Shown: positions 1 to 28,338 of the stretch, piece by piece
Numbering within the stretch: position 1 is the stretch's first letter
How the letters are laid out: the number at the start of each line of letters is the position of its first letter
NCBI GenBank assembly: GCA_021786105.1
Contig: JAJYNW010000014.1
Coordinates: 1 to 28,338 of the forward strand
Origin: a bacterium
GTDB lineage: Bacteria > Patescibacteriota > Microgenomatia > Daviesbacterales > UBA10151
Direction of reading: 5' to 3'
DNA length: 28,338 nucleotides
The notes under the pieces: model-generated
Told to the model about the DNA's origin: nothing
The model's database searches: none
What the model saw: the letters and a program-made list of their open reading frames with translations, nothing else
Translations under genes and position numbers: made by a program

Positions 1-8
1 GTTTTCAT
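1..8 (-). CDS. 5' end of a gene running off the left edge (product unknown)
   Basis: Minus strand reads AAGGAGG (20-14), 5 nt, then ATG AAA AC (ATG at 8-6): strong SD plus start codon. Confidence 0.55.
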
Positions 9-135
9 CAATTCCTCCTTTCAGCTCAGATAATGATTTAATTCCAGCAAGTTTGAGTGCCGTTTTAATATACCTGAACCCCTTAATTCTAACTGAAAGG
101 TGTATATGATCCGCTAGCTCACCTACATTAATTTG

Positions 136-165
136 TTGACACGAAGATAGATTAATTGGTATAGT
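136..165 (+). promoter_or_regulatory. sigma70-type promoter for the ileS leader
   Basis: TTGACA 136-141, 18-nt spacer, TG 157-158, TATAGT 160-165 (extended -10). Confidence 0.75.
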
Positions 166-177
166 AACGATACTTAA

Positions 178-243
178 ATGAATACGCAAAGATTAGCAAC
201 TATTACTGCAATTATTATTACCTCTCCTGCGGGAGGGTCCTAA
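178..243 (+). CDS. Ile/Thr-rich attenuator leader peptide MNTQRLATITAIIITSPAGGS
   Basis: Hand translation: ATG 178-180 to TAA 241-243; ATT at 202 and ATT ATT ATT at 211-219; upstream of ileS and overlapping alternative hairpins. Confidence 0.8.
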   Translation: MNTQRLATITAIIITSPAGGS

Positions 244-303
244 CTTAGTCTCTAAAAAGAGATTTAGGTTAAGATGGGCCTCCCAAATCGGGAGGTTTTT
301 TTT
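221..303 (+). promoter_or_regulatory. transcription attenuator (1:2, 2:3 and 3:4 alternative hairpins)
   Basis: CCTCTC 221-226 can pair with GGGAGG 231-236; GGGAGG 231-236 can pair with CCTCCC 279-284, closing a long hairpin 241-271; CCTCCC 279-284 can alternatively pair with GGGAGG 290-295. Confidence 0.8.
279..303 (+). terminator. intrinsic terminator of the attenuator
   Basis: CCTCCC-AAATC-GGGAGG stem-loop followed by T8 (296-303). Confidence 0.85.
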
Positions 304-328
304 ATGGAAAAATGAAAGGGGGTAAAAA

Positions 329-628
329 ATGAATGGAAATGGGATAGAAAGAAGAGTAGAAAATTGTGACTTTTGCACGAAAAAGGATGAAAAGGGAAAG
401 ATAGTGGGAGGAGATTTTTGTATTGTATTTTCTGGGACTTCCGGCGTTAGAGAGAAATTTTCAGAGGATAAGTTAGCATCGAATGGCTGCATCCTGTTCT
501 GGTCCCGCCAGATTAATGAGCCAGTGGAAGGATGCTCTGTTTTTCAGGAGCAGGCAGCAAAAGAGCGAGAAGCCAGGCTAGCAGCTATAGATGAGAAGGT
601 TATAGAAACCATGAAAGCGCTAGTTTAG
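329..628 (+). CDS. small Cys-rich hypothetical protein (CxxC plus 3 further Cys)
   Basis: 99-aa ORF with purine-rich SD-like AAAGGGGG before the ATG; fills the gap between attenuator and ileS. Confidence 0.6.
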   Translation: MNGNGIERRVENCDFCTKKDEKGKIVGGDFCIVFSGTSGVREKFSEDKLASNGCILFWSRQINEPVEGCSVFQEQAAKEREARLAAIDEKVIETMKALV

Positions 629-686
629 GAGAAGCTTTTTTGTTAGAATTGAATCAGATAAAGCGAGAGAGATCGCTTGCAAAATT

Positions 687-3572
687 ATGAATAAATTTAA
701 ACCAGTTTCGTCACAAGTTAATTTTCCGGCTCTGGAAAGAGAGCTTTTAGATTATTGGTACAAAGAGGGAATTGTGGAAAAATATCTCAAAAGAAATGAA
801 TCTTCAGATAAAAAGTTTTCTTTTTTGGATGGGCCGATTACTGCCAATAACCCAATGGGGGTGCATCATGCTTGGGGTAGGACATATAAAGATTTATGGC
901 AGAGATTTTTTAATATGCAGGGTTTTAAACAAAGATTTCAGAATGGTTTTGACGAACAGGGACTTTGGGTTGAAGTGGAAGTTGAAAAAGAATTAAATTT
1001 ACATACTAAAAAAGATATTGAAAATTTAATCCCCGGAGATAAGTTTAAGAGTTTAGAAAAATTTATCAATCTTTGTAAAAGCCGGGTTAAAAAATATTCT
1101 GCTATTCAAACAGAACAGTCAAAAAGACTGGGTTATTTTATGGATTGGGATAATTCTTATCACACCTCTTCTGATAAAAATAATTACGCCATCTGGAGTT
1201 TTTTGAAGGTGGTCAATGAAAAAGGTTGGTTATATAAGGGTCGTGATAGTGTGCCGTGGTGTCCGCGTTGTGGTACCGCTATTTCCCAACATGAGATTTT
1301 GACTGAGGATTATAAAGAAGTAGATCATGAATCAGTATATTTTAAATTACCTATTAAGGGTCGGGATAATGAATATTTGTTAGTTTGGACAACAACTCCC
1401 TGGACGATTCCGGCAAATGTGGCTGTAGCAGTTGATCCAAAGGCAGAATATGGTGGCTATTCGGTTACGGGACAGACGTTATGGATAATGAAGCAACGCG
1501 CAGAAGAGTTAGTAAAATCAGGGATTTTAGGGCAGTTGGGGGAAGGTAAAATTGTTAAAGGAAAAGAGTTGGTGGATTTAGAATACGATGCTCCTTTTGA
1601 CCATTTGCCCAGGGTAAATAAAGCTTTAGAAGGATATATTCACCGGGTTGTAGAAAACGATGAGTTGATTTTACCGATAAGTAGCGAAGAAGGAACTGGT
1701 TTAGTCCATGTAGCTACTGGGGCTGGTTCTGAAGACTTTAAGCTGGGAGCGAAATTAAGTTTGCCGGTTGTTGAAATAATTGATGAAGAGGCAAATTATT
1801 TAGACGGGATGGAAGAATTTTCCGGTAAAAATGCCAAAAAGCATCCTGAGCTAATCTTTGAATATTTAAAGATTAAGGTAAATGGTAAGTTTTTACTGAC
1901 TACTGAAAGAATTAAACACCGTTATCCTTATTGTTGGCGTTGTAAAACAGAGCTTGTTTGGCGGGTTGTGGATGAGTGGTATATTGCTATGGATATAGAT
2001 GACGCTTCTGGTACAACTTACAGAGAGCAGATGATGGAAGTTGCCAAAAAAATTAATTGGATTCCAAAGTGGGGATTGGACAGGGAGTTGGACTGGTTAA
2101 AAAATATGCACGATTGGCTGATTTCTAAAAAGAGGTATTGGGGATTGGCTTTGCCGATTTGGGAATGCGGCGATTGTGGTAGCTTTGAAGTGGTTGGCAG
2201 TAAGGAAGAGCTAAAAGAAAGGGTAGCAGAAGGATGGCAGGAGTTTGACGGTAATTCACCTCATCGTCCCTGGATTGATCAAATTAAAGTAAAGTGTACA
2301 AAATGTGACCAGTTGTGTTTTAGAATACCTGATGTGGGTAATCCATGGCTTGATGCCGGTATTGTGCCGTTTTCTACAATGCCCGAAGGTTGGTTCCCGG
2401 CCGAATTTGTGACTGAGGCATTTCCGGGACAATTTAAAAACTGGTTTTATGCGATGATTGCCATGTCTACAGCACTTCAAAAGACAAATCCTTTCAAAAA
2501 TTTATTAGGGCATGCATTGGTAATGGACGAAAAGGGTAAGCCAATGCATAAATCTACGGGAAATATGATTGAATTTAACGAAGCGGCAGATAAAATTGGT
2601 GTTGATGTAATGCGCTGGATGTATGCAACGCAGAATCCGGAATATAACCTTAATTTTGGTTATAGTGTGGCGGATGAAGTCAGGAGAAGATTTTATTTGA
2701 TTTTGTGGAATAGTTATAAATTTTTTGTTGATTATGCATCTTTGACGGAAGGACAAGTAAAGGGGATAAAGGATTTAGAGGGGATAAGTATTTTAGATAA
2801 ATGGATTTTGGCCAGATTAAACCAATTAATTCTTAGTGTAAGCAAGAGTTTAACAAAATATGATGCAACTAGCGCCTCAAGAGGAATTGAAGATTTTGTA
2901 GTCAATGATTTTTCAACCTGGTTTATCAGGAGATCGAGGGACAGAGTTAGTTTTGAGGCTAAAGAAACAGAAAAAAGTACAGCTCTTTCAGTTATGTATG
3001 AAGTATTGGTGAAAATAAGCAAGCTTTTAGCTCCTTTTATGCCGTTTATTTCTGAAACAATATACAAAAATCTGACAAATGAAGAATCGGTTCATTTGCA
3101 GGATTTTCCTGAGGTGCAAAAGGAATTAATTGATGAGGAATTAATTGAAGATATGACGGTTGTCAGAAAAATTGCAGAAGCAGCCCATGCTAAAAGAAAG
3201 GAAGCTGGGGTCAAGTTAAGACAGCCTTTGGCGTCATTAGCTTACAAAACTACTGTTAAATTAAGTTCCGAGCTCGAAGAGATTTTGGCTAAGGAAGCTA
3301 ATGTTAAAAAGATTGAGTACCAAAAATCCTCGGCTACAGAACCGCAAGTTTCTCTGGATACTAAAATTACTCAAGACTTGCAAGAAGAAGGTGAAGTCAG
3401 GGATTTGATCAGGCAAATACAACAACTTCGGAAAGAGCAGAATTTGACTTTAGCTGATAAAACCAAAATAATTGTTCCCGCTTGGCCTAAAACTTTTGAA
3501 AACCAGATACTTAAAGGTACGGCTTCTGTTTCAATAGAAAAAGGTCCGGAGCTCAAGATTTCAAAGGTATAA
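687..3572 (+). CDS. ileS: isoleucine--tRNA ligase, type 2 (IleRS2)
   Basis: DGPITAN followed by HIGH-equivalent GVHH; WTTTPWT editing motif; GTGLVH; HRYPYCWRC; DWLISKKRYWG; KMSKS-equivalent PMHKS; IleRS2-type C-terminus (EGEVRDLIRQIQQLRK) with no C-terminal Zn finger. Confidence 0.97.
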   Translation: MNKFKPVSSQVNFPALERELLDYWYKEGIVEKYLKRNESSDKKFSFLDGPITANNPMGVHHAWGRTYKDLWQRFFNMQGFKQRFQNGFDEQGLWVEVEVEKELNLHTKKDIENLIPGDKFKSLEKFINLCKSRVKKYSAIQTEQSKRLGYFMDWDNSYHTSSDKNNYAIWSFLKVVNEKGWLYKGRDSVPWCPRCGTAISQHEILTEDYKEVDHESVYFKLPIKGRDNEYLLVWTTTPWTIPANVAVAVDPKAEYGGYSVTGQTLWIMKQRAEELVKSGILGQLGEGKIVKGKELVDLEYDAPFDHLPRVNKALEGYIHRVVENDELILPISSEEGTGLVHVATGAGSEDFKLGAKLSLPVVEIIDEEANYLDGMEEFSGKNAKKHPELIFEYLKIKVNGKFLLTTERIKHRYPYCWRCKTELVWRVVDEWYIAMDIDDASGTTYREQMMEVAKKINWIPKWGLDRELDWLKNMHDWLISKKRYWGLALPIWECGDCGSFEVVGSKEELKERVAEGWQEFDGNSPHRPWIDQIKVKCTKCDQLCFRIPDVGNPWLDAGIVPFSTMPEGWFPAEFVTEAFPGQFKNWFYAMIAMSTALQKTNPFKNLLGHALVMDEKGKPMHKSTGNMIEFNEAADKIGVDVMRWMYATQNPEYNLNFGYSVADEVRRRFYLILWNSYKFFVDYASLTEGQVKGIKDLEGISILDKWILARLNQLILSVSKSLTKYDATSASRGIEDFVVNDFSTWFIRRSRDRVSFEAKETEKSTALSVMYEVLVKISKLLAPFMPFISETIYKNLTNEESVHLQDFPEVQKELIDEELIEDMTVVRKIAEAAHAKRKEAGVKLRQPLASLAYKTTVKLSSELEEILAKEANVKKIEYQKSSATEPQVSLDTKITQDLQEEGEVRDLIRQIQQLRKEQNLTLADKTKIIVPAWPKTFENQILKGTASVSIEKGPELKISKV

Positions 3573-3590
3573 AGGATTACAATCTTTCCG

Positions 3591-4646
3591 ATGAGGATCC
3601 AGAAAATCATAAATTGGCCAATTAGTTTGGCAAGCTTTTTACTTATTTCTATTGGGATACTTATAATTTATTCTTCCTCGAGGGAATTAGCTCTCCAGCA
3701 ATCAATATTTGTTATTATTGGCTCGGTATTTTTTTTTCTAGTTTCTAGGTTCGAACTTCGATCGATTAAGGTTTTAATTATCCCGATGTACATATTTATT
3801 TTAATAATGCTGGTGGCTGTTTTAATCTTGGGTATTGAAACAAGGGGTAGCCTTCGGTGGATTCCATTAGGTATATTTAATGTTCAGCCGTCGGAATTTG
3901 CCAAACCAATCTTAATACTGCTTTTGGCTAAATTTTGGTCAGAAAATTCGCCTAGCTGGTTAAACATTTTTAAAAGTCTGATTTGGGTCGCCCCGGCCCT
4001 TTTATTAGTTTTCAAGCAACCGGATTTGGGTTCGTCGCTGACTTTAATGGTTATTTGGTTGGGAATGTTGTTGGTTACGCGAGTTTCTGTCAAAAAGGTG
4101 ATATTGCTTGTTTTGATTATGGTTTCTATAATTCCAATCAGTTGGTTGTTCCTGCATGGATATCAAAAAGAGCGGATTTTAAGCTTTCTGTCGCCCGAAT
4201 CTGACCCTTTGGGTAAGGGTTACAATGTCATTCAGGCCACAATTGCTGTGGGGTCTGGACAACTGACAGGAAGGGGTTTGGGGATGGGAACTCAATCAAG
4301 GCTGCAATTCTTGCCGGAATTCCGGACTGATTTTATCTTTGCTGCAATTGCTGAAGAGCTAGGTTTTGTGGGTTCAATGCTTATTTTGTCTTTATATTTG
4401 GTGCTGTTGGTTTTTTGTTTAAGGGCAGCCCAAAGAGTAAATAGCCAATTCAGCTTTTTGATAATATTGGGAGTGGCGTCAATGCTTTTTTTCCAAGTTT
4501 TTGTTAATATCGGCATGAATTTAGGCGTCTTACCCATTACAGGCATTACTTTGCCGCTGATTTCCTATGGAGGAAGCTCGGCAGTTGCTACTCTGTTACT
4601 ACTGGGAATGGTGGTGTCTTCAGCACGAAATAAAAGGGAAGATTGA
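3591..4646 (+). CDS. rodA: SEDS family peptidoglycan polymerase RodA/FtsW
   Basis: Motifs RWIPLG, QPSEFAK, KQPDLGS, GSGQLTGRG, LPEFRTDFIF, TGITLPLISYGGSS; multi-TM. Confidence 0.9.
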   Translation: MRIQKIINWPISLASFLLISIGILIIYSSSRELALQQSIFVIIGSVFFFLVSRFELRSIKVLIIPMYIFILIMLVAVLILGIETRGSLRWIPLGIFNVQPSEFAKPILILLLAKFWSENSPSWLNIFKSLIWVAPALLLVFKQPDLGSSLTLMVIWLGMLLVTRVSVKKVILLVLIMVSIIPISWLFLHGYQKERILSFLSPESDPLGKGYNVIQATIAVGSGQLTGRGLGMGTQSRLQFLPEFRTDFIFAAIAEELGFVGSMLILSLYLVLLVFCLRAAQRVNSQFSFLIILGVASMLFFQVFVNIGMNLGVLPITGITLPLISYGGSSAVATLLLLGMVVSSARNKRED

Positions 4647-4671
4647 CATTGAGCCTGGGAAAGGATAAAAT
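4643..4671 (+). promoter_or_regulatory. sigma70 promoter for rplU (probable leaderless mRNA)
   Basis: TTGACA 4643-4648, 17 nt, TAAAAT 4666-4671, ATG 7 nt downstream. Confidence 0.7.
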
Positions 4672-4678
4672 TTTGTCC

Positions 4679-4984
4679 ATGTTAAATTATGCAATTTGTG
4701 AAATTTCGGGAAAGCAATATAAAATCGTTCCCGGCAAGCTTGTGGAGGTAAACTTCCAGGGGGAAGAAAAAGAGAGTATCGAGGCAAATGTTTTGCTTCT
4801 TTCTGAGGACGATAAATTAAAAATCGGCAATCCTTATCTGAAAGAAAAATTAACCTTAAAACGCCTGGAAGACGTAAAAGGAGAAAAAATCAGAGTTAGC
4901 AAATTCCATGCTAAGGCAAACTACCGGAGGACTACAGGTTATAGGTCCAAAATTACTAAGGTTATTTTGTCTGTGAAAAGCTAA
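4679..4984 (+). CDS. rplU: 50S ribosomal protein bL21
   Basis: YAICEISGKQYK, KGEKIRVSKF, YRRTTGYR; start moved to ATG 4679 because the track's TTG start is the -35 box. Confidence 0.93.
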   Translation: MLNYAICEISGKQYKIVPGKLVEVNFQGEEKESIEANVLLLSEDDKLKIGNPYLKEKLTLKRLEDVKGEKIRVSKFHAKANYRRTTGYRSKITKVILSVKS

Positions 4985-4988
4985 AGAC

Positions 4989-5017
4989 TTGACTTAATTT
5001 TTCACAAAGATTAAAAT
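4989..5017 (+). promoter_or_regulatory. sigma70 promoter for rpmA-parB
   Basis: TTGACT 4989-4994, 17 nt, TAAAAT 5012-5017. Confidence 0.65.
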
Positions 5018-5027
5018 TTGACCATAT

Positions 5028-5273
5028 ATGGCACATAAAACAGGTGGAGGAAGTACAAGAAAAAATAGAGATTCCGTTTCCAAGAGATTGGGAGTAAAGC
5101 TTTATGGTGGACAAAAAGCCGAAGCCGGAAATATTATCATTCGCCAAAAAGGAAACAAATTTTACCCGGGAGTAGGCGCTAAACAAGGCAATGACTACAC
5201 CATATTTGCCACAACTTCGGGTAAAGTGGGATTTAAAAAGAGACTGAATAAAACCGTTGTTGATGTTTCGTAA
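5028..5273 (+). CDS. rpmA: 50S ribosomal protein bL27
   Basis: [33 protein letters not shown]; no N-terminal extension and no prp gene between rplU and rpmA. Confidence 0.97.
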
Positions 5274-5276
5274 AAT

Positions 5277-6128
5277 ATGGATGAACAGATTTATGTACTG
5301 GAAATAGATCTCCTACAGCCAAACCCCTTACAACCGCGTGGTTTAATTACTCCTGAATCTTTATCAGAGCTTGCCGAATCAATTAGAGCTCATGGAGTTT
5401 TAGAGCCAATAGTGGTGGCAAAAACTCCTGCGGGTTATCAAATCATTGCCGGGGAGAGAAGATGGAGAGCTTCCAAGGTAGTCGGTTTGCCTAAAGTGCC
5501 GGTAATCATCCGTGAAACCAGTCCCCAGGGAATGCTGGAAATGGCCATTGTGGAGAATGTGCAAAGGATAGATTTGAATCCATTGGAACGGGCTCAGGCG
5601 TACAGAAGGCTGATGGATGAATTCGGACTGACTAATCAGGAAATTTCAGAGCGGGTATCAAAAAGCCCTTCGTATATTTCTAATACCATAAGACTATTGA
5701 CTTTGCCTGATGCTTTGAAGGATGCTTTGATGGCCGGTGCAACTACAGAAGGTCACGCCAGAAGCTTAGCCTCTTTGGAAGATCCTCACCTAATTATACT
5801 CGCCTATAAAGAAGTTTTAAAAAGAAACCTTTCTGTTCGTGGTACCGAAGAATTAGTCCGCCGGATGAGGGCAGAAAAAGGAATTGGTCCCAAGAAAACT
5901 GCAGTTGTTGATTCGATGCGGATTATATCCGAAGATGTTGATAAAATTCAGTCTGATATAATTGATGTTTTGGCTAAAAAGACGGATAAGGCACAAGTTA
6001 AGTGTCAGTTGACCGGTAAAAGAGCCAGACTGGAGCTCATTATCAATGGTGATCCGAATAAAACTACGGCAGTTTTAGAAGATTTACATCAAGCAATTGT
6101 GGGTTACTTCAATTTGAAGGTAGAGTAA
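5277..6128 (+). CDS. parB: ParB/Spo0J family partition protein
   Basis: PNPLQPR, GVLEPIVV, YQIIAGERRWRA (CTP-binding box), ENVQRIDLNPLE, HTH, GHARSL. Confidence 0.93.
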   Translation: MDEQIYVLEIDLLQPNPLQPRGLITPESLSELAESIRAHGVLEPIVVAKTPAGYQIIAGERRWRASKVVGLPKVPVIIRETSPQGMLEMAIVENVQRIDLNPLERAQAYRRLMDEFGLTNQEISERVSKSPSYISNTIRLLTLPDALKDALMAGATTEGHARSLASLEDPHLIILAYKEVLKRNLSVRGTEELVRRMRAEKGIGPKKTAVVDSMRIISEDVDKIQSDIIDVLAKKTDKAQVKCQLTGKRARLELIINGDPNKTTAVLEDLHQAIVGYFNLKVE

Positions 6129-6130
6129 AA

Positions 6131-6727
6131 TTATTTGTTGGTGAGCATCCCAATAACCGCAAGCGGCCAATATCGGAAAAATGCCCGGCCAATAATTTCT
6201 TCTTTAGTGATTGGTCCCCATTCTCTGGAATCAGAGGAGTGTTCCCGGTTATCTCCAAAAACAAAATATTGGTCACTTCCGGCTTTGACGGTTGATCCTT
6301 CTGTTAAAAAAGCTCCTGCAGGAGTTGGTGTCTCGGGAGGCAAGTAATCTTCTTTCAGAGCTTTTCCGTTAACAAAAACCGTGCGATTGGAGACCTGAAT
6401 TGTATCTCCTGGCACGGCAATAATCCTTTTAATAAAATCCTGAGATTCGTCCCGGGGATTTTTTAGAACTATAATTTCCCCTGCTTTAGGGTTCCGGAAT
6501 CGGTAGCTTAGTTTTTCCGTAATGAGAAAGTCGCCGGTGTGAAAGGTCGGTACCATGGAGCTGCCTTGGACTTTATGGAATTGGGCTACAAATAAATAGA
6601 TGCAGGCAAAAATTGCCCCAAACACCACCACAGTTTCAAAAAATTCAACCAGATATCCGCCCAGGTTTCCGAAGAATCCTTTTTGAGCCGGTTCACCATA
6701 ATTCGCCATAGAAGTATTTGGATCCAT
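6131..6727 (-). CDS. lepB: signal peptidase I (S26)
   Basis: TM anchor, GSSMVPT (catalytic Ser), FIKRII (catalytic Lys), GDNREHSSDSR. Confidence 0.95.
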   Translation of the reverse strand: MDPNTSMANYGEPAQKGFFGNLGGYLVEFFETVVVFGAIFACIYLFVAQFHKVQGSSMVPTFHTGDFLITEKLSYRFRNPKAGEIIVLKNPRDESQDFIKRIIAVPGDTIQVSNRTVFVNGKALKEDYLPPETPTPAGAFLTEGSTVKAGSDQYFVFGDNREHSSDSREWGPITKEEIIGRAFFRYWPLAVIGMLTNK

Positions 6728-6793
6728 GCTGGTTATTATCTCAAAGGAATAAGTTGTAGTGCAAGGGGTGGAATGTTAAAATTAACGCTATCT

Positions 6794-6867
6794 GGAGTTG
6801 TAGCTCAGTTGGCTAGAGCGTCTCATTCACATTGAGAAGGTCACAGGTTCAAGTCCTGTCAACTCCA
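6794..6867 (+). tRNA. tRNA-Val(CAC), CCA not encoded
   Basis: Acceptor GGAGTTG/CAACTCC, D stem GCTC/GAGC, anticodon arm TCTCA-TTCACAT-TGAGA, T arm ACAGG-TTCAAGT-CCTGT, A73. Confidence 0.95.
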
Positions 6868-6915
6868 CACTAAACGTATTTGATTTTAATAGATATTTCT
6901 TTTACTCTATAAGTA

Positions 6916-8187
6916 ATGCCTTTCTACCTAAAGAATAACGGTTTTGTAGGCTTAATGGTTATTTTTGCTGTTCTCTTTTTGGGAATTGCTGGGGTAACCG
7001 TTATTTATTTAAATAATAGCGTTAAATCTATAACAGTAGCTCCTTCTTCTATTGTCCCTATGCCTTCAAAATTTCCGGAAAGAAAGAGTTCCCCAACTTC
7101 TTTGCCTTCAACTAGATCGTTATTTTCACCGAAAGCAAAATATGTTTTAGAAAGAAAGGAGGGAAATAAGACAGAAGAACTTTTTGCTATATCAAACGAC
7201 GCTCTTTTGAATATTCTTCGTTGGAATAACTTGCTGATCTTTTCGGATGGTGGTCAAAATGATAACGGTTATCCGCCTGATATTCAAATAAAAAGTCATA
7301 ATATAGATACTGGGAAGACAGATATTATTTTTGATAATTTAAAAAGCGGCAGTGAGTTTAATACAGAAAAATCCCCTGATTTTTTGAGCAGTTTACAAGT
7401 TATTGAAAATACGCTTTATTTTTCTTTAGGTGGATATTTAAAAGAAGGAGCTGTCTTTTGGGTTGATTTGTCTTTTTCGGGTAAACCGCAGAAGCTGGTT
7501 GCAGCAAGAAATGCCTCTATTTCAAAATTAAGGAATTGGTATTTTGTCATTGGAGGCGAAGGAGATAGTTGTTGGTCGGAGCGCGATTTTTATTTGCTTG
7601 ACACAATAAACAAAACTGTAAAGAAGATTACAACTGCGGAATATGGATGTAATAAGGGCGAGGAATCGTTAGGTCTAACCAATGAAGGAAAATTAATTAT
7701 AGCCTATCATGGATCTAGTGAGGATAATCCTTATAGAGGTAATTATGAGTATATATCAACTATAGATATATTAAATCCCGAAAATAAGAAGATAATTATT
7801 TCGCGGGATAAAATGCCGGATAAAATTTCTTGGCTGTTGTATTCGGAGGATAAGAATCAGTTGCTATTAATAGGTCCCTCGATTTATCTTTATGATGTAA
7901 CAGGAGATCTGTTAAGTAAAATAACTGATTCTCCTAAGGATATTAAGTTATCACCGTTATCTATGCCTTCACCAGAAGAAAAAATTTGGCAAAAAGATAG
8001 AGTTTGTCTTAGCGGCGAAAACGGAGATAAGTATACTAAATATGAATTAGATATAAATTCAAAAGAACTAGTTAAAGCAGAACTCTGCAGCTTTGTCCCT
8101 TTACAAGCTCCAAAAACAACCTCTAAGCTTAAAAATTTAATCGATTCACTTAATTTACCGCCAAATTATCGTTTAATAGAGAATTGA
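6916..8187 (+). CDS. membrane-anchored extracellular hypothetical protein (Ser/Pro-rich linker, probable beta-propeller)
   Basis: 423-aa ORF; N-terminal hydrophobic helix, S/P/T-rich segment, beta-rich body with paired Cys. The fold is inference. Confidence 0.7.
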   Translation: MPFYLKNNGFVGLMVIFAVLFLGIAGVTVIYLNNSVKSITVAPSSIVPMPSKFPERKSSPTSLPSTRSLFSPKAKYVLERKEGNKTEELFAISNDALLNILRWNNLLIFSDGGQNDNGYPPDIQIKSHNIDTGKTDIIFDNLKSGSEFNTEKSPDFLSSLQVIENTLYFSLGGYLKEGAVFWVDLSFSGKPQKLVAARNASISKLRNWYFVIGGEGDSCWSERDFYLLDTINKTVKKITTAEYGCNKGEESLGLTNEGKLIIAYHGSSEDNPYRGNYEYISTIDILNPENKKIIISRDKMPDKISWLLYSEDKNQLLLIGPSIYLYDVTGDLLSKITDSPKDIKLSPLSMPSPEEKIWQKDRVCLSGENGDKYTKYELDINSKELVKAELCSFVPLQAPKTTSKLKNLIDSLNLPPNYRLIEN

Positions 8188-8189
8188 TT

Positions 8190-10679
8190 TCAGTAGCTAT
8201 ATTCCAAACTCCCTTTATTAGTGGTAAGGAATAAAGTGACTAAACCGTTACGCGTTTCCTTTAATTTTTCTTTTTCACCATTATCTATGTATATCTCGCT
8301 TTTATTTAGCTTCGCATTGTAACGAATCCTGATTTTGACTTTATCCTTCAGGCTAAACTCTTGCAGTAATTTTATTTGTTTCTTTTGTTTGTCTTCGAAT
8401 TTAACCAGATACTGGTTTTTGGGCAGATAAATCGGTTTTTGGTCATTGTATTTTAGGTAATAAATTCTTAATGAATAATTTTGGGAATCTTTTTCTTTGT
8501 CTTTGTCAAAGTTTTTAACACCTATCTCCAGCGTATTTCCTGCTTGGTCTGTAATTTTATAAATTTTCTTCGATAATTTATTATCTGAATGATCGTCTTC
8601 TTTCTCTTTTTTATCCTCATCGTTTTTATCATAGTTGATGATTTCTGAAGTGACTGTTGTTTGGTTTGTATCCATGCCAATTACTGTGAGATCTTTCTTT
8701 TGGTTATCAAAATAAATCTTTGCCTCAGGCGGAGTTTTATCAATATGAAAGTTTAAAGTTTGTTTTTGTTCCTGATTTTCAGCTTTATCGTAAGACTGGT
8801 AAACAATTTGATAATCACCTTCGTTTTCAAAAACAAGGGGATTGGTATATTCAAACCAATCAGTGCCATTGAGAGTGTATAAGGTATACTCTAACCCAAC
8901 CCCGTCTTTATTATCTTGGCCCAAGAGTTTTATCTTAACTGGTGTATGATACCATCCCTGCTCTCCTTGATCTCCTGTAATATTAACGATTGTAGTTGGT
9001 GGAGTAAGATCTTTCTCATCACCCATGACCGCAAAATGAGATAAATGAGTAACCTCTGTGGAAATAGTTTTGTTGCTGGTGTCAATTGTTGTGGGTAACT
9101 CTTCCCATGATTTATTTTGTTCATTGAAGTATCGAAACTTAAGTGTATTCTCATTAATGTTAGTTAAATTTGCCTTGGAGTAGTTAACAATGATTTTGAT
9201 TGGTATTGAAAATTGGGTAACAGGTTGACCGTTGCTATAAGCATTGAGATAGATAGAAGGTGTAATACTTGTTGTGTAATTGGAGAGAGATTCAAATGGG
9301 CCTACTTTGTAAACTAAATCAAATGACGAACCATATGCTCCTGCCGGAACTATAATAATTGTGTCGTCTGTAGTTAATGCTCCTCCTGCTAAAGATATGT
9401 TAACTGATTTAGGAGGAGAAGCAGGTAAGAACAAATTATAGCTACTTGTTCCGGATCTTGTGCCATTATTCCAGACAGACCAGGGATCTGTTGTTTCTCC
9501 CTCCCAGCCGAGAGGGTCAGTCACGCCATATGGAAATTCATCATTAAAGGAATTATTGTTATTGGAATCCTTAAAAACAGAGAAATGAATATGAGGTCCA
9601 TCAGTCTTGCCTGTCATGCCAACTTTACCAATTTGTTGTCCTTGTTTGACATCAATGCTTTGTCCCTCAGTTGAGATAATTAAATCATCACTGCTTAGAT
9701 GCTCGTACCAAGTTTGATAGCCATTACCATGATCAATTTTAATCACATTACCAGCTCCTCCGCTGTTTTGCCAGGATTTAAAAGTAGCTTTGCCAGAAGC
9801 AGCAGCTAATACGGGAGTATTCAATCCCACTCCAACTGTTGATCCATAATCATACCCATTATGGGATCTATAGGGACGTTGAATAGTTTCTCCGACATAA
9901 GTCATTACTTGCCAGTTGCAACATTGATTTTGTAATGGATATTGGTGGTCAAACCAGGAAAAAGGGTTAAGGGCCATGTAATTAAAACTACTTCCTTGGG
10001 CTTTATAATCCCAAGGTAAATCCAGGAAAGGTTGAGGATCTAAAGATGTAACTTTGATATTATCAAACTGAACTTTTTCGTATCCAATGCTTCCAGTCCA
10101 TGTGGATAAGCTTATAAATCCAGTTCGGGTTCTTAAGTCGTCATCTTTATAATTAAATACCAACTCTTGATTAATCCATGCCTTGATGTTTGTATTAAGA
10201 ACCTCTATTGTTATGTGGTAAGGGTGATTATTAATGAATGAAGTTGGTCTATACTTAGCTAATACTGTAGCGTTTTCTTGTGATCCCTGCCAATATACTT
10301 TATACAAAACAGCTTCTGGTGTATTATTCGGGCCCGTTCCATGTCGTAAAGTTAGCTCGTAATTAGTATTGTAGATACTATTATTTCTGAAGCCAATTCC
10401 TTCATCTATTCCCGAGATGTTATTTACATCAACTTCCAGCTTATAATCTTGCCAATTATCACTACCTATCTCAATTCTTCCAGGTTTATTTATTCCTGAC
10501 AATTCGCTTATTAATACTCCATTTTCTACTCTCCAATTTCCCCATCGGACTTTCCAATTATTTAAGCTATTGCTATTGAAATTGTCATTGAAGAGTATAT
10601 TGCTCTCGTTTGATTGAGCTTTAATGCTACTGGGTAGCAAGAGTGATAGGAATACCAGTATGGCGAGTAATTTTCGCAT
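8190..10679 (-). CDS. secreted multidomain M23 metallopeptidase (lectin-like N-domain, M23, Ig-like domains)
   Basis: Signal peptide; M23 motifs HNGYD (HxxxD), GNVIKIDHGNGYQTWYEHL, GPHIHF (HxH); DUF1080-like N-terminus (LFNDNF...VQFDNIKV); VTHLSHFAV and DLTPPTT...IDKTPP Ig-like modules. Confidence 0.85.
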   Translation of the reverse strand: MRKLLAILVFLSLLLPSSIKAQSNESNILFNDNFNSNSLNNWKVRWGNWRVENGVLISELSGINKPGRIEIGSDNWQDYKLEVDVNNISGIDEGIGFRNNSIYNTNYELTLRHGTGPNNTPEAVLYKVYWQGSQENATVLAKYRPTSFINNHPYHITIEVLNTNIKAWINQELVFNYKDDDLRTRTGFISLSTWTGSIGYEKVQFDNIKVTSLDPQPFLDLPWDYKAQGSSFNYMALNPFSWFDHQYPLQNQCCNWQVMTYVGETIQRPYRSHNGYDYGSTVGVGLNTPVLAAASGKATFKSWQNSGGAGNVIKIDHGNGYQTWYEHLSSDDLIISTEGQSIDVKQGQQIGKVGMTGKTDGPHIHFSVFKDSNNNNSFNDEFPYGVTDPLGWEGETTDPWSVWNNGTRSGTSSYNLFLPASPPKSVNISLAGGALTTDDTIIIVPAGAYGSSFDLVYKVGPFESLSNYTTSITPSIYLNAYSNGQPVTQFSIPIKIIVNYSKANLTNINENTLKFRYFNEQNKSWEELPTTIDTSNKTISTEVTHLSHFAVMGDEKDLTPPTTIVNITGDQGEQGWYHTPVKIKLLGQDNKDGVGLEYTLYTLNGTDWFEYTNPLVFENEGDYQIVYQSYDKAENQEQKQTLNFHIDKTPPEAKIYFDNQKKDLTVIGMDTNQTTVTSEIINYDKNDEDKKEKEDDHSDNKLSKKIYKITDQAGNTLEIGVKNFDKDKEKDSQNYSLRIYYLKYNDQKPIYLPKNQYLVKFEDKQKKQIKLLQEFSLKDKVKIRIRYNAKLNKSEIYIDNGEKEKLKETRNGLVTLFLTTNKGSLEYSY

Positions 10680-10802
10680 TGTGCAAAATAGTTACTACCT
10701 TAATTATTAACGGTTTAGAGGAATATAGTCAAGTCAAGCTTTTTATAGAATTATCAGTTAGATTAAGTGAATTTTAGATCAATATTCTGTTAAAATAGGA
10801 AT

Positions 10803-12035
10803 GTGATAAAGACAATTCTAACAAATTCAGCTTGGTTTTTTGGAGCTCAAGTTATAATTAAACTCATCTCTTTTTGTTATACCATTTTTTTGGCTAGGAA
10901 TCTGGGAGTTTCTGATTTTGGGCTCTATTCTGTTGCTTTGGCTTATTTTTCTCTTTTTTCATCGATTTCAGATTTTGGTTTTAATAGATACTTAATTACA
11001 GAATTAGCAATTAATAGTTCTAAAATCCCTCAATTATTATTCGGCATTGGTATATTTAGAGTTACCGTAACTTCTATTTTATTCGCAGTTTTTGCAATAG
11101 TTTTATATTTATTTGATCCAGAAAAAATTAGAGTTTCTTTAATTCTTCTTGCAACTTTGTCAACTATACCACAAGCAGCTGCTTTTACTTTCGATTCTGT
11201 TTTTGTAGCTTTGGAGAAACTACAGTATTCAGCGCTTGGTTTAATAGCGTTGAGTATTTCTACAATAATATTAGGAGTATATTTTATTTTATCTGGATAT
11301 GGTGTTATGGGAGCTATAGGGGTGTTAATAGTTGGGCAAATCGTTTATCTTACAATTTTGGCAATTTCTTTTATGAGGCAAAAATTTGTCCTACATATAA
11401 ACATAAACTGGCTTATTATCAAAAATATTATTTTAGGATCATTCCCTTATGGTTTTGTGGGAGTATTAGGTCTTTTGTACTTTAAAGTAGATACGCTCAT
11501 TTTAAGTTATCTGAAAGGTAGCTTTGATGTTGGAATTTACAGTGCCGGTTATAAATTTTTGGAGGCCTTAATATTTATTCCATCTTCTTTATCTCTTGCA
11601 CTTTTTCCTAATATTGTGAAATGGATCGAAACTAATCCTTCAAGGGTTTATAATCTATATGTTAAATCAACAATCTTATTGTTCTTTATTTCTTTGGGAG
11701 TTGTGGCTGCCTATTTATTACTTCTTCCTCAGGTTATTACATTCTTTTTGCCTCAGTATTTATCCTCGATTGCTGTAATTAAGATATTATCGCTCACAAT
11801 TCCGTTTATGTTTATGATATCAATCCAAGGAATAACGTTGTTTTCTGATAAGAAGTTCTTAAAAGCATTAGTTGTTGTATCGATTTTTAATTTGGTATTA
11901 AATATTGTAATGAATTTCTACTTAATTCCCAGATACAGTTATTTTGGGTCTGCTTGGGCAACATTGATATCTGATGTAATTGGTTTCACGATATTTTTCT
12001 TCTACATTAAGGGAAAGTTGCAGAGACTGAAATGA
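10803..12035 (+). CDS. Wzx-type oligosaccharide flippase
   Basis: ILTNSAW, LARNLGVSDFGLYS, SDFGFN, VGIYSAGYK, LIPRYSYFGSAWAT; about 12 TM. Confidence 0.9.
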   Translation: MIKTILTNSAWFFGAQVIIKLISFCYTIFLARNLGVSDFGLYSVALAYFSLFSSISDFGFNRYLITELAINSSKIPQLLFGIGIFRVTVTSILFAVFAIVLYLFDPEKIRVSLILLATLSTIPQAAAFTFDSVFVALEKLQYSALGLIALSISTIILGVYFILSGYGVMGAIGVLIVGQIVYLTILAISFMRQKFVLHININWLIIKNIILGSFPYGFVGVLGLLYFKVDTLILSYLKGSFDVGIYSAGYKFLEALIFIPSSLSLALFPNIVKWIETNPSRVYNLYVKSTILLFFISLGVVAAYLLLLPQVITFFLPQYLSSIAVIKILSLTIPFMFMISIQGITLFSDKKFLKALVVVSIFNLVLNIVMNFYLIPRYSYFGSAWATLISDVIGFTIFFFYIKGKLQRLK

Positions 12036-12748
12036 TATATCCAGCTCGACAGCAATTTAATTTTGATACGGCTATCCGCTATGGTCCTATTGTTGAAGAA
12101 ATAGAGCGATCGAGACGGAAAGAATCCCCTGTTTTAGAGATTGGTTCAGGCGGTAGTGGGATATCCGATTACTTTAGTGGTCAGGTTATAGGGATAGATA
12201 CTGATTTCTCGAAAACTGGAACTAAGAAGAATCAAAATATCAAATATATTAAGGCTTCGGTTTTTAAATTACCATTTAAGACAAATAGTTTTTATCAAGT
12301 TGTATGTTTGGATACTTTAGAACATATTCAAGTAAACAGAAGGAGGGAGGCAATTAAAGAGATGTTAAGGATTACAAAAAAAGGAGGGAAAATTTTTTTA
12401 GGGTTTCCATTTGGTGAAAAAAGTATAAGGATGGAGGGTAGGATCAATAATCTTTTTAAAAAAGTTTATGGAAAGGATCATCTATGGCTTTTGGAACATA
12501 AAAAAAATGGGTTGCCAAAAATAGAAGATGTTAAGCAATATCTACTAGATTGCGGAATTAAAGAGAATCAATTTGAAATCTCATACAATGCTAACTTACT
12601 GTGCTGGTTCTTATTGCACTGGTTTTTTACAGTTAACCCTGGAAAGTTTTTAAGTCGGGTTTTAAGGTTAGCATACAAACAACTTTTCTTTTTATTAAGA
12701 ATTAATTTGCCGCCTTATTATCGAGCTATATTTACCATAAAAAAATGA
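12032..12748 (+). CDS. class I SAM-dependent methyltransferase
   Basis: VLEIGSG, IGIDTD, LPFKTNSF, DTLEHI, EMLRITKKGG; ATGA overlap with the flippase. Confidence 0.88.
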   Translation: MIYPARQQFNFDTAIRYGPIVEEIERSRRKESPVLEIGSGGSGISDYFSGQVIGIDTDFSKTGTKKNQNIKYIKASVFKLPFKTNSFYQVVCLDTLEHIQVNRRREAIKEMLRITKKGGKIFLGFPFGEKSIRMEGRINNLFKKVYGKDHLWLLEHKKNGLPKIEDVKQYLLDCGIKENQFEISYNANLLCWFLLHWFFTVNPGKFLSRVLRLAYKQLFFLLRINLPPYYRAIFTIKK

Positions 12749-13725
12749 AATCGTTGGTCTCAGTAGTAATTCCTAATTGGAACGGTAAGCATTTGTTAAA
12801 AGCTTGCCTTGGTTCTCTTCGAAGTCAGGCTCTAAAAAATTTTGAGGTGATAGTGGTTGATAACGGGTCCAATGATGGTTCATTAGATTTTATTGAGAAA
12901 TATTTTCCCACAGTGCGAATAATTAAACTGAAAAAAAACTACGGTTTTGCTAAAGCGATAAACGAAGGTATAAAAGTTGCAAAAGGAGATTATATTACTT
13001 TAATTAATAATGATACTGAAGTTCATAGTAAATGCCTGTATTATTTGGTTCAAACAGCTAAACGACATCCTAAAGTAGGATTTGTAGCTGCAAAAATGCT
13101 TAATTTTTATAAAAGAAATATAATCGATTCCGCTGGAGATTATATTGATGAGGTAGGGCATGCTAATAATATTGGTTTAGGTAGAGCTGATGATTCAAAT
13201 TTTAATACACCTGGTTATGCTTTTTTAGTGACAGGAGGAGGCTGTCTTTTTAAGAGAGTAATTTTTCAAAAAGTAGGATTCTTTGATGAAAATTATTTTG
13301 CATATTTTGAGGATGTAGACTTGTGTTTACGAGCTCAGCTTCAAGGATTTAAAGGTTGGTATGAGCCCAAGGCAGTTATATATCATATTCACAAAGCGAC
13401 TTCTGCTAAAAACCGAGATTTGCTTGAATACCTACAGTTTAGAAATATGACTCAGACTATTATTAAGGATTTTCCGACCTCTATTTTACTTAAGAGATGG
13501 AGGTGGTTGAAAATAATATTAGTAAATTTAAATACTATTTTTTACCAATTAAAAAATGGTTATTTTTGGCCACCAATTTTAGCAGACCTGTGGATTATTT
13601 TTCATTTGCCATATCTTTTAAAAGAAAGAAGAAGGATACAAAAAAGCAGGAAAGTAAGTGACGAATATATTGAAAGCTTTTTAAGAGAAAAGGAGATTAC
13701 CTTTTGGGGTTTATCAAAGGTCTAA
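12745..13725 (+). CDS. glycosyltransferase family 2
   Basis: VSVVIPNWNG, VVDNGSNDGS, NYGFAKAIN, NNDT, FDENYFAYFEDVDLCLR. Confidence 0.93.
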   Translation: MKSLVSVVIPNWNGKHLLKACLGSLRSQALKNFEVIVVDNGSNDGSLDFIEKYFPTVRIIKLKKNYGFAKAINEGIKVAKGDYITLINNDTEVHSKCLYYLVQTAKRHPKVGFVAAKMLNFYKRNIIDSAGDYIDEVGHANNIGLGRADDSNFNTPGYAFLVTGGGCLFKRVIFQKVGFFDENYFAYFEDVDLCLRAQLQGFKGWYEPKAVIYHIHKATSAKNRDLLEYLQFRNMTQTIIKDFPTSILLKRWRWLKIILVNLNTIFYQLKNGYFWPPILADLWIIFHLPYLLKERRRIQKSRKVSDEYIESFLREKEITFWGLSKV

Positions 13726-14981
13726 TAAGGTTGGCCGATGATGCGAAGGACAAATAATCCCGCTAAGATTCCGTTTACTAAAATCAGTAGGGAGAAAATT
13801 ATTAAGAATATTTTTTGATAATTCTTCATTTCTTTAAAAAACTGCATAAGTCCCAGGGCAAAAATGGGATTTGAATTTATTAGGATTCTGTTTCCAAAAG
13901 AATCACCTTGAGTTGGGTCTATCCAACTGCTAACTACATAAACTTGGAGAAGGAAAAAGATAACTAATAAAGTTCCTACTAATTTAATTTTCTTAGTTAA
14001 CCAATATAAACCGATTGAGGCAAATATTAAAATCGGGGACCACACATAAAGACCTCTTTGGAAGGAAAATAGCGTATAAGGAATTTTAGGTGATAACAAA
14101 TAAGGAAAACCGGCATCATACGCTCCGGTTCGGAGGGGAGAGCCAAAAAGGTAATTATTAACGCTTAATTGGATAGAGATGATTAGTCCGACAAAAAATA
14201 AAAATACCAAGACTTTGGAAAAATTAGGTAATATTTTTTTAAGGTTATCGATAATCGGGATAAGCAGTAATAACGAGTCTTGGTATCTGACAATAGTCAT
14301 TAGTCCCCCGATTGCTCCCAGTATTATCCACTGGTAAAGTTTGCGGTTGTTTCTGGTTGTATACCAAAGATAAACAAAAGCGCTGACACAAAAGAAAGAA
14401 AGCGGTTGGGAGGTGAGTGGTTCCATAGTCATATAATAGATTAGGGGGGTAGCTAACCAAATAAATAAAGTTCCCAAGAAAGCAATTTTCGGGTCAAAAA
14501 TTTTCTTGCCCAATTGGTATATAAATAGCAATCCCAAAAAAGCATACAGTAAGCTGGCAACAGCAGCAGATGCCTGATACACAAGACTATACCCATCAGT
14601 AACTACCCCAACTCCCGCAATTTGTAATACCGTCAAAATTCCGTGAGTTATTAAATAAGGGGGAATCAAAAAAACAGCACTTCCAATAGGATATTTAGTG
14701 GGTTCCCGGCCAGTTGTTTGATTTATCGGCAAGATAAAAGGTATTTTGCGGTTGCCGGTGAACGGCGATCTTTGATTGTAGAAATACTCAAATTCATCCT
14801 TAAAATCTAAATCCCTGTCAACTACGATTGATCGCAAAGTAGCGTAGTAATAAACAGCGTCTCCGCCGATAGCGCTTTTGGTTTTATATATTCTGCCCAG
14901 GAGAAGAAAAATACTTATTAATAAAATGATCCCCAATATAATCAGGTGATGTTTGGGATTATTTAGCAGGCGGTTTAACAT
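13722..14981 (-). CDS. GT-C fold (ArnT/PMT-like) membrane glycosyltransferase
   Basis: GGDAVYYY acidic motif in the first external loop, KYPIG, polytopic, SFGNR motif near the C-terminus. Confidence 0.7.
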   Translation of the reverse strand: MLNRLLNNPKHHLIILGIILLISIFLLLGRIYKTKSAIGGDAVYYYATLRSIVVDRDLDFKDEFEYFYNQRSPFTGNRKIPFILPINQTTGREPTKYPIGSAVFLIPPYLITHGILTVLQIAGVGVVTDGYSLVYQASAAVASLLYAFLGLLFIYQLGKKIFDPKIAFLGTLFIWLATPLIYYMTMEPLTSQPLSFFCVSAFVYLWYTTRNNRKLYQWIILGAIGGLMTIVRYQDSLLLLIPIIDNLKKILPNFSKVLVFLFFVGLIISIQLSVNNYLFGSPLRTGAYDAGFPYLLSPKIPYTLFSFQRGLYVWSPILIFASIGLYWLTKKIKLVGTLLVIFFLLQVYVVSSWIDPTQGDSFGNRILINSNPIFALGLMQFFKEMKNYQKIFLIIFSLLILVNGILAGLFVLRIIGQPY

Positions 14982-16116
14982 ACGAAGCGCTTAAGGATAG
15001 TATAACCCAAATAAGGATAAAAGGATAAAACAAACTGTTGGCAAAAAATGAGTGTCCTAAAAGTCCGACGACTCCGGCTATTAAACCCGTATTTTTAGTT
15101 TTGAAAATTCCCAGTAAAAAAAATAAATAAGCAAATATCCCTAAAATGCCGGTGGTAGCTAAAACATAAAGTAAACTGGAGTCGTTAGTGGTTGCACCTT
15201 TGCCGGATAAAAATTGATTATCTCCTAAACTATATTGTCTGAGTGCAACATTGTAAGCGTTGTAGCCAATACCCAAGATAGGATTTTTTAGGAAAATATC
15301 AAACCCTTGCTGCCAGGTTGATAATCTGAGGGAGGCTGTTTGGTTTCTGTCTAAAGGCGTAATTTTGTTAACTGCTTTAACTTGAGTTTGGAAGGAAAAT
15401 AGAAGTACGGCAAAAAGGAAAATAGTTAGAAGTGCTAACTTTATCGATCTTTTGAAAGCTGCCAAAGTTAAAAAGCTGATTAAAAACATGCCGTAAGCGG
15501 ATCTTGAAAAAGTAGTCAACAAGGCCAGAAAAATTAATACATAAAATAAAATATTCAGTTTCTTGTTCTTGGCGGGATTTCGATAAAGTATTATTAACGT
15601 TAATACTAGGTAGCTGCCTAAAAAATTAGGGTCTAAGAAAGTAGAAGCAGTTCGGTATAGGTGAGGATCCCAGCCATATTGGGATAAAAATCTTAAGTCC
15701 GGTAAAAAGATAAACTGCGCAAGTCCTAAAATAGTCAGGGTTAAACCGGAGGAAAACAAGATTTGCGTTATTTTATTTTTTAACAAAGGAAAAGCGCCGG
15801 AATAAATTTCCCAACCAAGGAAAATATAAGCACTAAATCTGATAGTATAAAGGAAGCTGGAAAAAAACTGGGAAGCATTTAGGTGTAGCGGAGAAAGAAC
15901 AAGCGACAAAATTGCCACCAGAATAAATAATAATGCGCCGGCTAAAGAAAAAGGCGGCTTTTTAAATTTTAGTTTTAATTTGAATAAACCAAAGCCGGTC
16001 AGGATTAAAACCGTTGCATCCAGTAAAGTGACGCCGCTATTTTGCGAAAGCGGCAGTTTAATTAATTGACCGACTGTAATTGCCAATGTTAGAATCAGGC
16101 TGAAAAGTATCTCCAT
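14959..16116 (-). CDS. O-antigen ligase/polymerase (Wzy_C/WaaL) family protein
   Basis: RTASTFLDPNFLG, TFSRSA, RLSTWQQG, NPILGIGYN, GHSFF. Confidence 0.88.
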   Translation of the reverse strand: MEILFSLILTLAITVGQLIKLPLSQNSGVTLLDATVLILTGFGLFKLKLKFKKPPFSLAGALLFILVAILSLVLSPLHLNASQFFSSFLYTIRFSAYIFLGWEIYSGAFPLLKNKITQILFSSGLTLTILGLAQFIFLPDLRFLSQYGWDPHLYRTASTFLDPNFLGSYLVLTLIILYRNPAKNKKLNILFYVLIFLALLTTFSRSAYGMFLISFLTLAAFKRSIKLALLTIFLFAVLLFSFQTQVKAVNKITPLDRNQTASLRLSTWQQGFDIFLKNPILGIGYNAYNVALRQYSLGDNQFLSGKGATTNDSSLLYVLATTGILGIFAYLFFLLGIFKTKNTGLIAGVVGLLGHSFFANSLFYPFILIWVILSLSASYVKPPAK

Positions 16117-16120
16117 CTAT

Positions 16121-17155
16121 ATGAAATTATATCCTAATATCACTTATATTTTTATAATCTGGTTAGTCTCATTACTGCTGATTTCAATTTTCGGTTTTTC
16201 TACTTTACCACACTCCGGTTATTTTGGTAATGATTTTTGGAAGAGTTTGGCAAACTGGGACGGCGGTCATTTTTTGGGAATTGCCCAAGTTGGTTATAGC
16301 CAAAAATTTCAATATGCTTTTTTCCCGCTATACCCGCTGACGATTAAAGCATTAAATCAGGTCACGGGTAATTATCAGGTAGCGGCAATTTTTGTTAGTG
16401 TAATCGCTGCTTTTTTTGGAGTGCAACTTCTTTACAAATTGCTCATTTTGGATTTTGAGAAAAAAATTGCCGAAAAGGCAGTTTTGGCTTTTTTATTTTT
16501 TCCTACCTCCTTTTATTTATTAACCGCTTATTCAGAAAGTTTATTCTTTTTCTTAACGATTAGTGCATTTTACTTTTTGAAAAAAAACAAATTAGCTTGG
16601 GCAATTGGCGCAGCCTCTTTAGCATCATCTGTTCGTTTGGTTGGTTTGGCGGTGGTAGTGGCAATATTAATTGAAGTTGGTGCCAGAGGAGGGTTTAACC
16701 GCAAAAACTGGTACTTAATTTTTGCTCCATTGGGGTTTGTAATTTACTGTATTTTTTTGTACCGGCAGACCGGAGATCCGTTTTATTTTATAGCTGCGGA
16801 AAATCACTGGCAAAGAACACTGGCAGTTCCCGGTATTGGTTTTTGGGAAGCATTAAAAGGAATACCAAATAATTTATCGGATTTAATTTTTGCTATATTG
16901 GGGGTAGGGTTTGCCATCAGATCTTTTAGATTCATGCCGGCTTCGTTTGCCTTTTATAGTTTGTTGTCTGTGGGGATTCCGCTTTTTACCCCGACTCTTT
17001 CTTCTATGCCCAGGTTTTTATTGCTAGTATTTCCGATATTTATTTTAATGGCTTTGGTTAAAAATCATTATCTTCAGCTTTTTTTCCAGCTGATTTCCAT
17101 AATGCTTTTGGGAATTTTTACCGTGCTTTTTGTTAACGGTTACTGGGTTTCTTAA
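16121..17155 (+). CDS. PIG-V-like (GT76-type) mannosyltransferase family protein
   Basis: ANWDGGHFLGIAQVGY, AFFPLYP, FPTSFYL, YSESLF, SMPRF. Confidence 0.85.
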   Translation: MKLYPNITYIFIIWLVSLLLISIFGFSTLPHSGYFGNDFWKSLANWDGGHFLGIAQVGYSQKFQYAFFPLYPLTIKALNQVTGNYQVAAIFVSVIAAFFGVQLLYKLLILDFEKKIAEKAVLAFLFFPTSFYLLTAYSESLFFFLTISAFYFLKKNKLAWAIGAASLASSVRLVGLAVVVAILIEVGARGGFNRKNWYLIFAPLGFVIYCIFLYRQTGDPFYFIAAENHWQRTLAVPGIGFWEALKGIPNNLSDLIFAILGVGFAIRSFRFMPASFAFYSLLSVGIPLFTPTLSSMPRFLLLVFPIFILMALVKNHYLQLFFQLISIMLLGIFTVLFVNGYWVS

Positions 17156-17883
17156 GGAGTGTAATTAACAGTTCTTTGCATCTCAGTGGTGTTAGAGGTG
17201 GTATTAACAGCTTTGATGGAGATGGTATTATCCCCGTCATTTAACTGTTGGTCAATTCCGAAACTGCCGTCACTGCCAACAATCACTTGAGTTCCGTTAA
17301 TAAAAACATTTACCCCGGGGTCAGTTTTACCGGCAACTCTGACTTTTTTATCTCCACCCTGAATTTTTTTGTTGTCTTCGGGTTCGGAAATACTTAGCAG
17401 CGGTTTTTCATTATCATAAATTAGTTTAATAGTTTTGGAAGGTAAACTTTCTTTATTTTGGTCATCAACAGTTTTTGCATAAATATTGTTTGTCCCCAAG
17501 CTTAAAGAAACCTGCTCAAAAGTAAAACTGCCATCACTGGAAACATCAACTGTTTGCTGGGGTTCGTCATCCAGATAAAGTTTAACTTTCGAATCAGCCG
17601 TTCCGTAGCCGCCAATATTAATTTGGGAGCTGTTGGTGGCTTCATAAGGAATATTTAATACCGGAGGGGCCAGGGAAGAATTTTCTGTTGATTGAGTAAT
17701 GGTTTTTTTGGGCGGATTGGTAATATTTTTAATAAAGCCAATACTGCCAATTAAAGAAGGGAGAATCCAGGTAATGGTGGAATAGCCAAGAATGGCAATG
17801 AGTACTAAGGTAATAATAAAATTACGTTGGCTTTTGTTGGCATACCGTTTGGCGGCTCTGCGGGACCGATATCGATAACTCAT
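17152..17883 (-). CDS. membrane-anchored protein with two bacterial Ig-like domains
   Basis: Basic N-terminus, one TM helix, repeated DGSF...LxxGxNxI beta-sandwich pattern. Start reset to ATG 17883 because the longer track ORF overlaps tRNA-Gly. Confidence 0.8.
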   Translation of the reverse strand: MSYRYRSRRAAKRYANKSQRNFIITLVLIAILGYSTITWILPSLIGSIGFIKNITNPPKKTITQSTENSSLAPPVLNIPYEATNSSQINIGGYGTADSKVKLYLDDEPQQTVDVSSDGSFTFEQVSLSLGTNNIYAKTVDDQNKESLPSKTIKLIYDNEKPLLSISEPEDNKKIQGGDKKVRVAGKTDPGVNVFINGTQVIVGSDGSFGIDQQLNDGDNTISIKAVNTTSNTTEMQRTVNYTP

Positions 17884-17925
17884 ATGATTAGAATATACCA
17901 AAATCTGGTAAAATATACGAGTTCT

Positions 17926-17997
17926 GCGGTGGTAGTTCAGTGGTAGAATGTCTCCTTCCCAAGGAGAAGGTCGGGGGTTCGAGTCCCCTCCACCGCT
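17926..17997 (+). tRNA. tRNA-Gly(CCC), full CCA not encoded
   Basis: Acceptor GCGGTGG/CCACCGC, anticodon arm TCTCC-TTCCCAA-GGAGA, T arm GGGGG-TTCGAGT-CCCCT, U73. Confidence 0.95.
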
Positions 17998-17999
17998 CC

Positions 18000-18076
18000 G
18001 CCAGTTCGACGTTTTTGCGAAGCAAAAAGGCAAGGTTCCGAGCGAAGCGAGGATTCTTATTCTGGTATCCCGCTCC
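18000..18076 (+). other. tRNA 3' fragment (T arm plus acceptor strand, Gly-like) with a 50-nt insert in the T-loop
   Basis: GCCAG-TTCGA-[18010-18059]-TT-CTGGT-ATCCCGC-T-CC. Confidence 0.6.
18012..18058. repeat. tandem GCGAAGC mini-hairpins (REP-like)
   Basis: TTTTTGC-GAA-GCAAAAA (18012-18028) and AAGGTTCC-GA-GCGAAGC-GA-GGATTCTT (18032-18058). Confidence 0.65.
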
Positions 18077-18082
18077 TAAATT

Positions 18083-18358
18083 TTAATTTGTTTTATTTTT
18101 CTTTTCAGCAGACTGCGCTTGGCCTTCAGCTACTTTTAACATGGCCTCAAATTGCTCAGCAAATTTTTTGGCATGCTCTTTGCTCATGCCGATTCTGGCT
18201 ACGATCCGAGCCTGATTAGTGGAAGCAATTTGCTGGGAAAAATCCAACACAATACCGCTTGGATTGACAGTAATCAAAATATTGTCCGTATACAAAATAG
18301 GAGTGGTATCCAAATTAATGTTTACATTAGTCCCGTTATTTTTATTTTTCGCATCCAT
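18083..18358 (-). CDS. DUF3467 family protein
   Basis: LYTDN...IVLDF...ARIVARIGMSKEHAKKF pattern; AAGGAGGTG SD ahead of ATG 18358. Confidence 0.75.
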   Translation of the reverse strand: MDAKNKNNGTNVNINLDTTPILYTDNILITVNPSGIVLDFSQQIASTNQARIVARIGMSKEHAKKFAEQFEAMLKVAEGQAQSAEKKNKTN

Positions 18359-18440
18359 TCTCCTCACCTCCTTTACAACGCTTAGATTAAGCTAAGTTAA
18401 ACCCCTAGTCAAGAAGTCTTGCTAATATTAGAATCCTAAT

Positions 18441-19610
18441 ATGATTAATCTATCTCCGGACCAACAGAATGTTTTAGATAAAATTCTGCTTTGGTTTAAA
18501 AATAAAAAGAGGGAAAGGCCATATATTACCTTGGGAGGATATGCGGGAACAGGAAAAACTACTTTAATTGCCATTTTGCGGCAAGAGCTGGCTAAAATTG
18601 ATAAGGATTTAAAGGTAGGTTTTGTTGCCTATACAGGAAAAGCTGCCCGGGTTTTAAAAACTAAACTAAAAGATCAAAAGGTAATTTTACCTAAGGATTC
18701 AGTCAGTACCATTCATGCCCTGATTTATTCACCGATTGTTGATGAAAAAGAAGTAATTATCGGTTGGCAGACTAAAGATGAAATTGAGTGTAATTTAATT
18801 ATTGTTGATGAGGCCTCGATGGTGGATGAGTTAATCTGGTCTCACTTACTGTCTTATAAAGTACTGATTATTGTAGTGGGGGATCATGGCCAACTGCCGC
18901 CAATTAAAGGCAATTTTAATTTAATGCAGTGCCCACAGTTGCGGCTTGAGGAGATTCATCGTCAGGCTAGACAAAACCCAATTATTGGTTTATCAATTCA
19001 AGCCCGGGAGTTTGGCTTAATCCGTTCCGGTAAATATTCCCCTAAGGTCCGGAAGTTTTCTCACGAAGATTTGGACGCGCAAGAGGAAATGGGGGAGATG
19101 CTTTTAAACTTTAATACAGATACTTTAATTCTGTGCGGTTATAACTCCACCCGCAGAAAATTAAACAACCACATCCGCAATGCTTTAGGTTTTGAATCAC
19201 CTAATCCAACTTCCAGGGATCGGGTGATTTGTTTACGGAATAATCACAAGGAAAGAATTTATAACGGGATGTTGGGGACAATTATCCGTATTAAGAAAAA
19301 AGACTCTCACTGGTATGAGGCGGAAATTAATATGGATGGTGAGGAAGCAAATTATCAGGGTTTAATTTCTGTTGATCAATTTAATTCTGAGTTGCCCATG
19401 AATTTTACGGAAAAAAGATCACAAATTATGAAAGGGGATTTATTTGATTTTGGATACGCTTTAACGGTTCACAAGGCCCAAGGCTCACAAGCCAAAAGGG
19501 TGATACTTTTTGAAGAAAGGTTTAAACAAATGACGGATGAAGCTTGGAAAAGATGGCTTTATACAGCTGTAACCCGTGCTGAAGAAGAACTTTACATTTT
19601 TCCAAGATAA
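18441..19610 (+). CDS. RecD/Dda-like superfamily 1B DNA helicase
   Basis: GYAGTGKT (Walker A), YTGKAA, STIH, VDEASMV, GDHGQLPPI, EIHRQA, YALTVHKAQGS, LYTAVTRA. Confidence 0.92.
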   Translation: MINLSPDQQNVLDKILLWFKNKKRERPYITLGGYAGTGKTTLIAILRQELAKIDKDLKVGFVAYTGKAARVLKTKLKDQKVILPKDSVSTIHALIYSPIVDEKEVIIGWQTKDEIECNLIIVDEASMVDELIWSHLLSYKVLIIVVGDHGQLPPIKGNFNLMQCPQLRLEEIHRQARQNPIIGLSIQAREFGLIRSGKYSPKVRKFSHEDLDAQEEMGEMLLNFNTDTLILCGYNSTRRKLNNHIRNALGFESPNPTSRDRVICLRNNHKERIYNGMLGTIIRIKKKDSHWYEAEINMDGEEANYQGLISVDQFNSELPMNFTEKRSQIMKGDLFDFGYALTVHKAQGSQAKRVILFEERFKQMTDEAWKRWLYTAVTRAEEELYIFPR

Positions 19611-19651
19611 ATAAATACTATAAATAAGATCAGAATGACTTAAATTTGGTA

Positions 19652-19912
19652 TTAGAACTTCGGTAAGGAGGGGCCAATATTATAGAGGAATAAACGAGCG
19701 CGGATAGCCGTGCTCCTGAAACGAAGTGCCAGGTTTAGTTCGTAGCTTTTACAAACATTTCCTTCAACTCTTGGGAGAATTTGAATACCTGATTCAATTT
19801 TGATTAAACAACATTCAAACCTTCCGGAGTCTTTAACCCGATAAAGACAGCGGCTGCAATCCGGCCCATTTCCCGGCACAAATCCCTTGGTAGTTGCCTC
19901 TCTTCTTTCCAT
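19652..19912 (-). CDS. small Cys-rich hypothetical protein
   Basis: 86 aa, CxxC...CC...C; preceded by TTGACT (19949-19944), 17 nt, TACAGT (19926-19921). Confidence 0.55.
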   Translation of the reverse strand: MERREATTKGFVPGNGPDCSRCLYRVKDSGRFECCLIKIESGIQILPRVEGNVCKSYELNLALRFRSTAIRARLFLYNIGPSLPKF

Positions 19913-19984
19913 GCTCTCGGACTGTAAAGTATTTCTTAAAATAAGTCAAGAAATGATTTTTAACTTATAGTGTATAATGTGGTG

Positions 19985-20380
19985 ATGGATAAGGAATTTA
20001 AAAGAAGACAGATAGAAGCTGATGTGGTCACAGTGGTAGGGGTGCTGGAAATAGGTAGGGTTTTTGGAAAGTTTTTTGTGCCGATGCCGGAGGTTTTAGC
20101 TAATTATTCCGGTGATTTTGCCGGAGGATATTGTTTTAACTGGTTTATCAATACCACAATGGAATTGTCACCCTTAAGCAGGATTTCCGAAAATAAAAGG
20201 AATCTGATCAGTGCCGGAATAACTTTAGGGGCAGTGGTTGCAGTGGAAACTTTTCATATATTTGGTACACCTCAGTTCCAAGATGTCCCGGCTGGTGTTT
20301 TGGGGGTTATTGCCAGTTATGGAGTTAGAAAACTTGCTCAAAGGTGGGTAGGGGAACAGGTCAACGATAGAAATCAATAA
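19985..20380 (+). CDS. small multi-TM hypothetical membrane protein
   Basis: Hydrophobic segments; TATAAT 19973-19978 lies 6 nt before ATG 19985. Confidence 0.65.
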   Translation: MDKEFKRRQIEADVVTVVGVLEIGRVFGKFFVPMPEVLANYSGDFAGGYCFNWFINTTMELSPLSRISENKRNLISAGITLGAVVAVETFHIFGTPQFQDVPAGVLGVIASYGVRKLAQRWVGEQVNDRNQ

Positions 20381-20389
20381 TGAGGTGCG

Positions 20390-20704
20390 TTATGCAAGAT
20401 ATTTGCCAGAACCAAAACACTTAGCAATACTATAATTACCCACTTGATATTTATTCCTACTTTTCTTTGCCTGTTCATTAAACTCCGGCACTGAAGAAAT
20501 AGAAATAATTTTATCTGCTCCGACTAATTTACAGTCCCTGTCTAGCAGGATAATGTCAAAGTTGAGGTTTTTGTTTTTGTTGATTAACTCCTCAACCTGT
20601 AAATAAGTGGTTAAAACTATGGTGGAAAAATCATAAGGCTGGTTTTGTTCGAGTTTGGATAATTTTTCCAGGATTTTAGATAAGGTTAATAAATCATCTT
20701 CCAA
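20390..20704 (-). pseudogene. degenerate receiver (CheY-like) domain fragment
   Basis: LLEDD and FDIILLD receiver-like motifs; no in-frame ATG upstream before a stop; the region after the putative phospho-Asp looks shortened. Confidence 0.45.
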
Positions 20705-20711
20705 AAGAGTA

Positions 20712-20996
20712 TTAATCCTGAGGGAATTGGGTGGTTGTATAGTTTTGAAAGATTACGCTATAGGTAAGGGCATCCTCTGCCAATTTTTGTTTATCTTCTT
20801 GATTAAGCACTTTTGGTAAAGAATTAATAAACTTTTTTAGATATGGTTTAACTTCCGATATCTTTATCTCCTCTTTTCTCTTTATGGCTTCTTCAGTAAA
20901 CCGCCTGGCCATGTTCTCTGAACCCCTGTAATAACCTAAAGCTACTCTTTTTAAATCCATGGACAGTGATCCAATAATGATTGCGTTTCTGTTCAT
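20712..20996 (-). CDS. small helical hypothetical protein coupled to DUF5674
   Basis: 94 aa; AAGGAGG SD inside the upstream gene; ATGA overlap. Confidence 0.75.
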   Translation of the reverse strand: MNRNAIIIGSLSMDLKRVALGYYRGSENMARRFTEEAIKRKEEIKISEVKPYLKKFINSLPKVLNQEDKQKLAEDALTYSVIFQNYTTTQFPQD

Positions 20997-21331
20997 AAAA
21001 CCTCCTTAAAATAATATTCTGACAGCTGTTTATATTTTTCTCTGATGTTTTGATCCTGAATTTCGTTGCTGGTATTGTTGTCATTTGGCCGGATATTAAT
21101 AAAAGAATTATAATCTATTACTTTAGTTTCCAAATCAATACCTCCACCCCATAAATCCTGTTGTTTTGAGCCATCTTTTAACAGAACTTCCTCTGATTCA
21201 TAGTGTCTGTCAGAACCTGCTGAACAAACTTTTCTTTTAATATCGATTACTGTTTTTATATAGGTATCAAATTGTTCTCTTAATTTTATTATTTCTTCTT
21301 TGGTAAACGGTGTTGATTTGGTAATAATCAT
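20993..21331 (-). CDS. DUF5674 family protein
   Basis: IKTVIDI, H..E..LL.DGSKQ.DLWG, SFINIRP..N...I.D..IR pattern; TAATAT 7 nt before ATG 21331. Confidence 0.8.
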   Translation of the reverse strand: MIITKSTPFTKEEIIKLREQFDTYIKTVIDIKRKVCSAGSDRHYESEEVLLKDGSKQQDLWGGGIDLETKVIDYNSFINIRPNDNNTSNEIQDQNIREKYKQLSEYYFKEVL

Positions 21332-21384
21332 GCAAGACATATTAAAGCACAAAGGGGTTTTGAAAGCTATGCTATGTATTGATT

Positions 21385-21918
21385 TTAAGATGTGGGTTCT
21401 GGGGGGAGGAATTCTTCACCGGCATTTGAAACCGGGACTTCACCTGGTTTTAACCACCTGATATAAGCACAGCCTGTGGCTTGCCTGTTGGCGGCATCCC
21501 AGCCAGCAGTTGAACATTTCTCCATTTTTTTACCGGAATTTGTAGTAAATAAAACTAATTTTTCCCCGCAAGTTGGGCAATCTGACTCTAAAGGCTCGCT
21601 TTTTCCGGTTAACCATTCCACATAATCGCAACCGGTGGCTTTTTTAGCTTCTTTATCCCAGCCACCTTTGGAACACTTTTTCATCTTTTTGCCAAAACGG
21701 GTGACTTGCAAAATTAAAGCGCTGTCACACTTAGGACACTTTTCATCTAAGGTCACCGGTTCAACTGTTAACCACTTAACATATTCACAGCCTTCATTTT
21801 TCCGGAGCTCTTTATTCCAGGATCCATTACTGCAGCGTTGCAGTCTTTTACCGGTTGGGGTTTCCGTGACTTCCCCTAAGGCAGAACCGCATTTGGGGCA
21901 ATTTTGTGCATCAGACAT
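21385..21918 (-). CDS. stand-alone topoisomerase-type C4 zinc-ribbon repeat protein
   Basis: Three repeats CPxC...CS.GxW...GCxYxxWL; start reset to ATG 21918. Confidence 0.8.
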   Translation of the reverse strand: MSDAQNCPKCGSALGEVTETPTGKRLQRCSNGSWNKELRKNEGCEYVKWLTVEPVTLDEKCPKCDSALILQVTRFGKKMKKCSKGGWDKEAKKATGCDYVEWLTGKSEPLESDCPTCGEKLVLFTTNSGKKMEKCSTAGWDAANRQATGCAYIRWLKPGEVPVSNAGEEFLPPEPTS

Positions 21919-21982
21919 GTTTTCTAGCTTACCATACAGATTGGTCAGATAAAAGATATAAAAATGTGGTATGCTTAGCGAC

Positions 21983-22393
21983 ATGGCAGATTTTAACAGA
22001 GACAGACCAAGAGGAAATTTTAGAGGAAGATCTAATGACAGAGGGTTTGGCGGAGGACGTGGATTTGACAGGCCGCAAATGCACAGGGCTGTTTGTGATA
22101 AGTGCAGGCAGGATTGTGAAGTGCCTTTTAAGCCAACCAGCGGCAAGCCGGTTTATTGTAATAATTGTTTTGACAGGCCAAGAAGATCTGAGGGAAGAGA
22201 TTTTCAAAGACCCCAATTTGAGGAAAAAAGAGTGCCTAATTATGAACAGCAATTTGCAGAGTTAAATGCCAAGCTTGATAGAGTATTAAATATTTTAATG
22301 CCGGTGGTTGCAGAGGTGGAAGCTGAAGTAGCTGAAGAAGAGATTACGGAAGAAGTTAAAGCCCCGAAAAAATCTTCAAAGAAAAAAGACTAG
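21983..22393 (+). CDS. CxxC-x17-CxxC domain protein with RG-rich N-terminus
   Basis: CDKC-17 aa (EVPFKPTSGKPVY)-CNNC; coiled segment LNAKLDRVL; acidic then Lys-rich tail. Confidence 0.88.
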   Translation: MADFNRDRPRGNFRGRSNDRGFGGGRGFDRPQMHRAVCDKCRQDCEVPFKPTSGKPVYCNNCFDRPRRSEGRDFQRPQFEEKRVPNYEQQFAELNAKLDRVLNILMPVVAEVEAEVAEEEITEEVKAPKKSSKKKD

Positions 22394-23883
22394 TTATTTT
22401 TAAAGATATAAGCTGTAAAGCCGCCGGATTTTATCATTTGGGCTTCATTAGTATCAAACTTTACTGGCACTCTTGATTCGGACATAATCACGGTATATTT
22501 AACAGGTTTTTGGGAAATCTCCGAAGCATATAACCAACCCAGGCCATTATCAGAATCACTTCTTTCCGGAGTTTTGCCGTTTAAGACAAATAAATACCGC
22601 CACGCTTCGTAAAAATGACACAGGCCGGTTTGTTTAAGTTCGAAGGGGTTGTTGCCGATAACTGAAATAACTTCTTTAATTAAAGTATTCTTGGCGCCCA
22701 GGCCAAATTCCGGTTTATTAGAAATTACAGTGGAAATGCCCAAAATTGAGGCTAAAAAGGCGGCGGAAATGATTAATAATTTAAGCTTGGGAAAATAATC
22801 AGCTAATATGCCGGGTAAAAACATTAAAAGTGGGAAGATGCCCAGCAAATAATATTCATAAGCCCCGCCGGGAAAGAGCAGGAAAGCTCCGGTAACGGAG
22901 ACAATAAATAGAGCCAAAAGCTTGGTATTTTCATTTTTGCGGGTTTTGGGGTTAATCAGGAAAAGCAGCAAGATTGCTGTACCCAGCAAAGATAGTAATA
23001 AGGGAGGGTTAAATCTTTGGGAAATGTTTTTTAGGCTAACCGGATTATCTAAGCGGGAAGGGGCAGCGCAAGAAATAATGGTTTCATCGGAATTATTGCC
23101 AGGTTTTAAGTACCAAACCCGGCCTAGAGCTTCGAAAAGGGTGGGCAGGTGGCTGACGGGATTAACTTTATTGCGGTAATCGGCAGAAATTTCGGCAAAT
23201 CTTAAGGGGGTGGTGATATTGGAGCCTTTGTGGAAGTAATCAAAGGCAACTAAAGGGGCAACCATGATCAAAAAAGCTGCAACGGATAAAATTATTATTT
23301 CTTTCTCGGGCTTAATTTTTTTCTTGATTACCCAATAGCCGGCAATGGTGATCAGGGGAACGAGTGAGAGGTGAGTATGGAAAATTAATCCTGCCCCGAG
23401 GCTAAACGAAATTAACCAGCGGGGATTTTTCTTGGTTTTGCAAAGGGATAACAGCATTAACACTGATAAAAAAGGAATTAAAGTAGGGTTCCAGTATTTT
23501 TGATCCAGGAAGACCATTAAAGACAGGGCGGCATACAGTAATCCGGCCAAAAGACCCGTTCTTTTACCAAAAAGAGTTTTCCCGGTATAAATAATCAGAC
23601 CGGTGGTTAAAATACCAATGGAGGCGGAAACATAACCGGTAATTAAAGGATCACCTTTGGAAAAATAAAGCCAAAGGGCGGTAAAGTAGGCCCAATACGG
23701 ACCCAGGTAAAAACCTAAGTGGGCGGCATTAACGCCGATCCAAATAATGTGAAAGTGTTTGACGATGGATTCGGCCAAAATGGCTTGATGTTCCTCGTCT
23801 CCGGCAAAGATAAAACTGTTAGGCAGGTTGTAAAATCTTAGGATGGCGGAGAGTAGCAGGATTAATAGAATAGCCCAACGCAT
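22390..23883 (-). CDS. GT-C fold (ArnT/PMT-like) glycosyltransferase
   Basis: LRFYNL, FAGDE, YLGPYWAY, WNPTL, FHTH; polytopic. Confidence 0.8.
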   Translation of the reverse strand: MRWAILLILLLSAILRFYNLPNSFIFAGDEEHQAILAESIVKHFHIIWIGVNAAHLGFYLGPYWAYFTALWLYFSKGDPLITGYVSASIGILTTGLIIYTGKTLFGKRTGLLAGLLYAALSLMVFLDQKYWNPTLIPFLSVLMLLSLCKTKKNPRWLISFSLGAGLIFHTHLSLVPLITIAGYWVIKKKIKPEKEIIILSVAAFLIMVAPLVAFDYFHKGSNITTPLRFAEISADYRNKVNPVSHLPTLFEALGRVWYLKPGNNSDETIISCAAPSRLDNPVSLKNISQRFNPPLLLSLLGTAILLLFLINPKTRKNENTKLLALFIVSVTGAFLLFPGGAYEYYLLGIFPLLMFLPGILADYFPKLKLLIISAAFLASILGISTVISNKPEFGLGAKNTLIKEVISVIGNNPFELKQTGLCHFYEAWRYLFVLNGKTPERSDSDNGLGWLYASEISQKPVKYTVIMSESRVPVKFDTNEAQMIKSGGFTAYIFKNN

Positions 23884-23920
23884 TACAAAATATTACTGTT
23901 TTGATAGAATATGTTCAAGC

Positions 23921-23992
23921 GCCGGAGTGGCTCAGTGGTAGAGCAGTACTTTCGTAAAGTACGGGTCGTGGGTTCGATTCCCACCTCCGGCT
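23921..23992 (+). tRNA. tRNA-Thr(CGT), full CCA not encoded
   Basis: Acceptor GCCGGAG/CTCCGGC, anticodon arm GTACT-TTCGTAA-AGTAC, T arm GTGGG-TTCGATT-CCCAC. Confidence 0.95.
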
Positions 23993-24015
23993 CCTAACGA
24001 AGTGAGGAGGCAAGG
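23991..24015. repeat. GAA-loop hairpin related to the element after tRNA-Gly
   Basis: CTCC-TA-AC-GAA-GT-GA-GGAG, then GGCAAGG as at 18029-18035. Confidence 0.5.
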
Positions 24016-24073
24016 CGGTAACAAGATTTTTGAGTAGACTTATCCCTTTTCCAATTCCTGAACAACCTATAGC

Positions 24074-24102
24074 TTGATTCTATCCAGTTGAATTACTATA
24101 AT
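24074..24102 (+). promoter_or_regulatory. sigma70 promoter for the 24111 gene
   Basis: TTGATT 24074-24079, 17 nt, TATAAT 24097-24102, ATG 8 nt downstream. Confidence 0.65.
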
Positions 24103-24110
24103 CCTCTAAT

Positions 24111-25712
24111 ATGGTTAAAACAGAAACACCATTAAGACAAATTAAATACCATGAAGGTGACAAATTGGATTATATAAATCACACCTTGCAACCTAATGGT
24201 AAATTAAGCTGCTATTCTAGGCATGATACTATTTTAAGAGTTCGCGGAGGTGGTTTTTATGGAAAGGTGTTGCTTCTAGAAGATCAACCCTATGTTGTAA
24301 AAACAACTCAGCCAGGCTCCGCACACGATTTGCTCCGCAGTGTAGCATGGGGGTTTAGACAATTTCCCCCGCAAGTGTCAGAAAAAGCAGCTCAGTTAGA
24401 TTCTCTTGCTACCAACCTGATTAGTGATGTCTTACCTGTTGTAACGGAAGGACAATTTGATAGTCCTAAATCATTTGGTTATACTCGTTTACCTAATGGT
24501 TATGCTCAGTTAATTGAACAGGTAAGAGGAAGAGGTCCTAAGTTTGCACCAGTAAATGAATTTGAGAGCTTTAGGCAAGCCCAAAGAACTTTAACTGAGG
24601 TGGCTTATGATTTAGGTTTAGAACAAGTAGGGCAAGTTCACCCAGATAATCCATTCGCCATGGCTAACCTATGGTATAACGATTCAAAAAGGGGGTTTAT
24701 CTGGCTTGATACACTAGCAGCATTTAGACATGAACCTATTTTTGGGATTCTTCACTATAAATTTCACCAAGAAATCCATGATAGGTTCTATCCAAATGAT
24801 CCATCAAAAGTTACTTACAACACAATTCATATCGATGCTTTCTCTGACAGGATAAAAGGAATCGAAGGAAAATTTGATCCAAGTGATTACAGAAGGATAA
24901 TGGATAACTTACAGCTTTACCAAGAGATACTACAGCAAAACAGTGAAGCAAGTTTCACGCAGAGAGATTTCGGCCATGCATTAATAGACTTTAAGGATAT
25001 AGTCAAAGTTTTACCATCAAAAGTAGGTCATAAAGTTTTAGGAGTAATCGATTTAGGCAGAGCAGTTTTTGATCCCAATGTAAGACGGAGGCTTATTTTT
25101 AGAGGTTTGGAGAAAGGAGCGGATATGGGTTACATAACAGACGAAGAAGCATCAAGGGTTAGTGAAGAATTTGATACTTACGAGCAGGTTCGTGAAGAGT
25201 CATTAAGGCTACGCTTGGCTGAGACTGCTCTAGCGGGATTTTATGTTGGCACCTTTGCAGGTACAAATCTCTTAAGAGGTGCATTTTTGGGTCTCAATAC
25301 GTTTTCTGAACAAGACCTACTTGTAAAAGGCTTTACTAATGTAGGTTTTCTTGTAGGATCGCAACTAGTTTCATCCGCAGCTCGATTCTTAGGAACCAAT
25401 GCTATAGGATTGGCTAGCGGAGTTGATTTAAGAGCCGCTGCAAGCACTTCAGTTGTTCCCATAGCTGGTAACTTTTTGCCATTCTCAGCCCAAGCTTTGG
25501 TTAATACAGGCAGCGAAAATGGTTTAGTCTGGCATTACGCAGTTAGAGAATATATCGCAAAACTTTCCGCCTTGCATCCTGCTGGGGGTTGGGGTACACA
25601 ATACGAAGCTGAACTTTATGAAAAAATTGGGCCAAGTATAGAAAATCTCGCGGTCAAAAAACCTGTTGATGAGGTTATGGGTACTTCCTCGACTGCAAGA
25701 ATCTTCAAGTAA
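24111..25712 (+). CDS. hypothetical protein with atypical kinase-like N-terminus and hydrophobic C-terminal helices
   Basis: 533-aa ORF; GGGFYGKV, YVVK, HPD...ANL, WLD. CDS is confident; the kinase call is inference. Confidence 0.65.
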   Translation: MVKTETPLRQIKYHEGDKLDYINHTLQPNGKLSCYSRHDTILRVRGGGFYGKVLLLEDQPYVVKTTQPGSAHDLLRSVAWGFRQFPPQVSEKAAQLDSLATNLISDVLPVVTEGQFDSPKSFGYTRLPNGYAQLIEQVRGRGPKFAPVNEFESFRQAQRTLTEVAYDLGLEQVGQVHPDNPFAMANLWYNDSKRGFIWLDTLAAFRHEPIFGILHYKFHQEIHDRFYPNDPSKVTYNTIHIDAFSDRIKGIEGKFDPSDYRRIMDNLQLYQEILQQNSEASFTQRDFGHALIDFKDIVKVLPSKVGHKVLGVIDLGRAVFDPNVRRRLIFRGLEKGADMGYITDEEASRVSEEFDTYEQVREESLRLRLAETALAGFYVGTFAGTNLLRGAFLGLNTFSEQDLLVKGFTNVGFLVGSQLVSSAARFLGTNAIGLASGVDLRAAASTSVVPIAGNFLPFSAQALVNTGSENGLVWHYAVREYIAKLSALHPAGGWGTQYEAELYEKIGPSIENLAVKKPVDEVMGTSSTARIFK

Positions 25713-25756
25713 TTGATGTAGCCCTGTTTGTAAAAGAGGTTTTTCCTGTCTTCAGC

Positions 25757-27376
25757 TCATTTATTAACTTCTATTATGCCCTGGACGGCGGCGCGGTTGG
25801 TGGGATCAGCACTTAAAACTAAGGTAAACAGTTCTTTGGCTTTATCTTTTTGTCCCATCATCAGGTAGACTAAGCCTAAATTATTTCTTAAATTGAGATT
25901 TCCGGGATTAACCTGAATAGCTTTTTGCAAATTTTCTGCCGCTAAGTCATATTTTTTGGCTTGGAAATAGATAGCCGAAATATTTTGATAAGACTGCCAA
26001 AGGCCTGGGTTAAACTCTAAAGCTTTTTGGTAGTATCCCAAAGCCTTATCCGGCTGACCGAGCTCCAGATAAGTATTGGCGGCATTGTGGTAAGCATCAC
26101 CGTAATTGGGCTTTAAGGCAATGGCAGTTAAAAATTCCCTTAAAGCGGCCTGTTTGTCCCCGTGTCGGCCATACACATCGCCCAAGTTATTGTGAGTATT
26201 GGGGGAGGAGGGGGAGGTTTTGCCGGTGGCAATCCATAAGTTATCTTCGTTAGCCCAGTCAATATTCCTGACAATGGTTCTTACGGAAAGAGCAAGCAAA
26301 ATTACCACAAAGGTAATATAAGTGGCCTGTTTGAGCTTAGGATTGCGGCTTAATTTATCAAACCCCAGCCCTGCCAAGGCTAATATGCCAATAATAGGCA
26401 AGTATAAATACCTTTCAGCCACCACCCAATTTAGCCTGAAAGGGGTTAAGGTAGGAGAAAGGGCAATTAAGAAAAATGATGACCAAAAGAAAACGGATTT
26501 GTTCTTTTTGAAGCTGATTAGGATTACGACAAAAAACGCCAGAGTAATTAACACCCTTAAAATATACTGAAATTGGCTAAAAGCCAGCTCTGAGTGATAA
26601 AGAGTCAGGGTTTTTGGGAAAAAGATCAGTTCAAAGTAAGAAGTGACCGCCACAGTGACCAGTTGTATCGGGCTGTCCGTGCCTTTTTCTAAGTAGTGAA
26701 CAGATTGCAGGGTGTTTTCCCGCTCCGGTAAGGCGTTTAAGGTGATTAAAACATAAGCCACCGACAGAACCAAAAAGGGTACAGTTTTTACCCAATTCTT
26801 TTTCAGGCTGCCAAACGACAGTTCAAAAAGGGGAAAAATTAAGAAAAGGGCAATCGGCATCTGTGGGTGAGACATAAATGAGAACAAAAAAGCCACTAAA
26901 GAGATCCAATAGTATTTCGGATTGTGTTTTGATACCAAATAACAGACAAAAGAGAGTAAAAAGAAGAAGGCGTATTGTGGGTAAGTGCCTCCGGATACCC
27001 ACACCACAGCTTCGGAAATGGCCGGGTGGACAGCAAAGAGCGCGGCCACAAATAATCCCATTCTTTTGGAATATAACCGTTTAAACAACAGATAAACCAG
27101 AAAAACTGAACCTGCATGCAAAAAAATATTGATTGATCTAAAAAGAAATGGGTTTAATCCGCCCATTTGAAAGGCTAACCAGTAGAAAATCAGTCGGATA
27201 AAGCCAAACGGCCGGGTAAAAATAACGCTTAAGTGCCCGACATTGGGGTTATTGACGATTTCGGCCAGATCATCGGAGAGAAAAACATTATTTAAAGAAT
27301 TAACATAGGTTATGAGTATCAGGATGAATAGAAACAAAAAAACTAACCAGTTTTTTTTAATTGTGGTGATGATCAC
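25757..27376 (-). CDS. TMTC-like membrane glycosyltransferase with C-terminal TPR repeats
   Basis: YVNSLNNVFLSDD, FAVHPAISEAVVW, FPKTLTLYH, VAERYLYLP, RTIVRNIDW; several TPR motifs. Confidence 0.85.
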   Translation of the reverse strand: MIITTIKKNWLVFLFLFILILITYVNSLNNVFLSDDLAEIVNNPNVGHLSVIFTRPFGFIRLIFYWLAFQMGGLNPFLFRSINIFLHAGSVFLVYLLFKRLYSKRMGLFVAALFAVHPAISEAVVWVSGGTYPQYAFFFLLSFVCYLVSKHNPKYYWISLVAFLFSFMSHPQMPIALFLIFPLFELSFGSLKKNWVKTVPFLVLSVAYVLITLNALPERENTLQSVHYLEKGTDSPIQLVTVAVTSYFELIFFPKTLTLYHSELAFSQFQYILRVLITLAFFVVILISFKKNKSVFFWSSFFLIALSPTLTPFRLNWVVAERYLYLPIIGILALAGLGFDKLSRNPKLKQATYITFVVILLALSVRTIVRNIDWANEDNLWIATGKTSPSSPNTHNNLGDVYGRHGDKQAALREFLTAIALKPNYGDAYHNAANTYLELGQPDKALGYYQKALEFNPGLWQSYQNISAIYFQAKKYDLAAENLQKAIQVNPGNLNLRNNLGLVYLMMGQKDKAKELFTLVLSADPTNRAAVQGIIEVNK

Positions 27377-27394
27377 ACTAATGATAATACAACA

Positions 27395-28132
27395 TCAACG
27401 GGGAATTTTTAAGACCATACCCGGTTCGATATGGTCCGGATTAGAAATATTGTTGGCCTGGGCAATTTTTTGATAAGCCATGATATCGCCATAGGCCCGT
27501 CCGGCGATTGTAGATAACCAGTCCCCTACTACGACGGTATAAGTATCACCTTCGATCCGCGGACCCCAGATGGTGGTATTGCCGCCACCGGTCCCGGTGC
27601 CGACTGCTGTTTGGTCATCAGGCGTAGTAGTTGGTGCCGGTGACACAGACGGTTCAGGTGTCGCAGTAACTTCCGGTGAAGGTGAAACAACCGGTTCGGC
27701 AGAAGCTTGAACTTGATCAGCGGCTGCTTTGGGAATGTCCAAAACCTGGCCGGTGGTAATCTGATCGACATTGGTTAAACTGTTGGCCTTGGCAATATCA
27801 GCAAATTTGCTGCCGTCTTTGTAGTATTTTTCCGCAATGATAAATAAGGTATCCCCTTCTTTAACAGTGTATTTGCCCGGTAATTGATCCGGGGAGACAT
27901 CTTGGTTAGCAGTTTCGTTTTGGGTTTGTTGGGCCGGGCCTAAGGCAGCTTTATTGCGATTGAAGTAGTTGAAGACTAAGATCCCGATGACTAACACAAT
28001 TAAAGCACCCAGGATTAAACTAACTTTGGATTGGTTAGTTTCCACTTCTTTCTCCAGCTTTTCTAAATAGCTGGGAGAAGAAACTGGTTTAACAGTTTTA
28101 TTTGTACGTTTGATTGAAACTTTTTTTGCCAT
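27395..28132 (-). CDS. membrane-anchored protein with two LysM domains and a Pro/Thr/Ser-rich linker
   Basis: TM helix; YTVKEGDTLFIIAEKYY...IAKAN...GQVLDIP and YTVVVGDWLSTIA...IAQAN...PGMVLKIP. Confidence 0.92.
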   Translation of the reverse strand: MAKKVSIKRTNKTVKPVSSPSYLEKLEKEVETNQSKVSLILGALIVLVIGILVFNYFNRNKAALGPAQQTQNETANQDVSPDQLPGKYTVKEGDTLFIIAEKYYKDGSKFADIAKANSLTNVDQITTGQVLDIPKAAADQVQASAEPVVSPSPEVTATPEPSVSPAPTTTPDDQTAVGTGTGGGNTTIWGPRIEGDTYTVVVGDWLSTIAGRAYGDIMAYQKIAQANNISNPDHIEPGMVLKIPR

Positions 28133-28338
28133 TTTTACGGGCAGACGGAAGACAGATTTTTCTTGGCTACTTTTTAACCCATATCAAAATAATTGTCAAG
28201 GGGTCAGGTTACTGACCCACCTGCAGATTTGAAATAAATGGGACAATTTTCTTTTAAAGGGTAGGATTTTGATCTGTCTCTAGGAAAATTTAGAAGAATT
28301 TTTGAAGATAGTCCGAGACTGTAGAGAAAATATTATTG

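What the first reader, a model, noticed from the sequence alone, without database searches (positions are those of the whole stretch)
136..303. Unannotated Ile-sensing leader-peptide attenuator upstream of ileS
Seen: promoter (136-165), a 21-codon ORF with four ATT codons (three consecutive, 211-219) and four Thr codons, and three mutually exclusive pairings: 221-226/231-236, 231-240/276-284 enclosing stem 241-271, and terminator 279-284/290-295 plus T8. Known: this is the geometry of trpL/thrL/pheM-type ribosome-mediated attenuators, whereas ileS in Firmicutes and Actinobacteria is normally under T-box control. Inference: stalling at the Ile codons masks segment 1 and frees segment 2 to form the antiterminator, so low Ile-tRNA charging induces IleRS. 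The leader ATG is only about 6 nt from the predicted start site and has no SD. I know of no description of this in CPR, which generally lack amino-acid biosynthesis.
Basis: partly seen in the sequence, partly recalled or inferred. Interest (0 to 1): 0.85.

Follow-up and report, generated by a model that had tools for sequence, protein, structure and literature searches.

The report
Isoleucine-sensing leader-peptide attenuator before ileS
A tiny gene rich in isoleucine codons, followed by an RNA switch and a transcription stop signal, sits in front of the isoleucine-tRNA ligase gene of a small uncultured (CPR) bacterium and belongs to a large, apparently undescribed family of such amino-acid sensors in that bacterial class.

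Summary
No T-box or other Rfam family is there.

The reading as a ribosome-mediated, Ile-sensing attenuator is supported by comparison, not by experiment. Nine genomes of the genus (Candidatus Daviesbacteria, class Microgenomatia) carry the same element with an Ile run just before segment 1. Sister elements with the same GGGAGG/CCUCCC switch carry other codon runs that match the genes behind them:
- Ile: citramalate synthase
- Phe/Tyr: DAHP synthase, pheS, tyrS
- Cys: cysteine and cystathionine enzymes
- Met: metG
- Leu/Val: ilvB

The core pattern occurs in 101 of 401 genomes of the class, and the reversed control in none.

- A 99-codon orphan ORF lies between the attenuator and ileS.
- ileS keeps its own promoter-like extended -10.
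- In relatives the first gene behind the Ile leader is often citramalate synthase.
- T-boxes do exist in relatives.

No RNA data were available. The kind is known; this is a new lineage with a modular, nearly leaderless form. My searches found no description in CPR.

The parts
1..127 (-). Context only: the end of a multi-copy insertion sequence. Its transposase gene starts at window 8 and runs leftwards out of the window.
   Evidence: These bases are 100% identical to three other contig ends of the genome. They belong to a 1233-nt unitig at 4.3-4.4 times the depth of the unique part. The 380-aa product matches the rve_3 integrase core.
136..165 (+). Promoter of the leader transcript: -35 TTGACA (136-141), 18-nt spacer, extended -10 TGnTATAGT (157-165).
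   Evidence: It scores 11 of 12, the best site in 1-4000. An exact TTGACA and a TAnnAT -10 stand at the same place in 7 of 7 Ile leaders scored.
178..243 (+). Leader ORF of 21 codons plus stop (MNTQRLATITAIIITSPAGGS). It has no SD. The predicted 5' UTR is about 5 nt.
   Evidence: The equivalent ORFs in relatives keep the reading frame (gaps of 3 nt only).
211..219 (+). Regulatory codons ATT ATT ATT. A fourth ATT stands at 202-204.
   Evidence: A run of ATT codons directly before segment 1 is present in 7 of 7 aligned leaders and in the two further ones.
221..227 (+). Segment 1 (CCUCUCC). It pairs with segment 2 and lies inside the footprint of a ribosome stalled on the last Ile codon.
231..240 (+). 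Segment 2 (GGGAGGG UCC). It pairs either with segment 1 or with segment 3.
   Evidence: GGGAGG is conserved in 6 of 7 aligned leaders; G003 has GGGGGG.
241..271 (+). Middle hairpin, which begins at the stop codon TAA (241-243). It is enclosed by the antiterminator.
   Evidence: Its sequence differs in each relative but every one folds into a hairpin. Across 94 modules the spacer folds better than shuffles (median z -2.3; 57 of 94 below -2).
276..284 (+). Segment 3 (GGG CCUCCC). It is the 5' half of the terminator or the 3' half of the antiterminator.
   Evidence: CCTCCC is invariant in 7 of 7.
290..303 (+). Segment 4 (GGGAGG UUU) and the run of eight T: the intrinsic terminator.
   Evidence: Invariant in 7 of 7.
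329..628 (+). orf99, the first gene behind the attenuator (SD AAAGGGGG at 315-322). It is a small protein of no known family with four Cys residues.
   Evidence: No Pfam or NCBIfam match. It found only itself in the 5.8-billion-cluster search. It shares C13, D14, C16, C31 and C69 with the small ORFs at the same place in G015 and G016.
641..649 (+). Promoter-like extended -10 (TGTTAGAAT) of ileS itself.
   Evidence: TGnTAnAAT stands 16-21 nt before the ileS ATG in 14 other ileS loci and 46 nt before it here (15 of 29 loci).
687..3572 (+). ileS (isoleucine-tRNA ligase, 961 aa), followed by ftsW, rplU, rpmA and parB.
   Evidence: TIGR00392 at 671 bits against a cut-off of 621. Neighbouring genes. 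No terminator-like site lies between 303 and 687.

Best explanation
Window 136-303 is a ribosome-mediated (leader-peptide) transcription attenuator that reads the charging of tRNA-Ile.

Proposed mechanism (inferred, not shown):
- Transcription starts about 171-173. The 21-codon ORF is translated almost from the 5' end, as a leaderless or near-leaderless message.
- When Ile-tRNA is plentiful, the ribosome runs to the stop codon at 241-243 and covers segment 2 (231-237). Segment 3 then pairs with segment 4, and RNA polymerase terminates at the T8 run.
- The same outcome follows without any ribosome, because segment 1 (221-227) then holds segment 2.
- When Ile-tRNA is scarce, the ribosome stalls on ATT ATT ATT (211-219). 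Its footprint covers segment 1 but not segment 2. Segment 2 pairs with segment 3 around the middle hairpin, the terminator cannot form, and transcription continues into orf99 and, with no terminator in between, into ileS.

ileS also has its own promoter-like element, so the attenuator adds an Ile-responsive share to a basal level.

The element is one member of a paralogous family in class Microgenomatia. The family reuses one switch (GGGAGG / CCUCCC-loop-GGGAGG-U run) with different codon runs for different amino acids.

Shown here: the anatomy, its conservation, and the match between codon run and downstream gene. Inferred: translation of the ORF, stalling, termination, and the effect on IleRS.
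For: Anatomy and folds in the window.
- With a ribosome footprint ending 15 nt after the first P-site base, stalling on the last ATT masks up to base 229. That covers all of segment 1 and none of segment 2.
- The masked minimum-energy fold is then the antiterminator. With the ribosome at the stop codon it is the terminator.

Conservation within the genus.
- Nine genomes carry the element. G000, G003, G005, G007, G012, G015 and G016 come; G002 and G013.
- In the seven scored, all have an exact TTGACA, a TAnnAT -10, an ATG 7-16 nt after the -10, and no SD.
- All nine have an ATT run directly before segment 1.
- Alignment gaps within the ORF are 3 nt long.
- The middle hairpin changes sequence but keeps folding.

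Position relative to ileS. The leader stands upstream of ileS on the same strand in 7 of 14 genus genomes whose ileS locus I read, in front of two IleRS forms only about 33% identical.

Match between codon run and downstream gene. Of 43 downstream proteins scanned, 24 received a family, and 21 of those fit the leader's residue class:
- Ile: citramalate synthase in 3
- Phe/Tyr: DAHP synthase in 4, plus chorismate synthase, pheS and tyrS
- Phe: prephenate dehydratase
- Cys: cystathionine-beta-synthase/cysK-like in 4
- Ser/Asn-rich: serA in 2 and a serB-like protein in 1
- Met: metG in 2
- Leu/Val: ilvB in 1

Family anatomy across 94 modules.
- 90 have an ATG ORF of at least 8 codons ending within -6 to +50 nt of segment 2, against 21 of 88 at control positions.
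- The stop codon lies a median 16 nt after the first base of segment 2 (quartiles 13-17).
- The stretch from segment 2 to segment 3 folds at a median -19.8 kcal/mol, against -10.3 for the terminator hairpin.

Specificity of the pattern. It is found in 101 of 401 class genomes, and the reversed control in 0.

Other explanations excluded. No T-box or other Rfam family reaches its threshold.
Against: - There are no RNA or functional data. No RNA run holds the locus.
- The leader ATG has no SD and sits only about 5 nt from the predicted start, so its translation is assumed.
- Segments 1-4 are almost invariant. None of the 14 RNAalifold pairs shows a compensatory change, so the key helices have no covariation support.
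- With segment 1 masked, the full-length minimum-energy fold still keeps the terminator in 3 of 7 relatives (G007, G015, G016). Those cases need a kinetic argument.
- A run of three Ile is not rare by itself.
- The link to ileS is weak outside this genus. Only 1 of 80 other loci with this IleRS form has the leader within 2.5 kb. Six of 14 genus genomes lack it. No ileS follows the class-level Ile leaders.
- ileS has its own promoter-like -10 and no SD close to its ATG in the window. How much read-through raises IleRS is therefore open.
- Nineteen of 43 downstream proteins got no family. Searches used strict E-value cut-offs, which may explain some of these.
- Three assigned proteins (an amino-acid racemase, AlaXM and a HAD hydrolase) have no obvious link to their leader.
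Confidence: 0.72

Rival explanations
1. The element is a working Ile attenuator, but its target is only the gene directly behind it: citramalate synthase in relatives, the orphan orf99 here. ileS is transcribed from its own promoter, so IleRS is not regulated by it. On this view the window's copy is a relic left when cimA was lost.
For: - cimA is the first gene after the Ile leader in G002, G012, G013 and in G282 and G311.
- The leader and ileS are syntenic between the window and G012, but the gene between them is non-homologous.
- G000 has no cimA.
- A conserved TGnTAnAAT stands before ileS in 15 of 29 loci, including all five leader-bearing loci in that set. G002, read later, also shows TGTTAGAAT before its ileS ATG. 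In G013 I see no such motif in the 330 nt shown (by eye).
- 79 of 80 other ileS loci of this form have no leader.
Against: - No terminator-like site lies between 303 and 687, so read-through transcripts should include ileS.
- The order leader, one gene, ileS is kept in 7 genomes and across two IleRS forms.
- After cimA was lost, the leader stayed intact in G000, G015 and G016, with full promoter, ORF and switch. In G008 it decayed.
Confidence: 0.2
2. The switch is real but is set by something other than, or in addition to, a stalled ribosome. One candidate is pairing of the SD-like GGGAGG segments with the anti-SD end of 16S rRNA, in a terminating ribosome or a free 30S subunit. Another is an RNA-binding protein that recognises the invariant GGGAGG/CCUCCC segments.
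For: - Segments 2, 3 and 4 are near-invariant SD-like and anti-SD-like sequences across leaders for different amino acids. The class-wide hits were selected by the pattern itself, so their invariance is by construction.
- The stop codon sits a median 10 nt after the end of segment 2, which is an SD-to-codon distance.
Against: - The codon run changes with the function of the downstream gene. This needs codon-specific sensing, which is what a translating ribosome provides.
- No candidate protein is linked to the loci.
- In the window the stop codon is only 4 nt after segment 2.
Confidence: 0.06
3. It is an independent small gene, either a hydrophobic peptide or a small RNA with its own promoter and terminator, and it has no regulatory role for downstream genes. 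Alternatively it is a chance arrangement.
For: It is a strong promoter and strong terminator about 130 nt apart. The peptide is hydrophobic. No expression data exist.
Against: - What is conserved is the codon run and the RNA segments, not the peptide.
- Sister elements swap the residue class in step with the downstream gene.
- The elements always point towards a gene that starts within tens of bases.
- There is no Rfam match.
Confidence: 0.02

Closest known systems
pheM leader of the pheST operon in Escherichia coli and other gamma-proteobacteria (leader-peptide attenuation of an aminoacyl-tRNA synthetase)
   Same: A short ORF with tandem cognate codons, alternative 1:2, 2:3 and 3:4 pairings, and an intrinsic terminator in front of a synthetase gene. 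PMC1262725 (passages read) names pheST as the classical case. The same family here includes Phe/Tyr-rich leaders in front of pheS.
   Different: It senses a different amino acid. There is no sequence relation: Rfam Phe_leader scores only 23.5 bits against a threshold of 55. The E. coli leader has an SD and a longer 5' UTR (recalled). Here another ORF lies between the attenuator and the synthetase gene, and the synthetase keeps its own promoter-like site.
ilvL / ivbL / thrL leaders of the ilvGMEDA, ilvBN and thr operons (Ile-containing regulatory codon runs)
   Same: Ile codons in a leader peptide set read-through of a terminator. In relatives the Ile leader controls an Ile-pathway enzyme, citramalate synthase.
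   Different: Those leaders mix Ile with Val, Leu or Thr codons (recalled; the ilvBN case is described in PMC4117421). Here only Ile is conserved. The Thr codons of the window are not conserved in relatives.
'ileS leader CDS' (CCNA_03934) of Caulobacter crescentus
   Same: A small translated ORF on the ileS leader found by ribosome profiling (PMC4117421, passages read). A leader ORF before ileS is therefore not without precedent.
   Different: In the passages I read it is only named and used as a control. No codon run, switch or mechanism is given there, and I did not see its sequence. It comes from a different phylum.
Polycysteine leaderless short ORFs of mycobacteria (cysteine-responsive attenuators)
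   Same: Leaderless mini-ORFs with a run of one codon that control downstream operon genes (bioRxiv 10.1101/834739; title and start of abstract seen in the search listing). The family here includes CCC leaders before cysteine-pathway genes and starts 7-16 nt after the -10 hexamer.
   Different: I did not read how the mycobacterial elements act. The elements here have a canonical intrinsic terminator and an explicit antiterminator.
T-box leaders of ileS (Firmicutes; translational T-boxes of Actinobacteria)
   Same: The same logic: low charging of tRNA-Ile raises ileS expression. A weak T-box-like element (29.5 bits, with the UGGUACC core) stands before ileS in one genome of the same class, G036.
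   Different: A T-box binds the uncharged tRNA directly and needs no translation. The window has no T-box match at E up to 10, and the leader is only about 125 nt long.

Membership tests
Ribosome-mediated (leader-peptide) transcription attenuators, trpL/thrL/pheM type | A short ORF in the leader transcript with tandem codons of the sensed amino acid | tested here: met
   ORF 178-243 has ATT x3 at 211-219 plus ATT at 202-204. The same is seen in 9 genus genomes.
Ribosome-mediated (leader-peptide) transcription attenuators, trpL/thrL/pheM type | An intrinsic terminator between the leader ORF and the first structural gene | tested here: met
   Stem 276-284/290-298 plus T8. It is invariant in the 7 aligned leaders.
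Ribosome-mediated (leader-peptide) transcription attenuators, trpL/thrL/pheM type | A mutually exclusive antiterminator (2:3), with segment 1 placed so that a ribosome stalled on the regulatory codons masks it and a ribosome at the stop codon masks segment 2 | tested here: met
   Masked folds of the window switch as required. In relatives the antiterminator is the minimum-energy fold in 4 of 7 when segment 1 is masked, and the terminator in 7 of 7 with the ribosome at the stop codon. The stop codon is tightly placed relative to segment 2 in 90 of 94 modules.
Ribosome-mediated (leader-peptide) transcription attenuators, trpL/thrL/pheM type | The regulatory codons match the amino acid handled by the downstream genes | tested here: met
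   In the window, Ile codons precede ileS. Across the family, 21 of 24 assigned downstream proteins fit. Nineteen of 43 were unassigned.
Ribosome-mediated (leader-peptide) transcription attenuators, trpL/thrL/pheM type | The leader ORF is translated (has a start signal) | tested here: inconclusive
   There is no SD. The ATG is 7-16 nt after the -10 hexamer in 7 of 7, which fits leaderless or near-leaderless initiation. The frame is kept by 3-nt gaps. No ribosome or RNA data exist.
Ribosome-mediated (leader-peptide) transcription attenuators, trpL/thrL/pheM type | Base-pair covariation supports the helices | tested here: inconclusive
   None of the 14 consensus pairs has a compensatory change because the segments do not vary. 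The middle hairpin varies in sequence and still folds in every relative, but it was not aligned in register.
Ribosome-mediated (leader-peptide) transcription attenuators, trpL/thrL/pheM type | Read-through responds to charging of the cognate tRNA | not testable with these tools
   No RNA holder was listed. One metatranscriptome contig set was laid and nothing mapped.
T-box leader (Rfam RF00230) | A match to the T-box covariance model (specifier loop, T-box sequence, antiterminator bulge) | tested here: not met
   There is no T-box match at E up to 10 in window 1-4000 and none at E up to 0.001 in the whole genome G000.
Rfam Phe_leader (RF01859) and other curated leader families | A score at or above the family's gathering threshold | tested here: not met
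   Phe_leader scores 23.5 bits against 55, E = 1. There were no gathering-level matches in 18 related loci.

The most novel reading that the evidence does not exclude
The window's element is one copy of a single modular attenuator cassette that has spread through class Microgenomatia. It is found in 101 of 401 genomes there, against 5 of 284 in other Patescibacteria classes. One fixed switch made of an SD-like and an anti-SD-like helix (GGGAGG / CCUCCC) is re-aimed at no fewer than seven amino-acid classes (Ile, Leu/Val, Phe/Tyr, Cys, Met, Ser/Asn and Phe) simply by changing the codon run of a leaderless mini-ORF.

On this reading the helices are held fixed because the ribosome's own anti-SD takes part. 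A ribosome at the stop codon, typically about 10 nt after segment 2, would hold GGGAGG by base pairing, making the ribosome a sequence-specific part of the switch. The cassette would be the main amino-acid sensing device of these reduced genomes, partly in place of T-boxes.
Probability: 0.15. Interest if true: 0.85.

Novelty: new variant of a known kind. Interest (0 to 1): 0.66.

Why it matters
Almost nothing is known about gene regulation in the candidate phyla radiation, whose members cannot be grown alone. Here a textbook mechanism, leader-peptide attenuation, turns up as a large, uniform and easily recognised family in one CPR class.

The family controls synthetase genes (ileS, metG, pheS, tyrS) and the remaining amino-acid pathway genes. 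That gives a direct read-out of which amino acids these organisms monitor, and a simple sequence pattern for annotating them. Many members precede small ORFs of unknown function, which marks those ORFs as likely parts of an amino-acid starvation response.

For RNA biology, the family is a natural series of switches that share the same helices but differ in codon run. They start almost at the 5' end of the message, which suits tests of ribosome-polymerase coupling and of leaderless translation.

For the window itself, IleRS expression is probably tuned to Ile-tRNA charging without a T-box.

Tried and rejected
- Rfam scans found no curated family. I ran the window at E up to 10 and 18 related loci at gathering thresholds. 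T-box membership is rejected for the window.
- RNAalifold on the seven Ile leaders gave no covariation because the segments do not vary, and MAFFT did not put the middle hairpin in register. I did not build a covariance model. I used per-sequence folds and shuffles instead. One search counted overlapping matches (119) and was replaced (94 unique modules).
- No RNA holder was listed for the locus. The one metatranscriptome contig set I laid had nothing on it. This says nothing about expression.
- orf99 has no Pfam or NCBIfam family and found only itself in the large protein search. AlphaFold2 on a 3-sequence alignment gave pLDDT 48.5, too poor to use or to search with. The longer and shorter length classes were not searched.
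- A test of whether orf99 is a remnant of citramalate synthase gave no tblastn match better than E 0.47.
Those at 199-207 lie too far upstream for a stalled ribosome to reach segment 1 (inference from footprint size). I rejected Thr as a conserved signal.
- Searches used strict E-value cut-offs (1e-40, 1e-40, 1e-60) to keep the output short. 'No family' there is weak evidence. Seven proteins were rescanned at 1e-12, and four of them still had none.
Supplementary files of papers were not consulted. The supplement of PMC4117421 may hold the sequence of the Caulobacter ileS leader ORF.
- Papers read: PMC1262725 and PMC4117421 as passages; PMC7143001 as one passage (irrelevant: it concerns bacteriocin leader peptides); 10.1101/834739 only in the search listing.
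- 'Not in print' rests on these searches, which found nothing relevant.
Full report
**What is in the window**

Bases 136-165 hold the best promoter-like site of the first 4 kb. It reads TTGACA, an 18-nt spacer, then TGnTATAGT, and scores 11 of 12.

Twelve bases after the -10 hexamer an ATG opens a 21-codon ORF, 178-243, encoding MNTQRLATITAIIITSPAGGS. There is no SD-like motif in the 16 bases before the ATG.

The ORF carries ATT at 202-204 and ATT ATT ATT at 211-219. CCTCTCC (221-227) and GGGAGGG (231-237) follow directly.

After a hairpin at 241-271 comes GGGCCTCCC-AAATC-GGGAGGTTT and a run of eight T. The stem is 276-284/290-298 and the T run is 296-303. This is the best terminator-like site of the region.

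The free fold has three hairpins at -38.2 kcal/mol, z -3.2 against shuffles.

I masked the RNA as a ribosome would, taking the footprint to end 15 nt after the first P-site base.
- With the A site on the last ATT, segment 1 is covered. The fold becomes 231-236/279-284 plus 238-240/276-278 around the middle hairpin, and the terminator is gone.
- With the ribosome at the stop codon, only the terminator forms.

**What lies around it**

The terminator is not followed by ileS directly.
- A 99-codon ORF (329-628) with a strong SD (AAAGGGGG, 315-322) comes first.
- ileS follows at 687-3572 (TIGR00392, 671 bits against a cut-off of 621).
- Then come ftsW, rplU, rpmA and parB.
- No terminator-like site lies between 303 and 687.

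Before ileS stands TGTTAGAAT (641-649). An extended -10 of this form (TGnTAnAAT) is found before the ileS ATG in 15 of 29 ileS loci. It starts 16-21 nt before the ATG in the other 14 and 46 nt before it in the window. All five leader-bearing loci in that set have it. ileS therefore very likely has its own promoter.

Upstream, window 1-127 is the end of an insertion sequence.
- It is identical to three other contig ends.
- It is part of a 1233-nt unitig at 4.3-4.4 times the local depth.
- It encodes a 380-aa transposase with an rve_3 core.
- It ends 8 nt before the -35 hexamer.

Record titles of the nearest relatives name the organism group as Candidatus Daviesbacteria, in the Microgenomates of the Patescibacteria (CPR).

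**Conservation of the Ile leader**

A DNA search of 41 related genomes returned many short matches to the terminator region. Reading them showed a whole set of elements of the same build.

Nine genomes of the genus have an Ile form. Seven came:

| Genome | Leader peptide |
|---|---|
| G000 (the window) | MNTQRLATITAIIITSPAGGS |
| G003 | MLNKISQIILIIITSSEGGYLR |
| G005 | MFKRSGQIAIEIIITSNLGGFLQ |
| G007 | MNMRRIEIIDIIIAPRKGGFFA |
| G012 | MNTRTITGIIEIIITSKTGGVFV |
| G015 | MNLISNIIIEIIITSKGGGFLA |
| G016 | MFTLRTEIIITIITSKKGGFFV |

G002 and G013 added two more.

What these share is not a peptide. They share an ATT run that abuts segment 1, the four RNA segments, and the promoter.
- All seven scored have an exact TTGACA, a TAnnAT -10 (six with TG), an ATG 7-16 nt after it, and no SD.
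- In the alignment, the two gaps inside the ORF are each 3 nt long.
- The middle hairpin has a different sequence in each genome and folds in each.

The weak points are these.
- The four segments hardly vary, so RNAalifold finds 14 pairs and no compensatory change.
- With segment 1 masked, the full-length minimum-energy fold is the antiterminator in 4 of 7 (G000, G003, G005, G012). It keeps the terminator in G007, G015 and G016, whose terminator stems are longer.
- A run of three Ile is not rare by itself: about 0.9% of random 20-codon ORFs, and 51 of 5785 small ORFs in this genome.

**Relation to ileS**

I read the ileS locus in 14 genus genomes.

| Situation upstream of ileS | Genomes |
|---|---|
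| Leader on the same strand, one gene in between | G000, G002, G007, G012, G013, G015, G016 |
| Decayed remnant | G008 |
| No leader | G003, G004, G005, G009, G014, G018 |

The gene between leader and ileS varies.
- It is citramalate synthase in G012 (TIGR00977, 454 bits against a cut-off of 450). It is also citramalate synthase in G002 and G013, by tblastn at 1e-117 and 1e-133 to the G012 protein.
- It is a small four-cysteine ORF in G000, G015 and G016.
- It is a 126-aa ORF in G007.

The genus has two IleRS forms, about 33% identical over the first 300 residues. Both score above the TIGR00392 cut-off, and the leader stands before both.

The window and G012 are alike in the leader (71%) and from ileS onward (72%). 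The gene in between is unrelated.

G000 has no citramalate synthase by profile or tblastn. None of five genomes tested has ilvC above its cut-off.

Outside the genus the link to ileS fades.
- Only 1 of 80 loci with this IleRS form has the leader within 2.5 kb, and that one is the G012 contig.
- No ileS follows the Ile-type leaders found elsewhere in the class. There the first gene is citramalate synthase in G311 and G282.

The most economical history is an Ile attenuator of a cimA-ileS unit. In the window's genome that unit has lost cimA, leaving orf99 and ileS behind the leader. This is inference.

**A family of sister elements**

The same switch (GGGAGG, a hairpin, CCTCCC-loop-GGGAGG, a T run) follows mini-ORFs with other codon runs.

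In 401 genomes of the class, the pattern GGGAGG-N25-55-CCTCCC-N3-8-GGGAGGTTTTT occurs in 101 genomes and 85 of 294 genera. The same pattern read backwards occurs in none. In a phylum-wide sample it occurs in 5 of 284 genomes of other classes.

I fetched 60 class loci holding 72 matches and sorted their leader peptides by residue run before annotating the genes behind them. I scanned 43 downstream proteins, counting those of the genus loci. Of these, 24 received a family and 21 fit the leader.

| Leader type | Downstream protein (count) |
|---|---|
| Ile | citramalate synthase (3) |
| Phe/Tyr-rich | DAHP synthase (4), chorismate synthase in the same operon, pheS, tyrS |
| Phe run, with a variant module | prephenate dehydratase |
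| CCC | cystathionine-beta-synthase/cysK-like enzymes (4 of 4) |
| Ser/Asn-rich | serA (2), serB-like (1, below cut-off) |
| Met-Met | metG (2) |
| Leu/Val-rich | acetolactate synthase (1) |

Three assigned proteins have no evident link to their leader: an amino-acid racemase, AlaXM and a HAD hydrolase. Nineteen got no family, partly because of the strict cut-offs I set.

Family anatomy over 94 unique modules:
- 90 have an ATG ORF of at least 8 codons that ends within -6 to +50 nt of segment 2. At control positions 900 nt away the figure is 21 of 88.
- The stop codon lies a median 16 nt after the first base of segment 2 (quartiles 13-17).
- 81 have a CCUCC-like segment 1 within 60 nt upstream.
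- The spacer folds better than shuffles (median z -2.3).
- The stretch from segment 2 to segment 3 folds at a median -19.8 kcal/mol, against -10.3 for the terminator hairpin.

The tie between codon run and gene function, and the fixed place of the stop codon, are what one expects if a translating ribosome sets the switch. They are hard to explain otherwise.

G000 itself holds two more members. These are a Leu/Val-type and an aromatic-type leader in a divergent pair on contig C7, both before small ORFs with no family.

**How it most likely works**

See the best explanation. The sequence and comparisons show the parts, their geometry, their conservation and the codon-to-gene match. The following steps are inferred:
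- initiation on a leaderless or about 5-nt-leader message;
- stalling at ATT when Ile-tRNA is short;
- termination at the T run;
- read-through reaching ileS and raising IleRS.

No RNA data could be had.

**Comparison with what is known**

The mechanism is the classical one of trpL, thrL, ilvL and pheM. The closest functional parallel is pheM-pheST, a synthetase under leader-peptide attenuation. PMC1262725 names it as the known case, and reports T-boxes, not leader peptides, before ileS in Actinobacteria.

A small translated 'ileS leader CDS' is named in Caulobacter (PMC4117421). No mechanism is given in the passages I read.

Leaderless polycysteine mini-ORFs act as cysteine-responsive attenuators in mycobacteria (10.1101/834739, listing only).

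The element is not a T-box and does not reach any Rfam leader family's threshold. T-boxes do exist in relatives. Three of 41 genomes have a match above threshold and 24 of 41 have one at E up to 0.001; G000 has none. One class member, G036, has a weak T-box-like element directly before its ileS. So the same gene is under different RNA sensors within one class.

My searches found nothing on leader peptides or attenuators in CPR, Patescibacteria or Microgenomates.

**Verdict**

The kind of system is known.

What is new:
- the lineage;
- the near-leaderless start;
- one fixed SD-like/anti-SD-like switch reused for many amino acids across a quarter of the sampled genomes of a CPR class;
- Ile-leader control placed ahead of ileS.

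Confidence that this is a ribosome-mediated Ile attenuator is about 0.7. Confidence that it materially regulates IleRS is lower, about 0.5.

Noticed in passing
window 1-127 (continues on G000:C7 26287-27548): This is the end of an insertion sequence of about 1.2 kb with a 380-aa rve_3 transposase. It is present at several places in the genome (three other contig ends are identical; depth is 4.3-4.4 times the unique sequence). It ends 8 nt before the -35 hexamer of the leader promoter.
   Followed up: partly
window 329-628; L045:2384-2599(-); L048:1266-1463(+): The ORF between the Ile attenuator and ileS is an orphan (no family; it found only itself among 5.8 billion clusters). It shares four Cys and one Asp (CDxC...C...C) with the 71-aa and 65-aa ORFs at the same place in G016 and G015. 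It may be a small metal-binding protein co-expressed with IleRS. The AlphaFold2 model was too poor to use (pLDDT 48.5).
   Followed up: partly
window 641-649 and the same place in 14 other ileS loci: A conserved extended -10 (TGnTAnAAT) starts 16-21 nt before the ileS ATG in relatives, which implies a leaderless or near-leaderless ileS message. In the window an extra stretch of about 28 nt with a small hairpin (661-678) separates it from the ATG.
   Followed up: partly
L045, L046, L048 versus window 687-3572: One genus holds two IleRS forms only about 33% identical in the first 300 residues, both above the TIGR00392 cut-off. The form in a genome does not predict whether the Ile leader is present.
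   Followed up: partly
G000:C7, L056 11791-11960 (-) and 11960-12147 (+): The window's genome has two more attenuators of the family, placed back to back. A Leu/Val-rich leader (MNLILIESLLVLVTLLTVLLRGACLGGLFR) and an aromatic leader (MKSHQPTFSFYFTYFWFTSRKGGWLMS) each precede small ORFs with no known family. Many family members in other genomes also precede such small orphan ORFs.
   Followed up: partly
L042 2424-2598 (-), genome G036: A weak T-box-like element (29.5 bits; threshold 93) with the UGGUACC core stands directly before ileS in another family of the same class. T-box matches above threshold occur in 3 of 41 relatives.
   Followed up: partly
L185, gap between the first and second ORF after the Ile leader: A Phe-run leader (MQKSGKTFLFFFTFA) with a variant switch (GCGGAGG / CCTCCG) precedes prephenate dehydratase. 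The strict search pattern therefore undercounts the family.
   Followed up: no
L025 (G008), about 200 nt before ileS: A decayed copy of the Ile leader: a truncated ORF (MNLQRIK), no Ile run and no antiterminator, but a terminator-like CCTCGCC-AAG-GTGGGG followed by T7.
   Followed up: no
window 304-315 and the same place in relatives: The bases after the T run, (A/G)TGGAAAAA, recur in most family members. In the window they form a three-codon mini-ORF (ATG GAA AAA TGA), 8 nt after the GGGAGG of the terminator. Its meaning is unknown. It could be part of the ribosome-binding region of the next gene.
   Followed up: no
L060 (G033): Two modules lie in one locus. By N-terminal sequence only (not scanned against any family), one looks to lie before a thrS-infC-rpmI-rplT-like gene row and one before pheS/pheT-like genes. 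The first leader is Leu-rich, which does not obviously fit thrS.
   Followed up: no
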